DNA from: Deltaproteobacteria bacterium
Lineage (GTDB): Bacteria > Myxococcota_A > Polyangia > Fen-1088
NCBI GenBank assembly: GCA_033763315.1
Contig: JANRKS010000009.1
Span: 96,001 to 160,000 of the forward strand
Reading direction: 5' to 3'
Length of the DNA stretch: 64,000 nucleotides
Under the pieces are notes generated by a model, which was given only the letters and a program-made list of their open reading frames with translations, searched no databases and was not told where the DNA came from. This document shows, piece after piece, positions 1-64,000 of the stretch. Each line of letters opens with the position of its first letter. The first letter of the stretch is position 1. The translations under genes and the position numbers were made by a program.

Positions 1-2
1 TT

Positions 3-713
3 ATGTCCGACACAATCTTGGTGGGCAGCCGCGCGCGGCCGATCGCCCCTAAAACGCTGGCCCAGAAGCAATACGTGGATGCCATTCGTGACAACGACAT
101 CGTGTTTGGCGTGGGGCCCGCCGGCACGGGGAAAACCTACCTGGCGATGGCTTTGGCGGTGCGCGAACTGATGGAAAAGCGCGTAAAGCGCATTGTGCTT
201 ACGCGTCCCGCCGTAGAAGCCGGCGAAAAACTCGGCTTCTTGCCGGGCAGCTTGGAAGACAAGGTATCGCCGTATTTGCGGCCGCTTTACGACGCGCTAT
301 TCGACATGATGGATGCTGAGAAAGCCGAGCAGCTCGTGGAACGGAACCTGATCGAGATCGCGCCCATCGCGTTTATGCGTGGCCGCACCCTCAACGATGC
401 ATTCGTTATCCTGGATGAGGCACAAAACACCACCAGCGAACAGATGCAGATGTTTTTGACGCGCCTTGGTTTTGAATCAAAGGCCGTGATCACAGGCGAC
501 GTGACCCAGGTGGATTTGCCCTACGGCCGCCGCTCTGGCTTGGCCGAAGCGATGGCCATCCTTAAGGGGATTCCGGGCATCGAATTCCGTCATTTCAGCG
601 ACGTGGACGTCTGCCGGCACCCGTTGGTGCAGAAGGTGATCCGCGCCTACGAGCGCCAACGCCAGCGGGAAAGTGGCGATCTGCCACCCCAGGCTGGTGA
701 TCCAACGCCGTAG
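3..713 (+). CDS. phoH: PhoH family ATPase (probably 5'-truncated by window edge)
   Basis: GPAGTGKT P-loop, [45 protein letters not shown]; shorter than typical PhoH, so the N-terminus probably lies upstream. Confidence 0.95.
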
Positions 714-738
714 CAAAGTGTTATTCTGCCCACGCATC

Positions 739-2391
739 ATGCGTGATCAAGGCAGCGGAACCGACAACGGGGTGACCCCCACCAGCTTGGGGGATGCGGC
801 CCGCGATCACTATGAATTGGGCGAACTGCTGGCCATTGCACGTGCCCTGGCCTCGGAACGCGACATCCGCACGTTGCTGGATTTGATCTTGGCGAAGTCA
901 CGCCAGATCACGGGCGCCGACGCCGGCAGCGTCTACGTCGTGGAAGACATTGCCACCGTTGCCAGCGAGGATGATCCCTGGGCCGAAGTGGACGCCGGCC
1001 GTAAACAATTGCGCTTCATGTTGTCGCAGAACGATTCGATGAAGGTGGACTTCAAAGAATTCGTGCTGCCCGTGGATGAGCGTTCGATCGTGGGCAAAGC
1101 GGTGTTGGATCGCACCAAGATCAACATTGAAGATTTGCAAGCCTTGCAGCGTGACGACACGCAATCGCGCATTCGCCACAACAGAACGTTCGACGAGCGC
1201 ACAGGATACCAAGCGCGTTCGATGTTAACCGTGCCCTTGCTTTCCGCGCGGGGTGAGCCGCTTGGCGTGATTCAGCTCATCAACAAGAAGCGCGATCCGA
1301 ACGCGATGTTGACGACGCCCGCGGATGTGGCGGCCCATGTGGTGCCGTTCGATCCCCGTTCGGAAGAGCTTGCGCTGGCGTTGGCGGCACAAGCGGGCTT
1401 AAGCCTTGAGAATGCCGTTCTCTATGAAGAAATTCGTCGCCTGTTTGAAGGCTTCGTCGACGCGTCCGTGACGGCCATCGAATCGCGCGATCCCACAACG
1501 TCGGGCCATTCGCGCCGCGTGGCCACTTTGTCAGTGGCGTTGGCCGAACGGGTGGACGCGGTCAAAGACGGGCCTCTCGCCAACATCAGCTTCAGCCGCG
1601 ACGATCTGAGGCAGATCGAGTTCGCGGGCGTGCTGCACGATTTCGGCAAAGTGGGCGTGCGCGAAAACGTGCTGGTGAAAGCAAAGAAGCTTTACCCTCC
1701 GCAGCTTGATTCAATTCGGCAGCGGTTGGATTACGCCCGCAAATGCCTTGAGGTTGAGTTTCTGGCCGAACAGCTGCACATGATCGAGCGTGGTGGAGGC
1801 AATGCCGACGCTCTCACCCAGCTTGCGCGCAAACACGCCCACGATGAAGCGCGCATTGAACGCCTGTGGACGCTGGTGATGGCAGCCAACGAACCCACGA
1901 TCATGGACGGCGAGCGTTTGGATGAGTTGACGGATCTGGCGATGCTGAAGTTTAAAGACGCGCACGGTCGCATGCAGAACTATCTTTGCGACGAGGAAGT
2001 GGCGGCTTTGCAGGTGGCGCGCGGTAGTTTAACGGAGGCTGAACGCCGCGAGATCCAAAGCCACGTGAACCACACCATTTCGTTCTTAAAGACAATCCCA
2101 TGGGGGCGCGCCTTTGCACGCATTCCACACATCGCCGGCGCGCACCACGAATCGCTCGATGGCGGGGGGTACCCTTATGGCCTCAAGGGCGAAGAGATCC
2201 CGGTGGAGGCGCGCATGCTGACCATCTCTGACATTTTCGACGCGTTGACCGCCTCCGACCGCCCCTATAAGGCGGCTGTTCCCGTCACGCGTGCGTTGTC
2301 GATCTTGGAAGACGAAGTGCGCCGCGGCCGTTGCGATCCCTTGCTATTCAATGTGTTCATTGAGACCAAGATCTACGAAAAGGTTCTGTAG
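739..2391 (+). CDS. GAF + HD-GYP cyclic dinucleotide phosphodiesterase
   Basis: GAF (F.D.RTGY.ARSMLTVPL...GVIQLINK), RDPTTSGHS, LHDFGK, HHESLDGGGYPYG, DIFDALT..RPYK; start placed at ATG 739. Confidence 0.9.
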   Translation: MRDQGSGTDNGVTPTSLGDAARDHYELGELLAIARALASERDIRTLLDLILAKSRQITGADAGSVYVVEDIATVASEDDPWAEVDAGRKQLRFMLSQNDSMKVDFKEFVLPVDERSIVGKAVLDRTKINIEDLQALQRDDTQSRIRHNRTFDERTGYQARSMLTVPLLSARGEPLGVIQLINKKRDPNAMLTTPADVAAHVVPFDPRSEELALALAAQAGLSLENAVLYEEIRRLFEGFVDASVTAIESRDPTTSGHSRRVATLSVALAERVDAVKDGPLANISFSRDDLRQIEFAGVLHDFGKVGVRENVLVKAKKLYPPQLDSIRQRLDYARKCLEVEFLAEQLHMIERGGGNADALTQLARKHAHDEARIERLWTLVMAANEPTIMDGERLDELTDLAMLKFKDAHGRMQNYLCDEEVAALQVARGSLTEAERREIQSHVNHTISFLKTIPWGRAFARIPHIAGAHHESLDGGGYPYGLKGEEIPVEARMLTISDIFDALTASDRPYKAAVPVTRALSILEDEVRRGRCDPLLFNVFIETKIYEKVL

Positions 2392-2393
2392 AC

Positions 2394-2885
2394 GTGCCGG
2401 TTGATTCTGTTGTGCGAGGGCGCGCCCTCGGTGTTGTGCCGGCCGCGGATGTGCTTGCCGTCAAGAAGCGTTTGCGGCTGGCGTTGGCCGCGTTGGACCG
2501 CCGCAAGTGTTCCTGCACGTTGGTGTTGACCGATGACGATGAGATCCGGGCGTTGAACCGCGATTTTCGTTACATGGATCGAGCCACGGACGTGCTCAGC
2601 TTTCATCTGCAAGAGCTGGCTGGCGAAGCCGATCCCGCGGGTGACGGAATTCATCTGGGCGACATCGTGATCTCGATCGAAACAGCACGCAGGCGGGCCC
2701 CTGGAAAGAAGCTGGTGACTGAGCTTGAGCGTTTGGCGATACACGGCCTTTGCCACTTGTTTGGCCACGATCACAAGCGAGCCAAGCAAGCGACCGTCAT
2801 GTATGCGCTTGAACGCAGACTGCGTCGGCTTAAGGCCGCTTCCAAGGCGCCGTTGCGCTCTGGCAAGCGGCCCGTCAGCGTCTAA
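2394..2885 (+). CDS. ybeY: rRNA maturation endoribonuclease YbeY
   Basis: LNRDFR..DRATDVLSF, LGDIVIS, HGLCHLFGHDH zinc motif; follows phoH. Confidence 0.93.
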   Translation: MPVDSVVRGRALGVVPAADVLAVKKRLRLALAALDRRKCSCTLVLTDDDEIRALNRDFRYMDRATDVLSFHLQELAGEADPAGDGIHLGDIVISIETARRRAPGKKLVTELERLAIHGLCHLFGHDHKRAKQATVMYALERRLRRLKAASKAPLRSGKRPVSV

Positions 2886-2903
2886 CGGCTGCGGCCCCGA
2901 CTT

Positions 2904-4505
2904 TTACGCCTTGAGCAAGCCGGGGATGGGCCCTGTTTTGGCCGCGTCGTCGGAGCGGACCGGCCGGCCCGCGCAAACACTGCTCATCCAGGGGCCAAAG
3001 CCCTTGCCGCCAGCGGGCGACCAATCGGCGGCCGTTAAGCCGAAGCCCGCCGCGATGGTTTGCAGGTATTGATTCACCGAAGGAATCGGGCCGTTGACGG
3101 CCGGCCGCTTGCCGTTGTTGTAGCCCATGAAATCGTACATGTTGCCATTTTTCAACGCGGCGCTGCCGCCCACGCTGAAGTACGTGAAATCATGATACGA
3201 GTGTGATGTGTCGCGGCCATCAGTGTTCAACGCCGCCGCACAGTTGGTGATGCCGATAACGATCGAGTTCTCCAACATGTCACGACCCGTGGCCGGATCG
3301 ATCAACGTGGTCAAAAACTCGGCCACCTGCGCCACCTGAACGGCGAGCGTGTTGAATGTGCCCACCTTCGATGAATCACCATCGGCGCCCGCATGCCAAA
3401 CCGTGTTGTGGTCCTGATAGGAGCCGACAGACAGATAACCGATGCGAGACAAGTCGCACAGAAACGCCACGCCCATGAGCTTGTTGAAAGAGGCAAGGTC
3501 GCCGCCCTGCGAGGCCAGTGGCTTGCACTCAGGCGAAACCGTTGCCCCTGCGATACCGCCGGCGCTGCCGCCACTGCCGCTGGTGGCGCCCTTCTCAGCC
3601 GTGGCAAGGCTTTCATTGAGCAGATCGTAGTATTGCTCAAGGCTGCGTTTGTCATTGGCGGAAAGGCTCTTCTGCCCCAGCAATCGTTTGCGCTCCTGTT
3701 GGCTGAACCGCAGGCCCATCAACGAAGCGAAGTCGCTCGTGGACATCGCCGCCAGGGGATCGGATGGCACCGCGGGCGTGGTCATGCCCCCGGCACCAAT
3801 CTTTTGCATGGCTGCGGTGACCTTTTTGCCAGCATCAAAAATAGGGCCGTTATAGATATTGCTGGTGTTGCCTGACAGCGCTTGAATTGCGCCATTGGCG
3901 TCGATGGACTCGTCGGTATCGGCACCGCCACCGCCCCAGTTGGAACTGCCCATGAACATCGAACGCTGGCCCGAGGTGTGGATCTTCTTGGCAATGATGT
4001 TATCGATGGTCACCGAAGGACCCGACAACGAGCCTGACAAGGCGAAACGCGTCCGCGTGTTGAACTTGCCACTTTGGCCTCCGGCGCTCCAAGAGCCGTT
4101 GCCGTCCGAGATGTGCCCTTGCGCCCCGGAGTAGTTCATCGCCAACCCGTTGACCACCATCATCTCTTTTTGCAAACGTGGGTTGGACTTAAGCGCGCCC
4201 TGCTCGTAAAAGCCGCCGAGTTTTCCTGGCGTTGAGCCGAACGCGCCGATGCGCACGCCGTTTGCCATATCAACCTTCAAGAGGCTTGGGTCGGCGCCCC
4301 CGTACGCGCCTTTGGCGAACTCGGGGATGCGGTGATAGCCAAGCGCCATGTGCGATTGGGAAACGATGATTAGCCGCTTCAGCTTGTTCGCCGCCTGTGC
4401 ATGGGCCACCTTGCGGCCGAGCACCGTTTCCAAAAACGGCAGCGTCGAACACATGCCCAAGCCACTCAAAAACTTCCGTCGTTCCATTGCGTTTTTCCAG
4501 CTCAT
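2904..4505 (-). CDS. DUF1552 (HXXSHH)-like Tat-exported protein, divergent
   Basis: Twin-Arg signal ERRKFLSG, LPFLE, TIDNIIA, AFLCDLSRI, MLENSIVI; GGAG SD before ATG 4505; lies downstream of a DUF1592 gene. Confidence 0.75.
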   Translation of the reverse strand: MSWKNAMERRKFLSGLGMCSTLPFLETVLGRKVAHAQAANKLKRLIIVSQSHMALGYHRIPEFAKGAYGGADPSLLKVDMANGVRIGAFGSTPGKLGGFYEQGALKSNPRLQKEMMVVNGLAMNYSGAQGHISDGNGSWSAGGQSGKFNTRTRFALSGSLSGPSVTIDNIIAKKIHTSGQRSMFMGSSNWGGGGADTDESIDANGAIQALSGNTSNIYNGPIFDAGKKVTAAMQKIGAGGMTTPAVPSDPLAAMSTSDFASLMGLRFSQQERKRLLGQKSLSANDKRSLEQYYDLLNESLATAEKGATSGSGGSAGGIAGATVSPECKPLASQGGDLASFNKLMGVAFLCDLSRIGYLSVGSYQDHNTVWHAGADGDSSKVGTFNTLAVQVAQVAEFLTTLIDPATGRDMLENSIVIGITNCAAALNTDGRDTSHSYHDFTYFSVGGSAALKNGNMYDFMGYNNGKRPAVNGPIPSVNQYLQTIAAGFGLTAADWSPAGGKGFGPWMSSVCAGRPVRSDDAAKTGPIPGLLKA

Positions 4506-4533
4506 GTTGAACTCCGTTGACAGGCGGTAAACC

Positions 4534-6279
4534 TCAGCGTGCGCTGAAGGCTGAACTGGTGACGTAATCCAAGATTGTGTCTTGCAGCGACAGGGTGTTG
4601 GAGGGCGCCTTCTCGTCGTCCGAGCAAAGGAAGTCCTCTTTGACGCCCACGGCAAATTGATCGAACCGATGCGCGAAGCAGGCGGCGGCTTGGTCGCTGT
4701 CACCGATCACGTCGCTCAACGCGCTGGCGTCGGCCACCGAGCGGCTCACGGTATCCACGGGCACGTTGACTTGCTCCCGCACATCAACGTCCACCATTTG
4801 CAACGTCTTGCGGTTTTTCACCTGCTCCTTGGCCAGCCGCGCGCCCGTCACCGAAAACGCTGACATGGCATAGCCGTAGGGATTCATGGCCGCGTGGCAG
4901 CCGATGCAACTGCCTCGCTCGGTGAGTTTCTCGAAGAACTGGCGCGACGACATCACGTCAGGCGCGTCTGTGGGCAGCGTGGTGTCAACCTTATCCGGCA
5001 AGGCGCCGATCGTGCCGCACAACATCGTGACCTTCACGCCGTAACCCCGGTGGGCGATGGGCAAATAATCACCATAGGCACCGTGGAGGCTGAAAGCCAC
5101 GCGGGTCAGCAAGCCATGGCGATCCGTGGCGCCGGCCCGCTTAACCTCGTTTGATTTGCTCGCGCCGTAAAGCTTCGCCAACCAATCGTGCCCTGGCACC
5201 ACGTCGTCGGTGCTCATGAAATCGCGCAAGGTGCCCCCATCCTTGAGCACCACGTTCTCGAACAGCGCGCCCACTTCTTGTCGCGCCGCCGCCGCCACAA
5301 GCGCGCTTTCTTCGTTTGTTGCCACATAACTTGGCGCACCCGGGGGTGACTTGAGCAGCGACAGATTCAACCATTGCTCAGCGAAATGGCGCAGCGTCTG
5401 CCGGCCCAGATCGGTGCGCAGCAACCGCTTGGCTTCGTCCTTGCGCACCTCAGCCTTCAAAATGCTGCCGTCGGCGATCTTTTCGCGCAAAGCCTGGTCG
5501 GGCAGGGCGCTGGTCAGCGTCATGGCCAAGCGTGACCCCATGGTGGCGGCATCGATTGTGCCTGCCATCGTCAGCTCGGCGTTGTCGTAACGAAGTGCGC
5601 TTTTCGCACTCAACATGACGGACGCAAGAAAGCCCGCGTAAGCCTTGGGCGCTTGGTATTTGGCCTTATTCGCCTTGTAGGCTTGCACGAAGTAATCGAA
5701 GTCTTCGCTCGCCACGGGCTCGCGTTCGAAGGCGTCGGCGAACTTGCGTGCCACTTCTTGTCCGCAGCCGCCTTCAAGGTCGGTGGTTTGATTGCAGCTT
5801 GTTCCTAAGAAGGATTCGATGGCTCCGCGAACGCTTGCCTGTTCTGACGCCAATGTTGCCAAGCGCGCCGCCAATGCCACATAGCCATCCACGAACTGGG
5901 CGGCGATGGCCTTGTTCTCGGTGTCGAAGCCTTTGGCTTTCAGGTTCACCGGCAAGTTTGCCAACATGGATTTGACTTGCGCGTCTTTGGCGGCATCGGG
6001 GCCGAACACTTGTGCCACAATGTTGGTGGCCGCGAACGCTGTGTTCGTGGATATCTGCCACGCAGGCCGACCTGTTCGCGCCGAGCAGGCGGCGGCCACC
6101 GGCGGATCGCCCGGAGGAGCTGTGTCGTTGCCTCCAGCACCGCCCCCACTGCCATCGTCCTCGCCTTGGTTGTTGTTACCGGCCACACTGCCGGTGCACG
6201 CCGTGGCGGCATAACCACCACACAGGGCTGCGCACAACCACCAGACCCGACCGAGCGGAGAAGCATTTCGAAACTGCAT
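4534..6279 (-). CDS. DUF1592/DUF1588 (PSD/PSCyt) lipoprotein with CxxCH heme motif
   Basis: Lipobox ATAC + Gly-rich linker, LPD..L, FAEQWL, RHGLLT, HRG..V...LC, CIGCH..MNPYG; GGAGG SD. Confidence 0.8.
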   Translation of the reverse strand: MQFRNASPLGRVWWLCAALCGGYAATACTGSVAGNNNQGEDDGSGGGAGGNDTAPPGDPPVAAACSARTGRPAWQISTNTAFAATNIVAQVFGPDAAKDAQVKSMLANLPVNLKAKGFDTENKAIAAQFVDGYVALAARLATLASEQASVRGAIESFLGTSCNQTTDLEGGCGQEVARKFADAFEREPVASEDFDYFVQAYKANKAKYQAPKAYAGFLASVMLSAKSALRYDNAELTMAGTIDAATMGSRLAMTLTSALPDQALREKIADGSILKAEVRKDEAKRLLRTDLGRQTLRHFAEQWLNLSLLKSPPGAPSYVATNEESALVAAAARQEVGALFENVVLKDGGTLRDFMSTDDVVPGHDWLAKLYGASKSNEVKRAGATDRHGLLTRVAFSLHGAYGDYLPIAHRGYGVKVTMLCGTIGALPDKVDTTLPTDAPDVMSSRQFFEKLTERGSCIGCHAAMNPYGYAMSAFSVTGARLAKEQVKNRKTLQMVDVDVREQVNVPVDTVSRSVADASALSDVIGDSDQAAACFAHRFDQFAVGVKEDFLCSDDEKAPSNTLSLQDTILDYVTSSAFSAR

Positions 6280-6472
6280 GAATCCCTCCGAGACGCCCGG
6301 CCCAAGCGTTGGCCGAGTGCAATAATTTTATCTGGTCCATAGGACTCAGTGACAAAATACTATGGCCTAGTCGTCTAGAGCTCAATACGCAGATTGGCTC
6401 ACTGGTCCCCTTTTTACAGAGACATGCGTACGGGCGCTGACACGCCTATCGCTTAACGCATACGCTGTGGAA

Positions 6473-7624
6473 TCAAGCGGGGTGTGGCACAAGGCCGGCT
6501 TGCTGTAGGCGGGCCGCGGTGTGATCCAGCAGATAGAGCGCGCCGCCATCCGATTCAAGCAACGGTACGGACGTCACGCTGCTGGCAGGGAAAGTGCTGG
6601 CCAGGCGATCTTTCTGTCGCGCTTGTTCTGTGGCCACGGCATGAACGGTGATCGCTGCAAGAGAGACGGCTTGCGCAGATTCAGCCAACAACGCCGGCGC
6701 GTGCTCGAATGCCGGAAGGTCTTCAAGCGCATGCGCGATCTCGGCTGCGCGCAGCAAGGGCGGTGGTTCCAACACGCGGTTGACGATAAACGCCCTTGGA
6801 CCTACGCCCAACTCCTGCAGTTGCCGCGAAAAAGCGATGGCTTCGTCCATGGCCTGTGGCTCGGCGATGCACACCCCAACCACGGCTGTATCAGGGCCAT
6901 GAAGCAGCGCCTGCACCGCTTGGGTGCGCGCCAAGAAGCCTTCCAAAACAGGCTGAAAATCAGCCAAAAACGCGCCCAAATCCGAAAGGAACCGGCTTCC
7001 AACCAAACGCGAAAGCGCGCGCAAAACCATGCCGCCGCCTGAGCCGAGGCGTGCGACGCTAAGCAGGCGCTGGCCGCCTGTTTGGGGAATCAGCCACTTG
7101 ATCAATGGGCTGGCGATGGCGGCGGCGAGGCGGCTGGGGGCATCGAAGAACTCCAGCGCGTTGGCCGCAGGTGGCGTATCGAGCACCACCATATCGAAGC
7201 GTTTGTCTTCATAAAGCGTTTGCAGATACAAGGCCGCGGCATACTCCTGCGCGCCGGTCAGCGTTGTGGTGATCTGCTGATAGATCGAATTCTCCAGAAT
7301 TCGCTGCTTGCGTTGCGCGTCTTGAGCAAACTCCTGCACCAAGCGGGCGAAGGCTTGTTCCGTGTCAATGCGGGCGGCAAAAAGATGATTGGCGGGGATG
7401 CCCAGCTTTTGTGCCGTCTCGTGCGGCAAACTGCGTGGCTCGGCGTCCAACTGAGGCAGCGCCAAAGCGTCCACCAACCGCGGTGCGGGATCGATTGTCG
7501 CTACAACGGTTCGTAAGCCTGACCGTGCGGCCGCCACAGCGAATGATGCGGCGGTGGTGGTTTTGCCCACGCCACCCGGCCCGGCACAAATCACGAGGCG
7601 CCTGCCAAGCAGCGGGGCTTGCAT
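6473..7624 (-). CDS. ArsA/Get3-related P-loop ATPase (anion-transporting ATPase family)
   Basis: GPGGVGKTT, TIDPA, GAQEYAA, VVLDTPP..NALEFFDAP, FIVNRV; ATG overlaps the upstream TGA (TGATG). Confidence 0.85.
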   Translation of the reverse strand: MQAPLLGRRLVICAGPGGVGKTTTAASFAVAAARSGLRTVVATIDPAPRLVDALALPQLDAEPRSLPHETAQKLGIPANHLFAARIDTEQAFARLVQEFAQDAQRKQRILENSIYQQITTTLTGAQEYAAALYLQTLYEDKRFDMVVLDTPPAANALEFFDAPSRLAAAIASPLIKWLIPQTGGQRLLSVARLGSGGGMVLRALSRLVGSRFLSDLGAFLADFQPVLEGFLARTQAVQALLHGPDTAVVGVCIAEPQAMDEAIAFSRQLQELGVGPRAFIVNRVLEPPPLLRAAEIAHALEDLPAFEHAPALLAESAQAVSLAAITVHAVATEQARQKDRLASTFPASSVTSVPLLESDGGALYLLDHTAARLQQAGLVPHPA

Positions 7625-8430
7625 CAGTCCACGCGCAACAAAATAACGGAGACGTTGTCTTTGCCGCCAGCGGCGTTGGCAGCATCGATTAGGTGCTGGC
7701 ACGCTTCCTCAAGATCGCGGTGCTGGTTCAACAGGCCCTCAATGGTGGCGTCCGGCAGCTCGCCCCACAGCCCGTCTGAACACAACAGGTACGTGTCTTG
7801 GCGCATGAACGTCTTCTGATACACCGTGGGCTCGACGTCGTCCTTGCTGCCAAGCGCTCTGGTCACCACGTTCTTCGGCGCCATCGCCGCCAATGCCGCT
7901 TCCGAGATGTCGGGCCGCGCGGCTTTCATCTCTTCGACCACCGAATGATCTCTGGTGAGGCGCGACAATTTGCCCTCACGCAAGCGGTAGGCGCGGGCGT
8001 CCCCGACGTGCGCCACGCTTAACTGTGTCTGCCCGATCGCCAACGCCACCGCTGTGGCCGCCATGCGGTTTAACTCGGGCGCGCGCGCCGCGGCCGCACG
8101 AATGGCCGCGTTTGCCACTTTGAGCCCCACGTTTAGAATGTTGGCCCCCAACGAGGCCTGCTTGGACATGGGGTAGGGCCATGGATCCCGCTCATGCGTC
8201 ACCCGGTGGGTGAAGAACGCTTCCATTTCTTCCACGGTGATCCGCGCGGCCACATCGCCCGCAGAGCGCCCGCCCATGCCGTCGGCGACGACGAACAAAC
8301 CAAGATCCATGCGCATCCCAAACGCGTCTTCGTTGTCCGTGCGAACGATGCCTTGGTGGGTGAGGCCAGCGCAATGCAGGTAAAGAGGAGGGATGGTCTC
8401 GTTTGGGCGGCTCATGACAGGTGGTTCCAC
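7624..8430 (-). CDS. PP2C-family Ser/Thr phosphatase (Pph1/Stp1-like)
   Basis: G.VRTDNED, VVADGMGG, AHVGDARAY, LTRDHS, NVVTRALG, LLCSDGL, GGKDNVS. Confidence 0.92.
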   Translation of the reverse strand: MEPPVMSRPNETIPPLYLHCAGLTHQGIVRTDNEDAFGMRMDLGLFVVADGMGGRSAGDVAARITVEEMEAFFTHRVTHERDPWPYPMSKQASLGANILNVGLKVANAAIRAAAARAPELNRMAATAVALAIGQTQLSVAHVGDARAYRLREGKLSRLTRDHSVVEEMKAARPDISEAALAAMAPKNVVTRALGSKDDVEPTVYQKTFMRQDTYLLCSDGLWGELPDATIEGLLNQHRDLEEACQHLIDAANAAGGKDNVSVILLRVD

Positions 8431-8434
8431 GACT

Positions 8435-9925
8435 TTACACCCAAGCGGCGCGCTTCACCTCGTTCTTCCAACGGTCGTAGGCGCGATTCCGGTCGGCGTC
8501 GGACATCTTGGGCTCAAAGCGCGTGACCCGTGTGGCAGACGCGCCGGCGGGCAGGCCCGGCCATGGACGAAGGCCTGCGCCCACGGCCGCCAAACGTGCG
8601 GCGCCGAGGGCTGTCGTTTCAACCATAGACGGACGTTCGATGGGTGCCCCCAACAGATCGGCCTGTATCTGCATCAACAAGTTATTCGCGGTGGCCCCGC
8701 CATCCACGCGCAGCACGTTTAGCCGGCAGCCTGCGTCTGATTCCATGGCTTTCACGATGTCCACGTTTTGAAACGCCATGGCTTCTAACGTTGCCCGCGC
8801 CAGATGGCCTTGCCCCGCGCCACGCGTAAGGCCGCTGATCATGCCACGCGCGTCCGGCCGCCAGTGTGGTGCCCCCAACCCTGTGAACGCAGGCACAATC
8901 GTCACGCCGCCGCTATCGAGAACCGAAGCCGCGAGCGTCTCAATGTCGGCCGCATGCTTGATGATTTGCAAACCGTCGCGAAGCCACTGCACCAGCGCGC
9001 CACAAACGAACGCCCCGCCTTCGAGCGCATATGTGGTGTGGCTATCGGCCGTCGTCCACGCCACCGTGGTGAGCAGGCGATTGTGTGAAACCACCGCCGC
9101 ATCGCCGACGTTCATCAACAAGAACGAACCTGTGCCAAAGGTGCATTTGGCGTCGCCGGGGCTCACGCAGCCTTGCCCAAAGAGTGCCGCTTGTTGATCG
9201 CCGGCCATGCCCGCGATGACCACGCCGTCGTCAAGGCCAGCCACGCCGCGCGTGCGCGCCAAGGTTCCAAAGCATGGCGTGACTTTGGGCAGTACGACCT
9301 TGGGAATGTTGAAGAGAGCGCACAGCTCGTCGCTCCACGTGCCGGTGTGAATGTTGAACAATTGCGTGCGCGCCGCGTTCGACGCGTCTGTGATGTGTTC
9401 ACCAGAAAGCCTGTACACCAAGAAACTATCGATGGTGCCAAACGCCAGTTGCCCGGCTTCGGCGCGGGCGCGCAGTTCTGGATCGCTGTCCAGCAACCAT
9501 TGCAGCTTCGACGCTGAAAAATAGGGGTCAATCAGCAATCCCGTGAGCGCGGCGATGCGGGCTTCCTGCCCCTTTTGTTTGCGCTCTTCGCAGGCACCCG
9601 TGGTGCGCCGATCCTGCCACACAAGCGCGGGCGCCACGGGCTTGCCCGTGCTCTTATCCCACAGCACGACCGTTTCACGCTGGTTGGTGATGCCGATGGC
9701 TGCGATCACGTGATTTTGTGAAAGGCTGGCTCTGGCGGCTGACAAAGCAGCGAGAACGGATTGCCAGATCGCTTCCGGATCGTGTTCCACCTGGCCTGGG
9801 GCTGGATAACTTTGCGGGATCTCCTGGTAGCCCCGTCCCACAATGTTCTCGTCACCGTCCAACAAAAGAACGGTTGTGCCAGTGGTGCCCTGATCGATCG
9901 CGGCGATGAGCGGTTGCGACGTCAT
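8435..9925 (-). CDS. glpK: Glycerol kinase
   Basis: IDQGTTGT, GITNQRET, WQDRRT, DPYFSASK, GDQQAALFGQ, KCTFGTG, YALEG, PAFTGLGAPHW, VDGG; alternative TTG start at 9943. Confidence 0.96.
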   Translation of the reverse strand: MTSQPLIAAIDQGTTGTTVLLLDGDENIVGRGYQEIPQSYPAPGQVEHDPEAIWQSVLAALSAARASLSQNHVIAAIGITNQRETVVLWDKSTGKPVAPALVWQDRRTTGACEERKQKGQEARIAALTGLLIDPYFSASKLQWLLDSDPELRARAEAGQLAFGTIDSFLVYRLSGEHITDASNAARTQLFNIHTGTWSDELCALFNIPKVVLPKVTPCFGTLARTRGVAGLDDGVVIAGMAGDQQAALFGQGCVSPGDAKCTFGTGSFLLMNVGDAAVVSHNRLLTTVAWTTADSHTTYALEGGAFVCGALVQWLRDGLQIIKHAADIETLAASVLDSGGVTIVPAFTGLGAPHWRPDARGMISGLTRGAGQGHLARATLEAMAFQNVDIVKAMESDAGCRLNVLRVDGGATANNLLMQIQADLLGAPIERPSMVETTALGAARLAAVGAGLRPWPGLPAGASATRVTRFEPKMSDADRNRAYDRWKNEVKRAAWV

Positions 9926-9939
9926 CGCCGCAGTGTACG

Positions 9940-10773
9940 TCAATTGCCAGGCAGGTGGCGCGCAAAGAACTTCGCCAAAGCTTGCGCGAGCACGTGTTTT
10001 TCGAGATCAATTCCGGCCAAGTGACCCGAGCGCGCAAGCCACAGGCGTTCCACATCTTCGCTGCCAAGGCTGCCAGCGATTTCAAGCGAATCCTCCAAGG
10101 GGATCGTTTCGTCCTTCTGACCGTGCGCCACCAATGCCGGCTGTTTGATGCTGGGCAAATCAGCACGCACCACCTGCATCAGATCCAACAAACGGTTGAG
10201 CGCCGGCAACGGCATCACAGGCAGGCCGGGGTTCTGGCTTTTCATCGCCGGATCCTGCACATCGGGTCCGCCCCACTTCGGCACATAACCGAGGGGGCTG
10301 TTCACCATGAAATCAGGCAGCTTGTTGAGCCATCGAATGCCGCGCACCTGCGACGCTTTCATACGTAAGGGCGTGGCCACAACCGCGAACGCCGCCACAT
10401 CTTGCGGCCGCTGCTTGGCCAAACGCAACGCCAGCAAACCACCCGTTGAAAAGCCAACCACGCCTGCCGGTCGCCCGTTGTTGGTCGCCAAGACCCGATC
10501 GAGCGCTTCATTCGCTGACGCCAGCCAGTCCTGCCAACCCGTCTTAACGAGAGCTTCGGGCGTTTGTGCGTGACCGGCCAACACGGGACCCACAACCGCG
10601 TATCCTTCCTTGCCGAGCGATTCGCCTAACGGACGCACCTCGAACGGCGTTCCGGTTAGGCCGTGCAAACAGACGATGCCTCCGCGTGTGCCCGCAATCG
10701 AAAACGGGCTGGTGTCGCCGCTGCCTTGGCTGGGCGTCTTGGTGAGCTTGGCCCAGGTTTCTTTGAAGGACAT
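9940..10773 (-). CDS. Alpha/beta hydrolase, carboxylesterase/monoacylglycerol lipase-like
   Basis: LHGLTGTP oxyanion motif, GFSTGG nucleophile elbow, HGQKDETI (Asp), SGHL (His). Confidence 0.85.
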   Translation of the reverse strand: MSFKETWAKLTKTPSQGSGDTSPFSIAGTRGGIVCLHGLTGTPFEVRPLGESLGKEGYAVVGPVLAGHAQTPEALVKTGWQDWLASANEALDRVLATNNGRPAGVVGFSTGGLLALRLAKQRPQDVAAFAVVATPLRMKASQVRGIRWLNKLPDFMVNSPLGYVPKWGGPDVQDPAMKSQNPGLPVMPLPALNRLLDLMQVVRADLPSIKQPALVAHGQKDETIPLEDSLEIAGSLGSEDVERLWLARSGHLAGIDLEKHVLAQALAKFFARHLPGN

Positions 10774-10978
10774 GTTCGTTCGGTTGGTGGTGGGAGAGTG
10801 TAAGGAACGGCTGGCTTGCACATCTTAGAGCGTAAGGCGCGCCACAGGAAGGCGTGTGTGCGGGAAAAAGTTGCCGAGTTCAGCAAAGTTACGCCCAAAA
10901 GACATTAAACCGGGACGGCGCGCCAGCCGAAGAGGGAAGGAGAAGGAAAACCGCCAAAGGAATGACGATGAGGCGGTT

Positions 10979-12493
10979 ATGCGACGGGAAAGCCGAACAA
11001 CAATGAATTTAGCCGTGTCAGAGGGCAACGCGCGCAAGGCAAGTGGCACGCCACGAAGCCCAAGCCGCGTGCGCCCGCAGACGCCGCATCGTCGCGTGTT
11101 GATCGTGGATGACGAGGAGAACCTTCGCCACATGCTGCAGCTGATGCTGCGCAAAGAAGGTTATGAATCAGTGGGCGTGGCTGACGTGCAAAGCGCGCTG
11201 CAGTCGTTGCAAAGTGATTCGTTCGACATCGTGCTCACCGATCTGCGTATGCCCGGGCGCAGCGGCATGGAACTGGTGGACGAGATCCGCCGCCAACGAC
11301 TGCCTTGCACGGTCGTTGTGATGACCGCCTACGGCAGCAAGGATGTGGCCATCCAAGCGCTTAAGCACGGAGCTTACGACTATATCTCTAAGCCGTTTGA
11401 TTCGGATGAACTGATCTTGCTCCTGCGCAAAGCCGAAGAGCGCGAACGCTTGGCGCAAGAGAACGTGCGTTTGCGCCGCCAACTGGCTCAGGTGCCGGCG
11501 GTGACCGGCGTGCCCGGCATGGTGGGCACCGCCCCGTGCATGGCTGACCTTTACCGAACCATTCAAAAGGTCGCTGAGTTTCGAACCACCGTGCTGATTC
11601 AAGGGGAATCGGGCACCGGGAAAGAGCTCGTGGCGCGAGCGCTTCACGCGCTTTCCCCGCGTCATGCGGCGCCCTTCGTGGCGATCAACTGCGGTGCGAT
11701 CCCGGGCACGTTGCTTGAATCCGAATTGTTCGGCCACAAACGCGGCGCCTTCACGGACGCAAGCCGCGATCACAAAGGCATGTTCGAAGAGGCCAACGGC
11801 GGCACGATCTTTTTGGACGAGGTGGCCGACATGCCCATGCCACTGCAGGTGAAGTTGCTCCGCACGCTGCAGGAGAGCCACGTTCGTCGTCTCGGTGATG
11901 AGCGTGATGTGCCGGTGGACGTGCGCGTGGTGGCGGCGTCGGCGCGCGAGCTATCTGAAGCTGTGGCGTCGGGGCAGTTTCGCAGCGACTTGTTTTATAG
12001 GCTCAATGTCATCACATTGCGCGTTCCGTCGCTGCGTGAACGGCGCGAGGACATTCCGGCTTTGGTTGCACATTTGCTTGAGCGGCTCAACGAACGATTG
12101 GGCTTGAGCATTCAACGCGTTTCCAACGCTGCGATGGCGGTTATGATGGATGCGCCTTGGCACGGCAACGTTCGCGAACTTGAGAACGCGCTTGAGCGCG
12201 CGATGGTGTTGGCCGAAGGCGATGAGGTCACCGCGGCTGGCTTGCCGGCGGGCCTTGCCACCGTTGCGTCCGGGCCTGCCGCTGATGTGCAGCTACGGCC
12301 CGCGTTGCGACGCGCAGAAGAGCGTGTCATTCGCGAAGCCCTGCAAAGCACGAACGGCAACCGAACGCAGGCCGCTTTGCGCCTTGGCGTTTCCCACCGC
12401 ACGCTGCTTTACAAAATTCGAGAACACGGACTGGGCGCTGACGACGTTCCCGCGCCAGAGGCAAGCGACGACGTTCAGGAGAATGAGAAATGA
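10979..12493 (+). CDS. Sigma54-dependent response regulator (NtrC/PilR family; PilR2-like position)
   Basis: Receiver (VDDE, TDLRMP, KPF), GESGTGKE, ESELFGH.RGAFTDA, FLDEV, GNVREL, Fis HTH; start uncertain (10979 or 11003). Confidence 0.92.
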   Translation: MRRESRTTMNLAVSEGNARKASGTPRSPSRVRPQTPHRRVLIVDDEENLRHMLQLMLRKEGYESVGVADVQSALQSLQSDSFDIVLTDLRMPGRSGMELVDEIRRQRLPCTVVVMTAYGSKDVAIQALKHGAYDYISKPFDSDELILLLRKAEERERLAQENVRLRRQLAQVPAVTGVPGMVGTAPCMADLYRTIQKVAEFRTTVLIQGESGTGKELVARALHALSPRHAAPFVAINCGAIPGTLLESELFGHKRGAFTDASRDHKGMFEEANGGTIFLDEVADMPMPLQVKLLRTLQESHVRRLGDERDVPVDVRVVAASARELSEAVASGQFRSDLFYRLNVITLRVPSLRERREDIPALVAHLLERLNERLGLSIQRVSNAAMAVMMDAPWHGNVRELENALERAMVLAEGDEVTAAGLPAGLATVASGPAADVQLRPALRRAEERVIREALQSTNGNRTQAALRLGVSHRTLLYKIREHGLGADDVPAPEASDDVQENEK

Positions 12494-12523
12494 CCCCGGA
12501 CGGGCGTAACGCAAACTACTTTT

Positions 12524-12552
12524 TTGACAGCGCATTCGATGCGGCTTACTGT
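12524..12552 (+). promoter_or_regulatory. Putative sigma70 promoter of the pilM operon
   Basis: TTGACA (12524-12529), 17 nt, TACTGT (12547-12552), ~85 nt before pilM ATG. Confidence 0.6.
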
Positions 12553-12637
12553 GGTTTACAATTCACCACATGTAGTTTCTGTTTCGTGAACCGGCGACAA
12601 CCTCGCGTAATCACACGCGAAGGGGAAGGACTGACGC

Positions 12638-13693
12638 ATGGCGCGTAACTGCGTAGGCCTCGACATAGGGTCGAGCTCGATCAAAATGGTCCAGTTAAAG
12701 GAAGCTTCCGACGGCATCCACCTGGTCAATTTTGGCATCGAGCTTCTGCCCTCCGAAACCATCGTCGACGGCGCCATTATGAACCAAACGGCGGTGGTGG
12801 AAGCCATTCGCCGGCTGCGCGACAACTTGCGCATTCGCCAAAAGGACGTGGCCACCGCCATTTCCGGGCACTCGGTGATCATCAAGAAGATCCAGGTGCC
12901 CGAGATGACGCCCGAGGAGCTTGAAGAGCAGATCCCGTGGGAGGCTGAACACCACATCCCGTTTTCCAAAGACGACGTTCACATTGATCACGAGATCCTG
13001 AACAAGAGCAACGGTCAGGGCCAGATGGACTTGATGCTGGTGGCCGCCAAGAAGGAAGTGGTGGAGGACTACTCACTGGTGGTGCGCGAGGCGAAGCTGA
13101 TGCCCAGCGTGATGGAGGTGGCGGCGTTTTCAGTGCAGAACGCCTTCGAGGTGGCTTACTCCATGCCTGCCGACGAAGCGGTGGTGCTGGTGAACGTGGG
13201 CGCTGCGCTTTCAAATATCAACATCGTGGCGGGCGGGACCAGCGCTTTTACGCGCGACGTGACGATGGGTGGCGACGCGTTCACAGAAGAAATTCAAAAG
13301 CGCCTGAACGTGAGTCGCGATGAAGCGGAAGCGTGGAAGATTGGCTCCACGGGCGACGGCGCGCACGAAGTGATTCCGCAAGAAGTGGAAGCGGTGTTGA
13401 CTGAAGTGGCCGAGAGCATGGCCGGCAAGTTTCAGCGCTCGCTCGATTTTTTCTTGGCCACCGCGGGCGATTTGAAGCTGACCAAAATCTATTTGTGCGG
13501 CGGCGCGTGCAAGGTGCCCGCGTTGCAGAAGGCGCTGGAATCCCGGGCCAAAGTGCCGGTGGAAGTGATGGATCCATTTCGCCGCTTCATCGTCGACGAG
13601 AAGAAGTTCGACATGACCTTCTTGCAGGAGCACGCGCCCGAGGCCACTGTCGCTGTGGGTCTTGGGCTGCGCCGCGTGGGGGATAGGCAATGA
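12638..13693 (+). CDS. pilM: Type IV pilus assembly protein PilM
   Basis: VGLDIGSSSIK, IVDGAIM, SVIIKKI, EA..HIPF, LVAAKK actin-like fold; GGAAGG SD. Confidence 0.95.
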   Translation: MARNCVGLDIGSSSIKMVQLKEASDGIHLVNFGIELLPSETIVDGAIMNQTAVVEAIRRLRDNLRIRQKDVATAISGHSVIIKKIQVPEMTPEELEEQIPWEAEHHIPFSKDDVHIDHEILNKSNGQGQMDLMLVAAKKEVVEDYSLVVREAKLMPSVMEVAAFSVQNAFEVAYSMPADEAVVLVNVGAALSNINIVAGGTSAFTRDVTMGGDAFTEEIQKRLNVSRDEAEAWKIGSTGDGAHEVIPQEVEAVLTEVAESMAGKFQRSLDFFLATAGDLKLTKIYLCGGACKVPALQKALESRAKVPVEVMDPFRRFIVDEKKFDMTFLQEHAPEATVAVGLGLRRVGDRQ

Positions 13694-14331
13694 TTCGCAT
13701 AAACCTCCTCCCCCAGAAGAAACAACGCAAAGCCGAGGCGGGCCAAAAGCAGCTCGTCTATATGGCGTTCTCGCTCTTGGTGGTGGTGGGCGGTCTGGTG
13801 GTGCTGCACATGAGCGTTCAAGGCGAGCTGGACGCCATCAACCGGGACAACCAAGTCATTCAAGCCGAGATCGACAGGTTCAAATCAGAGCTTGGCGACT
13901 ACGACAAAGTGCGCGCGCAGCGCGAAGAGCTTTTGCGCCAGCAAGATACGATCAAGAAACTCGAAGAGCGCCGGACGGGGCCCGTGTTCCTGTTGCGCGA
14001 AATCGCTGAGATCTTGACCGCAGGCAAGGGCCCCACGTTCGACCGTCTGACTTACGAAGAGACGGTCAGGCGCGATCCCAACTCGGGCTTCAACGCCGCG
14101 TGGGACGTGCGACGGGTGTGGCTGCAAAGCTTCGAAGAGCAGGAGCGCCACGTGAAGATCGCGGGCGCCGCGAAATCCAACGAAGACGTCGCTGAGTTCC
14201 TCAAACGGTTGCAGGCGTCTGTGTTCTTTCAGAACGTTGTTCTGGAGCAGACATCGCAGGTGGCTTCGGGACGCGCCAACACCAACGTGAAACACATGAC
14301 GTTCAACCTCAGTACCGGAGTGATTTACTGA
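13690..14331 (+). CDS. pilN: Type IV pilus assembly protein PilN
   Basis: MIRINLLP N-terminus, single TM, coiled coil, VWL..F; ATGA overlap with pilM. Confidence 0.92.
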   Translation: MIRINLLPQKKQRKAEAGQKQLVYMAFSLLVVVGGLVVLHMSVQGELDAINRDNQVIQAEIDRFKSELGDYDKVRAQREELLRQQDTIKKLEERRTGPVFLLREIAEILTAGKGPTFDRLTYEETVRRDPNSGFNAAWDVRRVWLQSFEEQERHVKIAGAAKSNEDVAEFLKRLQASVFFQNVVLEQTSQVASGRANTNVKHMTFNLSTGVIY

Positions 14332-14332
14332 C

Positions 14333-14926
14333 ATGAACGAACTTATCGCAAAGCTGCTGAAGCTGAAGACGCCCGCCAAGGTGGGCGCCTGCATTGGCGC
14401 AGCGGTTGCCATTTGTGGCCTCTACTACGTGGCGTTCTATCAAGACGTTGATGAGGGCATCACCCGCGCCAAGGCAGCCCAAGAAGCCGCCAAACAGGAA
14501 CGCGAATCTTACGAGAAACGCAAGACTGAATACTTGGCGTATCGCAACGAGCTGACGTTGTTGCAAGAAAAGCAGCGCGAAATTTTGCGCGCGCTGCCCA
14601 AGGAGCAAGAAATTCCATCGTTCATCAGCAGCATTCAAGAGCAGGCCGAATTGGCCGGTCTCGAAGTGCTGACGCTGAACATCGACGACGAGCTGCCCGA
14701 GCCGCTTTACATCAAAATTCCTGTGAAGATGGAAGTGCGCGGCAGCTACCACGCCATCACCAAATTCTTCAAGAGCGTGTCGGAGCTGCGGCGCATTGTG
14801 AACGTGGAAGAGTTGGCGATGAGCCCCGAGCGCACCGTGAGCGAGGCCGAAAGCGATGCGCCCGTGAAACTGCGCGCCCGCTTTATTGCGGCGACCTTCC
14901 GTTACCGCGAAGGCAAAGGGAGCTGA
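14333..14926 (+). CDS. pilO: Type IV pilus assembly protein PilO
   Basis: N-terminal TM, LP...EIPSF, G.YH.I..FF..V..L.RIVN; operon position. Confidence 0.92.
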   Translation: MNELIAKLLKLKTPAKVGACIGAAVAICGLYYVAFYQDVDEGITRAKAAQEAAKQERESYEKRKTEYLAYRNELTLLQEKQREILRALPKEQEIPSFISSIQEQAELAGLEVLTLNIDDELPEPLYIKIPVKMEVRGSYHAITKFFKSVSELRRIVNVEELAMSPERTVSEAESDAPVKLRARFIAATFRYREGKGS

Positions 14927-14928
14927 CC

Positions 14929-15468
14929 ATGAAGAATGTGCAAGCGCTTTTGATTGCAGGCAGTGTGGCCTTTGCGGGGGTGGGGACGGGCGCCTTGGCT
15001 CAGGCGCCAGCCAAGCCTGCCGCTGTGGCGACCGGCACCATCGCGCCTGCCGCGCCTGCCACCCCCGAACAGCGGATGACGGTGTTGCGGCGCAAGGTGT
15101 TGCGCGATGAGGATTTCGTTGAATCGGATGTGAATCGCGATCCCTTCCGATCGTTTATCTCCTTGTTTGAAACCAAGGCCGCGCCGACGTCTCGGGCGAT
15201 GCCCGCCATCTTCGATAAGTTTGCGCTTGAAGAGCTTTCGCTGATCGCGGTGATCTCCGGCACCGAACGGCCTATGGCCATGTTTCGAGATCCCGGAGGC
15301 ATGGGGCAGGTGATCAAGCGTGGTGACTACCTTTCAAAATCGGGGGCCCGGGTGACCAAGATCCTAGGCGACCGCGTAATTCTTGAGCTCAATGAGGTCG
15401 TCGGGACTGGCGAAGCCCGTGCGATCGAAAAAGCGATTCTCGTCAATCCGGAGGCAGCTCAACAATGA
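14929..15468 (+). CDS. pilP: Type IV pilus assembly protein PilP
   Basis: Signal peptide, RDPFRSF, F.LEEL.LIAVI, DP.G.G..IKRG; lies between pilO and pilQ. Confidence 0.85.
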   Translation: MKNVQALLIAGSVAFAGVGTGALAQAPAKPAAVATGTIAPAAPATPEQRMTVLRRKVLRDEDFVESDVNRDPFRSFISLFETKAAPTSRAMPAIFDKFALEELSLIAVISGTERPMAMFRDPGGMGQVIKRGDYLSKSGARVTKILGDRVILELNEVVGTGEARAIEKAILVNPEAAQQ

Positions 15469-18400
15469 GCCGAACGAAGGCAATCATGGGATCCATGGCC
15501 GCGCATAAGTGGATCGTCCTAACAGTGGCTGGCGCGTTGGTGCAGGTGCAAGCGCCTGCCGTGGCCGCGGCTCCGGCGTCTGCAGAGGCAGCGGCGGCGG
15601 GGCCGATCGTGGTGCAAGAGCAGCCTGATGGGCGTACGCGCTTGACCATACGAGCTTCCGCCAAACCAAAGTTCACAACTTGGAAGATGGAGCGACCATC
15701 GCGCGTGGTGGTGGACATCACTGGCGCCACCGTTGCTGGCGTGGAATCGCCGTTCGATGCGGGCACCTTCGCGGTTGGCAATGTCAGCGCAGGCACAGAG
15801 GCAAGCAAGACCCGCGTGACGCTTACACTGCGCCGAGGTGCGGATTACCAAGTGCAAGCGCAAGGCAACAACATCGTTGTAGACGTCACGCCGTGGGAGG
15901 CACCGCCTCGTGCAGCCGTCGCGTCAGATCCGGCGCTGCTTGAGGCTGCGCGCAAAGAAGCGGCAGACGCGGCCAAAGCGCGCGCGGAAGCCGAGGCGCG
16001 AGCGAATAAGGCCGAAGCGGAAGCCCACAAGGCTGTGGCTGCGGCGAACCAAGCGCAGGCCACAGTAAAATCTCTGGCGGAAGAGAAGCAACAGGCCGAA
16101 CGGGCGCGGCAAGAAGCGGCGGAGCGTGCGGCGCGTAGCGTGGCCGATGAACGCAAGCAAGCCGAACTTGCAAAGCAAGAAGCCGCAGCGCAAGCCGCGC
16201 GTCTTGTGGCCGAAGAACGTCGCCAAGCGGAACAGGTGCGCAAGCAAGCCGAACTTGCGAAGCAAGAGGCCGCAGCGCAAGCCGCGCGTCTTGTGGCCGA
16301 AGAACGTCGCCAAGCGGAACAGGTGCGGCAGCAAGCCGCTTTGCAAGTGCGCCAAACCGCCGCCGAGGCGTTGGCAAGACTGGACGCCGAAAAGGCTGCA
16401 TTGGAAGCGTCACGGGCGAAGGCCGAGGCTGCGCAGGTTGAAGCCGCGAAGATGACAGAAGCCCTGGCCACGGAACGCGCGGCGATCGAACGCGCGCGCA
16501 AGGGTGTGGAAGACGCCGCCCGTGCGGCTGCGGTCGCCAAGCAAGCCGCCACAGAAGGACAACGTCGCAGTGAAAGGGACGCGGCCGACAAGGCCGCCAA
16601 ACACCTGGCGCAAGAGCAAGCGGCACTTGATGTGCGGCGCGCACAGGCTCAAGCCTCCGAGCAAGCCGCCGTCCAGGCGATGCAACGCCTGGCCCTACAA
16701 ACGCGCGAGGTGGAAAGCCGTCAACAGCAAGCTGAACACGCGAGGGCACAGGCCCTGGCTGCCGCCCAAATGCTGGAGAAGGACCGTCAACAAGCGGCTT
16801 CTGCGCGTGCGGAGGCGGAGCGCTTGCGTGCCAACGCCCAGGACGCTGACCGCAAAGCCAAAGCTTTGCTCGCGGCGGCGATGGCCGAGCAGAAGCGGGC
16901 AGAGGAGCGGCAGAAACAAGGGCGCCAAGACGACGAGCAAGCCAGCCGTATGGTGGCGCAAGCCCGGCAACAAACCGAACAAGCTCGCGAGGCCGCAGAG
17001 GCTGCACGATCAGAGGTGGCGCGCTCCGAGGCCGAACGCAAACGATTGGTGAACGAGCGTGAGGCGCTCGCAAAACAACAAGCGGCGCTCGCCATGGCGG
17101 AGCAACAAGCCGCCGCCGTGGCAAAACGAGCGAACGACGTCACGGCCAAGGCTGCGGCCGTGGAAGCAGCGATGGCGCAGCTTGAGCGAGACAAGCAAAG
17201 CCTCGCGCAGCAACGCAAAGCCTTGGAAGCCGAGCAGGCCACGATTGCCGCCGCCGCCAGGGCCAATGCGGCCGAGCGCGAGAAGATCGACAGCAAAGCC
17301 TCGTCTTTTGAGAAGGCTATGAAAGATCAGCAGCTGGCGTTGGCAAAGGCCGCGGCGGCGCAAGAGCGGGAACAAGCGCGCTTGCGGCAAGCCGAACAAG
17401 AGCTCTTGGCAACCAAGGGTGAACTTGCAAAGCGGGAACAAGCCTTGGCTGCGGCGAAGAAGGATGCCCAAGGTAAACGCGCAAGCGAAGAGCAGGCAAA
17501 GTTGGATGCGGCTGAGGCTGCGCTGAAAAAGGCGCTCGCCGCCCACGCAGAGGCAGAACAACGTCGTCAATCACAAGAAGATAAACTGAGCGCGCTCGCG
17601 CTTGAGCGGCAATCGCTTGAAGCGAGCCGCGCCAAAATGGTGCAAGAGTTGGACGCCGTCAAATCCGAGTTGGCCTCGGCCAAAGCGGAAGTGGCCCGCC
17701 TCAAGGCCGCGCCGAAACCCGCCCCCGCGCCGGTGGTTGCCGTGGCCGCGGCGCCCGCGGTGCGCCCCGCCGTCGCGCCCGTTCAGGAGAACCACGTTGT
17801 TTACGCCGCTGCGGAACGTCCTCGCAGCGTCACCTTGCGTGTGCCCAGCCGCGTGAGCCGCATCGACTTTGTGGACGAGCCCGCGCGTTCGTCGGTGATC
17901 ATCGATCTCGAAGAGCCAACGGAATTCTCCATTGAACGCAGCACGGGCCGTCGTGTCACCCTGCGTTTGCATCACGCCGATTTGCCCAAGCTGCTCGAAC
18001 GCAGCATGGACGCCACTCAATATTTCGGCCCCGTACGCTTGATCAATTCGTACCGCGACCCAAGCGAACGTGGTTCTGTTCGCGTGGAGGTGGAACTGGC
18101 TGAAATGGTGCCGAACCGCGTGCGCACCGACGGCGCCCGGCTGTATTGGGATTTTGATAAGGCGCGACCGGGCAGCGCCGCCACCGTTGATGTGTTCGAG
18201 CTGCCTCCCGTGCGCGTGGCGGCGTTTCACACGATGGCCTTGCCTGTGATGGTGGCGCAAGAAGGCGCCGGGTCATCGCGTCGGCCTTCAGCCTCCAAGA
18301 AGCGCTTCACTGGCCGACGCATCGATCTTGATTTCAAGGGCGCCGACATCCACAACATCTTGCGCCTGTTGGCCGAGGTGGGCGGCGTCAACATCGTCAC

Positions 18401-19625
18401 CTCTGACGACGTCAAAGGTGAAGTGACCATCAAGATGCGCGACGTGCCCTGGGATCAGGCCTTGGACGTGGTCTTGCGGGCCAAGACGCTGGGCCAAGTG
18501 CGCGAGGGCAATCTGATCCGCGTGGCCCCTATCCAGGTGCTTGAGAAAGAGCTTGAGCAGGAGATCTCCAAGCAAAAGCAAATGACCGAGGTGATGCCCA
18601 CCGAGACGCGTCTCATTGGCGTCTCGTATGCTGAAGCCAAAGAGCTTGAGTCGCGTGCCAAGGACCTGCTTTCGGCGCGGGGCAAAGTGTCTGTGGACGA
18701 ACGCACCAACAATTTGATCGTTTCAGACGTGGCCAAGAATCTGGCCTTGGTGGAAGAGCTGGTGCGCAACCTAGACACACAGACATCTCAGGTTGTCATC
18801 GAGGCGCGCATCATCGAAGCGCGTTCAACCTTCGTCCGTGCCCTGGGCGTGCAGTGGGGCGGCACCACCTTCTTGGACGCCGAGCACGGCAACCCCACAG
18901 GCCTGGTGTTTCCGAACTCCGTCGGCATCGGCGGTGGCGCTTCTGACTCCATCGGCAGCACGCAAGGCTTGGTGCCTAACCCACGCAGCGGCATTGCGGG
19001 TTCAGCAAGCCAAAGCCCCAACTATGCGGTGAACTTGCCTGCGGCGGTCGGCGCCGGCAGCGGTGGTGCTTTGGGCCTCACTTTGGGATCCGTTGCGGGC
19101 GCTTTGAATTTGAACTTGCGCTTGTCGGCGCTTGAGCAAAGTGGCCAGGTACGGATCTTATCGTCACCGCGCATCTCCACGATGGACAACGTGCAAGCGT
19201 CTATCGAGCAGGGCGTGGCGATTCCGATCTCGGTGGTCAGCGCCCAGGGCGTACAAACGGTGTTCGTAGACGCAAAGCTCAACCTAACAGTAAAGCCTCA
19301 CGTCACCAACGAAGGCACCGTCATCTTAACTGTGCATGTGACACGTAACGAACCTGACTTCGTGAACACGGGCGCTCGTGGCGACCCCACCATCTTGAAG
19401 AAGGAAGCCAAGACCGTGATGTTGGTGCGCGACGGTGACACCGCGGTGATTGGTGGTATCTACCAACGCAACTCAGGCTTGAACTATAGCAAGGTGCCTT
19501 TCTTCGCGGACATTCCCATCGTTGGCTTCTTCTTCCGTAGCCGCAGAGAGAACGACGACCGCACGGAATTCCTTGTTTTCATCACACCGCGCATCGCCAA
19601 CCGATCGCGCTCCTTGGCGCAATGA
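15465..19625 (+). CDS. pilQ: Type IV pilus secretin PilQ with very long coiled-coil insertion
   Basis: Two AMIN-like domains, GRRIDLDFKGADIHNILRL, VPWDQALD, VDERTN, QVVIEARIIEA, GDTAVIGGI, FITPRI secretin motifs. Confidence 0.95.
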   Translation: MSRTKAIMGSMAAHKWIVLTVAGALVQVQAPAVAAAPASAEAAAAGPIVVQEQPDGRTRLTIRASAKPKFTTWKMERPSRVVVDITGATVAGVESPFDAGTFAVGNVSAGTEASKTRVTLTLRRGADYQVQAQGNNIVVDVTPWEAPPRAAVASDPALLEAARKEAADAAKARAEAEARANKAEAEAHKAVAAANQAQATVKSLAEEKQQAERARQEAAERAARSVADERKQAELAKQEAAAQAARLVAEERRQAEQVRKQAELAKQEAAAQAARLVAEERRQAEQVRQQAALQVRQTAAEALARLDAEKAALEASRAKAEAAQVEAAKMTEALATERAAIERARKGVEDAARAAAVAKQAATEGQRRSERDAADKAAKHLAQEQAALDVRRAQAQASEQAAVQAMQRLALQTREVESRQQQAEHARAQALAAAQMLEKDRQQAASARAEAERLRANAQDADRKAKALLAAAMAEQKRAEERQKQGRQDDEQASRMVAQARQQTEQAREAAEAARSEVARSEAERKRLVNEREALAKQQAALAMAEQQAAAVAKRANDVTAKAAAVEAAMAQLERDKQSLAQQRKALEAEQATIAAAARANAAEREKIDSKASSFEKAMKDQQLALAKAAAAQEREQARLRQAEQELLATKGELAKREQALAAAKKDAQGKRASEEQAKLDAAEAALKKALAAHAEAEQRRQSQEDKLSALALERQSLEASRAKMVQELDAVKSELASAKAEVARLKAAPKPAPAPVVAVAAAPAVRPAVAPVQENHVVYAAAERPRSVTLRVPSRVSRIDFVDEPARSSVIIDLEEPTEFSIERSTGRRVTLRLHHADLPKLLERSMDATQYFGPVRLINSYRDPSERGSVRVEVELAEMVPNRVRTDGARLYWDFDKARPGSAATVDVFELPPVRVAAFHTMALPVMVAQEGAGSSRRPSASKKRFTGRRIDLDFKGADIHNILRLLAEVGGVNIVTSDDVKGEVTIKMRDVPWDQALDVVLRAKTLGQVREGNLIRVAPIQVLEKELEQEISKQKQMTEVMPTETRLIGVSYAEAKELESRAKDLLSARGKVSVDERTNNLIVSDVAKNLALVEELVRNLDTQTSQVVIEARIIEARSTFVRALGVQWGGTTFLDAEHGNPTGLVFPNSVGIGGGASDSIGSTQGLVPNPRSGIAGSASQSPNYAVNLPAAVGAGSGGALGLTLGSVAGALNLNLRLSALEQSGQVRILSSPRISTMDNVQASIEQGVAIPISVVSAQGVQTVFVDAKLNLTVKPHVTNEGTVILTVHVTRNEPDFVNTGARGDPTILKKEAKTVMLVRDGDTAVIGGIYQRNSGLNYSKVPFFADIPIVGFFFRSRRENDDRTEFLVFITPRIANRSRSLAQ
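16152..16327 (+). repeat. 87-bp (29-aa) tandem duplication inside pilQ
   Basis: Copies begin at 16152 and 16239; RKQAELAKQEAAAQAARLVAEERRQAEQV twice, with two synonymous differences seen. Confidence 0.9.
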
Positions 19626-20155
19626 CATCAGACAAACCCATCGTGTTGATAGGATTTATGGCCACCGGAAAGAGCACCGTCGGGCGGTTGGTTGCCGCGC
19701 GTACGGAACGGGCCTTTATCGATCTTGATGCCGCCATCGAAGCAGCGGCGGGAAAGTCGGTGGCCGAGATCTTCAAACAAGAGGGTGAGCCTGGTTTTCG
19801 CGCGCAAGAATCTGCGGCCCTGCAAATGGCATTGGAAAAGCGCGATGTCGTCATCGCCACGGGGGGCGGAGCCGCGTGTCGTGAAAACAACCTGCGCGCG
19901 ATGTTGGAAGCAGGTTTCGTGGTGGCGTTGCAGGCCGATCCCGCTGAGGTGATCCGCCGGGTGGGATCGGGATCAGGACGGCCATTGCTTGATGGCCAAG
20001 CCGATCCTCAACAAGCCGCCATGAAATTGCTCGCCGAGCGCGAGCCGTTTTACGCGCGGGCACACGCCCGCATCGATACCGTGGGCAGGCCGCCCGAGCA
20101 TGTGGCCACCGACGTTATCAACGCTTTCGACAGCACAAGGAGCGATGAGCGATGA
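19622..20155 (+). CDS. aroK: Shikimate kinase
   Basis: IGFMATGKSTVG, DLD..IE, GEPGFR, VIATGGG, RPLL, R.PFY; classic position after pilQ. Confidence 0.93.
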   Translation: MTSDKPIVLIGFMATGKSTVGRLVAARTERAFIDLDAAIEAAAGKSVAEIFKQEGEPGFRAQESAALQMALEKRDVVIATGGGAACRENNLRAMLEAGFVVALQADPAEVIRRVGSGSGRPLLDGQADPQQAAMKLLAEREPFYARAHARIDTVGRPPEHVATDVINAFDSTRSDER

Positions 20156-20196
20156 ACCGCACACAGCAGAATGAGGGCACCTTGAAGAGGCACAGC

Positions 20197-21000
20197 ATGA
20201 ACACAGCGATGAAATCAGTTGTGGCCTTGATGGCCGCCGCGGTTCCGTTGCTGGCGGGATGCACGACCGACGTCAACGGCGCCTTCATCATCGTACAGAA
20301 CCAGGTGCCGGAGCTTGTATCGGGCGCTTGCGCTGTGCCCAGCAAGGCTTCCGAAACGCGGCAGATCGCAGGCACCGGGGCCTATGATGTGGATCTCGAC
20401 AAGCCGTATCCTTACTTTCTCTACCCGTTGCTCCGCAACGATCTGCCGGTGGCCGCCACCGAGGGCACCATTGAGGTGAACCGCATTGAATACACGGGCG
20501 TGGAGGTGAAGATCGAACCGCCCGCAGGCGTGGCCTTTCCTTCCACCGCCGATTGCCCCACCGAGTTCAAATTCGCCGAACGTGCCTCCATCCCGCCCAC
20601 GGGTGAGGTGGGATCTGCGGTGCAGGTGTTCTTGCCCTGTCACTCGGCCACGCTGCTGAAGATGTTCAATTCAGGCGCTCTGCCCAAAGACTTCGCCACA
20701 TATGTTCGCTTCAAAGTCACTATCCGCGCCATCGGCAAGCACGGCAATGGCACCTTGAAGTCCGATCCGTTTGAGTACATCGTCCGCGTCTGCAAAGGGT
20801 GCTTGCAAACCGGCTATTCCCCGATGTTTGCTCCCTTCGAGTACCCTGGGGTGCCCGCCTGCACGGCTCTTGCCGCGAATCCGTATCAAGGAAACCCTTG
20901 CAACCCGGCCCAGGACGGTCAAATCCTTTGTTGCAAGAAGGCCGACGATAAGCTGGATTGTCCCGGCCGCCCGGCCGCCACTTCAGCCGCCGCGCCGTAA
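20197..21000 (+). CDS. Cys-rich lipoprotein of unknown function
   Basis: Lipobox LLAGC, 10 further Cys (VCKGC, LCC); GAGG SD before ATG 20197. Confidence 0.75.
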   Translation: MNTAMKSVVALMAAAVPLLAGCTTDVNGAFIIVQNQVPELVSGACAVPSKASETRQIAGTGAYDVDLDKPYPYFLYPLLRNDLPVAATEGTIEVNRIEYTGVEVKIEPPAGVAFPSTADCPTEFKFAERASIPPTGEVGSAVQVFLPCHSATLLKMFNSGALPKDFATYVRFKVTIRAIGKHGNGTLKSDPFEYIVRVCKGCLQTGYSPMFAPFEYPGVPACTALAANPYQGNPCNPAQDGQILCCKKADDKLDCPGRPAATSAAAP

Positions 21001-21061
21001 CCGCTTTGTCCCGCCCCGCTTGACACCGGGGGAACTGCGAGATTAGAAGGCCTCTGCGACT

Positions 21062-21418
21062 ATGTTTCGCGAGACAATTCAAAAGGTTGTGGAAGGGATC
21101 GATGGCGGCCTGGCCGGCGTGTTGATGGGCTTTGACGGAATCTCCGTGGATGCCTACACCAAGCCGCAGGCCACCACCGACATAAACACCGTGGGCATGG
21201 AGTTCGCCCACGTGCTGGGGCAGATCCGTAAAGCCGCTGAATTGTTAGAAGTGGGCGCCTTGGACGAGGTGAGCCTGAGCACCGAAACACTCCGCGTGGC
21301 CATTCGAGTGATCAACGAGGAATACTTCGTTGCCTGTGTGCTCGGACCCGCGGGTAACCTGGCAAAGGCACGCTACTTGTTACGGGTCTCGGCGCCGGCC
21401 ATCAAGGCGGAGCTGTAA
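21062..21418 (+). CDS. Roadblock/LC7 domain protein (MglC-like)
   Basis: [24 protein letters not shown]; same position after pilQ as M. xanthus mglC. Confidence 0.85.
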
Positions 21419-21423
21419 GCCTC

Positions 21424-21975
21424 GTGGCAAAAGCAACGTCTCCCAAACCGCCAGCGAAGGCGGCGCAAGCAACATCTTCGGGCCCTTCACGGCCTGTGAT
21501 TCTTGTGCTCCACGGCCCCAATTTGAATCTACTCGGTACCCGCGAGCCGCACATCTATGGGCACGTTACCCTCGACGATATCAACGAGGGGTTGGTCGCC
21601 CAGGGGCAGGCCGCTGGCGTGGAGGTTCACGCCTATCAGTCGAACCACGAGGGTGCCCTCATCGATTTGGTCCAGCAGGCCCGGCACACCGCTGCGGCCA
21701 TCGTGATCAACGCCGGCGGCTTCACGCATACGTCTGTGGCCTTGCGAGACGCCTTGGCGGCTTGCGATCTACCTGTCATAGAAGTTCATCTTTCAAATCT
21801 GGCAAAGCGTGAGGACTTCAGGCATCGTTCGCTGCTGGCAGCGGTGGCGGTGGGGCAGATAGCGGGGTTCGGTGCCTTGAGCTACCGGCTGGGTCTGGAA
21901 GCCGCCATTGAATGTTCTCGAGCTACGCCAAAGCAATCTTCTGAAGGTTCCAAGAAAGGATCTACCTCGCGATGA
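21424..21975 (+). CDS. aroQ: Type II 3-dehydroquinate dehydratase
   Basis: [51 protein letters not shown]. Confidence 0.96.
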
Positions 21976-22520
21976 CCAAGCGCAAAGGGACGGTGTCCAA
22001 GCGGTCCGTTTCACCCGCCACCGCCCGCACCACAGTGGCGCCAACCCCGCCCACAACGGGGGGCTTTGATCTGAAGTTGTTGCGGGATCTGGCCCGCATC
22101 GCGAATGAGTACGACCTGGAATCGGTTGAACTGCGGCCCGATGGTGGCATCTGCATCAGCCGCGTGCCGGCGTCAGGCGCACGTATGGTGGCGGCGCCCA
22201 TGTCCCCCGCGTCGTTAAGCTTGGTGCCGCCCGTGGCGTCATCTCCCAGCCCCAAGGCTGAAGCGCCGAAGCTTGAAGACGGCGTGATGATCACGTCCCC
22301 CTTCGTCGGCACATTCTACCGCGCGAGCAGCCCCGAAAACCCGCCTTTCGCTGAGGTGGGGCAATCCATCCGCAAAGGCCAGGTGGTTTGCATCGTGGAA
22401 GCGATGAAGTTGATGAACGAAATCGAAGCGGACGTCGACGGTAAGCTTATCGAGGTCTTGGTCAAGAACGGCGAGCACGTGGAATACGGTCAACCGTTGT
22501 TCCGCATGGCGAAGCTTTAA
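21972..22520 (+). CDS. accB: Acetyl-CoA carboxylase biotin carboxyl carrier protein
   Basis: [18 protein letters not shown] biotinylation motif, VEYGQPLF. Confidence 0.95.
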
Positions 22521-22538
22521 ACCCAACCGGGCAACGGC

Positions 22539-23861
22539 GTGTTCAAGAAGGTTCTCATCGCGAACCGAGGGGAAATTGCCCTTCGGGTTATCCGGGCCTG
22601 TCGTGAGATGGGCATCAAGACTGTGGCGGTGCATTCCACCGCTGACGCCGAGGCTATGCACGTGCGCCGTGCCGACGAAAAGGTGTGCATTGGCCCGCCG
22701 CCTTCGCGCCAAAGTTACAATTCGATTCCTGCGTTGATCAGCGCGGCTGAAGTCACGCACGCCGACGCCATCCACCCCGGTTACGGCTTCTTATCCGAGA
22801 ACGCCGAATTCGCGGATGTGGTGCAAAAGTGTGGCCTCACGTGGATTGGGCCGCAGCCTTCTGTCATCCGCATGATGGGCGACAAGGTCCAGGCCCGTAA
22901 CACAATGACCGCCGCGGGCGTGCCTGTTTTGCCCGGTACAGGCGTGCTTCGCACGGACGAAGAAGCTGAAGAAGCGGTGGATCGCATCGGTTTGCCTGTG
23001 ATCATCAAGGCCGTTGGTGGCGGCGGTGGTCGCGGCATGAAGATCGTCAAAGAGCGCAAGCATTTGCCGTCGCAATTGGCGGCGGCGCGCTCAGAGGCCC
23101 AAGCTGGTTTCTCAAACCCCGCCGTCTACATCGAGCGGTACGTGGGCAAGCCTCGCCACATCGAGGTGCAGGTTTTAGGCGACGGTGAAAACGCCATGGC
23201 CTTGGGCGAGCGCGAGTGTTCGATTCAGCGTCGCCACCAAAAGCTTGTGGAAGAGGCGCCGTCGGTTGCGTTGGACGACAAGAGCCGCGCTGAACTGCTG
23301 AAGGTGGCACGCAAGGCCACCGCCGCTTTGAACTACAAGACGGTGGGCACACTCGAATTCCTGCTCGACGAAGACAAGCGCTTTTACTTTATGGAGATGA
23401 ACACCCGCATCCAGGTGGAACACACCGTGACGGAAGAGGTGTTTGGCGTGGATCTCGTCCGAGAGCAGATCGAGCTGGCGGCGGGATCCAAGCTGCGTCT
23501 GAAGAAGGATATGAAGCCACGCGGCCACTCGATCGAGCTGCGCATCAACGCGGAGGATCCCGTGACCTTTGCACCCTCGCCAGGCCTCATCACAGGCCTG
23601 CGCATGCCGGGCGGTTTGGGAGTGCGCATCGACACCCACATCTACCAAGGTTATCGGGTGCCGTCCTACTACGACTCACTGTTGGCCAAGCTCATCGTTC
23701 ACGGTGACACGCGGCTGCTTGCGATCGATCGTCTGCGTCGTTGCTTGGACGAGTTTGAGGTCGAGGGCTGCAAAACCAACGTCGACTTCTACAAACGCCT
23801 CATCGCACACCCAGATTTCGTTGCGGGCCGCTTAGACACACACTTCCTTGAGCGCATGTAG
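22539..23861 (+). CDS. accC: Acetyl-CoA carboxylase biotin carboxylase subunit
   Basis: IANRGEIA, HPGYGFLSEN, GGGGRGM, ERECSIQRRHQK, EMNTRIQVEH, YYDSLLAKL. Confidence 0.96.
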   Translation: MFKKVLIANRGEIALRVIRACREMGIKTVAVHSTADAEAMHVRRADEKVCIGPPPSRQSYNSIPALISAAEVTHADAIHPGYGFLSENAEFADVVQKCGLTWIGPQPSVIRMMGDKVQARNTMTAAGVPVLPGTGVLRTDEEAEEAVDRIGLPVIIKAVGGGGGRGMKIVKERKHLPSQLAAARSEAQAGFSNPAVYIERYVGKPRHIEVQVLGDGENAMALGERECSIQRRHQKLVEEAPSVALDDKSRAELLKVARKATAALNYKTVGTLEFLLDEDKRFYFMEMNTRIQVEHTVTEEVFGVDLVREQIELAAGSKLRLKKDMKPRGHSIELRINAEDPVTFAPSPGLITGLRMPGGLGVRIDTHIYQGYRVPSYYDSLLAKLIVHGDTRLLAIDRLRRCLDEFEVEGCKTNVDFYKRLIAHPDFVAGRLDTHFLERM

Positions 23862-24076
23862 GCCCTAGCCCCGCAGGTGCGTCTGCGCCGCCTTCGGTTT
23901 GTGGCATCTCACACAATCGGTGCGGCAGACAGCGGTTTAGGTCAAGTCGCTCCCCCGAACGGTCGATCAGAAAAAGGGGCGCTGCTCCTGACAATCATTC
24001 TACTTCTCTTTACACGCCGTAAGTTCCCGGTAAGACTGTAGAAAATCTCGTCGTCCAAGGGGCCCCCGTTACCGCC

Positions 24077-26479
24077 GTGAGTAAAAAGGAAAAATTCCTC
24101 GCTTCGGCTCAGAAGCACCTCGAACGAGGAAGCCTCGACAAGGCTTTGGCCGATTACCAAAAAGCGGCGGAAGACGATCCGAAGGACACGCGCGTTTGGC
24201 TCAAGATTGCCGAGCTGCAGGTCAAACGAGGGCGCAAAGAAGACGCCCGCGATGTCTATCTTAAGACCGCGGAGATCTACACGGAGCAGGGGTTTTTCCA
24301 GCGTGCCGTGGCGGTCTACAAGAATTTGCTGAAGCTCACGCCGGGCTTCGTTGACGCTCACTTCAAGTTGGCCGATCTGTTTCGCCAATTAGGCCTGCTT
24401 TCGGACGCCATGCAACAGTACGAGTTGGCGGCGGCTGTCTATCAGAAGCTGGGCAAGGTGGCCGAAGCCATGGGTGCCATGCGCAAGATCGTGGATCTGA
24501 ATCCCGATCACGTTTTGGCACGCATCAAACTTGCGGAGGCGGCATCATCCGCCGGCCTCAAGGACGAAGCGATAGCGTCGTTTCGACAGGCGGCCGAACA
24601 GCTGCGCACCCAAGGGCGCAGCGACGAATTCTTGCGTGTGGCTGAACGCTTGTTGGCCCACGCGCCGAACGATCTTGCGTTCGCCAAAGAGGTGGCCGCG
24701 GGCTACATCGAAAGGGGCAACGCTCGTTTCGCCTTGGCCAAACTGCAGCCGTGTTTTGCCGCCGATCCACGCGATCTTGAAACGCTGGCGTTGTTGGCCA
24801 AAGCGTTTGAACAGCTGGGCCAGGTGGCCAAAACGCTGTCAGTCACCAAAGAGATTGGCCGCATTCATCGAGATGCCGGTCGCATGGCCGAAGCGTTGGC
24901 TGCGTTCCAAAAAGCCGCGGCGCTTGATCCTTCGGACGATGAAGCGCGCAATGAAGTGACGCGCGCGCAGGCATCGTCGGCGGCCCGCGCCGCCCCCAGC
25001 AGCCCCGCGGCTGTGAGGCAAGCTGGCAAACCAAGTCCGTTTGCTTCGATCACCTTTAGCGAGATGGCCATTCCGCAGTTCCTGCTGCCCAAAGAAAGCA
25101 GCACCTCGATGCCCGCGATCACCATGTCGCCTGAAGCGATGACGGGCGCCTCGCGGCGATCAGCGTCTCCCACGCCTGCTGTGGATACCGAACGCCTCAT
25201 TTCAGAGGCCGATCTGTTCATCAAATACAATTTGTTCGATAGGGCTGTTGAACATGTGCGGCGGGTGTTTGATCAAGCACCCGATCACCCAGGTGCCCGT
25301 GAACGTTTGGCCTACGCGCTGGTGCAGCTTGGTCGCCACCAAGAGGCTGCTACGCAATACGCGTTGCTGGGCGAGCTCTTCCGGTTTTCTGATCCCGCGC
25401 GCTCGTCGGTTTACATGAAGCAGGCGGCGGCCACACGGCCGCAGCACGAAGCCGGCGACCAAACCACCGAGACGGGCAACACGCCTGAATTCTCGATGTC
25501 GTCCACGGACACGTCTGGCGAGGTGCTGGATTTCGAATCCTTGGATGCGGAATTCATCGAGGAGGACGATGATGACGAGGCACCGGCCAGCGTGACGCCG
25601 GCCCTGTTGTCGCTGTCGGATCTGGCCAGCCAGGTGAACGCACGCACGGACAAGGTGTCGGCGTACAAGCCCGAACCCGGTGAGGAAACTTCGGATGATT
25701 GGGCGCCTCCTACGTCTGAGATGACGCTGCCGTCGTTCGACGAATTTGATCGCGTGGAACGCACATCGGCGGAGGGCTTCTCCGAAGCGGCTCTATCCGC
25801 TGATTTGGAACAGGTGGACTTTTTCATCAATGAGGGCCTGGCCGATGAAGCCCAAAGCCTGCTGGATGATCTTGTCACCCGTTACCCGCGCCACCCGGCG
25901 GTGGCTGAGCGGTTCGCGCGTCTTCGTGATCTCAGCAGCCGCGGCGCTGTGCCGCAAAGCCCGCCCCACACCGATTCATCTGCGCCGCGCGCCGAGTTGG
26001 CCACGGGTGAATCGGCCGATTCTGCCACGCACGCTGATCTCGGCGTCGCCTACAAAGAGATGGGCTTGTTCGACGCGGCCATCAAAGAATTCAAAGTTTT
26101 GTCGCAGGATCCTGACCGCGAGATTGATGCCCTGATCATGATTGGTGAGTGCTACGAGGGCAAAAATGCGCTGCCGGATGCGGTCATCCATTACAAGAAA
26201 GCGCTGAACCGCGCGCACATCAGTGACGCTCAAGCCACGCAGATCTACTTTCAGTTGGGGCGCGTCTTCGAAGCTTTAGGCGACGGCAAAGAAGCGCTGT
26301 ATTTTTTCGAGAAGGTGGTGCGGCGCAATCCGAACCACGCCGATGTGTCCGCCCGCGTGGCGCGCTTGGGTGGGGGCGGGGGGGCCTCAAAGCCAGCGAA
26401 TCCACTAGCCGCGGCGGACTCTGCCAGTGTAAACGTGGCTTTGGACGCAATCTCCGGCGGCAACCGTTCCCGATCTTGA
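24077..26479 (+). CDS. Tetratricopeptide repeat protein (SgmX-like)
   Basis: N-terminal TPR block (GFFQRAVAVYK), acidic linker, C-terminal TPRs (THADLGVAYKEMGLFD.AI.EF); follows accC as M. xanthus sgmX does. Confidence 0.85.
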   Translation: MSKKEKFLASAQKHLERGSLDKALADYQKAAEDDPKDTRVWLKIAELQVKRGRKEDARDVYLKTAEIYTEQGFFQRAVAVYKNLLKLTPGFVDAHFKLADLFRQLGLLSDAMQQYELAAAVYQKLGKVAEAMGAMRKIVDLNPDHVLARIKLAEAASSAGLKDEAIASFRQAAEQLRTQGRSDEFLRVAERLLAHAPNDLAFAKEVAAGYIERGNARFALAKLQPCFAADPRDLETLALLAKAFEQLGQVAKTLSVTKEIGRIHRDAGRMAEALAAFQKAAALDPSDDEARNEVTRAQASSAARAAPSSPAAVRQAGKPSPFASITFSEMAIPQFLLPKESSTSMPAITMSPEAMTGASRRSASPTPAVDTERLISEADLFIKYNLFDRAVEHVRRVFDQAPDHPGARERLAYALVQLGRHQEAATQYALLGELFRFSDPARSSVYMKQAAATRPQHEAGDQTTETGNTPEFSMSSTDTSGEVLDFESLDAEFIEEDDDDEAPASVTPALLSLSDLASQVNARTDKVSAYKPEPGEETSDDWAPPTSEMTLPSFDEFDRVERTSAEGFSEAALSADLEQVDFFINEGLADEAQSLLDDLVTRYPRHPAVAERFARLRDLSSRGAVPQSPPHTDSSAPRAELATGESADSATHADLGVAYKEMGLFDAAIKEFKVLSQDPDREIDALIMIGECYEGKNALPDAVIHYKKALNRAHISDAQATQIYFQLGRVFEALGDGKEALYFFEKVVRRNPNHADVSARVARLGGGGGASKPANPLAAADSASVNVALDAISGGNRSRS

Positions 26480-26524
26480 TCCGCTGGGGCGGGGGGAGCT
26501 GCTAGGGTGGGAGCAGGTGACGCA

Positions 26525-27463
26525 ATGACTTTGATGGATTCCGCAATTACGTACTTTCAAGGCCTGCAGGACCGCATATGCGACGCTTTGGCCGAAATCG
26601 AAGGCGCAAGCTTTCGGGAAGACACCTGGCAGCGTGACGGTGGTGGTGGGGGCCGCAGCCGCGTCCTAACAGGTGGCAAGGTGTTCGAGAAAGCCGGCGT
26701 CAACTTCTCCGACGTGCACGGCGAGTTGCGACCAGATTTTTCCGGTGCGCTGCCGGGCGACGGTTTGAAGTTTCGCGCCACTGGCATTTCGTTGGTGATT
26801 CATCCACGCAACCCCTACGTGCCGACTGTGCACGCGAATTTTCGCCGCATCGAACGCGGCAGCGTGGGCTGGTTTGGCGGTGGTGCGGATCTCACGCCGT
26901 ATTACGTGTTTGCCGAAGATGCCAAACACTTTCACCGCACGTTAAAGACCGCGTGCGACGCAGGCGGCGGCGCCGGCACCTATGATCGTTTCAAAGCTTG
27001 GTGCGATCGCTATTTCTTCATCGCCCACAGAAACGAGCCGCGCGGCATTGGCGGCGTGTTTTTTGATTATTTGGGTGCGGGAGGCGAAGCCACCGCCCGC
27101 GAAACGGGCGTGCCCGAGGCGGCCTTCGAGAAGAACCCAGAAGATACGTTTGCGTTCCTGCGTTCGGTGGGTGACGCGTTCTTGCCGGCGTATTTGCCGA
27201 TCGTGCACAAACACAAAGACGACGCGTTTGGCGATCGCGAGCGGCGGTGGCAATTGCACCGCCGCGGCCGCTACGTTGAGTTCAACTTAGTATACGACCG
27301 AGGCACAGTGTTTGGGTTGCGCACGGACGGTCGTGTGGAATCCATCTTGATGTCGTTGCCCCCCGAGGTCACCTGGGAATACAACTATGCGCCGCCCACG
27401 GGCAGCCCTGAAGCCCAAAGCCTTGAGCAGATCATCTCGCGGCGCAACTGGGCTGATCTGTAA
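26525..27463 (+). CDS. hemF: Oxygen-dependent coproporphyrinogen III oxidase
   Basis: FEKAGVNFS, HPRNPYVPTVHAN, WFGGGADLTPYY, RRGRYVEFNLVYDRGT.FG, ESILMSLP. Confidence 0.96.
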   Translation: MTLMDSAITYFQGLQDRICDALAEIEGASFREDTWQRDGGGGGRSRVLTGGKVFEKAGVNFSDVHGELRPDFSGALPGDGLKFRATGISLVIHPRNPYVPTVHANFRRIERGSVGWFGGGADLTPYYVFAEDAKHFHRTLKTACDAGGGAGTYDRFKAWCDRYFFIAHRNEPRGIGGVFFDYLGAGGEATARETGVPEAAFEKNPEDTFAFLRSVGDAFLPAYLPIVHKHKDDAFGDRERRWQLHRRGRYVEFNLVYDRGTVFGLRTDGRVESILMSLPPEVTWEYNYAPPTGSPEAQSLEQIISRRNWADL

Positions 27464-27529
27464 CGCCGTTCGATTGGCTGACTAAACTCGCTGGAGCTTG
27501 CGCCCGTGTCCCGCTAAGGTTGGGGAACG

Positions 27530-28969
27530 ATGAGCAAGCTAAACGGTTTTTCTCGGAGTTTGTGGAGCGTTGGCGCTTGGGCGTGTGGGGCTTTTGTGTG
27601 TTTGGGCCTGGCGGAGGCGGCCTGGGCCAAGGCCAAACCCGTGCGGTTCATCACGTTGGCGCCTGGGCATTTTCATGCAGCCTTGGTGCAAAAGCAGATG
27701 CTGCCGCAGGTTGACCCCACCGTCACCGTTTATGCGCCGCTGGGCTTCGATCTCACGGAGCACATCAAGCGAATCGTTGGCTTTAACACGCGGGCAGAGG
27801 CACCCACGGCCTGGGGCCTCGATGTGCGAGCACAGGAAAATTACCTGTCGCTGTTCCGCAAGGAAAAGCGCGGCAGCGTCGTTGTTATCTCAGGCCGCAA
27901 CGCCGGCAAGATTGAGCTCATCGAAACGTCGGTGGATGGCGGCATGCACGTGTTGGTCGATAAGCCGTGGATCATCGAACCCGAAGACTTCGGCAAGTTG
28001 GAGCGCGTGTTGGCCAAGGCCAAACAGCGTGGGGTACTTGCGTACGACATCATGACTGAACGCTTCGAGCCAACCAATGCCCTGCAAAAGGAATTGGTCA
28101 ATGCGCCTGACGTCTTCGGCCAAATCGATCCGGGCACGGCTGCATCGCCTGGCGTGTACATCGAGAACGTGCACCACTTCATGAAGATGGTGGCCGGGCG
28201 GCCCAACATTCGCCCCACATGGTTTTTCGACAGCCGCCAACAAGGCGAGGGCATGGCCGACACCGGCACGCACTTGGTGGATCTTGTGCAGTGGACGTTG
28301 GCACCGGACCAAGCGTTGGACGCCAAGCGCGACATCGAAGTGCTGCAGGCACAACGCTGGCCCACCCCTGTGACACAAGCGCAGTTTCGCAACGTCACGG
28401 CCACCGACGGTCCCTGGCCAGCGTTCCTGACCGAGGCCGTGGTGAAAGACCAACTCAATGTGTTTGCGAACACGCAAGTCACGTACAAGTTGCGTGGCAC
28501 GTTTGTGCAAATGGCGTCGATGTGGAGTTGGGAAGCCGAAAAGGGCGGAGGCGACTGGCACTACGCCGTGTACCGAGGCACGCGTTCGACCGTGGAAATA
28601 AGGCAAGGCCGCCAACAGAAGTTCGTGCCCGAGTTGTACGTGGTGCCGCGGTCGCCCGCGGATGCAATGTCTGTGCAACAGGCTTTGCGCGCGCGCCTCG
28701 CCTCCCTGGGCGATCGCTTTGCGGGCGTTTCGTTGCAGGAGGAATCTGGAACTTTTCACGTGATCGTTCCCCAGCCTCTACGGCTTGGTCACGAAGCGCA
28801 CTTTGGCGAGGTCACGCGCAATTTCCTGGCTTACTTGAACGCACCTCGCACTTTGCCGGCATGGGAGAGCACCAATTTGTTGGCGAAGTACTGGGTGACC
28901 ACGCAGGCCACGAAGCTTTCGCGGCAAAGCGCGCCGCTTGCGGGCTTCTCGTCTAAAGCCCCGCGCTGA
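27530..28969 (+). CDS. Putative exported oxidoreductase (Gfo/Idh/MocA-related)
   Basis: Signal peptide (AWA), PGHFHAALVQK, VLVDKPW, DIMTER, THLVDL, GHEAHF. Confidence 0.7.
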   Translation: MSKLNGFSRSLWSVGAWACGAFVCLGLAEAAWAKAKPVRFITLAPGHFHAALVQKQMLPQVDPTVTVYAPLGFDLTEHIKRIVGFNTRAEAPTAWGLDVRAQENYLSLFRKEKRGSVVVISGRNAGKIELIETSVDGGMHVLVDKPWIIEPEDFGKLERVLAKAKQRGVLAYDIMTERFEPTNALQKELVNAPDVFGQIDPGTAASPGVYIENVHHFMKMVAGRPNIRPTWFFDSRQQGEGMADTGTHLVDLVQWTLAPDQALDAKRDIEVLQAQRWPTPVTQAQFRNVTATDGPWPAFLTEAVVKDQLNVFANTQVTYKLRGTFVQMASMWSWEAEKGGGDWHYAVYRGTRSTVEIRQGRQQKFVPELYVVPRSPADAMSVQQALRARLASLGDRFAGVSLQEESGTFHVIVPQPLRLGHEAHFGEVTRNFLAYLNAPRTLPAWESTNLLAKYWVTTQATKLSRQSAPLAGFSSKAPR

Positions 28970-29135
28970 CGCTGGCTTTTCGAGTTTTGACGCTTGCGAC
29001 ATGTCGCCGGGCTTCCTACACCAAGCGCGCAAATTGCAGCCCCTGCGTTAAAGGGTTTTCTTCCCCGGCAGGCCGGTGATAACCTGCCTAACACTTCAGT
29101 TCTTTGACCTGAAGATGGCTTGGAAAAACAGCGAT

Positions 29136-31307
29136 ATGCCGACGGTTCGTGAGTTTGAGCAGGCATTTGCAGACGACCCGACCCACCAGCAAGCTTTCTT
29201 GTCGTTGCGCAAAGCGTACGGCGAGAAGCAGCGGTTTGATAAACTCGTAACGCTTTACGAGTCACGGGCGCAGGCAACCACCAGCGACGAAGAGGCGGCC
29301 GACCTGTACCACCAGGCGGCCGAGCTTCGCATTGACCAATTGGCTGACGCCGCGAATGCGGAGACCGTGCTGCAATACGCGTTGCAACGGTTACCTGGTC
29401 ATCCCAAGGCCTCCGACCGGCTGCGCGCGCTTTACCGCGAGCAAGAGCGGATGAGCGATTACCTCACGATGTTGGAGGTGACGGCGGGGCAGGTGGTGGA
29501 ATCGGGCCAGCCGGATCGGCGAGCGGCGCTCAACGCCGAGCTTGGACAACTTGATCATCGTTACATTCAGCCGCTTGAGCAAACGCCGCAGGGGCAGCGT
29601 GCAGAGATCACGCCGGAGGCGCTACGCACGGTTGTGTCGGCTCGCAAGATCCACCGCGCGCTTGGCAATTGGTCGCAGGTCATGCGTATGTATGATCTTG
29701 AAGTCTCAGCCACGGCGGACGACAAACGCAAAGCCGATCTGCTCTTGGCGTGCGCAAAGCTGCTGGCGGAGAAGGCCAACGATCTACCGAACGCCGCCAT
29801 ACGCGTGGCCGAATCGATCCGATTGCGTGCAGGCGACGATCGCGCGCTTGAACTGCAAGCTTGGATTCTCTCGCAGCCGGCTTGGCAAGAGCCAAACGGC
29901 AAAGCGCGGGCTGCTGCGCTTTACCAGCAATTGGCGCGGCGGCGTCATGAAGGCGGCGACGTGGAGGGCGCCATCGGTCTGCTGCGCCGGGCGCTGACAG
30001 CGGTGCCAGGACACCCTGAATCAAGCGACGCGCTTGAGAAGATCCTGTTGTTCGCGGGCCGCTTCAAGGAGCTGGATCGGTATTACCGTGAACGCACCAC
30101 TGAAGCGCCCGACCGGGCGGCCAAGGTCGTGTGGGTGCAAAAGCGGGCCAAGCTCGCGCAAGAGCATCTCAAAGATGACGGTGAAATCTTGCGCGTGTAC
30201 GAAGAGCTGGCGGCGTTGGAGCCACCGGCAAGCGCATCGAATCAGCAGCTGGCCAAGCTTTACAGCGAGCGCCAGAACTTTGCGAAACTGGCCGAGCTGC
30301 GTGAGCGTCAACTGGCCGTCATTTCCGAGATCGACGCGCGCTTGCCCTTGCTGCGCGAGCTGGCGTCGCTTTATCGCGATCGTTTGGGTGATGCCGATCA
30401 GGCGGCTGTGTATTTGCACGCCATTTTGCAGCTGGATCCCACGGATGAAGACGCGCTCAAAGCGTATGGCGACCATTTCCGTAAACGCGGCGATTTTCAC
30501 GCCTTGGTGGATCTGCTTGAGTTCGCCGCTGACAGCGCGGCGGCGGCGGGGCCTTCAACCGCGCATGAGCCGAAGATTTCGCAATGGCTGCAAGAAGTGG
30601 CGGCTGTGGCCGAACGCAACTTGGCGGATGTGGATCGCGCGATCGGCGCTTGGCGCAAACTTGAAGATCTGGGATTCAACGTTGACCAGGCACGCGAGAC
30701 GCAAAAGCGCCTGTTGCTCAAGGAAAAGCGGTGGGAAGGCATGGCCGACCTGCTGGCGCGCGAAGCGCAAGCGGCACCCGACACGGGCAAACGCATCGAA
30801 GTTTTGCGGCGTTTGGCTCGGCATTACCAAGACAAGTTGGCCGCCAACGAAAAAGCGGTTGAAACGTACCGTCTGATCTTGTCGTTGGATCCTGCAGACG
30901 CTGCCGCGTTCCGCGCGGTCGTGGATGTGTTCGAGGCCGAACAAAATTGGCTGTCGCTGGCGGAATTGCTTCGGTCGCATGTGCCCGTCGTGCCACCAGC
31001 CGAACAGGTGACCTTGCTGCGGCGTTTGGCGGGCCTCTATTCAGAACAGCTGGGGCGCCCACAAGATGCAACGTGGGCAGCCGAGCAGATCCTGGCGTTG
31101 GTGCCGGGCGACCGCGACGCTTACTTCCGCTTAGAAGACAATTTGGAAGCCGCAGGGGATCTGCCGCGGCTCGCGCAAGTGCTGGTTGATCACGCTGCGA
31201 CGGTTTCAAGAACCGACAAGCCTGTGTTGATCGCGCGCGCGGCGCGCATCACGCAAGACGACCTTGAGCAGTCTCGCCGCCGCACCGCTGTGGGAGCAGG
31301 TGCTTGA
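29136..31307 (+). CDS. Giant TPR protein, N-terminal part (frameshifted)
   Basis: Continuous TPR-like helical repeats until ~31275, where the repeat continues in the +1 frame. Confidence 0.75.
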   Translation: MPTVREFEQAFADDPTHQQAFLSLRKAYGEKQRFDKLVTLYESRAQATTSDEEAADLYHQAAELRIDQLADAANAETVLQYALQRLPGHPKASDRLRALYREQERMSDYLTMLEVTAGQVVESGQPDRRAALNAELGQLDHRYIQPLEQTPQGQRAEITPEALRTVVSARKIHRALGNWSQVMRMYDLEVSATADDKRKADLLLACAKLLAEKANDLPNAAIRVAESIRLRAGDDRALELQAWILSQPAWQEPNGKARAAALYQQLARRRHEGGDVEGAIGLLRRALTAVPGHPESSDALEKILLFAGRFKELDRYYRERTTEAPDRAAKVVWVQKRAKLAQEHLKDDGEILRVYEELAALEPPASASNQQLAKLYSERQNFAKLAELRERQLAVISEIDARLPLLRELASLYRDRLGDADQAAVYLHAILQLDPTDEDALKAYGDHFRKRGDFHALVDLLEFAADSAAAAGPSTAHEPKISQWLQEVAAVAERNLADVDRAIGAWRKLEDLGFNVDQARETQKRLLLKEKRWEGMADLLAREAQAAPDTGKRIEVLRRLARHYQDKLAANEKAVETYRLILSLDPADAAAFRAVVDVFEAEQNWLSLAELLRSHVPVVPPAEQVTLLRRLAGLYSEQLGRPQDATWAAEQILALVPGDRDAYFRLEDNLEAAGDLPRLAQVLVDHAATVSRTDKPVLIARAARITQDDLEQSRRRTAVGAGA

Positions 31308-34300
31308 GTTATCGCCTTACGATCCCGCCTCCTTGTTTGCTTTGGCGAAGATCTACACAGAGCTTGAGCGCGCCGCAGATCTGGCCCGCATTCTTGAGCT
31401 GCAAATTGCCCAGGCCGCTGACGATCCTGGCACACAGGTGGCGGCCTTGCGTCGGTTGGCCGAGGTGTGCACAGAACACCTGGCAGACGACGAACGTGCG
31501 TTGCTTGCGTGGGAACGCCTCCTGGCGTTGGTGCCTGAGGATCCTGAAGCGCTGCGAGCCTCGTGTGACCTTTACCGCGAGCGTGGCGACTTCTCCCGCT
31601 TGGCCGACGCGTTGGGCAGGCAAGTGGCTGTGCTTGGCGATCCCGCAGCGGCTGTGGCCTTAAGCCTTGAGCGTGCGCACGTGCTCGAAGTGCGTCTTGC
31701 GCGGCCCTCTGAAGCGATCGAAGTGCTTGAGCAGGTTGTCGACGGCCTGGATCCACACAACGTCACGGCGTTTGCGCACTTGCGCCGCTTGGCCGAAGCG
31801 CAAGAGGATTGGCAAAAGGTTGTGACTGTGGCTGAGCGGCAAATGCTGCTGAACGAAAGCCACGAAGATAAGGTGCAAACGGCGATGGAGATCGCCGTGA
31901 TTCACCGCGATCGCCTGGGCGATCCTGACAAAGCGATTGCGTCTTACGAACGCGTGCTTGGCATGGATGCCGCTCACAGGCCTGCGCTGCAGGCGCTGGC
32001 TGAACTTTATGCGATGGCCGGAGAGGCTGAGCGGTTGGTGGCCACAAATGAGAAACTGCTAACGCTTACCGATTCGCCACACGAGCGGCGGCAGTTGATG
32101 TTCACCATCGCCGACGCGCTAGAGAGCAGCTTGTCGGCGCCGCGCAAAGCGTTTGCGTGGGTGGCCAAAGCCCACGCGGAAAGCGAAGACGAACAGACGT
32201 GGGCCCGCTTGCAGGCTTTGGCCGAAACCCACAGCTTGTGGGACGATCTCATTCGCGTGCATGAAAATGAACGCGCGCGCGCCACAACGCCTGGCGAACA
32301 AGTGGAAGTGGCCCAGAAGATCGCGAACATTTACGAGACGCGGCTTGGCGCCGGCGGGCGTGCGTTTACGGTGCTTCGGGACGCCTTGGTGGCCGAGCCC
32401 GATGGTGAGACTTTACTGCCTGAGCTTGAACGATTGGCTGCGGCCGAGAAGCATTGGCAAGCTCTGCTTGACGTTTACATGCGCGTGGCGCGGGGGCGTC
32501 CCTCGCTGGCAGCGCGCGCCGATCTATTGTTCCGTCGCGCCTCCGTGTTCGAGGAGCGACTGGGCGATCCTTCCGCCGCGATGGACGAATGGCTGCGTCG
32601 TTTTGGCTTGGATCCGTCTGACGCGAAGGCGCGTGAAGAGATCATGCGGCTGTCGCAACGTACGGGGCGTTGGGAAGACGCGCTGAAGGTCTATGGGCAG
32701 CTATTTGCCCGCGCGGTTGATCCCGAGCACAAGGTAGATCTCGCCAAACAAGCGGCCGCGATCGTTGAAGAGCGGGTCAAAGATCGGGTGCGTGCCTTCC
32801 GTGCGTACTTGAACGCTTTCCGTTTGGCCCCCGACGATCAAGAGATCGTGGGGCACCTGTGGCGTTTGGCTGGTTTGATCGGCTTTTTCGACGCTGATGC
32901 AAGGCGGGCCGCGAACCTTGTTCCTGAGCTTGTGGTGGAAGCGGTGGGGCGCCAAAGCAACCCTGACGCCACGATGCACCTTGTGCTCAGTGATGCATCC
33001 ACTTCAGGCGCCTTTGCCGACGCCATAGTTGAAGACGTCACCGACACGTTGACGTTGGACGACGCTGAAGAAGTGCGCGATCCTGCAGATCTAAAGACAG
33101 CGCCGCCACCGCCGCCACCGAAACCCATGGCGCCGCCACCCACCCCGGGGGCCCCGTCGATGTTGGGCCGCCAAGCCTTTGAATCCGCTTGGGCCGAGTT
33201 GGCGAACGCGTACTCGGTTTTGCCCGCGCTCGACAATGCCACCCGTCGGCGGAATCTGCTGAAAATCGCAGAGATCTGGGAAAAGGGCGCGCAGGATCTT
33301 CCCAAGGCCTTCGAAGCTCTGGCGCGTGCATTCGCGCTTGATCCATTCGACGCGCAGGTGCGGCAAGAGCTTGAGCGCCTGGCCGAGGAGCGCAAAGCGT
33401 GGGACGAACTTTGCCGCATCTACCTGGGCGCCATCGATTCGTCGATGCCCGCGGACGACGCTGTATCGATCCACCACGATGTGGCCGCGTTCCGTGAACG
33501 CCTGGGGCAGCGCGAGCTGGCGGAGGAGCGATACCTGGCGATCGTGAATCTGGAGCCGCTTGATCGTAAGGCGCTTGATCAGCTGGAAGACATTTACCGA
33601 TCGCAATCGCGTTGGGATGCTTTGGCGCCCCTGCTCGAACGCCGCCGGCACGAAGCGCCGCTTGAAGCGTCGTTGCGTCGGGCCAAGGCTGTGGAGCTGG
33701 CTTCGCTTTACGAACGCCATCTTGATCGCCCGTACGAAGCGATCGACACGCTGCAACGATACTTGTCTGAGTTCGATGACGAACCGGCGGGACCTGAAGA
33801 CACGTCACGCATGGCTGAGCTGCGTTTGGTGTTGGATAACCTCGCGCGTTTGTATGGGCGCGTGAACCTGTGGCAGAAAGCCGCTCTAGCCACACAGCGA
33901 AGTTTGGATCTGGAGGCAGACAGCGCTGAACGTAAACGTTTGGCTTTGGCGCTGGCCACCATCTATGAGAAGGAACTGGCCCAGCCAGCGAAGGCCGCCG
34001 ATACCTTCAAAGCGATGCTCGACGAGCGGCCAGGCGATCCTGACGCTTTGGCCGCACTCGAGCGGTTGTGCGAGGCCTTGGGCCGCTACGAAGAATTGTC
34101 CAGCGTGCTTGAACAACGCATCGCCGTAACCACGGGGCCTGAAAAGTTGGCCTTGGTCAAGCGCCGGTCTCGCGTGCTTGAAGAGCGCCTGCGCAATCCG
34201 GACGCGGCGGCGGCGAATTTGCGTGGTTTGGGCACCGAGATGCTTGACGACGACGAGATCGCCGGCGCGTTGTTGCGCAACCTGCGCCGCGCCGGCCTTG

Positions 34301-37113
34301 GGCATGAGGCCTTGCGTCTACTTTCTCAGCGCGTGGAGCGCCTCACGGAAAACAAGGCTGAGCCTGGGCGTGTCTTGCAGTTGCATTTGGATTCGGCACG
34401 CTTGCGTCTCGATGATCTAGACGACGCTGCGGGCGCGAAGCTGAGCCTACAGGAGGCGCTCAAGCTTTCTCCCGGCCACACAGAAACGCTGGGGCTGCTT
34501 GCGAAGGTACACCTGAAGAACGGTGATTTTGCGGCGTTCGCCGAAGCTCGCGCGCAAGAAGCCGAAAGCTTGGGCCCTGTGCCGGAAGCGGCCGTGGCCT
34601 TTGTGGAAGCCGGTCGCGTGTACCGCGATCAACTGGAAGACAAAGGCACCGCACAAACAATGTTCGCCAAAGCGCTGCGGCTGTCGCCCGACAACGTGGA
34701 CGCCGTGCGCGCGCTTGCGTCGTTGTACGAAGAAATGGCGCAGGCCGATTCCGCTCAAGCCACCTTGCGGGCGTTTTTGGAACTCGAAGTGCCACCCCGC
34801 GACCGCGCGTTTGTGCTCACGGATCTGGCCCGTTCGGTGTGGAAGTCGGCCAGCGATGTGGCGCTTGCCGTGGCACTGCTTGAAAGCGCCATCGATCTGG
34901 CGCCCGATCACCAGCCGGCTCTGGTGGCGTTGGCTGACATTCATTACCAAGAGCAGCAGTGGGAGTTGGCTGAACGCCGCTTGCTGCAAGCGTTGCGGCG
35001 CCTAAAGCCCGACACCGAGGGTGGTGAGTTGCTGTTCGAACGGTTGGCGGAAGTTTATGAACGCCTCGGCCGGGCGGATGACGGCTATCGCCAATTGCAA
35101 GAGGCTGAAAAACGCGATCCAGCTCGCTTGTCTTTGCGCATCGCTTTGGGGCGTAATCGTTTCTTGGCGCGCAAGTGGCGCGAAGCTGCGTCTCACCTTG
35201 AAAACGTGGACGCGCATCCCGAAGCGAAGTCGCGCCCTTCGGAGGTGGCGGAGGCCCTGGCAATGGCTGGTGAAAGTTGCACCAAGTTAAAGCAAAACGA
35301 CAAGGCGCGGGGTTTACTCGAACGTGCCTTGCAGCAGCTGCCCACAGAGCCGCGGGCTTTGCGACTGCTCGCCAGTTTGGAAATGGAAAACGGCCAGTTG
35401 GATGAGGCGGCTGCGCATTTGCGCGAGCTTGCGGTGGATGCGGCCACGGCGCCTGAGAAAGCCGCACTGCTTGAACACCTGGGAGATCTGTTCACGAAGG
35501 CAAACAACAAGGACGGCGCGCGGGCCAGCTACGAAGCCGCCGTGGCGCTCATCGATGCGCCCACGCAGTCACAGCTTGGCCTGTTCGATAAGGCGTTGGC
35601 CTTACAGAACGCCGCCGGTGCGGTCGCCCAAGCCGCCGAGACAGCGGCGCGCTTGATCGGCCTTGAGGCGGATCCAAAACAGCGCGCCAAACGTCGTCGT
35701 GAAGCCGCCGCCACTTTGCTTCAACACAACCAATTGCCCAAGGCCGCCGAGCTTCTGGCGGCATGCTTGGACGACGATGCCACCGATGAGGTGGCACTGG
35801 CGTCGCTTGTCGAAGTGCAAGACAAGCTCGGCGAGCCGCAGGCTTGTTTGTTCCGGCTCGAACGTATCTTGCCAACGTTATCGCCACCGGCCGATAAGTC
35901 GCAAGCGCGTGCACGGCGTGTGATGTTGTGGCACCGCTTGGGCAAGCTTCGCTTGAACACGTCCACCGAAGGCGCGCGGCAGGCGTTTGAGGAAGTGTTG
36001 AAGATCGATCCGGGGCACGTGGCGTCGCGGGACGCTTTGTCACAGCTTTATTCGGACGTCGATGCGGATGTCACCGTGACCAACCATCGGGCGTTGGCGG
36101 CGGCCGACCCCACCCGCAGCGAGTCCTTGCGGTTGGTGGCGCATGTGTTCGAGCAGCAGGGAAAAACCGACTGGGCGCGCTGCACGTTGGAGGTTTTGGA
36201 TGTGCTTGGTTTGGCTTCGCCCGAAGATCAAGCCTTCTTGGCCGCGCACCCCACGCCAACGCTTAAACCTGATGAACCTTACGGCGGCGTGATCGACGAA
36301 GCGCTCCGCAAACGCTGTTTGGTTCCCGAAGCGGGCGCCACGTTGGCTGAGGTGTTTTCCACGATGTGGGAAGGCGGCCTTGAGTTCGATGGCACCACGC
36401 TCGAATCGCTCGGCGTTTCACCCGATGAGAAGATTTCGCCGTTATCGGAACAAGATCTCGCCAAGGTGTTTGGCCAGGTGTGCAAGGCGCTGGACAACCA
36501 GAAGCCAGGCTTGTTTGTGGCGTGGGATCCACAAGTGGTTCACATGCAGATCGCTGTGTCGCGACCGCCGGCGGTGGTGGTTCCGTCGTTGTTGGCGGCT
36601 GATGGTGGCCCTGCGGAAGTGCGTTTTTGGTTGGGCCGCACGCTTGAGCTCACGCGCCCAGAGAACATCTTGGCCGCCACGGTCGCGCCGCGCGCGTTTT
36701 CGCATTTGTTTGGCAGTGTGCTCAAGGCGTTTCACCCGCGGCACGCGCGCAGGCGCGGCAACGACAGCGCCGCTGACGCCACCGCGCGGTTGCGCAAGGC
36801 CTTGCCGTATCGTGTGGCCAAACGCCTGGGCGAGCTGTTCACACAAATGGCGGATGAGCCGTTTTCATCCGCACGGTGGCGCGACGTTGTGGAAGGCGTG
36901 GGTAACAGGGCGGGTCTCGTGTGCTGTGGCGATCTAGCCACCGCGGCGCGCGCTGTGCTGGCCCCCGCGCTCGAAAAGCCCGCGGCGCAAATCACCGCTG
37001 ATGAATTGCGCGCGTTCGCAACCAAGCACGGGCCGCTGCGTGAGCTTTTGCGCTTTGCTCAAACCGAGCAGCACTTCGCCTTGCGCGAGCGCCTGGGCCT
37101 GGCGTCGCGCTAG
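31264..37113 (+). CDS. Giant TPR protein, C-terminal part (AgmK/GltI-like architecture)
   Basis: Many TPR-like repeats, Pro-rich linker, C-terminal RAGL..CGDL..A / LR..LGL domain; no convincing independent start. Confidence 0.85.
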   Translation: MSSLAAAPLWEQVLELSPYDPASLFALAKIYTELERAADLARILELQIAQAADDPGTQVAALRRLAEVCTEHLADDERALLAWERLLALVPEDPEALRASCDLYRERGDFSRLADALGRQVAVLGDPAAAVALSLERAHVLEVRLARPSEAIEVLEQVVDGLDPHNVTAFAHLRRLAEAQEDWQKVVTVAERQMLLNESHEDKVQTAMEIAVIHRDRLGDPDKAIASYERVLGMDAAHRPALQALAELYAMAGEAERLVATNEKLLTLTDSPHERRQLMFTIADALESSLSAPRKAFAWVAKAHAESEDEQTWARLQALAETHSLWDDLIRVHENERARATTPGEQVEVAQKIANIYETRLGAGGRAFTVLRDALVAEPDGETLLPELERLAAAEKHWQALLDVYMRVARGRPSLAARADLLFRRASVFEERLGDPSAAMDEWLRRFGLDPSDAKAREEIMRLSQRTGRWEDALKVYGQLFARAVDPEHKVDLAKQAAAIVEERVKDRVRAFRAYLNAFRLAPDDQEIVGHLWRLAGLIGFFDADARRAANLVPELVVEAVGRQSNPDATMHLVLSDASTSGAFADAIVEDVTDTLTLDDAEEVRDPADLKTAPPPPPPKPMAPPPTPGAPSMLGRQAFESAWAELANAYSVLPALDNATRRRNLLKIAEIWEKGAQDLPKAFEALARAFALDPFDAQVRQELERLAEERKAWDELCRIYLGAIDSSMPADDAVSIHHDVAAFRERLGQRELAEERYLAIVNLEPLDRKALDQLEDIYRSQSRWDALAPLLERRRHEAPLEASLRRAKAVELASLYERHLDRPYEAIDTLQRYLSEFDDEPAGPEDTSRMAELRLVLDNLARLYGRVNLWQKAALATQRSLDLEADSAERKRLALALATIYEKELAQPAKAADTFKAMLDERPGDPDALAALERLCEALGRYEELSSVLEQRIAVTTGPEKLALVKRRSRVLEERLRNPDAAAANLRGLGTEMLDDDEIAGALLRNLRRAGLGHEALRLLSQRVERLTENKAEPGRVLQLHLDSARLRLDDLDDAAGAKLSLQEALKLSPGHTETLGLLAKVHLKNGDFAAFAEARAQEAESLGPVPEAAVAFVEAGRVYRDQLEDKGTAQTMFAKALRLSPDNVDAVRALASLYEEMAQADSAQATLRAFLELEVPPRDRAFVLTDLARSVWKSASDVALAVALLESAIDLAPDHQPALVALADIHYQEQQWELAERRLLQALRRLKPDTEGGELLFERLAEVYERLGRADDGYRQLQEAEKRDPARLSLRIALGRNRFLARKWREAASHLENVDAHPEAKSRPSEVAEALAMAGESCTKLKQNDKARGLLERALQQLPTEPRALRLLASLEMENGQLDEAAAHLRELAVDAATAPEKAALLEHLGDLFTKANNKDGARASYEAAVALIDAPTQSQLGLFDKALALQNAAGAVAQAAETAARLIGLEADPKQRAKRRREAAATLLQHNQLPKAAELLAACLDDDATDEVALASLVEVQDKLGEPQACLFRLERILPTLSPPADKSQARARRVMLWHRLGKLRLNTSTEGARQAFEEVLKIDPGHVASRDALSQLYSDVDADVTVTNHRALAAADPTRSESLRLVAHVFEQQGKTDWARCTLEVLDVLGLASPEDQAFLAAHPTPTLKPDEPYGGVIDEALRKRCLVPEAGATLAEVFSTMWEGGLEFDGTTLESLGVSPDEKISPLSEQDLAKVFGQVCKALDNQKPGLFVAWDPQVVHMQIAVSRPPAVVVPSLLAADGGPAEVRFWLGRTLELTRPENILAATVAPRAFSHLFGSVLKAFHPRHARRRGNDSAADATARLRKALPYRVAKRLGELFTQMADEPFSSARWRDVVEGVGNRAGLVCCGDLATAARAVLAPALEKPAAQITADELRAFATKHGPLRELLRFAQTEQHFALRERLGLASR

Positions 37114-37120
37114 TCGTGGG

Positions 37121-37831
37121 TTAGTTGCCCAGGCCGCCCGTTGTTTTGGGTGGCGTGGTCGGTGGCGAGGTGCTGCCGCCCCCGCCGTCAGGCGACAACA
37201 CACCTGTGCATTCGGGCAAATCGGCCAATTCGCCGTTGGGAAACAGCGCCGTACATGCCAGCGTTTTCGTTTGTTGAACGCAGGCGGCGTAGCTGGCCGA
37301 AACCCCCTTCACTTCAGAGCATTCGGCTTCGGCGATAAGCACGTCGGAACAATCGGCCACGAGGGCGGCGCCTTCCGCGGCGGTGGCAGGTTTGCTCACG
37401 CATTCCACAAGACGTTCACACGTGGCGGTGATCAAATCCTCACACTGCTTTTCGGCTGCGGTTTTTGCGAAAGTTAAGATGCCACCGCAACTGGTCGGCA
37501 AATCAAGATCCCTGGCGGGGAACAGCGATTCGCAACTGAGAGCGCCGATGTCTTTCGCGCAAGCCGAGACGCCCGCATCAACCATCTCCACCCTGGCGCA
37601 CAGACCCGCATCGGTGAGGCTGAACATGCATGGGCTTGTGGGTGCCGTTTTCAGACATTCATGCTCACGTGCACACAGCACATCGCTGAGCGCCTTGCAC
37701 TTCTCCACGGGGGTTTGGGCTGCGGCCACTTTCTGTTCGGGGGTTCGGGCCGCACTGCCACCGCCCTCACAGGCGACGGCGACGCAAGCCAATGCACCTA
37801 GAATCCATGGCACGCCATTGCCCGCTTTCAT
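37121..37831 (-). CDS. Cys-rich lipoprotein with two tandem ~85-aa modules
   Basis: Lipobox VAVAC; duplicated C-x7-C-x5-C...AC......L.C..LFP...C pattern; ATGA overlap with upstream gene. Confidence 0.7.
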   Translation of the reverse strand: MKAGNGVPWILGALACVAVACEGGGSAARTPEQKVAAAQTPVEKCKALSDVLCAREHECLKTAPTSPCMFSLTDAGLCARVEMVDAGVSACAKDIGALSCESLFPARDLDLPTSCGGILTFAKTAAEKQCEDLITATCERLVECVSKPATAAEGAALVADCSDVLIAEAECSEVKGVSASYAACVQQTKTLACTALFPNGELADLPECTGVLSPDGGGGSTSPPTTPPKTTGGLGN

Positions 37832-38772
37832 GTGCCGATACTCCCACAGGTGCGGGTCTTGCCACAACGACGCAAAACCGAGCGACGCCACCGTTTACAA
37901 ACCAACAACACCAACGGCCACCAACCAAACCCGGATGGCCGTGGCGCGTACTGGCAGCCGCCATTGACGCTGGCCTCGCGCTGCTGCAGTGGCACCCACA
38001 CGAGCGCGTGGTCTGAGGCGGCCGTTTGCGGCATCACTTGCCCGGGTGCAACCGCATCCAACGCGTCGCCGATGAAAATCCGATCGAACGCTTGCCCACT
38101 TTCGTGCGTGGCGACAACGTGCGCCGCCGCATCCCGCAGCCCAGCGCTTCGCAACGTGGGCCACACCAAATCATCGTGTGCAGCGTTAAAATCGCCCATG
38201 ACGATGATCTCGCCTCGCCGTTGCGCGCGCACCCACGCGGCCAGTCGTTGGGTCTGCTCGATGCGTTTTTGTTCGGCGTGGGGTGCGGCAGAAAGATGCA
38301 CCACCACGATGTCCACCGCAGTGTCTTGCACCGTCACGCGCGCGTGAAGCGGCTTGCGCGTGTCATTGAAGGCGGCATCGCTTGCGAACAAACGTTCGAC
38401 GTCGGCCACATGCAAATTGGCGTGCAGCAACAGAACATTGCGAATGTTCGCGCCCGGGGGGCCGCCCTCGCTGTTATCGACGGGCTCGAACTGAATTGTC
38501 TTATACGTTGGGCCCGCAGCCTGAGTGATCGCTTGCTGAAGCTTCGCCAGCGAAGCATCGGCGCGTGTGTTGCCGCTGTTGACCACGCCATCGTTGTCGG
38601 CAACCTCTTGCAGCGCGACCACCTCAGGAAACCCGCTGGCCTTGATTGTGGCGGCGATGCTCATAAAGCGTGCCTCGCTGTCGCGGGCCGAAAGAGCCGC
38701 CACATTGTAAGTGGCCACGCGCCAGGGTAGGGCCACAAGAGCGCTGGCCAGCAAAGGTGCCAAGAATGTCAT
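37828..38772 (-). CDS. Secreted endonuclease/exonuclease/phosphatase with MYXO-CTERM-like tail
   Basis: VATYNV, VALQEV, GGPPGANIRN, RKPL, MGDFN, FDRIF, ASDH; C-terminal GGC + hydrophobic stretch + KRWRR. Confidence 0.85.
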   Translation of the reverse strand: MTFLAPLLASALVALPWRVATYNVAALSARDSEARFMSIAATIKASGFPEVVALQEVADNDGVVNSGNTRADASLAKLQQAITQAAGPTYKTIQFEPVDNSEGGPPGANIRNVLLLHANLHVADVERLFASDAAFNDTRKPLHARVTVQDTAVDIVVVHLSAAPHAEQKRIEQTQRLAAWVRAQRRGEIIVMGDFNAAHDDLVWPTLRSAGLRDAAAHVVATHESGQAFDRIFIGDALDAVAPGQVMPQTAASDHALVWVPLQQREASVNGGCQYAPRPSGFGWWPLVLLVCKRWRRSVLRRCGKTRTCGSIGT

Positions 38773-38877
38773 GCTCAGTGTTCGGCGGCCCAAGCGCTGG
38801 TGTTGCTTGGTTTTTCGTGAAATATCCTTAATCTGGCGTGCGTCCAACGCCTAGCTTCACCTAAAGGATCGCCCACG

Positions 38878-40185
38878 ATGCCCACCCCCGCCCGCACCGC
38901 TTTTGTCCCAACGTGTTTGCCTGGCCATTCGGTTCGTCGCTCGTGGGGCGGCGCCGCCAAGATCTTGGGTCTTGGCTTGGCGGTGGCCACGGGCAGCGCT
39001 GGTTGCCTTTCGGATCGCTACCAGATTCCTGACGAGGAAGTGCAGCGGCAATTGCAGTTGCCCCCGGAGCGTCGCGGGCAGGGTATGCACGTGGTGCAAA
39101 AGATCGGTGAACGTGCGGCCCCGGAAGTGGCTTACGGAGCGCCTCCCGCACCGCCGCCGGGTTATTACGGACCCGATCAAGGCGGCTATCCACCCCCCGC
39201 GAGCAACTCGAACGTGGGCGTGGGCGTTTTTGTGGGCGTGAACGTGGGATCCTCGGGCGGGGGCGGATACGCGCCGCCCCCACCGCGTGCGGTGAATACG
39301 GCCGGACCGACGCGGAACCCACGCGAGGGCATGCCGGTGGGGCGCACGGCTTCCACGGGATCGGGGGGCGTGGCCGGCCCTGGCGGTGGCTCGACCGGTG
39401 GCGGGGCGAGCAACGGCGGTGGCTTCCGCAACAGCGGTGGCGGCCGAGGCTCTTCGTCGAACAACACCAGCGATGCCAAGGCGGTGGCGGCATTAATCGT
39501 GGTGGCAGCCGCAGGTGCGGCGTTGGGAGCTGCGGTCACCGAAGGCGCGCGCTTCGACGGGCAAGCGGTGGTGGCACCCAGCCACAATGTTTACTTAAAG
39601 CGGACCGATGGCGGCGAAATGGTGCAGCGCCTCGACGCTTTGGCGCCCCAAGATCTGCAGGGCATCGCCGAGGTCCAAGTGTCGGACGCCGAGGGCTATG
39701 GCCTGATGCGCGTGGCTCGCAACCCGCTTAACCGCAGGGGCTTCGCGTTTAAGCTCGATGGCGGCTCGATGGGCACACGCCTTGATGGAGGCGTCAGCAG
39801 CCGCGGGCCCGGCGCGAACATTCAGTTGGGGTACTTCTTCGCGAACTACCTGGGCATCTTGGCCACCTCGGCCTTGACGGGCGGCACCGATTCGCAATCG
39901 CGTGGTTTTTTCCGCGCGCAAATCGGCGCTGAGGCGCAGGCGTTCTTGCCTGGCCTTGGCCCACTTCACTTGGGCGGCTATGGCGGCGTTGCGAGTTCCA
40001 GCACAGAGATCGATGGCGCGGGCACGGCCAGCGGCACAACGTGGGGCGCCGGCGGCCTGCTGGAGATCGAACTCACCACACGCTTGGCGTTGGATTTCCG
40101 TGTGGGCGGCAGCTGGTCAAAATCGTCAGACCGTGGGTCGGGCGCTGATGGCCTGGGCGTGACGGTGGGCGTGGCGATCTATTAG
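38878..40185 (+). CDS. Hypothetical lipoprotein with Pro/Gly-rich linker and probable C-terminal outer-membrane beta-barrel
   Basis: SAGC lipobox-like site, low-complexity middle, amphipathic beta-strands ending in VGVAIY. Confidence 0.6.
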   Translation: MPTPARTAFVPTCLPGHSVRRSWGGAAKILGLGLAVATGSAGCLSDRYQIPDEEVQRQLQLPPERRGQGMHVVQKIGERAAPEVAYGAPPAPPPGYYGPDQGGYPPPASNSNVGVGVFVGVNVGSSGGGGYAPPPPRAVNTAGPTRNPREGMPVGRTASTGSGGVAGPGGGSTGGGASNGGGFRNSGGGRGSSSNNTSDAKAVAALIVVAAAGAALGAAVTEGARFDGQAVVAPSHNVYLKRTDGGEMVQRLDALAPQDLQGIAEVQVSDAEGYGLMRVARNPLNRRGFAFKLDGGSMGTRLDGGVSSRGPGANIQLGYFFANYLGILATSALTGGTDSQSRGFFRAQIGAEAQAFLPGLGPLHLGGYGGVASSSTEIDGAGTASGTTWGAGGLLEIELTTRLALDFRVGGSWSKSSDRGSGADGLGVTVGVAIY

Positions 40186-40526
40186 GCGGCGCGCGGCGAA
40201 GGCATCGGTTCAGGCACGGCCCACAACTCGTTCGCGGTGCTCTCCATGAGACACTCAAGCTCGGTGAGCGTGGGTGGCAAATGATCTTCGATTTGCGTGT
40301 CGGGTGAGAGCATGGGCGCTTCGGAATTCCACACCACGTCGCCGTCGTCCAAGGCGGCGAGAAGGATGTTGATGTCGTTCTGGAAGCCGATTTCGTTGCG
40401 CAAATCGCCGGGACGCACAAGCTGCTCACGCAGGTGCTTCACCGCAACCACTTGGCCTCTCGTCTCTTCAACAGCGTATTTAAAACCAAAGCCCATCGTC
40501 GTTTCCTTTGCGTCGCCACACCCCAT
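40182..40526 (-). CDS. Small acidic hypothetical protein
   Basis: GAGGAG SD 5 nt before ATG 40526; fills the gap; 4-nt convergent stop overlap. Confidence 0.55.
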   Translation of the reverse strand: MGCGDAKETTMGFGFKYAVEETRGQVVAVKHLREQLVRPGDLRNEIGFQNDINILLAALDDGDVVWNSEAPMLSPDTQIEDHLPPTLTELECLMESTANELWAVPEPMPSPRAA

Positions 40527-40626
40527 CGACGCTCCTCGTCGCCGCCTTTAACGGCGCCGCAAAGGTTTACGAAACCGATACTTTCGCTTTACACAACTGA
40601 CGCGCCCGGAATGACGGGCTTTGAAC

Positions 40627-40655
40627 TTGCCACGCCGCTGGTTCCTCAGTATAAC
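40627..40655 (+). promoter_or_regulatory. Putative sigma70 promoter for tRNA-Leu
   Basis: TTGCCA (40627-40632), 17 nt, TATAAC (40650-40655). Confidence 0.55.
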
Positions 40656-40772
40656 GACGGCCCTTGACCGCGTACCATTGGCGCGGCCCGGGCCGTCACA
40701 GCGGCAAAGCGATGAAATCCCACGGGATTTTCAAGCAATGAAGCACGGGGCGGGCAGCAGAAAATTCGATTC

Positions 40773-40856
40773 GCGAGGATGGCGAAACTGGTAGACGCAC
40801 CAGCTTGAGGTGCTGGCGGGCGCAAGCCCTTGGGGGTTCGAGTCCCCCTCCTCGCA
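40773..40856 (+). tRNA. tRNA-Leu (GAG)
   Basis: Acceptor GCGAGGA/TCCTCGC, D-loop AAACTGGTAGA, anticodon arm CCAGC-TTGAGGT-GCTGG, long variable arm, GGGGG-TTCGAGT-CCCCC; CCA not encoded. Confidence 0.96.
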
Positions 40857-40863
40857 CAAACAC

Positions 40864-40892
40864 ACCCCCGGCAACCCGGGGGTTTTGTTTTT
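40864..40892 (+). terminator. Rho-independent terminator after tRNA-Leu
   Basis: ACCCCCGG-CAAC-CCGGGGGT hairpin followed by TTTGTTTTT. Confidence 0.85.
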
Positions 40893-40977
40893 CGTGCCTT
40901 CAGCTGCGGCTTGCGAAGCCGTCGTGGCCATGGCGGGCCTGGGCGGCGTATCCTGGCGCCAGGATTATTTCGCGCTC

Positions 40978-42099
40978 ATGAAAACCAAACGCTACGCATT
41001 TCTGTGTTTGCTGCTTCTGGGGGCTTGCGCCCAAAGCTCAGTCAATGACGGAGGCGGCGGCGCTTCGGGAGCGGGCGGCGCGGCGCCAGGAGAGACGGGC
41101 GGCAGCGGCGGCACTCAATCCCAAAGTGGCGGCTCAGGTGGCGTCGCCGGCGTCGCTGGTGGTGCGGGCGGCAGCGTAAGTGGTGGGGCAGGCGGCATCC
41201 TCACAGGCGGCGCGGGCGGCAGCGCGGGCGCCAACGTTCCGGTGGTTCCCGTGGCGGCGGGCAACACGTACAAGTTCACTTTCGATGGTTTTGTTTTCGT
41301 CGTGGACGCAAGCCTTGGTGGTCGTGTCACCGAGTTCTCGCTCAACGGTAAGAATGTGCTGAGCGGCCCGAGCGCCAACGCTGAAAACTTTGGCTCAACG
41401 TTTTGGCCGAGCCCCCAATCGGTGTGGAATTGGCCGCCGCCCGCGGAGATCGATCCCGGCGCTTACACCGCGCGGATCGATGCCGGCACCTTGATCCTTG
41501 AGGGCAAGCCCAGCAGCCGCGTGAACCTCGCGGTCACCAAACGCATCGCCATTGATCGCGCGGCGCAATCCGTGGTGATGACGTATGAGATGAAGAACAC
41601 GGGCACCGCTGCGGCCACGTGGGCGCCGTGGGAGATCACGCGCGTAACCTCTGGTGGCATGACGTTCTTTGCGCTTGGTGCTGGGGGCACAGCCGCCATC
41701 GGCACGTGGGTGCCCACACCGCTGCAGGAGGCAGGCATGTGGCGTTGGTACGACGACGCCGCTTTGCAAACGAACAACAACCAAGGGCGCAAGACGTTTG
41801 CGGATGGCACAGGATGGATCGCACATGTGGCTCGCAATGAACGTTTGCTGCTGCTCAAGACGTTCGACGACGTCGCAAAAGACGCGCAGGCCAAAGACGA
41901 AGCCGAACTTGAGATCTTCGTCGATGGCGCGCGCAAGTACATCGAAGTTGAAAACCAAGGCACGGCTCTGCCCATTGGTGCAGGCTCCACGCGCACGTGG
42001 ACGGTGCGCTGGTTGTTGCGCGCGCTGCCCGCCGACGCCCCGTTAACGGTTGGCTCAACTCCCGTCATAAACGCCACCAAAGCGTTGCTGGCCAAGTAG
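40978..42099 (+). CDS. DUF4380-like lipoprotein (aldose epimerase/mutarotase-like fold suspected)
   Basis: Lipobox LLGAC, Gly-rich linker, GGRV.EFSLNGKNVL, GSTFWPSPQS.W.WPP, APWEITRV, YIEVENQG. Confidence 0.7.
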   Translation: MKTKRYAFLCLLLLGACAQSSVNDGGGGASGAGGAAPGETGGSGGTQSQSGGSGGVAGVAGGAGGSVSGGAGGILTGGAGGSAGANVPVVPVAAGNTYKFTFDGFVFVVDASLGGRVTEFSLNGKNVLSGPSANAENFGSTFWPSPQSVWNWPPPAEIDPGAYTARIDAGTLILEGKPSSRVNLAVTKRIAIDRAAQSVVMTYEMKNTGTAAATWAPWEITRVTSGGMTFFALGAGGTAAIGTWVPTPLQEAGMWRWYDDAALQTNNNQGRKTFADGTGWIAHVARNERLLLLKTFDDVAKDAQAKDEAELEIFVDGARKYIEVENQGTALPIGAGSTRTWTVRWLLRALPADAPLTVGSTPVINATKALLAK

Positions 42100-42109
42100 C
42101 CGCTCGATC

Positions 42110-44974
42110 TTGATTAACCTCAAGCGCATGTCGTTTGGTTTGGTTGCCCTTGTCGTCTGCCTTGCCGGACCAAGCCCAACGCAGGCTTTGGCGCCGCTTG
42201 AGACACGCACGCCCGTGGGGTACCGGTTGCGTTCATGGGAGCCTGCAAGTTCGATCTCTTCGTTGGCCGTGTCGAACCAAGGCACGATATGGTTGGCCGC
42301 GCGCTTGGGGCTGCTTGAGTTTGACGGTGAACGCTTCACCACGATGTCTGCGAGTGCCACGCTGGTTGCAAAAGGGCAGCGGCTATCGAAATTGCTAGCC
42401 GAAGCCAGCGGCGATTTGTGGGTGGGCACCGAAGGCGATGGGCTCTTCAAACTTAACAGCGCTGGTCTCATCGTTGCTCATCTCAATGCACAGCGAGGCT
42501 TGCCTGGCGCCGGTGTCACGGCGCTGTGGCAAGCTGACGACGGCCGGCTGTGGGTTGGCACCGACAAAGGCGCCGCGGTGGTGTGGCAGGATCGCGTGGA
42601 GCGCGTTGTGGGGCAAGCGCAAGGCCTGCCTGACAACCGTGTGCTGTTGATGGCCGCTGCGCCCGGTGGGCACGTATGGATCGAAACCGAAGGAGGTCTA
42701 AGCCTCGTTGGGGAGCGTGTGCTGTCTACACAGCGGTTGGCGTTTCCTTGGACCGTGCAGCGGCGGCAAGCGATCTTGGCGGCATTGCTGCCCGCAGGTG
42801 TGCCGCCCGCAAACGATGACGTGTGGCGCGCGTTGCCTGCCGTCGTATCAGGCGTTCTGCACGACAAGCGTGGCCGCACGTGGATCCCCACCTCGGCGGG
42901 GCTCTTCTTATTCGACGGAAAAAAACTTTCACGCCTGTCCACGCAAGATGGTTTGGCCAGCGCGCACGTGACCGCTGTGGCCATTGATCGCGAACAAAAC
43001 GTGTGGGCCGCGAGCATGGGCGGTGGGCTCACGCAAGTGGCACCCACGGTCGTCTACACGATGGGTCTCGCGCAGGGTTTGTCGACTGAAGAAGTGTCAT
43101 CGGTGGCGGTGAACAAACAGGGCAACGTGGTGGCGTTAACCCCCGCGGGCGTGCATCTGGTTAACGTTGAGGGTGCGCCACGCGTGCCTTTGCCCGCGTG
43201 GGTCGATCCCGCGCGCTTGGGCTCTGTGGTGGCCGCGCAAGATGGCAGCTTATGGTTTGCAGGTGAGATGGGTGTGGTGCATGCCACGGCAGACAAAGCC
43301 ACGCTGGTGTGGAATCAGTCGACTGTGGCAGGGCTCGCTGCAACCGCTCAAGGCGCCGCATTCTTCACTGCCGCGGGCTCCCTTCATCTGGTGCAGGCGA
43401 ACGACGAGATGCAAGAGTTGCGAACCGAGGGCTCTGTGTCAGCTTTGGCCAGCGACGACCATGGTGGCCTTTGGGTGGGAACGTCGCAGGGTCACGTGTT
43501 GCATGTAGCCCAAGGTGACGTGACGCAAGTACAGCTTGCGGCGAAACTGGGCGAGGCCGTTCGTGTTCGAGCGCTGTTCCCGCAGGGATCCACTCTGTGG
43601 GCCGCCAGCAGCCAGGGCATATGGCGCATCCAAAATGGCAACGCACGCAGCGTCTCGCAAGCACATGGCATGTTGGACGACAACGTGGGCGTGGTGGCCG
43701 TGGACGAGCAGGGCTATGTGTGGGCGCTAACCGAACGCGGGCTCAACCGCATCAACCCGCAAACGTTTAACGCCACAATCACGTCACCACAAGATATTGC
43801 CGCTTGGGGCACGGACGACGGCGTGCGGCCTTATGACGTTCGGTTTGGCGGCCAACCACGCGCGGCGCGATCCAGTGATGGCCGTTTGTGGTTCGCCACC
43901 TTGCGAGGCGTGGTGGTGGTGGAAGCGCCCGCCAACCGACGGCGTCTGGATCCGCCTGCGGCACGCGTGGGCCGCGTGTTCGTGGATGATGAACCCACGC
44001 CGGCCTCGGCGGAGGTGGTGGTGCCACCCGGTGCACACCGGTTGGCGTTTTCGTTTGCGGCCCCCACGCTCTCGGAACCACACCGCGTGCACATACAACA
44101 CCGGTTGCATGGTTATGAAACAGCGTGGGTGAATGACGGTTCCGCGCGCGATGTGATTTACGCGAACCTACCGCCTGGCGCTTACGTGTTTGAGGCGAGA
44201 ACCAAGCGCACGGATCACGCGGGCACGAGCGCCGTGACCACGGTGGCGTTGCGTGTGCAACCTCGCTTTCGACAAACGTGGTTGTTCTACGCGCTGTGCG
44301 CTGGTGTTTTGGCCCTCGCGTTCGTGGGCTTGCAGACGTTGCGATCCTGGCAACTCAAGGCGCGATTTCGCGCTGTCATGCAGGAGCGCCACCGCATCGC
44401 CCGCGAGATGCACGACACGCTTTCGCAGGTGTTTGCGGCTTTGGGTTTGGCCTTGGACACCGCCCGGCGCGAGGTGAAAAACAGCGGCACCGATGACGTG
44501 CCCGCTTTGGTGAACGCGCGGCAGTTGCTCGCACACGCGCGCTTGGCGTCGCGGCAGATCTTGGCCAACACCCGTGAAGTGCCCGCTTCGTCGCGGGCCC
44601 TGCCGCAAGCCTTGGCCGAGCTGCCCGCCGTGTTCGGTCACGCACACCTGCGCTATGAAACAAAAGGGCAACCCTTCTCGCTGCCCTTGCGTGTGCAGAA
44701 CGATCTGCTGCGCGTGGCGGAGGAAGCCGTGAGCAATGCCATCAGCCATGGCAAAGCCGAAAACATTTTTGTGGAGCTGTTGTTCGCGGCGCCTGGCCTC
44801 AGCCTGTTTGTTCGTGACGACGGCCACGGCTTGCAGCAGGGGGACGCCATCGAAGGCTTGGGCATGATCGGTATGCGAGAGCGCGTGGCAGGTTTGGGGG
44901 GCACGTTAGAGATCACCAGTGAGCCCGGCGCGGGAACAGAAATCGCCGTGTCGATCGCTTCCGTGCCAAACTGA
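42110..44974 (+). CDS. Sensor histidine kinase with periplasmic beta-propeller/Y_Y_Y domains (HisKA_3)
   Basis: Repeated G.LWVGT..GL blades, YANLPPGAYVFEAR, TM helix, ERHRIAREMHDTLSQ, EAVSNA..H, DDGHG, GLGMIGMRER. Confidence 0.92.
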   Translation: MINLKRMSFGLVALVVCLAGPSPTQALAPLETRTPVGYRLRSWEPASSISSLAVSNQGTIWLAARLGLLEFDGERFTTMSASATLVAKGQRLSKLLAEASGDLWVGTEGDGLFKLNSAGLIVAHLNAQRGLPGAGVTALWQADDGRLWVGTDKGAAVVWQDRVERVVGQAQGLPDNRVLLMAAAPGGHVWIETEGGLSLVGERVLSTQRLAFPWTVQRRQAILAALLPAGVPPANDDVWRALPAVVSGVLHDKRGRTWIPTSAGLFLFDGKKLSRLSTQDGLASAHVTAVAIDREQNVWAASMGGGLTQVAPTVVYTMGLAQGLSTEEVSSVAVNKQGNVVALTPAGVHLVNVEGAPRVPLPAWVDPARLGSVVAAQDGSLWFAGEMGVVHATADKATLVWNQSTVAGLAATAQGAAFFTAAGSLHLVQANDEMQELRTEGSVSALASDDHGGLWVGTSQGHVLHVAQGDVTQVQLAAKLGEAVRVRALFPQGSTLWAASSQGIWRIQNGNARSVSQAHGMLDDNVGVVAVDEQGYVWALTERGLNRINPQTFNATITSPQDIAAWGTDDGVRPYDVRFGGQPRAARSSDGRLWFATLRGVVVVEAPANRRRLDPPAARVGRVFVDDEPTPASAEVVVPPGAHRLAFSFAAPTLSEPHRVHIQHRLHGYETAWVNDGSARDVIYANLPPGAYVFEARTKRTDHAGTSAVTTVALRVQPRFRQTWLFYALCAGVLALAFVGLQTLRSWQLKARFRAVMQERHRIAREMHDTLSQVFAALGLALDTARREVKNSGTDDVPALVNARQLLAHARLASRQILANTREVPASSRALPQALAELPAVFGHAHLRYETKGQPFSLPLRVQNDLLRVAEEAVSNAISHGKAENIFVELLFAAPGLSLFVRDDGHGLQQGDAIEGLGMIGMRERVAGLGGTLEITSEPGAGTEIAVSIASVPN

Positions 44975-44982
44975 GATCACCA

Positions 44983-45606
44983 ATGTCGTCACCCATCAAA
45001 GTGCTTGTGGTTGAAGACCATTTTCTAGCGCGGTTTGCATTGGTCTCGTTTCTCGGCGGAGAAGCGGGCATGGATGTGGTTGCGAAGACCGAAAGTGGCC
45101 GTGAGGCGATCACGCTTTACCGCACGCATAGGCCCGACGTGGTTTTGATGGACATCATGTTGGCGGAACTGGATGGCCTTGCGACCACCCGGCTGATCCT
45201 GCAGGAGGATCCAGGCGCGAAGATACTCATTCTCACCAGCCTTTATAGCGGCGAAGACGTGCATAAGGCGGTGACCTCAGGCGCGCGCGGCTACCTGCGC
45301 AAAGACGTGCCGGGCGATGTGTTGCTCGCGGGCATCACGCGCGTGGCCGAAGGCGGAAAGTTCTTCCCGCCTGACGTCGCCGAAAAAATGGCGGATAGGT
45401 CAGTGCAATCGCCGCTAACGCCGCGGGAGGATCAGGTGCTGCAGCTTTTGTGCAAGGGCCTCTCGAACCGGGAGATCGCGTTGGCGCTTGAACTCAAGGA
45501 AGGCACCGTGCGCATTTACATCAGTAACTTGCTGGTGAAGCTGGATGCGCGCCGGCGCACCGAAGCTGTGTCTGAAGCCATCAAACGCGGCCTTTACCGC
45601 CCTTAG
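44983..45606 (+). CDS. NarL/LuxR-family response regulator
   Basis: VEDH, DVVLMDI, GYLRK, LTPRE..VL...GLSNREIA..L...EGTV HTH. Confidence 0.93.
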   Translation: MSSPIKVLVVEDHFLARFALVSFLGGEAGMDVVAKTESGREAITLYRTHRPDVVLMDIMLAELDGLATTRLILQEDPGAKILILTSLYSGEDVHKAVTSGARGYLRKDVPGDVLLAGITRVAEGGKFFPPDVAEKMADRSVQSPLTPREDQVLQLLCKGLSNREIALALELKEGTVRIYISNLLVKLDARRRTEAVSEAIKRGLYRP

Positions 45607-45627
45607 TCCGTCGATTGACGCTGCAAG

Positions 45628-45645
45628 CAATGACGAACGTCAGTG
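45628..45645. promoter_or_regulatory. Putative NarL-type inverted-repeat operator
   Basis: CAATGACG-AA-CGTCAGTG (7 of 8 paired) between the response regulator and the DUF1592 gene. Confidence 0.4.
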
Positions 45646-45730
45646 TTCGCACCTAAACGTCCGCGCCTGTAGGTCTGGGTTTGTAACGGTTAGCTTACAT
45701 GCGAGCCCTGGCGGCTTGGGAGGCTTCCGA

Positions 45731-47443
45731 TTGCAGCAGTTCAGCAGGTGTTCGCTTCTAGGTTTGCGCAGCGTCATGGCATGGGGCCTCGTGACCGCGG
45801 CTGTGGCTTCGCATGGCTGTTCTGGCCAGACCGGGGGCGGTGCGGACAATGAAGGCGGGGCCGGCGGCTCCGATGGAGCGGGCGGCGATGGCGCTTCGGT
45901 GGCCGCTGTTGGCTGCAACGTTGAGAACGCTGAGCTTCTGCCCGCGCGCGTTTGGCGCTTGAGCCACACGCAATACGCCAACGCGGTACTTGATCTGTTG
46001 CCAAAAGCCGATTTGTCGGCGGCGAAAAGTTTCCTTCAAGATGAACAGCTGGGCGCGTTCTTGAACGACGCTGCCAGTTTGCGCGTGTCGTCCGTGCGTG
46101 CCGAACAATACGCCGTCGCCGCCCAAACGCTTGCCACGCGCGCCGGCATGGATGCGGCCACGTTGTTGCCGTGTGGGCTTGATAAAGCCGACGACGCTTG
46201 TGCGAAGTCGTTCGTCGAAACGTTTGCCAAACGCGCTTTTCGGCGGCCTGTGGAGCCGGATGAACAAACTGAACTGATGGCGGTGTGGCAAGAAGGCAAA
46301 GCGGCGGCGGGTGCCACGGGCGGCGTTAAAGCGGTGGTCGAAGTGCTGCTGCAATCGCCGTCGTTTCTTTACCGCACTGAATTGGGTGCCCCGGGCGCCA
46401 AGGGCGATCGCATAACCCTCACGTCAAACGAGATGGCGTCCGCGCTTTCATTTTCGCTCACAAACCGCCCGCCCGACAACGAACTGGCTGGGTTGGCAGC
46501 CGATGGAAAGCTCAGCAGCCCAGACACAATTCGAGAACAGACGCGACGATTGTTGCAAACCCCAGAAGGCCAGGCCACCTTCGCCAGCTTCGTCGCGCAA
46601 TGGATGGATTACGGGCCGCTGAAAAGCCAACAGCTTTCCGAGCCAGCCTTCGCCGACTGGCAAAACGCGTGGGTGCCGCGGTTCAACAAAGAGATTGAAC
46701 TTTACGTCACGCATGTGCTTGAAAAGGACGGCGCGACGTTGTCGGATCTGATGCTGTCCACAACGACATTTGCGGACGCGAACCTGGCGAAAATATACGG
46801 CGGCAACGTCGCGGGCAGCGACTTTGGCACCTTAGATTTGGGTGCGCTTCCCCGCAAAGGGCTGTTGACGATGCCTGGCTTCTTGGCTTCGCACGCCGTC
46901 GATGGTGCGGCACACGCTGTGAAGCGTGGCCTGTTCGTGAACGAGCGGTTGTTGTGCCGCACGATACCCCCTCCGCCTGCGGGCGCCAGCGAGTTGAATA
47001 TGGCGGCGCGCCAACCAGGCCTCACAGCCCGCGAACGTTTGCAGCTGCACCGGCATGAAGACCGGTGTGCCAGCTGCCACGCCACGATTGATCCGCCCGG
47101 CTTGGTGTTTGAGCGCTTTGATGGCGTCGGCCGTTACCGCACGCAAGACAACGGTAAAGACATCGACACCGCCGGATCGCTGCAGATCGACGACAACGTC
47201 ACGATCAACTTCAGCGACGTCAACGACTTTGCAGAGCAGGTGACAAACACGGACTTGTTCAAGAACTGCGCCGTGCAACAGCAGGTGCGCTTCTTCGCGG
47301 GTGTGAGCCAAACAGATTCTGCAAGTTGCGGCGTGCGCGCCATCGCTTACGAGGTTGATAAGGCGGGCGGGCGACTTGATCGCTTGGTGGAAGCGATCGT
47401 CACGTCACCCCTGTTCCGTTTCCGTTCGGCCGCCGCAAACTAA
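45731..47443 (+). CDS. DUF1592/DUF1588/DUF1595 lipoprotein with CxxCH motif
   Basis: GGGAGG SD before TTG 45731; SHGC lipobox; RLS..QY.N, RAFRRP, LQSPSFLYRTE, VKRGLFV..LLC, CASCH..IDP.G. Confidence 0.88.
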   Translation: MQQFSRCSLLGLRSVMAWGLVTAAVASHGCSGQTGGGADNEGGAGGSDGAGGDGASVAAVGCNVENAELLPARVWRLSHTQYANAVLDLLPKADLSAAKSFLQDEQLGAFLNDAASLRVSSVRAEQYAVAAQTLATRAGMDAATLLPCGLDKADDACAKSFVETFAKRAFRRPVEPDEQTELMAVWQEGKAAAGATGGVKAVVEVLLQSPSFLYRTELGAPGAKGDRITLTSNEMASALSFSLTNRPPDNELAGLAADGKLSSPDTIREQTRRLLQTPEGQATFASFVAQWMDYGPLKSQQLSEPAFADWQNAWVPRFNKEIELYVTHVLEKDGATLSDLMLSTTTFADANLAKIYGGNVAGSDFGTLDLGALPRKGLLTMPGFLASHAVDGAAHAVKRGLFVNERLLCRTIPPPPAGASELNMAARQPGLTARERLQLHRHEDRCASCHATIDPPGLVFERFDGVGRYRTQDNGKDIDTAGSLQIDDNVTINFSDVNDFAEQVTNTDLFKNCAVQQQVRFFAGVSQTDSASCGVRAIAYEVDKAGGRLDRLVEAIVTSPLFRFRSAAAN

Positions 47444-47457
47444 CCGAGGCAACCAAG

Positions 47458-48828
47458 ATGAAGTTCATCACACGTCGTACGTTTGCGAAGACCTTGGCCG
47501 CCGCAGGTGGCACAACTTTATTGACCTCATTGGCGAGAAAAACGCTGGCTGACACGGCGGGCGTGAACACACCGCGTTTCATCGCGTTCATCACGCCTTC
47601 GGGGCACCCCCCTGAGGAATGGTGGCCAAAGAACGTGACGGCACCCGACACGTTCACGCTCGGCCGCGTTTTGAAGCCCGTGGAGAAGTTTCAAAAGAAG
47701 CTGCTTTTCATTGACGGCTTGGGTGTGCGCTACGATGGCACCAAGCCAGGTGACGAGCACCAGCAGGGCACTGGCAAGCTATTGACCGGCGCGAACTTGT
47801 TGCCCGGCAATTCGGGAGGCGGTGCGATCTCTCCCGGTTGGTCAAGCGCGCAGTCGCTGGATCAAATGCTGGCCGCAAAGTTTGCGACAAAATCGATCTA
47901 TGCCGGCGTTCAGGTGACACGCCATAACACTTGGTCGCGCTATTCGTATCTCGGCCGCGACAAGCCAAACACGCCTATCCAAGATCCAGCGGAGCTTTAC
48001 CGCATGCTGTTCTCGGATGTGAAGCCCACCAACGGTTCAACAACCCCGGCCGCACCTGCAGCCAAAGGCACGTTCGGCAAAGCGTCCGTCGACTTTCTGA
48101 TGAGCGATTTGTCTCGCTTGCGTGGCCAGCTGGGCGGCCCCGAGCGCGCGCGCCTAGATGAGCACGTGGAATACCTGGCCAAGCGCGCGGAACAGCTGAA
48201 TAAGCCGATCGAGTCCACCACGAACAGCGTGGTGGGCTGCACTTTGCCAAAGACATCCATGAACGTGGCGTTCATGGACAACAGCCTGCACGGCATGGTG
48301 GGCCGTTTACAGATCGACAACATTGTGGCGGCAGCGCGCTGCGGGGTGTCCCGCGTGGCGGTGTTGCAGTGGTCGCAATCAATCAGCGACACAAACTTCT
48401 CGTGGCTGCTGCCCGGTCAAACCATTCACCACCATTCCTTGACGCACGGGTTTGGCGGCACCGGCGGCCAGAAGAGCGATTTCTTAGCCCCCATGGCCGG
48501 CGAGCTCTTTATCAAAGCCAGCACATGGTATGCGGAGCAGTTCGCGTATTTGCTGTCCGAACTCGATAGCGTGCCCGAAGGCAACGGCACCATGCTTGAT
48601 AACACCATCGTGTTTTGGGGCACCGACCTCAACGGCTTTGGCCACCAGCATGCACGTATGCCGTATCTGCTCGCGGGCGGTGGTGCAACCAATGTCAAGA
48701 CGGGGCGTTACCTGCGCATGGCGCGTTTTCACAACGACTTGTTAACAGGCATCGCCCATGCCCTGGGAATGCCGATGGATAAGATCGGGGAGCCCGACTA
48801 CTGCCGCGGTCCCATCGCGCTTGGATAA
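47458..48828 (+). CDS. DUF1552 (HXXSHH) Tat-exported protein
   Basis: TRRTF twin-Arg signal, SLDQ.LA, RLDEH, HHHSLTH, EGNGTMLDNT, LLAGG, GRYL. Confidence 0.88.
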   Translation: MKFITRRTFAKTLAAAGGTTLLTSLARKTLADTAGVNTPRFIAFITPSGHPPEEWWPKNVTAPDTFTLGRVLKPVEKFQKKLLFIDGLGVRYDGTKPGDEHQQGTGKLLTGANLLPGNSGGGAISPGWSSAQSLDQMLAAKFATKSIYAGVQVTRHNTWSRYSYLGRDKPNTPIQDPAELYRMLFSDVKPTNGSTTPAAPAAKGTFGKASVDFLMSDLSRLRGQLGGPERARLDEHVEYLAKRAEQLNKPIESTTNSVVGCTLPKTSMNVAFMDNSLHGMVGRLQIDNIVAAARCGVSRVAVLQWSQSISDTNFSWLLPGQTIHHHSLTHGFGGTGGQKSDFLAPMAGELFIKASTWYAEQFAYLLSELDSVPEGNGTMLDNTIVFWGTDLNGFGHQHARMPYLLAGGGATNVKTGRYLRMARFHNDLLTGIAHALGMPMDKIGEPDYCRGPIALG

Positions 48829-48883
48829 GGCATAAGCGTTACCGGTGCGCGACGTGACAAACCGGCGCTGCTAACCTTGGGGC

Positions 48884-49789
48884 GTGCAATGGCTTAACTA
48901 CCACCACCTCTTGTACTTCTGGGCGGTTGCGAAGGAGGGCAGCGTGTCGGCGGCTTCGAAGAAGCTGCGGCTGGCGCAGCCCACCTTAAGTGGCCAGATA
49001 CACGCCTTAGAGGAATCGATGGAAGTGAAGCTGTTCCGCCGGCAGGGGCGGGGGCTTTCACTTACGGAAGCGGGTCAGGTTGCGTTTCGCTATGCAGACG
49101 AAATTTTTTCGTTGGGCGCAGAGATGCAAACCGCCATGCGCGGCGAGGCCACCGGGCGTCCGCTGCAATTCAACGTGGGCGTTGCCGACGTTTTGCCGAA
49201 GCTGGTGGCGTTTCATCTTTTGGAGCCGGCGTTTCGCCTGCAGGAAAAGGTGGTGGTGAAGTGCGAAGAGGACCGAGCCGACCGCCTGCTTACGCGCTTG
49301 GCCGCGCATGAACTTGATATCGTGCTGTCAGACGCACCGGCCAATCCGATGATCAACGTGCGCGTGTTCAATCACCTCCTGGGCGAATGCGATGTATCGT
49401 TCTTTGCGCCGCAGGAACAGGCCGCGGCCATGAAGAAGAAATTTCCCCGCTGCATGGCGGGGGCGGCGTTTTTGATGCCTTCCCCTGGCACCACGTTACG
49501 GCGCAGCTTGGACGCCTGGTTCGAGCGGCAGGGCGTGCAACCGAATGTGGTCGCCGAGTTCGACGACAGCGGTCTGCTCAAAACGTTTGGGCAGGCGGGT
49601 ATGGGGCTGTTTGCCGCGCCCAGCATTGTGTCAGAGGAAATCTGCCGGCAGTACAACGTTCGACCCATTGGCGCGGCTCCCGAAATCAAAGAGCGCTTCT
49701 TTGCGATCTCGGCCGAACGGCGCCTTCGCCACCCCGCGGTGGTCGCGGTTTCAGAGGCCGCACGCCACGAGTTTTTCAAGGGCAGTTGA
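48884..49789 (+). CDS. nhaR: LysR-family transcriptional activator, NhaR-like
   Basis: LNYHHLLYFW.VAKEGS, QPTLSGQI, VGVADVLPKL, EFDDSGLLK.FG, ISAERR..HPAV. Confidence 0.88.
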   Translation: MQWLNYHHLLYFWAVAKEGSVSAASKKLRLAQPTLSGQIHALEESMEVKLFRRQGRGLSLTEAGQVAFRYADEIFSLGAEMQTAMRGEATGRPLQFNVGVADVLPKLVAFHLLEPAFRLQEKVVVKCEEDRADRLLTRLAAHELDIVLSDAPANPMINVRVFNHLLGECDVSFFAPQEQAAAMKKKFPRCMAGAAFLMPSPGTTLRRSLDAWFERQGVQPNVVAEFDDSGLLKTFGQAGMGLFAAPSIVSEEICRQYNVRPIGAAPEIKERFFAISAERRLRHPAVVAVSEAARHEFFKGS

Positions 49790-49795
49790 TGTCAA

Positions 49796-50968
49796 CTAAC
49801 CGCGGCCGCGTTGCGACGCGTGCCGCTCCAGCGCAACGAGGCACGCTTCGGCTTGTTCATGCGCGTCTGCGGCGTCTCGCCCACGCACCAACAGGTGCCC
49901 CATCTTGCGCCCTGGAAGCGCGGCCGCTTTGCCATAAAGATGCAGCTGCACGTTGGGACGCCGCAAGAGGGCGGCGAAATCAGGCGCGCCGTTTTGCCAC
50001 AAATCGCCCAAGAGATTGGCCATCGCTACGGGCTCCGGATCGCCTGTGATGCCCAAAGGCATGCCGCACACCGCGCGCACGTGCTGTTCAAACTGGGACG
50101 TCACGGCCCCACCCAAAGTGAAGTGCCCGCTGTTGTGAACACGCGGCGCCAGCTCATTGATGATGAGCGTGCCCGTTTCGGCCATGAACAACTCCACCGC
50201 CAAAACGCCCACGTAATCGCTGGCCTCGGCGACGGCTCGGGCCAATCGTTCCGCCTGCGCGGCCACGCCGTTAGGCAGCGACGGCGCCACGCGCGTGGTC
50301 CGCAACACATGGTTATGGTGAACGTTCTGGGCCAACGGATAGATCTGGGTGCTGCCCAGTTTATCGCGCGCGAGGATCACGGAAAGCTCGCGTTCAAAAT
50401 GCACAAAGCCTTCGGCCACGCTGGGTGGCTGGCCAAGCGCGATCCACTGGGCAAAAGGGCCTTCGGAAGCCGTCAGCTCCGCTGCGTTGTGAAACTTAAA
50501 CTGCCCTTTGCCGTCGTAGCCGCCACGCCGGGTCTTAACAATGAACGGAAAGCCAAGCTCGCGCGCTGCTGCTGCGAAATCGTCTTGTGTGTTTACGGCG
50601 GCAAAGGGCGCCACGGGCAAACCCAGGCCTTGCAAGAACTGCTTTTGCGCCAGGCGATCCTGAACCTTCGCCAAGAAGGTAACCCCGGGCAAGATCGGCG
50701 TCTTTGCAGCGACGGCCTCCAAGGTGGCAAGCGGCACGTGCTCGGTTTCGAAGGTCGCGACGGCGGCACCGATCAAGGCCTCGGCGATTTCGGCGCTGGC
50801 AGTGAGCGGCAAGCGGATGTGACGATCCACCAATTGCGCCGCGGGGCCGGTGGCGTCCGAACCCACGGCCCAGACCACCAAGCCCATCCGGCGCGCTTCG
50901 ATGGCAAGCATTCTGCCGAGCTGGCCGTCGCCCAACACGGCGAGGACGGAGCCCGGCAAACACATCAT
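49796..50968 (-). CDS. purK: N5-carboxyaminoimidazole ribonucleotide synthase
   Basis: [58 protein letters not shown]. Confidence 0.96.
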
Positions 50969-51468
50969 TGCACAACCTCGGGAACCACTTTGTCCGTCTG
51001 CGCGGCACGATAAGCGATCAGCGCTTCGCGGATACGCGGGTGACTTAAAGAAAGAATCGCGGCGGCCAGCAGGGCGGCGTTGACGGCGCCACTTGTGCCG
51101 ATGGCCAAGGTGCCCACCGGAATGCCTTTGGGCATCTGCACGATCGAGAGCAACGAATCGAGGCCTCGCAACGCTTCAGACATGATGGGCACACCCAAGA
51201 TCGGCAGGTGCGTCTTGGCGGCCAACATGCCTGGCAGGTGCGCTGCCCCTCCCGCGCCCGCGATGATGACAGAGATGCCGCGCGCTTCGGCGCCTTCGGC
51301 TTCGGCAAACAAACGATCCGGGGTTCGATGGGCCGAGACCACCTTTTCTTCGTGTGCAATTCCCAGCGCGGTTAATGTTTCTGCGGCCAACCGCAAGGTC
51401 GCCCAGTCGCTTTGGCTACCCATCCAAATTGCGACCAAGGGCTGCTTCTCAGCGGCGGTTTGTGACAT
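50965..51468 (-). CDS. purE: N5-carboxyaminoimidazole ribonucleotide mutase
   Basis: [40 protein letters not shown]; ATGA overlap with purK. Confidence 0.96.
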
Positions 51469-51529
51469 AAGGGGCAAGACTGTGGGGCCCTCACACTAAG
51501 GCGACAATGAGATAATTGCGATGATATAA

Positions 51530-51544
51530 ATCGATTTTGTCGAA
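51530..51544. promoter_or_regulatory. Putative LysR-type box upstream of purE
   Basis: ATCG-N7-CGAA (T-N11-A) in an AT-rich island 62-76 nt before the purE ATG. Confidence 0.35.
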
Positions 51545-51547
51545 TTG

Positions 51548-54500
51548 TTACGACGGAGAGGGGGCGGCGGAAATGAACTCGTAGGTGCCCGAACCCACAG
51601 TGAAGGCGTTGGGCTCGGCCGCGAACGAGGCGGCCTCGGGCGGCGCCGCGACCGCGGCCCCGGGCAGTACGACCAACGCCGTGGTGTTGACCGGCACCTC
51701 CACAGACAAGCGCAGTTGCCCGCCTTTGACCGTCCACTGGCTCTTGACCCGGCCGTAAGGCGTTTGCTCTTCAGCCGCGGCAGACGTCAGCCCGCCGCCG
51801 GGGTTAGGTGCAATGCGGATCTGTTTATAGCCCGGCAAAGCAGGAGAGACGCCCGCAACCGTGTCGTAGAGCCACTCGCCAACGGATCCCAGCGAGTAGT
51901 GGTTGAAGCTGTTCATACTGGGCGTTTGGAAGCCCTTCTCTTTGGTCCACCCGTCCCACCGCTCCCAGATCGTGGTGGCGCCATGCTTGATGCTGTACCC
52001 CCAAGAAGGGAACGTGTCGTTGTTGAGCAATGTATAGGCCGTGCCCAGTTGGCCAAAGCGCGTGAGCGCCGGCAACAGATGCCCCACGCCCAAGAAGCCC
52101 GTGGTGAGGTGATTGCCGTGGGCTTTGATGTTGTTCACCAAGTGCGCTGTGGCTTTGACCCGCAAAGCAGCGGGCAACATATCGAAGCGCAGCGCAAGCA
52201 CGTAAGCGGTTTGCGTGTCGCCTTTGATTTTGCCGTCGGCATCCACATAAGCCTTTGTGAACGCCGCACGGATGCTCTCTGCAAGGGCGGCGTATTTGCG
52301 CGCGTCAGCTGGCTTGCCCAACGCTGCCGCTGCCTGCGACACCAGCTGCGCGCTTTGCGCGAAGAACGCCGTGGCCAACACTTCCTTGTCTGTGTCGGCA
52401 TTGATGGACAACCAATCGCCGTAAGCGTTCCCTTGGCTCTTGGTCCACAGCAAGCCCGGATTCTTGCGTTGCACGAACTGCACCCACTTCACCATGCTTG
52501 GGTATTGCCGCGCCAACAGGTCGCGGTCGCCGTACTCCTGCCACAACACCCACGGAACGATCACACCGGCGTCACCCCACGCGGGGGTGGATTCACTCGT
52601 GCCCGGGGCGCGTGGCGCCACATCAGAGAAGGCACCTTCGGGGCTTTGTGCATCCACCACGTCCGTGAGCCATTTGCTGAAGAAACCTGCCACATCGCGG
52701 TTGCGCGCGGCCGTGCGCACGAAGATCTGGGCGTCTCCCATCCAGCCCAAACGTTCATCGCGTTGCGGGCAATCAGTGGGCACGCTTAAGAAGTTGCCGC
52801 GTTGACCCCAATCGATGTTGGATACCAATTGGTTGATCATCTTGCTTGATGATGTGAACGTGCCGGTGCGGGGAATGTCCGAATGCACCACCACAGCGGT
52901 CAACGTGGCTTTGGTGGGCTTTTCCAAAGCCGCTGGCCAGCCGGTCAGCTCGGCATAGCGAAAGCCATGCACGGTGAAGCGTGGCTGCCACGTCTCAGCT
53001 TGGTTTGCGCCGGCGAACGTGTAGCGATCGGTGGCTTCGGCCGTGCGCAGGTTCTCGGTGTAGAGCGTGCCATCGCTGTTGAGCATCTCGCCAAAACGCA
53101 GCGTCACTTGGGTGCCGGCCGGCGCCTTGGCGTGCAGCCGCGCCACCCCCGGCATGTTCTGGCCAAAGTCGTAGATGAACACACCAGGGCGTGGGGACGT
53201 GATCGTTCCCTCGCGTGTTTCAAACGCCCGCACGGGCAAGGCCCGATCAGCAACCAAAGCCGCCGGGCTCGTGTTGCGTGCCTCTGCCAGCACGGGCTGC
53301 CACGCCACATCGTCATAGCTCGCTGTAGAGAACCCACGGGTTGCTTTGCGCGCGTCGAACGTTTCACCGTTTTGCAGATCGGCTTGCTCAATCGCTCCCC
53401 TGGCTGTTTTCCACGTGGGACCTGTGGCGATGACCTCACGCTTGCCGTCGCTGTAGTTCACCACCAAATTGGCAAGAAACTTCGGTGAAAGGCCGTAGAT
53501 GCTGCGGCCACTAAAACCGATCTTGCCCGCGTACCAACCATCGGCAAGGTAGGCGCCTATCGCGTTTGCCCCCGGCACCAACAGCGAGGTTACGTCGTAC
53601 GTTTGGTATTGCACGCGCTTGTTGTAATCGGTCCAGCCGGGCGTGAGCAGATCGGTGCCCACCCTCTTGCCGTTGAGCTCCGCCTCATAGATCCCCAAGG
53701 CGGTGACATAAAGGCGTGCCGACTTGATGGGCTTCTGCAGCGAGAAGGGCAACCGAAGTTGCACAGCGGGGCCCGGCGGCGTGAGGTTCAGCACGTCTGC
53801 TTTCAGGTTGTTCCAGTACAGGCCTTTGCCCACCGGCGCTGCGTTCATGGCAGGCACCCACGTGGTGCCTTCTTTGCTGGCCTGCCATGAAGCATTGGTG
53901 GAAACCACCACGGGACGCTTGCCCTTCATGTGTACCTGCAACTGCGCAATCAAGCCGCCCGCGTCGCTGCCGTTTGACACTTGGCTTTCGATTGTGTTTT
54001 GCCCTGGCTGCAAAAGCGCGGTGACATCAAAAGGCACAAGTTGCGCGATGCCGGGGATGGTTCCCACCGTTTTGCCATTGATCGAAACGGTGCCCTTGCC
54101 GTCGGCAGCGGCGCCCAAGAAGCCGCGGCTGATTTCCCCTGGTGGCACTGTGAAGGTTGTGCGGAACCAACGCGTGGCCCCAGGCGCGCTTACCGATGGG
54201 TTACCCTCGGGATACCAGATCCAATTGAGGTCGGATCGCACAACCTTGACGATGCTGCTTTCCGTGCGCGCGGCAGACACCCACTGGCCCTGCCAATCGC
54301 TGGCTTTCAGAAGACCCATCTCGAAGGTCGCAACCGCGCTTTCGGCGGTGGCGCCGCGATTGTCCCACACGCGCACCTTCCATTGCACGGGCTGCATGCT
54401 GCGCAAAGGCTTGCCGGCGTATGGCACCAGCACTGAGTCGCTGGCCGGCACCTTTCCCGTGTCCCACAGCTGCGCTTTGTCGTCCCAAGCTGTGACTTGG

Positions 54501-54694
54501 TAGGCGGTTTGGTGCACGCCTTTGCCGTGGCTCTGCAGCTTCCAAGACAAGCGCGGTTTGACGGCGTCGATGCCCAACGGGTTGGTGCGATGCTCACACG
54601 TGAGCCCGCTGACCTGCAGGCCTTCGGCCGCTCGTACGGGAGCGGCAAGCAGCAACACCAAGGAGGTCAGCAAAATGCGCGTCAGCGAAGGCAT
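51548..54694 (-). CDS. Alpha-L-rhamnosidase, glycoside hydrolase family 78
   Basis: Signal peptide, PRLSW, YDFGQN, FTVHGFRY, PTDCPQRDERLGWMGD, GDWL, GATTIWERW, MNSFNHY. Confidence 0.93.
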   Translation of the reverse strand: MPSLTRILLTSLVLLLAAPVRAAEGLQVSGLTCEHRTNPLGIDAVKPRLSWKLQSHGKGVHQTAYQVTAWDDKAQLWDTGKVPASDSVLVPYAGKPLRSMQPVQWKVRVWDNRGATAESAVATFEMGLLKASDWQGQWVSAARTESSIVKVVRSDLNWIWYPEGNPSVSAPGATRWFRTTFTVPPGEISRGFLGAAADGKGTVSINGKTVGTIPGIAQLVPFDVTALLQPGQNTIESQVSNGSDAGGLIAQLQVHMKGKRPVVVSTNASWQASKEGTTWVPAMNAAPVGKGLYWNNLKADVLNLTPPGPAVQLRLPFSLQKPIKSARLYVTALGIYEAELNGKRVGTDLLTPGWTDYNKRVQYQTYDVTSLLVPGANAIGAYLADGWYAGKIGFSGRSIYGLSPKFLANLVVNYSDGKREVIATGPTWKTARGAIEQADLQNGETFDARKATRGFSTASYDDVAWQPVLAEARNTSPAALVADRALPVRAFETREGTITSPRPGVFIYDFGQNMPGVARLHAKAPAGTQVTLRFGEMLNSDGTLYTENLRTAEATDRYTFAGANQAETWQPRFTVHGFRYAELTGWPAALEKPTKATLTAVVVHSDIPRTGTFTSSSKMINQLVSNIDWGQRGNFLSVPTDCPQRDERLGWMGDAQIFVRTAARNRDVAGFFSKWLTDVVDAQSPEGAFSDVAPRAPGTSESTPAWGDAGVIVPWVLWQEYGDRDLLARQYPSMVKWVQFVQRKNPGLLWTKSQGNAYGDWLSINADTDKEVLATAFFAQSAQLVSQAAAALGKPADARKYAALAESIRAAFTKAYVDADGKIKGDTQTAYVLALRFDMLPAALRVKATAHLVNNIKAHGNHLTTGFLGVGHLLPALTRFGQLGTAYTLLNNDTFPSWGYSIKHGATTIWERWDGWTKEKGFQTPSMNSFNHYSLGSVGEWLYDTVAGVSPALPGYKQIRIAPNPGGGLTSAAAEEQTPYGRVKSQWTVKGGQLRLSVEVPVNTTALVVLPGAAVAAPPEAASFAAEPNAFTVGSGTYEFISAAPSPS

Positions 54695-54775
54695 GCGCGC
54701 GACACTACATCATCAGGCATGCCTTGCGGATCTTGCACCGCAATGCCGGCGCCTAAGCTGTGGCGAAGATCTCAG

Positions 54776-56170
54776 TCACTCTGGCGTATTCCAGCCGCCC
54801 ACGTTTTCAACAAGCGTGTCAGCCTCCTTGGGGCCCCACGTGCCTGGTTCGTAGCTGTACATGGGGCTGGGTCCGTGAATGACGGGGTCCACGATCGCCC
54901 ACGCCGCCTCCACAACGTCCTGCCGTGCGAACAGTGTGGCGTCACCCAACATCGCGTCGCCCAGCAACCGTTCATAAGCACCCATGCGCCCCGCTTCGCC
55001 TTGCGCTGGCTCTTCCATAACGCTGAGATCCACAGGGCGGCCCGTCATGCCCTCGCCCGGGCTCTTGGCGCGCGCATTGATGGTGATCTGCACCTCTGGG
55101 TTCAAACGGAAGCGCACACAGTTGCCGTTTTGCGGCGGCGGTTCAGCGAACACCACGGGGGGCGGACGGCGTAGTTCCACCGTGACCTCCGTGACGGTTT
55201 TCGCCAACGCCTTGCCAGCCCGGACATAGAAGGGCACACCCTCCCATCGCCACGAATCGACGTGTAAGCGCAACGCCGCGTACGTGGCCATATACGATGT
55301 TGGTGAGACGTTAGGTTCATCGCGGTAGCCGTTAAACTGGCCCCGGATCATGTTGTCGGTGCTCATCGGCCTGATGTTGCGCAAGACCTTCGCTTGCTCA
55401 TCGCGGATGGCTTCCGCATACGTGCTCGATGGCGCTTCCATCGCCAAGTAACTGACGATTTGCAACAAGTGGTTTTGGATCACATCACGGATGACGCCTG
55501 TTTCTTCGTAGAACTTCCCGCGGCCTTTGACGCCGAAGTTTTCAGCCATCGTGATCTGCACGTTCTCGATGTAGTGCCGGTTCCACAACGGCTCAAGGAA
55601 TGAATTCGCGAAGCGGAAATACAGAATGTTCTGCACCGCCTCTTTGCCCAAGAAGTGATCGATGCGAAAAATGCGCTCTTCGGGGAACGCGTTCAACAAG
55701 ATGCCGTTGAGCGTGCGTGCGGACGCAAGATCGCGGCCGAACGGCTTCTCAACCACCACGCGGGCCTCTTTGGTGAGGCCTGCCGCACGTAGCTGCTCGA
55801 TGACGGTGCCGAACATGCTGGGTGGACTGGCCAAATAGTGCGTGGGGCGTTTTGCTTCACCCAATTCCTGCGCCAACCGCGCGAACGTGTCCGCGCTGTT
55901 GTAATCGCCATCGACGTAGCGCAGACGCTGCAGCAGTGCCTCTAGGCCTGCGGGATTCACGCCGGCGCCATGCTCTTTGAAGCTGGCCCGCGCGCGCTCG
56001 ATTAACTGCGGCAGCTGCCAACCCGCTTTCGCCACACCCACCACCGGCACCGCGAGTCGCCCTTTGGCGGCCAACGCGGCCAGCGCCGGAAAAATCTTCT
56101 TGTACGCGAGATCACCGGTGGCACCGAAGAACACCAATGCATCGGACCCAATCTTACCGTGGCTGGCCAT
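54776..56170 (-). CDS. zwf: Glucose-6-phosphate 1-dehydrogenase
   Basis: [49 protein letters not shown]. Confidence 0.96.
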
Positions 56171-56255
56171 CGGCCATAGAATGACAGATAACCCATTTCG
56201 GCGTCGAGAAGCCACGCTATCGCTGCGCCGGAAACTGTGGCTAAATCCAGCCGCC

Positions 56256-58283
56256 GTGCCTTCATCGCCCGCCCGTGCCGATTCATCCAAATGTTGGGGC
56301 GTGCTGTTTGGTGCCACGGTGTTCTGTGCTGCCTTCTTGGTGTTTTTGGTGCAGCCGTTGGTGGGCCGGTTGTTGCTGCCCGTTTATGGGGGCGCCCCCG
56401 CCGTGTGGAGCACGTGTTTGGTGTTCTTCGAGTGCACGCTGTTCGTGGGTTACCTCATCGCCCACGCGGTGACTTTGTGGCTGCCTTGGCGGGCGCAACG
56501 TGTTTTGCAGGTGGGCCTTGCGGCAGCCGCGATCTTGGCGCTGCCGTTTTCCGCACCTCACGCGCCTTCATTCGCACGCGGGCCACAACAACAGGTCTTG
56601 TGGTGGCTGATTGTGCAGGTGGCGCTTCCCTTCGCCGCTTTATGCACGGCTGCGCCGACCTTACAGCGTTGGTGGAACCTGTGCAGCGGGCGTGAGCCGT
56701 TCAAACTTTACGCGGTCTCAAATGCAGGCTCGCTGCTCGCACTTTTGGTCTATCCGCTGTTCGTGGAACCTCGCTTTACGCTCAAGCAGCAATCGGGGGG
56801 CTGGGCCGTTGCGTTTGCCGGCACCGTCGTCGCCTTCGCCACCTGCGCCTGGCACACGCGGCATGGCTCGGCCGCGCGTCAGCTTGAGGGCAAAGCGCCG
56901 CTTGCGTGGCGAACGAAGCTGCTGTGGTTATGCCTGGCGGCGGTGCCCAGCGTGATGTTGTTGGCCGTCACCAACCACATCACGATTGATGTGGCCTCTG
57001 CGCCCTTGCTTTGGGTCGTGCCGCTGTTTCTTTATCTGCTTTCGTTCGTGCTGGTGTTCGGCCCCTTGGGCCACCGTGGCCAATCCCTTTGGCTCCTTCT
57101 GTGGATCGTCGCCACGGCAGCGTTGGGAATGAATTTGTTCTTGGCGGGGCAGGCCAGCGTGGTGCGGCAGGTGCTGGTGGCAAGCGCCGTGCTGTTTTCG
57201 ACCTGCATGTTGTGCCACGGCGAGATGCTTCGGCATCGCCCCGACGCCGCGTGGGTGACCAGCTTCTATCTATGGATGGCCGCAGGTGGCGCGCTGGGGG
57301 GCGTCTTCGCCGGCCTCATTGCCCCACAGGTGTTTCGCGGATTCCTTGAGCTGCAAACGGCCGTGGTGGGCACAGTCTTTGTGTTGTGGTGCAGTGGCCG
57401 CATTTATAAGACGCGTGCCCGATTGCTGTATTTGGCGGTGGGCGTGAGCCTGCCCCTGATGAGTGCAAGTTGGTGGTTGGGAACCGCCACGCAATTCAAG
57501 GACGCCACCGTGCTGTTTCGCGAGCGCAGTTTTTTCGGCCTCATTCAAGTCACGCGTTTTCCGAAATTCACGGTGCTCACCTCAGGCCGGATCCGCCACG
57601 GCATGCAGTGGAACGATACGGGCTTGGCGCCGCAGCCCACGATGTATTTTGCGCCGAGCACAGCCGTGGGAACTGTGCTGAGCAGCTTTATGCCCAAAAA
57701 GCATCGGCGCCTCGGCATCTTGGGCTTGGGTGTGGGCACGTTGGCCGCGTATGCGCGCAGCACCGATGACGTTTGGTTTTACGAGCTTGATCCCGTGGTG
57801 GTGAACGCCGCGCGCGAGCGCTTCACATTCTTGTCGTCGTCCCATGGCGCCACGCACGTCGTCGTGGGTGACGGACGTTTGGCGTTGGCGGCCGACGAAG
57901 GGGCCCCTTGGGACGTGCTCGTGTTGGACGCGTTCTCGAGCGACGCCGTGCCCTCGCACCTGCTCACGCGCGAGGCGTTTGCGATCTATGACCACAAACT
58001 GGCGCGCGGGGGCGTCTTATTGGCCAATGTCTCCAACCGTCATTTGCAGGTTGAGCGGGTGGTGGCCGGTGCGGCACAGGCGTTGGGTTGGCCGTTCGCC
58101 CTCTACGAAACCAGCACCGATCTTTCGCGTGGCATCACAAGGGTCCGGTGGGTGGTTATGGCGCGCTCTCGTCGCACGCTCGACGACCTGGGCTTGCGTG
58201 GCGCGTTGCCACTGCCGGGCCCTCCGGTTTTGTGGACCGATGATCGCAGCAGCTTGCTCCCAATCTTGCGGCTGCCCCCCTAA
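56256..58283 (+). CDS. Membrane-fused spermidine synthase-like SAM-binding protein
   Basis: About 12 TM segments ([23 protein letters not shown]), [30 protein letters not shown]; start uncertain (56181 or 56256). Confidence 0.85.
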
Positions 58284-58485
58284 ACGTTCAGACGCACTGG
58301 CCGTCCTCTTTGCGTCATCGCGGTTGAGTTGACGCTCAAACGGCGGCGCGCGACGACCACGTGGGCTCGTGTGGGTTCGACGTATTTTTATAGAGTGGAA
58401 CGCCATCGAAGTGTTGCCAACGACCGCGATAGCAGGGAAAGTAAGGCCGCAACCAGCGTTGCTCTTTATGCGCAGCACCGACGTT

Positions 58486-59052
58486 ATGCAAAACAAGACC
58501 ATTCGTTCACAGTCAGCCGACTCATCGCCTTCTGGCAAAACGCCGTCCCCCGTTGATCTGTTCGACGACCAGGACGAAGACGAGCCCGAAGATCGTTCGC
58601 TCGCCGCGTTCGAATCATTGTTGGCCGCCCAGCAACGTATGAAGGGCATCGTTGAATGCGCGGGCGCTTTGAACCGCCTGCTCGCCGAGGCGGCCGATGG
58701 TTCATCGATGCCGCTCAACTTGCCCCCTTTGCCGCCTGCGTTCTTGGCGGCCGCCGCGGCCGTGCGCGCACAGGAAGAGCGCGCCATGAACCTCAAGACG
58801 ATGTCGCACTTGTCAGCCGGATCGTCGTCTGACCCGCAAGAGATCCCGTCCGCTGGTTATGGCCGCTTGGAAGCGCTGATTCGCATGCGCGGCTTTATCA
58901 CGAACAGTGACATGCGCGAGGCGTTCAACATGTCGCCGATCCAAGCCACGATGCGCTTGAAAGATCTGGTGGCGCAACGGGTGCTGGTGCAACGTGGCCA
59001 GCGTCGGGGCGCGCGCTATTCAACGGGACCACGCTGGCCACCAAAGACGTAA
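58486..59052 (+). CDS. Hypothetical protein with C-terminal winged-helix domain
   Basis: ITNSDMRE.F.MS...A..RL..LV....L...G.RRGARY resembles a wHTH; start uncertain. Confidence 0.6.
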   Translation: MQNKTIRSQSADSSPSGKTPSPVDLFDDQDEDEPEDRSLAAFESLLAAQQRMKGIVECAGALNRLLAEAADGSSMPLNLPPLPPAFLAAAAAVRAQEERAMNLKTMSHLSAGSSSDPQEIPSAGYGRLEALIRMRGFITNSDMREAFNMSPIQATMRLKDLVAQRVLVQRGQRRGARYSTGPRWPPKT

Positions 59053-59057
59053 CAGCG

Positions 59058-60176
59058 TTAGATTCCAGCTTGCGTGGTGGGCGCTGACAGGGCGCCAAGC
59101 GCATGGCGCGTGGCCGCCAACGTCAGATCCACCAAAGCTTCCCGGCGGCGGTTGGCGTGCACGTCTAAGTTTTCGTGCGCCGCGATGATCTGCAGCTGCC
59201 TGAGCAAACGGCGCACGGTTCGCCGAATTGTGGGCGTCGCGCGGTTGAGGCGCTGCACCTTCACCAACCATTGCACAAGGCGGCGTTCGAGCAGCTCGTG
59301 ATGTTGGCCGATAAAGCGTGCGGCAGGCACGGCTTTGGCGCTGCTGCGTTCGGCCGTGCGCGTGCGTGTGGCGCGGAAGATCTCATGCAGATCTTTGCGG
59401 TAGTCGGCCAGCACCGGATCCACGGCGTCGCGCAGCTTCAAATACTCGGCAACGGTCTCTTTAAGATCGGTGTAAGGCACGCGCAACGCTTCGCGCGTGT
59501 TGGGGGGCTTGCCTGAGGCGGCTTGCTCCTCGCCCAGCAGCGTGTCGACGAATTCGAGCTTCTTGCGCGCGCCCGGCCAACTTTTGTATTTGCGCCGCCA
59601 CCGCGACGTGGGATCCAACCACGTGGCGAACGTCTCGGCCCAGTCCTCGTCGGGATGCTTCTGCGCGTAGTGATACATCCCGGTCTCGTGCAAATACCGC
59701 ACGTGTTCGCGGCTCCAAGGGTTGGGATCATAGGCGTCTTCGTAAGGCAGATCGAAGTTGCCAAACACACGCCGCATGTCTTTGCGCTTCCACAACCCGA
59801 AGGCGTATCCAACGGCGTGGCCCACCTCGTGGCGCAGGTACATCATCACTTCGCGGCGCGTGTATGCACACAAACGCGTGTTAACCAGCTTCCACAACGC
59901 GGGCGTCGCCAGGTACCAAGGGATGTTGATGCTGATGCCGCCAATGGCGGTCCAAAAGTCGTCTTCACCTAAATAAAACAGCGGCACGAAGCCGATGTCG
60001 TGTTCGAGCAGTTCGTCGCGCAGCTGATCCAAGCATTGCGCCAGGGCCCCTTCCGGCTTGAGCGCCAGATCGCAGATACGCGTGCTGAGCAGGCGCTGCT
60101 TGTCCAGCGTGCGCGCCAACGAAGAAGGCACGGTGCCTTGAACGATGCGTCGCGGCTTGGAGGCCAAAACAGGCAT
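59058..60176 (-). CDS. Putative zinc-binding metallopeptidase
   Basis: LRHEVGHA (HExxH), YAQKHPDEDWAETFA.WL, KL.FV. Confidence 0.82.
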   Translation of the reverse strand: MPVLASKPRRIVQGTVPSSLARTLDKQRLLSTRICDLALKPEGALAQCLDQLRDELLEHDIGFVPLFYLGEDDFWTAIGGISINIPWYLATPALWKLVNTRLCAYTRREVMMYLRHEVGHAVGYAFGLWKRKDMRRVFGNFDLPYEDAYDPNPWSREHVRYLHETGMYHYAQKHPDEDWAETFATWLDPTSRWRRKYKSWPGARKKLEFVDTLLGEEQAASGKPPNTREALRVPYTDLKETVAEYLKLRDAVDPVLADYRKDLHEIFRATRTRTAERSSAKAVPAARFIGQHHELLERRLVQWLVKVQRLNRATPTIRRTVRRLLRQLQIIAAHENLDVHANRRREALVDLTLAATRHALGALSAPTTQAGI

Positions 60177-60297
60177 GAAGCGGCCTTTTTACCACACACG
60201 CCCGCGAGGGGCTTGAGCGCTTTCGGCGCGCGGCAGATATAGCCTGGCGCTTGGGTGTCCTCGCACGCGGTTGTGCGTTACCTTAGGGACCTCGCTT

Positions 60298-60858
60298 ATG
60301 TCTTCACCCTCAGCGAAATGGTCTCGCGCCACTTTGGTCTTGGTTTTGTACCTGGGCCTGGGGGCCGCTGGTTTCGCGTGGGCACGGCTGCGCGGGCAGC
60401 CAAACGTGTGGCGCTATTCGGGGCAAGCGGAGCCGCAGGTGGCTTTGGGACTTCTGATGGGCCTGTTTCTGGGTCTGGGATTCGTGTTTGTGTCGCGCCT
60501 CACCGTGCATCGATTCGAGTGGGCGCGGGCCCTGCATCGCGATTTTCGCGCCCGGCTTTACCCCATGGCCACCTACGAACTCCTGGTGCTGGCGGGCGCT
60601 TCGTCACTGGGCGAAGAGGTGTTCTTTCGCGGATCGCTGTTGCCTGTGGTGGGCGTTTGGGGATCAAGCTTGCTGTTCGCGCTGTTGCATATTGGGCCTC
60701 GCGTGCGGTACCTGCCGTGGACGCTCTCGTCGCTTTTGGCCGGCCTGGTGTTTGGACAGCTGTTTGTGTGGTCAGGCGATCTGTCGGGGCCGGTGCTGGC
60801 GCACTTCACGGTGAACTACCTGAACCTCGGGCACCTGCGCGATCACGACCTGAGGTGA
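60298..60858 (+). CDS. CPBP (CAAX/Abi) family intramembrane protease
   Basis: GEEVFFRG, FALLH, HFTVN motifs within TM helices. Confidence 0.88.
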   Translation: MSSPSAKWSRATLVLVLYLGLGAAGFAWARLRGQPNVWRYSGQAEPQVALGLLMGLFLGLGFVFVSRLTVHRFEWARALHRDFRARLYPMATYELLVLAGASSLGEEVFFRGSLLPVVGVWGSSLLFALLHIGPRVRYLPWTLSSLLAGLVFGQLFVWSGDLSGPVLAHFTVNYLNLGHLRDHDLR

Positions 60859-60931
60859 ATCGCGCGTCACGTTTTTGACAGGGGCGCCCTTGATCGCCAG
60901 CGGCACTGCTCTTGCTGCACGTGTCAACGCC

Positions 60932-63370
60932 ATGACGGAGGCCACGCCGCCCCTCGTTTCAATCATCATACCCGTGTTCAACCTGTGGGATTACACCTTC
61001 CGTTGTCTGCAGTCCGTGCAGCGGCACACGAGCCACATCCCGCATGAGGTCATCGTGGTGGATGACGCCTCCACCGACGAGTCTCGCGAAGCCTTGCCGA
61101 TGCTGCAGGGGATCACGCTTATCCGCAACACGCACAACGAAGGCTTCGCCCACAACAACAATAAGGCCGCGGCGGTGGCACGGGGCAAGTACATCCTGTT
61201 CTTGAACAACGACACAGAAGTTCACGCGGGCTGGCTGGACGCCCTGTGCAAAGAGATCGAAGGGAAAAGCGACGTTGGCATGGTGGGCAGCAAATTGCTG
61301 TTTCCCGATGGCACGATTCAGCACGCAGGTGTGGGGTTCTCCTATGGCGCGTTCACGCCGATCTCGCCTTTTCACATGCACTACAAGAAGCCCGCCACAG
61401 CCAGCACCAGTGTGCTTGAGCTCAACGCTGTGACGGCCGCGTGTGCCTTGATGCCCAAGCATTTGTTCTTGCGCTTGGGCGGCTTTGATGAGGGCTTCCG
61501 CATGGGCTACGAAGATGTGGACCTGTGCCTGCGCGTGCGCAGCGCCGGCTACCGCATCATCTACACGCCGGCGTCCGTGGTCACGCATTTCGAGTCGCTG
61601 AGCGCGGGCCGCTTCGTGGCCTCCCGACGCAACACAGAACTTCTGCACACCAAGTGGTTGGGGCGCATGAACGCGTTTGAAAGCGACTACCGCACCATCA
61701 GCCGCCCGGTTGTTGCCGACGCCACTCGACCGGGCTGCAGCGTGGTGGTGGCCGTGCACGATCAGATCTCGACGGTGGCGCCCTGTCTTGAAAGCGTGTG
61801 GCACACGCTTGGCCCCCAAGATGAACTCATTGTGGTGGACGATGGCTCTTCCGCCGCCACAGCCAAGTACCTTGCGCTGTTCGTGCACACGCACGCCGCG
61901 CGCGCGGTGCTGATCCGACTTGACGGTTGGCATGGCTTGTCGGCCGCATGGCAAGTGGGTGTGGCCCGCGCCAACCGTGCTTACGTGGCCTTGCTTGTCT
62001 GCAATCTCCGCATTCTCGAGGGCTCCTTCGATCGCCTCGTGAGGCACCTTGAAGGCAACCCCAGCGTCGGCGCTTTGTGCGCCGTCGAAGCCGACGCCGA
62101 CGGTCTGCCCACGCAGCGGTTGTTGGCGCCGTTTCCCGCATCCGAAGGCGGTTTGACGTTGCCCGCGGCGCTCTCCGTTGGCGACGTGGTGGCCACTGAC
62201 TTGCTTGCAAGCGGTCTTGTGGCCGGCGAACGCGGTCGCTTGGGCGCGTTGCTCTCGGCTTGCCCCGGTGGCGTCCCGGGCGGCCACCCCGCCGCTTGGT
62301 CGCGAGTGTTGCAAGCGCAGGGCAAGACTTTGGCGGTTGCCCCCGATGTGACCGCGTATCCACTCAACCAGATCTTTCCTTCAAGCGGCATGGCAGCACG
62401 GCAAGCGTATCTGCGAAACTTGTCGACAGCGCTTGATGCAGCGTCACGCCCGCAAGCCCACGCTGCGCTGGCTTCCGTCGTTGTGGTTGTGCGCGATTGC
62501 GCCGACGGCCTTGCGGCCAGCTTGCAAGCGTTGTGTGCGAAGACGCCGGGTGGTTGGGAGTTGATTGTCGTTGACGATGGTTCAATCCAAAGTGTGGCCG
62601 CGGTGGTGCAAACCATGGTGGCAAGTGCCACGATTTCGCCGCCGACATCGGCGCGCTTGGTGCGCCACCAAACCCCGCAGGGCTGGGCTGCCGCCGTCAA
62701 TGCGGGCTTGGCGCTTTGCGAGGGACGCGTGGTGGCTGTGTTGAACGCTGACGTGTTGGTGACGCCTCAATGGCTTTTGCGGATGACCGCCTTGTTGGAT
62801 GTCAACGGGCACATTGGCCTCGTGGCGCCGGCCGCCAACGTGGGACCGCGGCCGCAGTGTTGCGAAGAGCCCAACTTCACGACGCCTGCCATGTCACTCG
62901 ATGATTTTGCCGCGCAACGCGCGCCCGAATTCGTGGGCGCGTTCGGCGGCATGCCGCGCGTGGCAGGCTTTTGCCTGGCGATCAAACGTGAGGTCATTCA
63001 ACTGATCGGCGGCTTCGATCCTCGCTACGGCGACACCAACGCCGATGTCGAGGACTTCTGCGTGAGGGTCAGCCGCGCCGGGTATCTCATCGCGCTTGCG
63101 AGCGACGTTTACGTCGAACACCTTGGCAAACAACCAGCCCGCTGGTTGGATCTGCACCCGCGCCGTGCGCCCTCCGAAGGATGGTTGCGTTTTTGCGAGC
63201 GTTGGCATCATCCCGTGCACGCGTCCGACACTGACGGATTGGGGATGGTGTTGTGTGCCGAACCGCCCTTTGATCGCGCCACGCAATACGTGCCGCTGAC
63301 GTCGGGTGCGGTTATCGAAACAGCCCCACCACTTTCCACGCCCCCATTTGTGGCAACAGCGGCGCGATGA
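60932..63370 (+). CDS. Multi-domain GT2 glycosyltransferase
   Basis: Three GT2-like repeats (VSIIIPVFN/VVDDAS/LNND; VVDDGS; VVDDGS/LNAD), GGFD..F..GYEDVD.C. Confidence 0.88.
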   Translation: MTEATPPLVSIIIPVFNLWDYTFRCLQSVQRHTSHIPHEVIVVDDASTDESREALPMLQGITLIRNTHNEGFAHNNNKAAAVARGKYILFLNNDTEVHAGWLDALCKEIEGKSDVGMVGSKLLFPDGTIQHAGVGFSYGAFTPISPFHMHYKKPATASTSVLELNAVTAACALMPKHLFLRLGGFDEGFRMGYEDVDLCLRVRSAGYRIIYTPASVVTHFESLSAGRFVASRRNTELLHTKWLGRMNAFESDYRTISRPVVADATRPGCSVVVAVHDQISTVAPCLESVWHTLGPQDELIVVDDGSSAATAKYLALFVHTHAARAVLIRLDGWHGLSAAWQVGVARANRAYVALLVCNLRILEGSFDRLVRHLEGNPSVGALCAVEADADGLPTQRLLAPFPASEGGLTLPAALSVGDVVATDLLASGLVAGERGRLGALLSACPGGVPGGHPAAWSRVLQAQGKTLAVAPDVTAYPLNQIFPSSGMAARQAYLRNLSTALDAASRPQAHAALASVVVVVRDCADGLAASLQALCAKTPGGWELIVVDDGSIQSVAAVVQTMVASATISPPTSARLVRHQTPQGWAAAVNAGLALCEGRVVAVLNADVLVTPQWLLRMTALLDVNGHIGLVAPAANVGPRPQCCEEPNFTTPAMSLDDFAAQRAPEFVGAFGGMPRVAGFCLAIKREVIQLIGGFDPRYGDTNADVEDFCVRVSRAGYLIALASDVYVEHLGKQPARWLDLHPRRAPSEGWLRFCERWHHPVHASDTDGLGMVLCAEPPFDRATQYVPLTSGAVIETAPPLSTPPFVATAAR

Positions 63371-64000
63371 TTGTTTCGCCGCCAATGAGTGCGATCGCAT
63401 AAAGCGCCTTCGGGTTGGTCGAAAACGCCGCCGGTGGCTTCAAGCCAGCGTTGCGCAGGCCGCCGCTTGTATAGACATTAAGGCTGCGCAGCTTGTGCGG
63501 GTTCGGCAGTTCATCCAATAGCCCTTGCAATTGCCCCTGCAGCACGCCCGCCGAAGGTGCTGTGCTGCCCGCGCTTGAATGAAATGGAAAACCCGCCCAT
63601 TTCACCATTTGCCCCGCATCGCCGCGCGCGAGCCCCAAGAAGAATCCCTCTGCTGCATGCCGTGCCAGGGGGTCGTCTGGGCGCGAAAGCTCGGGTTGGG
63701 CTTGGGGGGGCGTCTCCATCGACTCTTCGCTGGCGTGGCCTGTGGGAACTTGGGTGCGCGACAATTGCTTGGGTGCGGGCAACGCGCGCCCCGGCACCTT
63801 CGGCGCGGCAGGCATCGAGAAAGCGTTGCTGCTTTGATCCGTCGATTCACCTGGGTTGTTCAAGATAAACGGATCGGCGCCAAAGGTGGCGCATTGCCGT
63901 TCATCACGATGAAACGCCCAGTGCAGGTAAATCTTGCCGTTGGCCGAACGAATCTCGCGTGGCGGCTCAGGGTAGGGGCCGGCGCTGTGAATCACATCCA
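63312..64000 (-). CDS. Probable TonB C-terminal-domain protein (5'-truncated by window edge)
   Basis: DVIHSAGPYPEPP.EIRS.NGKIYLHW.FHRDERQC resembles the end of myxobacterial TonB-C domains; frame open to the window end. Confidence 0.55.
   Translation of the reverse strand, partial: DVIHSAGPYPEPPREIRSANGKIYLHWAFHRDERQCATFGADPFILNNPGESTDQSSNAFSMPAAPKVPGRALPAPKQLSRTQVPTGHASEESMETPPQAQPELSRPDDPLARHAAEGFFLGLARGDAGQMVKWAGFPFHSSAGSTAPSAGVLQGQLQGLLDELPNPHKLRSLNVYTSGGLRNAGLKPPAAFSTNPKALYAIALIGGETIIAPLLPQMGAWKVVGLFR

Follow-up and report, generated by a model that had tools for sequence, protein, structure and literature searches.

A type IV pilus secretin from an uncultured member of the Polyangia carries an inherited helical module, predicted to fold back into hairpins, between its two AMIN domains

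We compared the PilQ protein encoded at this locus with other type IV pilus secretins. The closest described system is PilQ from M. xanthus (901 aa; PDB 3jc8/3jc9), which is likewise part of a pilMNOPQ operon and likewise carries N-terminal AMIN domains followed by the N0, N3 and secretin domains. It has three AMIN domains on flexible linkers and lacks a helical module, and its published account never uses the word 'coiled'. In contrast, the protein described here contains two AMIN domains with 593 helical residues between them. The solved PilQ chains matching our query measure 571-901 aa, consistent with the 700-900 aa that an earlier, sequence-only reading of this DNA had given for characterised PilQs. 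PilQs of Sorangium spp., Chondromyces apiculatus and Sandaracinus (five loci) belong to the same class, with cores 59-61% identical to ours and the same AMIN1-AMIN2-core order; their frames are 745-835 aa long and have a Pro/Ala-rich linker of ~20-30 aa at the insert site. Other insert-bearing PilQs from Myxococcota, including WP_162687416.1, listed in the database as PilQ of Bradymonas sediminis, follow the order AMIN-helix-AMIN-N0-N3-secretin with helical runs of 251-1,686 aa. Their inserts differ in length and sequence, they are annotated simply as PilQ, and we found no published study of them. We also found no experiment or expression data on an insert-bearing PilQ, and no published description of an AMIN-long helix-AMIN design in PilQ. 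The earlier remark that no description of this architecture was known is supported by our searches. The nearest published line is item viii in section 2.2 of de Souza et al. 2008 (PMC2572700), where AMIN is fused to a TolA-like alpha-helical charged region in delta-proteobacteria. In that section the fusion is listed apart from PilQ (item iv) and not within a secretin.

The window, that is the whole 64,000-nucleotide stretch of DNA analysed, contains pilMNOPQ and aroK as one operon (Table 1). The pilP stop codon overlaps the pilQ ATG (ATGA), with a GGAGG motif 10 nt upstream, and the pilQ stop overlaps the aroK start in the same way (ATGA). The protein is identified as PilQ by the position of its gene immediately after pilMNOP, with stop and start codons overlapping, and it scores 408.4 bits against TIGR02515 (cut-off 284.35). 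Its best solved relative, M. xanthus PilQ 3jc8 (E 2.3e-148), aligns to query residues 797-1381 only, and Pfam recognises Secretin (E 1e-44), Secretin_N (E 1.8e-12), STN and N0 in the C-terminal part. We conclude that this PilQ is a genuine type IVa outer-membrane secretin of an uncultured Polyangia (Myxococcota) member; by homology to solved PilQs, it would assemble into a gated outer-membrane pore of 12-15 subunits. PilN, PilO and PilP are of ordinary size, so a general widening of the cell envelope is not indicated.

Table 1. Features of the pil operon and of PilQ in the window (positions in nucleotides of the window)
Feature	Position	Strand	Protein	Evidence or remark
pilM	12638-13693	+	351 aa	Pfam PilM_2; ordinary length
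pilN	13690-14331	+	213 aa	Pfam PilN; ordinary length
pilO	14333-14926	+	197 aa	Pfam PilO; ordinary length
pilP	14929-15468	+	179 aa	Pfam PilP; ordinary length
pilQ, type IVa pilus secretin	15465..19625	+	1386 aa	ORF list, translation, TIGR02515
N-terminal leader, hydrophobic, Ala-rich; presumed signal peptide	15465..15611	+	residues 1-49	translation
AMIN domain 1	15612..15887	+	residues 50-141	Pfam PF11741, E 2e-12
Pro-free helical insert	15933..17711	+	residues 157-749, 593 aa	composition, AF2
Predicted antiparallel hairpin 1, turn at Gly365	16095..16931	+	helices 211-365, 368-489	AF2, VIA
87-bp (29-aa) tandem duplication in insert	16152..16338	+		2.1 copies, 96% matching, Tandem Repeats Finder
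Helices with predicted second fold-back at ~667-670	16932..17708	+	residues 490-666, 670-748	AF2, VIA
Pro/Ala/Val-rich linker with PAPAP	17712..17846	+	residues 750-794	composition, AF2
AMIN domain 2	17847..18158	+	residues ~795-898 (Pfam ~800-889)	Pfam AMIN, E 1.9e-5
Secretin core: N0/STN, N3 (Secretin_N), Secretin	18327..19598	+	residues 955-1022, 1048-1109, 1222-1378	Pfam
aroK (shikimate kinase)	19622..20155	+		Pfam SKI, E 1.2e-42

N-terminal AMIN domains are a typical, though not a universal, feature of PilQ proteins, and both AMIN domains found here lie above the Pfam cut-off. The first is all-beta in its AlphaFold2 (AF2) model, with pLDDT values of 84-90. The second, at 25.1 bits (cut-off 20.5), superimposes in VIA on E. 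coli AmiC (4bin; Z 14.5, rmsd 2.1 over 105 residues) and on M. xanthus PilQ 3jc8 (Z 13.7), and Foldseek matches it to 4aqz, 4bin and 4av2. Genome-wide we found only three AMIN matches, two of them within PilQ. The nearest prolines around the insert are residues 156 and 750, leaving residues 157-749 free of proline. The linker that follows (P 19.5, A 29, V 22%) is modelled at pLDDT 31-43 with no secondary structure, and residues 749-794 represent the truly disordered part. The sequence-only reading had thus correctly described a 1386-aa PilQ with a Pro-free run of ~590 aa between two AMIN-like domains, followed by a PAPAP hinge; its coordinates for the run, 15930-17710, were right within 3 nt.

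We investigated whether a gene of this kind is real. The two congeners contain colinear inserts of 607 and 665 aa, and all indels among the three genomes are whole codons. The inserts are 50-56% identical, compared with 92-93% in the secretin core, and dN is 0.39-0.47 in the insert against 0.05-0.06 in the core, about 8 times higher. Among the three congeners dS is saturated (undefined or >1), which makes dN/dS of the insert unreliable, and we used dN and identity instead. A chimeric contig, a frameshifted pseudogene or a gene called on the wrong strand might be feared in a draft genome of 40 contigs that is 90.85% complete. As to read mapping, proposed earlier as a check, only two other public runs contain shares of 0.16 and 0.08 of the gene, and their contigs of 151-307 bp cover parts of the insert with 0-9 differences but bridge neither insert-AMIN junction. 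Against such an artefact, the gene reads through 1386 codons as a single open frame, its start and stop codons are coupled to the neighbouring genes, the insert has much the same codon use as the remaining pilQ, and the same architecture is found in >100 database proteins in addition to the independently assembled congeners. An artefact of assembly or annotation is therefore hardly conceivable, and we regard the gene and its insert as real with near certainty. The misassembly that the sequence-only reading had named as a possible undoing of its claim is likewise contradicted by the colinear, diverged inserts of the congeners.

The insert is composed of A (31.9%), E (13.1%), Q (11.8%), R (10.6%), K (7.7%) and L (7.4%). 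Roughly 35% of its residues are charged (E+D 16.5%, K+R 18.3%), L+V+M+I contribute ~13%, and there is one aromatic residue and five glycines, at positions 347, 365, 486, 652 and 670. The C-terminal end of the helical run reads ...LKAAPKPAPAPVV... and the run is the longest of its kind among 14,946 genome frames of >=150 aa, the runner-up measuring 270 aa. The next longest runs belong to RNase Y, an HlyD-type adaptor, an OmpA-family protein, a response regulator and two proteins with no Pfam match; no obvious partner for the insert is found among them. Charges in the insert are ordered: opposite-charge pairs at i+3/i+4 number 117 against 71.8+-7.3 in shuffled sequences, same-charge pairs only 19 against 71.0+-6.9. 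The local 28-residue heptad score, a home-made and unvalidated measure, is 3.29 compared with 1.12+-0.42 after shuffling. Across 56 inserts, heptad z exceeds 3 in 47, opposite-charge z exceeds 3 in 48, and same-charge z falls below -3 in 55. In a global Fourier spectrum of the whole 593 aa, hydrophobic, charged and Ala positions show no 3.5- or 7-residue peak above shuffles. The insert matches 0 families in Pfam and NCBIfam at E<=1, an ESM Atlas feature search with residues 157-749 yielded no usable matches, and Foldseek returned AMIN-domain matches only, with no significant match for the helices.

We next turned to predicted structure, using AF2 monomer models of residues 46-960 and of residues 210-490 alone. 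The long model, whose pTM is only 0.29, divides the insert into five helices (158-206, 218-364, 368-485, 490-666 and 670-748) at block pLDDT ~60-91, mostly 65-91, with breaks at 365-367, 486-489 and 667-669. Residues 210-490 alone form two antiparallel helices joined by a 2-residue turn (pLDDT 92.5, pTM 0.57). This predicted hairpin superimposes in VIA across its turn on solved antiparallel hairpins, with 9hmx reaching Z 13.1 and rmsd 1.9 over 166 residues, although any long helical pair can reach Z 12-14, values that describe the shape of a model, not ancestry. Further superpositions of the 210-490 model are 8i3j (rmsd 1.7 over 134) and 2ysu (rmsd 2.1 over 123). At the second turn, hairpin matches cover model residues 564-681 (protein 609-726), among them 9cfs (rmsd 1.3 over 85 residues) and 2ysu (rmsd 2.0 over 117), and matches of the whole model span both turns. 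Gly365 and Gly486 are kept in 3/3 congeners, while Gly670 at the second turn is not conserved, being replaced by N and S.

The sequence-only reading had warned that the region might be disordered. AF2 instead predicts helix over 158-748 bar four short breaks, and the charge and heptad statistics are compatible with the coiled coil proposed there; we consider the insert very probably helical. Single alpha-helix domains of the ER/K type have a very high charge density, well over half of their residues being charged, and few hydrophobics. The insert has the enrichment of i+3/i+4 salt bridges common to these domains, but its ~35% charged residues and 32% Ala set it apart from them. Domain II of TolA serves as a helical spacer in the periplasm, rich in Ala and charged residues and poor in Pro, and TolA is anchored in the inner membrane and energised by TolQR. 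The insert resembles domain II in composition only, as no family was matched in Pfam or NCBIfam, and unlike TolA it carries AMIN domains at its two ends and sits on an outer-membrane pore. The predicted shape, two long antiparallel helices with a tight turn, is similar to that of antiparallel alpha-hairpins in the colicin E2/E9 receptor-binding domains, HlyD/MacA-type adaptors, the dynein stalk and SMC arms; this likeness (Z 10-14) is one of predicted-model shape, with no sequence relationship.

Two ways of arranging such helices have to be weighed. In the first, a straight helix or a parallel coiled coil between protomers would stretch up to ~89 nm between the outer membrane and the wall and tie AMIN1 to peptidoglycan far from the pore, as in the radial guy-ropes that the sequence-only reading had envisaged. 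The 593 residues with no proline and 5 Gly only would permit this, the local heptad and salt-bridge patterning is compatible with coiled coils, and each end carries a peptidoglycan-binding AMIN domain. The 85-90 nm put forward there, however, measure a fully extended helix along its contour and no more. AF2 gives five helices, interrupted where glycines occur (two of these sites are conserved in the genus) and folded back at the turns examined. The ~1,690-aa inserts of relatives, if straight, would span ~250 nm, by our own estimate on the order of a cell radius. We consider fully extended ropes unlikely. In the second arrangement, which the same reading had offered as folded-back spacers, the module is predicted to be a series of long helices with Gly-containing turns that form antiparallel two-helix coiled-coil hairpins of ~12-26 nm. 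The antiparallel fold-back at the two checked turns favours these spacers over radial ropes, and the AF2 breaks together with the 210-490 hairpin make folded-back arms of ~12-26 nm more likely than one 89-nm rod. The helices pack as same-chain hairpins in a monomer prediction only, and in the large oligomer they could pair between chains; a complex prediction with two copies of residues 490-749 scored 0.15 against a mark of 0.42, which speaks neither for nor against such pairing. Overall, the models suggest that the insert is probably folded back rather than fully extended. For the complete reading, a real PilQ with an inherited Ala/charged helical module that is folded back into hairpins, we estimate a probability of about 0.55.

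We surveyed PilQ across Myxococcota, scoring a helical run of >=100 aa as an insert. Inserts were found in 23/32 loci of class-level relatives, 16/80 named GenBank loci, 2/20 mid-length loci and 19/20 long-frame loci of other classes, where they reach 1,686 aa within the same AMIN-helix-AMIN-N0-N3-secretin order. Insert length varies from ~186 to ~1,690 aa among the lineages, a ~ninefold range, at the same place in PilQ. In 121 sampled Myxococcota genomes, 38/105 PilQ frames measure >=1,100 aa, and nearly all of those inspected have the insert; a large share of the phylum thus has hundreds to >1,600 helical residues at this position. The length survey called for earlier therefore places the module in whole lineages rather than in the present gene alone. 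Split genes as the origin of short PilQs (544-799 aa) in relatives were considered and rejected, as a neighbouring helical ORF is absent. A tree of PilQ cores with 151 rows (59 with insert, 82 without, 10 unscored) needs 6 state changes, and midpoint rooting gives one gain and five losses. Tandem repeats within relatives' inserts have periods of 21, 42, 21, 24 and 33 nt, and the 87-bp duplication in the window falls at a site of indel differences among the congeners. Conservation at either end of the insert, over 50-70 residues, is confined to the genus and does not reach across lineages. Together these findings show a module of the same kind at the same PilQ site in many lineages of Myxococcota, with several losses. 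The module is passed on by descent; its sequence changes rapidly, in-frame duplications and deletions alter its length, and its helical character is kept.

The same data bear on whether the module does anything beyond joining AMIN1 to AMIN2. It could be a nearly neutral, expandable linker, a low-complexity Ala/charged helix whose length is driven by slippage. The low identity and high dN of the insert relative to the core would be expected of such a linker, as would lengths of 186 to ~1,690 aa, at least five losses, the recent 87-bp duplication, the unconserved ends across lineages and the fact that ~25 aa suffice in cultured Polyangiaceae. Yet the insert is retained in many lineages whose cores are just 50-55% identical, nearly all 56 inserts exclude proline and order their charges non-randomly, dN lies below the saturated dS, most repeat units measure a multiple of 7 or 11 residues, and the turn glycines are conserved in the genus. 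A merely drifting linker thus appears rather unlikely to us.

The 593-residue Ala/charged helical module takes the place of the short, flexible Sorangium-type linker between the peptidoglycan-binding AMIN domains. A structural role as spacer or anchor is a tentative proposal, which we hold with less than even confidence. In this proposal each protomer of the secretin ring, which is 12-15-meric in solved relatives, would contribute helical arms, and these would form a semi-rigid spacer or scaffold in the periplasm surrounding the pore. Such a spacer could determine the point at which the distal AMIN1 contacts the wall, or it could hold the machine steady against the wall or adjacent components. 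The ~ninefold length range, the at least five losses without loss of PilQ and a dN ~8 times that of the core argue against a precise, indispensable role. Alternatively, the arms could serve as a docking platform for another periplasmic component, such as PilN/PilO coiled coils, a TsaP-like ring, a pilotin or other secretins nearby, and in this way have an organising or regulatory part in the machine beyond spacing. Some of the solved hairpins similar to the model name a bound partner in their entry titles, such as the colicin E2 receptor-binding domain with BtuB or a colicin fragment with TolC, an analogy that may hint at docking. No partner was identified, the neighbouring genes are ordinary and the poor sequence conservation would be unusual for a specific interface; we regard a docking function as quite improbable. 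It is also conceivable, if unlikely, that in many Myxococcota the coiled-coil arms of every ring protomer, with contour lengths from ~30 to ~250 nm, form a periplasmic cage or lattice that provides a mechanical link from the pore to distant wall or to neighbouring machines. If so, the lattice would be a previously unseen periplasmic scaffold setting the spacing, number or load-bearing of polar pili.

PilQ is among the best-studied parts of the type IV pilus, and current models rest on species with short, flexible AMIN linkers. Multiplied by the 12-15 protomers of solved relatives, the helical residues described here would mean very much ordered periplasmic protein per pore. The question is amenable to bench work, since a short version, of 251 aa in Bradymonas sediminis, apparently occurs in at least one cultured species. 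Even as nothing more than a drifting linker, the module would be remarkable, a giant insertion tolerated by an essential nanomachine. If it is mechanical or organising, it would be a new element for secretin biology and would bear on how the pilus machine is anchored to peptidoglycan.

We found the window gene to be a genuine pilQ by every feature tested. Its ATG shares an ATGA overlap with the pilP stop and follows a GGAGG motif located 10 nt upstream, and its own stop is overlapped by the start of aroK. The NCBIfam PilQ model TIGR02515 scores the protein at 408.4 bits (cut-off 284.35). The closest solved relative is Myxococcus xanthus PilQ (3jc8, 901 aa; E 2.3e-148), with the alignment restricted to residues 797-1381 of our protein; matching solved PilQ chains are 571-901 aa in length. 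The AMIN assignment is upheld by structural comparison, with VIA Z values of 14.5 against AmiC (4bin; rmsd 2.1 over 105 residues) and 13.7 against the M. xanthus PilQ model 3jc8. The only other AMIN match in the source genome lies within a 188-aa frame (L146, G000:C22:149148-149384, minus strand), and we found no second AMIN-bearing frame of the amidase type there. A 766-aa database protein (P0112) carries secretin and shikimate-kinase Pfam domains in one chain, seemingly through a fusion of pilQ and aroK, or read-through between them, at a 4-bp overlap like that in the window.

The pilQ gene, its neighbors and the Pfam domains of its product
Feature	Position	Strand	Size	Remark
pilM	upstream of pilQ		351 aa	ordinary size
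pilN	upstream of pilQ		213 aa	ordinary size
pilO	upstream of pilQ		197 aa	ordinary size
pilP	upstream of pilQ		179 aa	ordinary size
pilQ	15465..19625	+	1386 codons	one open reading frame
AMIN 1	PilQ residues 50-141			Pfam
AMIN 2	PilQ residues about 800-889			Pfam
N0/STN	PilQ residues 955-1022			Pfam
Secretin_N	PilQ residues 1048-1109			Pfam
Secretin	PilQ residues 1222-1378			Pfam
ORF straight after aroK	20152..21000	+	282 aa	stop/start overlapping; no Pfam family at E<=0.01

Between the two AMIN domains, PilQ is free of proline from residue 157 to 749 (593 aa, nt 15933..17711), the bordering prolines being Pro-156 and Pro-750. The sequence-only reading had described this run accurately, coordinates included. 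It contains five glycines and one aromatic residue, consists of 31.9% Ala, 13.1% Glu, 11.8% Gln, 10.6% Arg, 7.7% Lys and 7.4% Leu, and reads ...LKAAPKPAPAPVV... at its C-terminal end. TolA domain II has a similar composition, but no Pfam or NCBIfam family matches the insert at a threshold as loose as E<=1. It is the longest run of its kind among the 14,946 frames of at least 150 aa in its genome. The order of its charged residues is strongly non-random, with 117 opposite-charge i+3/i+4 pairs (71.8+-7.3 in shuffles) and only 19 same-charge pairs (71.0+-6.9 in shuffles), and its local heptad score is 3.29 versus 1.12+-0.42. Across 56 inserts of the phylum these signs mostly recur: the heptad score exceeds z 3 in 47, opposite-charge pairs do so in 48, and same-charge pairs fall below z -3 in 55. 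No one register spanning the whole insert was found. Because only ~35% of its residues are charged, we rejected an assignment as a single-alpha-helix domain. The second-longest helical run of the genome, 270 aa, lies in a 731-aa frame with no Pfam family at E<=0.001 (L114, G000:C5:236760-238952, minus strand). In a 404-aa frame (L117, G000:C22:89552-90763, minus strand), ~190 aa of similar low-complexity helix precede a peptidoglycan-binding domain of the OmpA family (300-394); this is a second envelope protein of the genome joining a helical spacer to a wall-binding domain. In a 912-aa frame (L113, G000:C7:301044-303779, plus strand), a response-regulator receiver domain precedes several helical low-complexity runs, an arrangement that we take to recall FrzS-type pilus regulators.

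We compared the gene with its counterparts in two congeners, which contain colinear inserts of 607 (G002) and 665 aa (G001). Among the three, identity is 92-93% in the secretin core, 85-88% in AMIN2, 66-71% in AMIN1 and 50-56% in the insert, whose lengths differ by whole codons throughout. As ~16% identity would be expected by chance (our own sum over the composition), the inserts are homologous and not merely alike in composition. In a protein search limited to 762-2426 aa, and hence biased to long forms, 118 of 121 proteins contained at least 100 residues of such helix; those with a name come from 'Polyangia bacterium' MAGs and carry no annotation beyond PilQ. Insert codon use resembles that of the remainder of pilQ. 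Parts of the insert are covered, at few differences, by short contigs from two other public runs; no contig crosses a junction. An assembly or annotation artifact is thus extremely improbable, given the colinear homologs in congeners, the similar database proteins and the matching codon use.

We modeled residues 46-960 with AlphaFold2 from 19 aligned sequences. The modeling, which the sequence-only reading had proposed, returned two all-beta AMIN domains, predicted helix through the insert and confined disorder to the linker 749-794. The helices comprise residues 158-206, 218-364, 368-485, 490-666 and 670-748, with pLDDT mostly 65-91. The breaks at 365-367 and 486-489 coincide with Gly-365 and Gly-486, glycines that all three congeners share; Gly-670 is not conserved. 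Helical matches in VIA center on two of the breaks, grouping at model residues 247-404 and 564-676 (45 below protein numbering), and are to solved antiparallel hairpins from the dynein stalk, SMC arms, colicin receptor-binding domain, a ROP variant, PspA and MacA; their Z values of 10-14 describe the shape of the model alone. Residues 210-490 modeled on their own gave two helices with a two-residue turn between them at pLDDT 92.5 (all five models at least 89.4; pTM 0.57), and superpose across the turn on 9hmx (rmsd 1.9 over 166), 8i3j (1.7 over 134) and 2ysu (2.1 over 123). The insert is thus predicted to form folded-back antiparallel hairpins, with arms of 79-177 residues corresponding to ~12-26 nm at 0.15 nm per residue. 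The sequence-only reading had mainly favored extended radial guy-ropes of 85-90 nm. Measured along its full contour the run comes to 89 nm, but AlphaFold2 breaks it into five helices, and guy-ropes appear unlikely. In these models, folded-back coiled-coil arms are the most likely shape, rather than one 89-nm rod.

We next surveyed Myxococcota, defining a helical low-complexity run by our own rule (25-residue segments without Pro, in which 96% or more of the residues are helix-compatible and 60% or more are A/E/Q/K/R) and an insert-bearing locus by a run of at least 100 aa; frame lengths are stop-to-stop and somewhat exceed true protein lengths. Among class-level relatives, 23 of 32 loci have an insert (runs of 129-957 aa), 7 clearly lack one and 2 are cut at a contig end. 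Named GenBank loci carry it in 16/80 cases, every one an uncultured MAG. Three Sorangium genomes, Chondromyces apiculatus DSM 436 and MAGs labeled Labilithrix, Byssovorax, Polyangium and Sandaracinus have instead frames of 745-839 aa with a Pro/Ala-rich linker of ~20-30 aa at this place. In other classes, 19 of 20 long-frame loci contain the insert (251-1,686 aa), and all five of these that were scanned have the order AMIN-helix-AMIN-N0-N3-secretin. Among mid-length loci (846-1082 aa), just 2/20 contain it. One insert-bearing protein is identical to a database entry named as PilQ of a cultured species, Bradymonas sediminis (WP_162687416.1, 1014 aa). An even sample of 121 genomes gave 105 PilQ matches with a median frame of 1017 aa, of which 54 reach at least 1000, 24 at least 1200, 18 at least 1386 and 9 at least 2000 aa (maximum 2478). 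A length survey of this kind had likewise been proposed in the sequence-only reading. In one relative the PilQ match is in pieces with 3 internal TGA codons (G024:C5:389116-390428), possibly a broken gene.

A FastTree of the secretin core (151 rows: 59 with insert, 82 without, 10 unscored), with non-randomly chosen rows, non-independent kin and a midpoint root without outgroup, requires just 6 state changes for the trait, as did an earlier 131-row tree. Under this root, three basal insert-less groups precede one large clade that has the insert along its backbone and lacks it in five nested groups. One of these is the sister of the source lineage (L027, L028 and L029 in G015, G016 and G010). 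Its PilQ frames of 554-799 aa have a Gly/Ser/Pro/Ala-rich stretch alone between leader and N0, with a core 75-78% identical to ours; judged by eye, the whole AMIN-helix-AMIN module, both AMIN domains included, appears to be gone. Within family f4, a 710-aa insert in one PilQ and none in another (790-aa frame; L018 and L024 in G039 and G027) suggest a recent loss. Positions 16152-16338 of the window, within the insert, hold a tandem duplication of 87 bp (29 aa) at a site where congeners show indels. Tandem-repeat periods in the inserts of two relatives are 21, 42, 21, 24 and 33 nt (7, 14, 7, 8 and 11 residues), a weak hint from few arrays, as would be expected if changes keeping helical phase are best tolerated. 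The module thus combines a patchy but wide distribution with fast sequence evolution and large length variation. A nearly neutral, expandable linker is an unlikely explanation, against which stand the ordered charges and conserved glycines.

We tentatively favor, at a probability of roughly 35%, a structural spacer or anchor. Since PilQ rings of solved relatives are 12-15-mers (chains per entry), the module would ring each pore with a crown of stiff arms of 12-26 nm, which would fix how far the distal AMIN1 domain lies from the wall and from the remaining machine, and in what geometry. The normal sizes of PilN, PilO and PilP give no sign that the periplasm is wider overall. That the module is a docking platform for a partner seems quite improbable. 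The sequence-only reading thus holds for the observation of a Pro-free module in a genuine PilQ and only partly for its interpretation, the single rod being disfavored by the hairpin models.

Full-text literature searches turned up no account of a PilQ with a helical or coiled-coil insert. Such an insert is unmentioned, and 'coiled' occurs 0 times, in a 2018 survey of type IV pilus systems in myxobacteria (PMC6060248) and a 2023 PilQ localization paper (PMC10653833); nor is it mentioned in the PilQ and AMIN passages of a 2026 PilY1 survey (PMC13190605). The closest precedent is the fusion of an AMIN domain to a TolA-like charged helical region in delta-proteobacteria, noted by de Souza et al. 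2008 (PMC2572700). The helical module sets the window protein apart from all characterized PilQs, and the insert-bearing form of this well-known protein is real and widespread, and apparently has not been described before.
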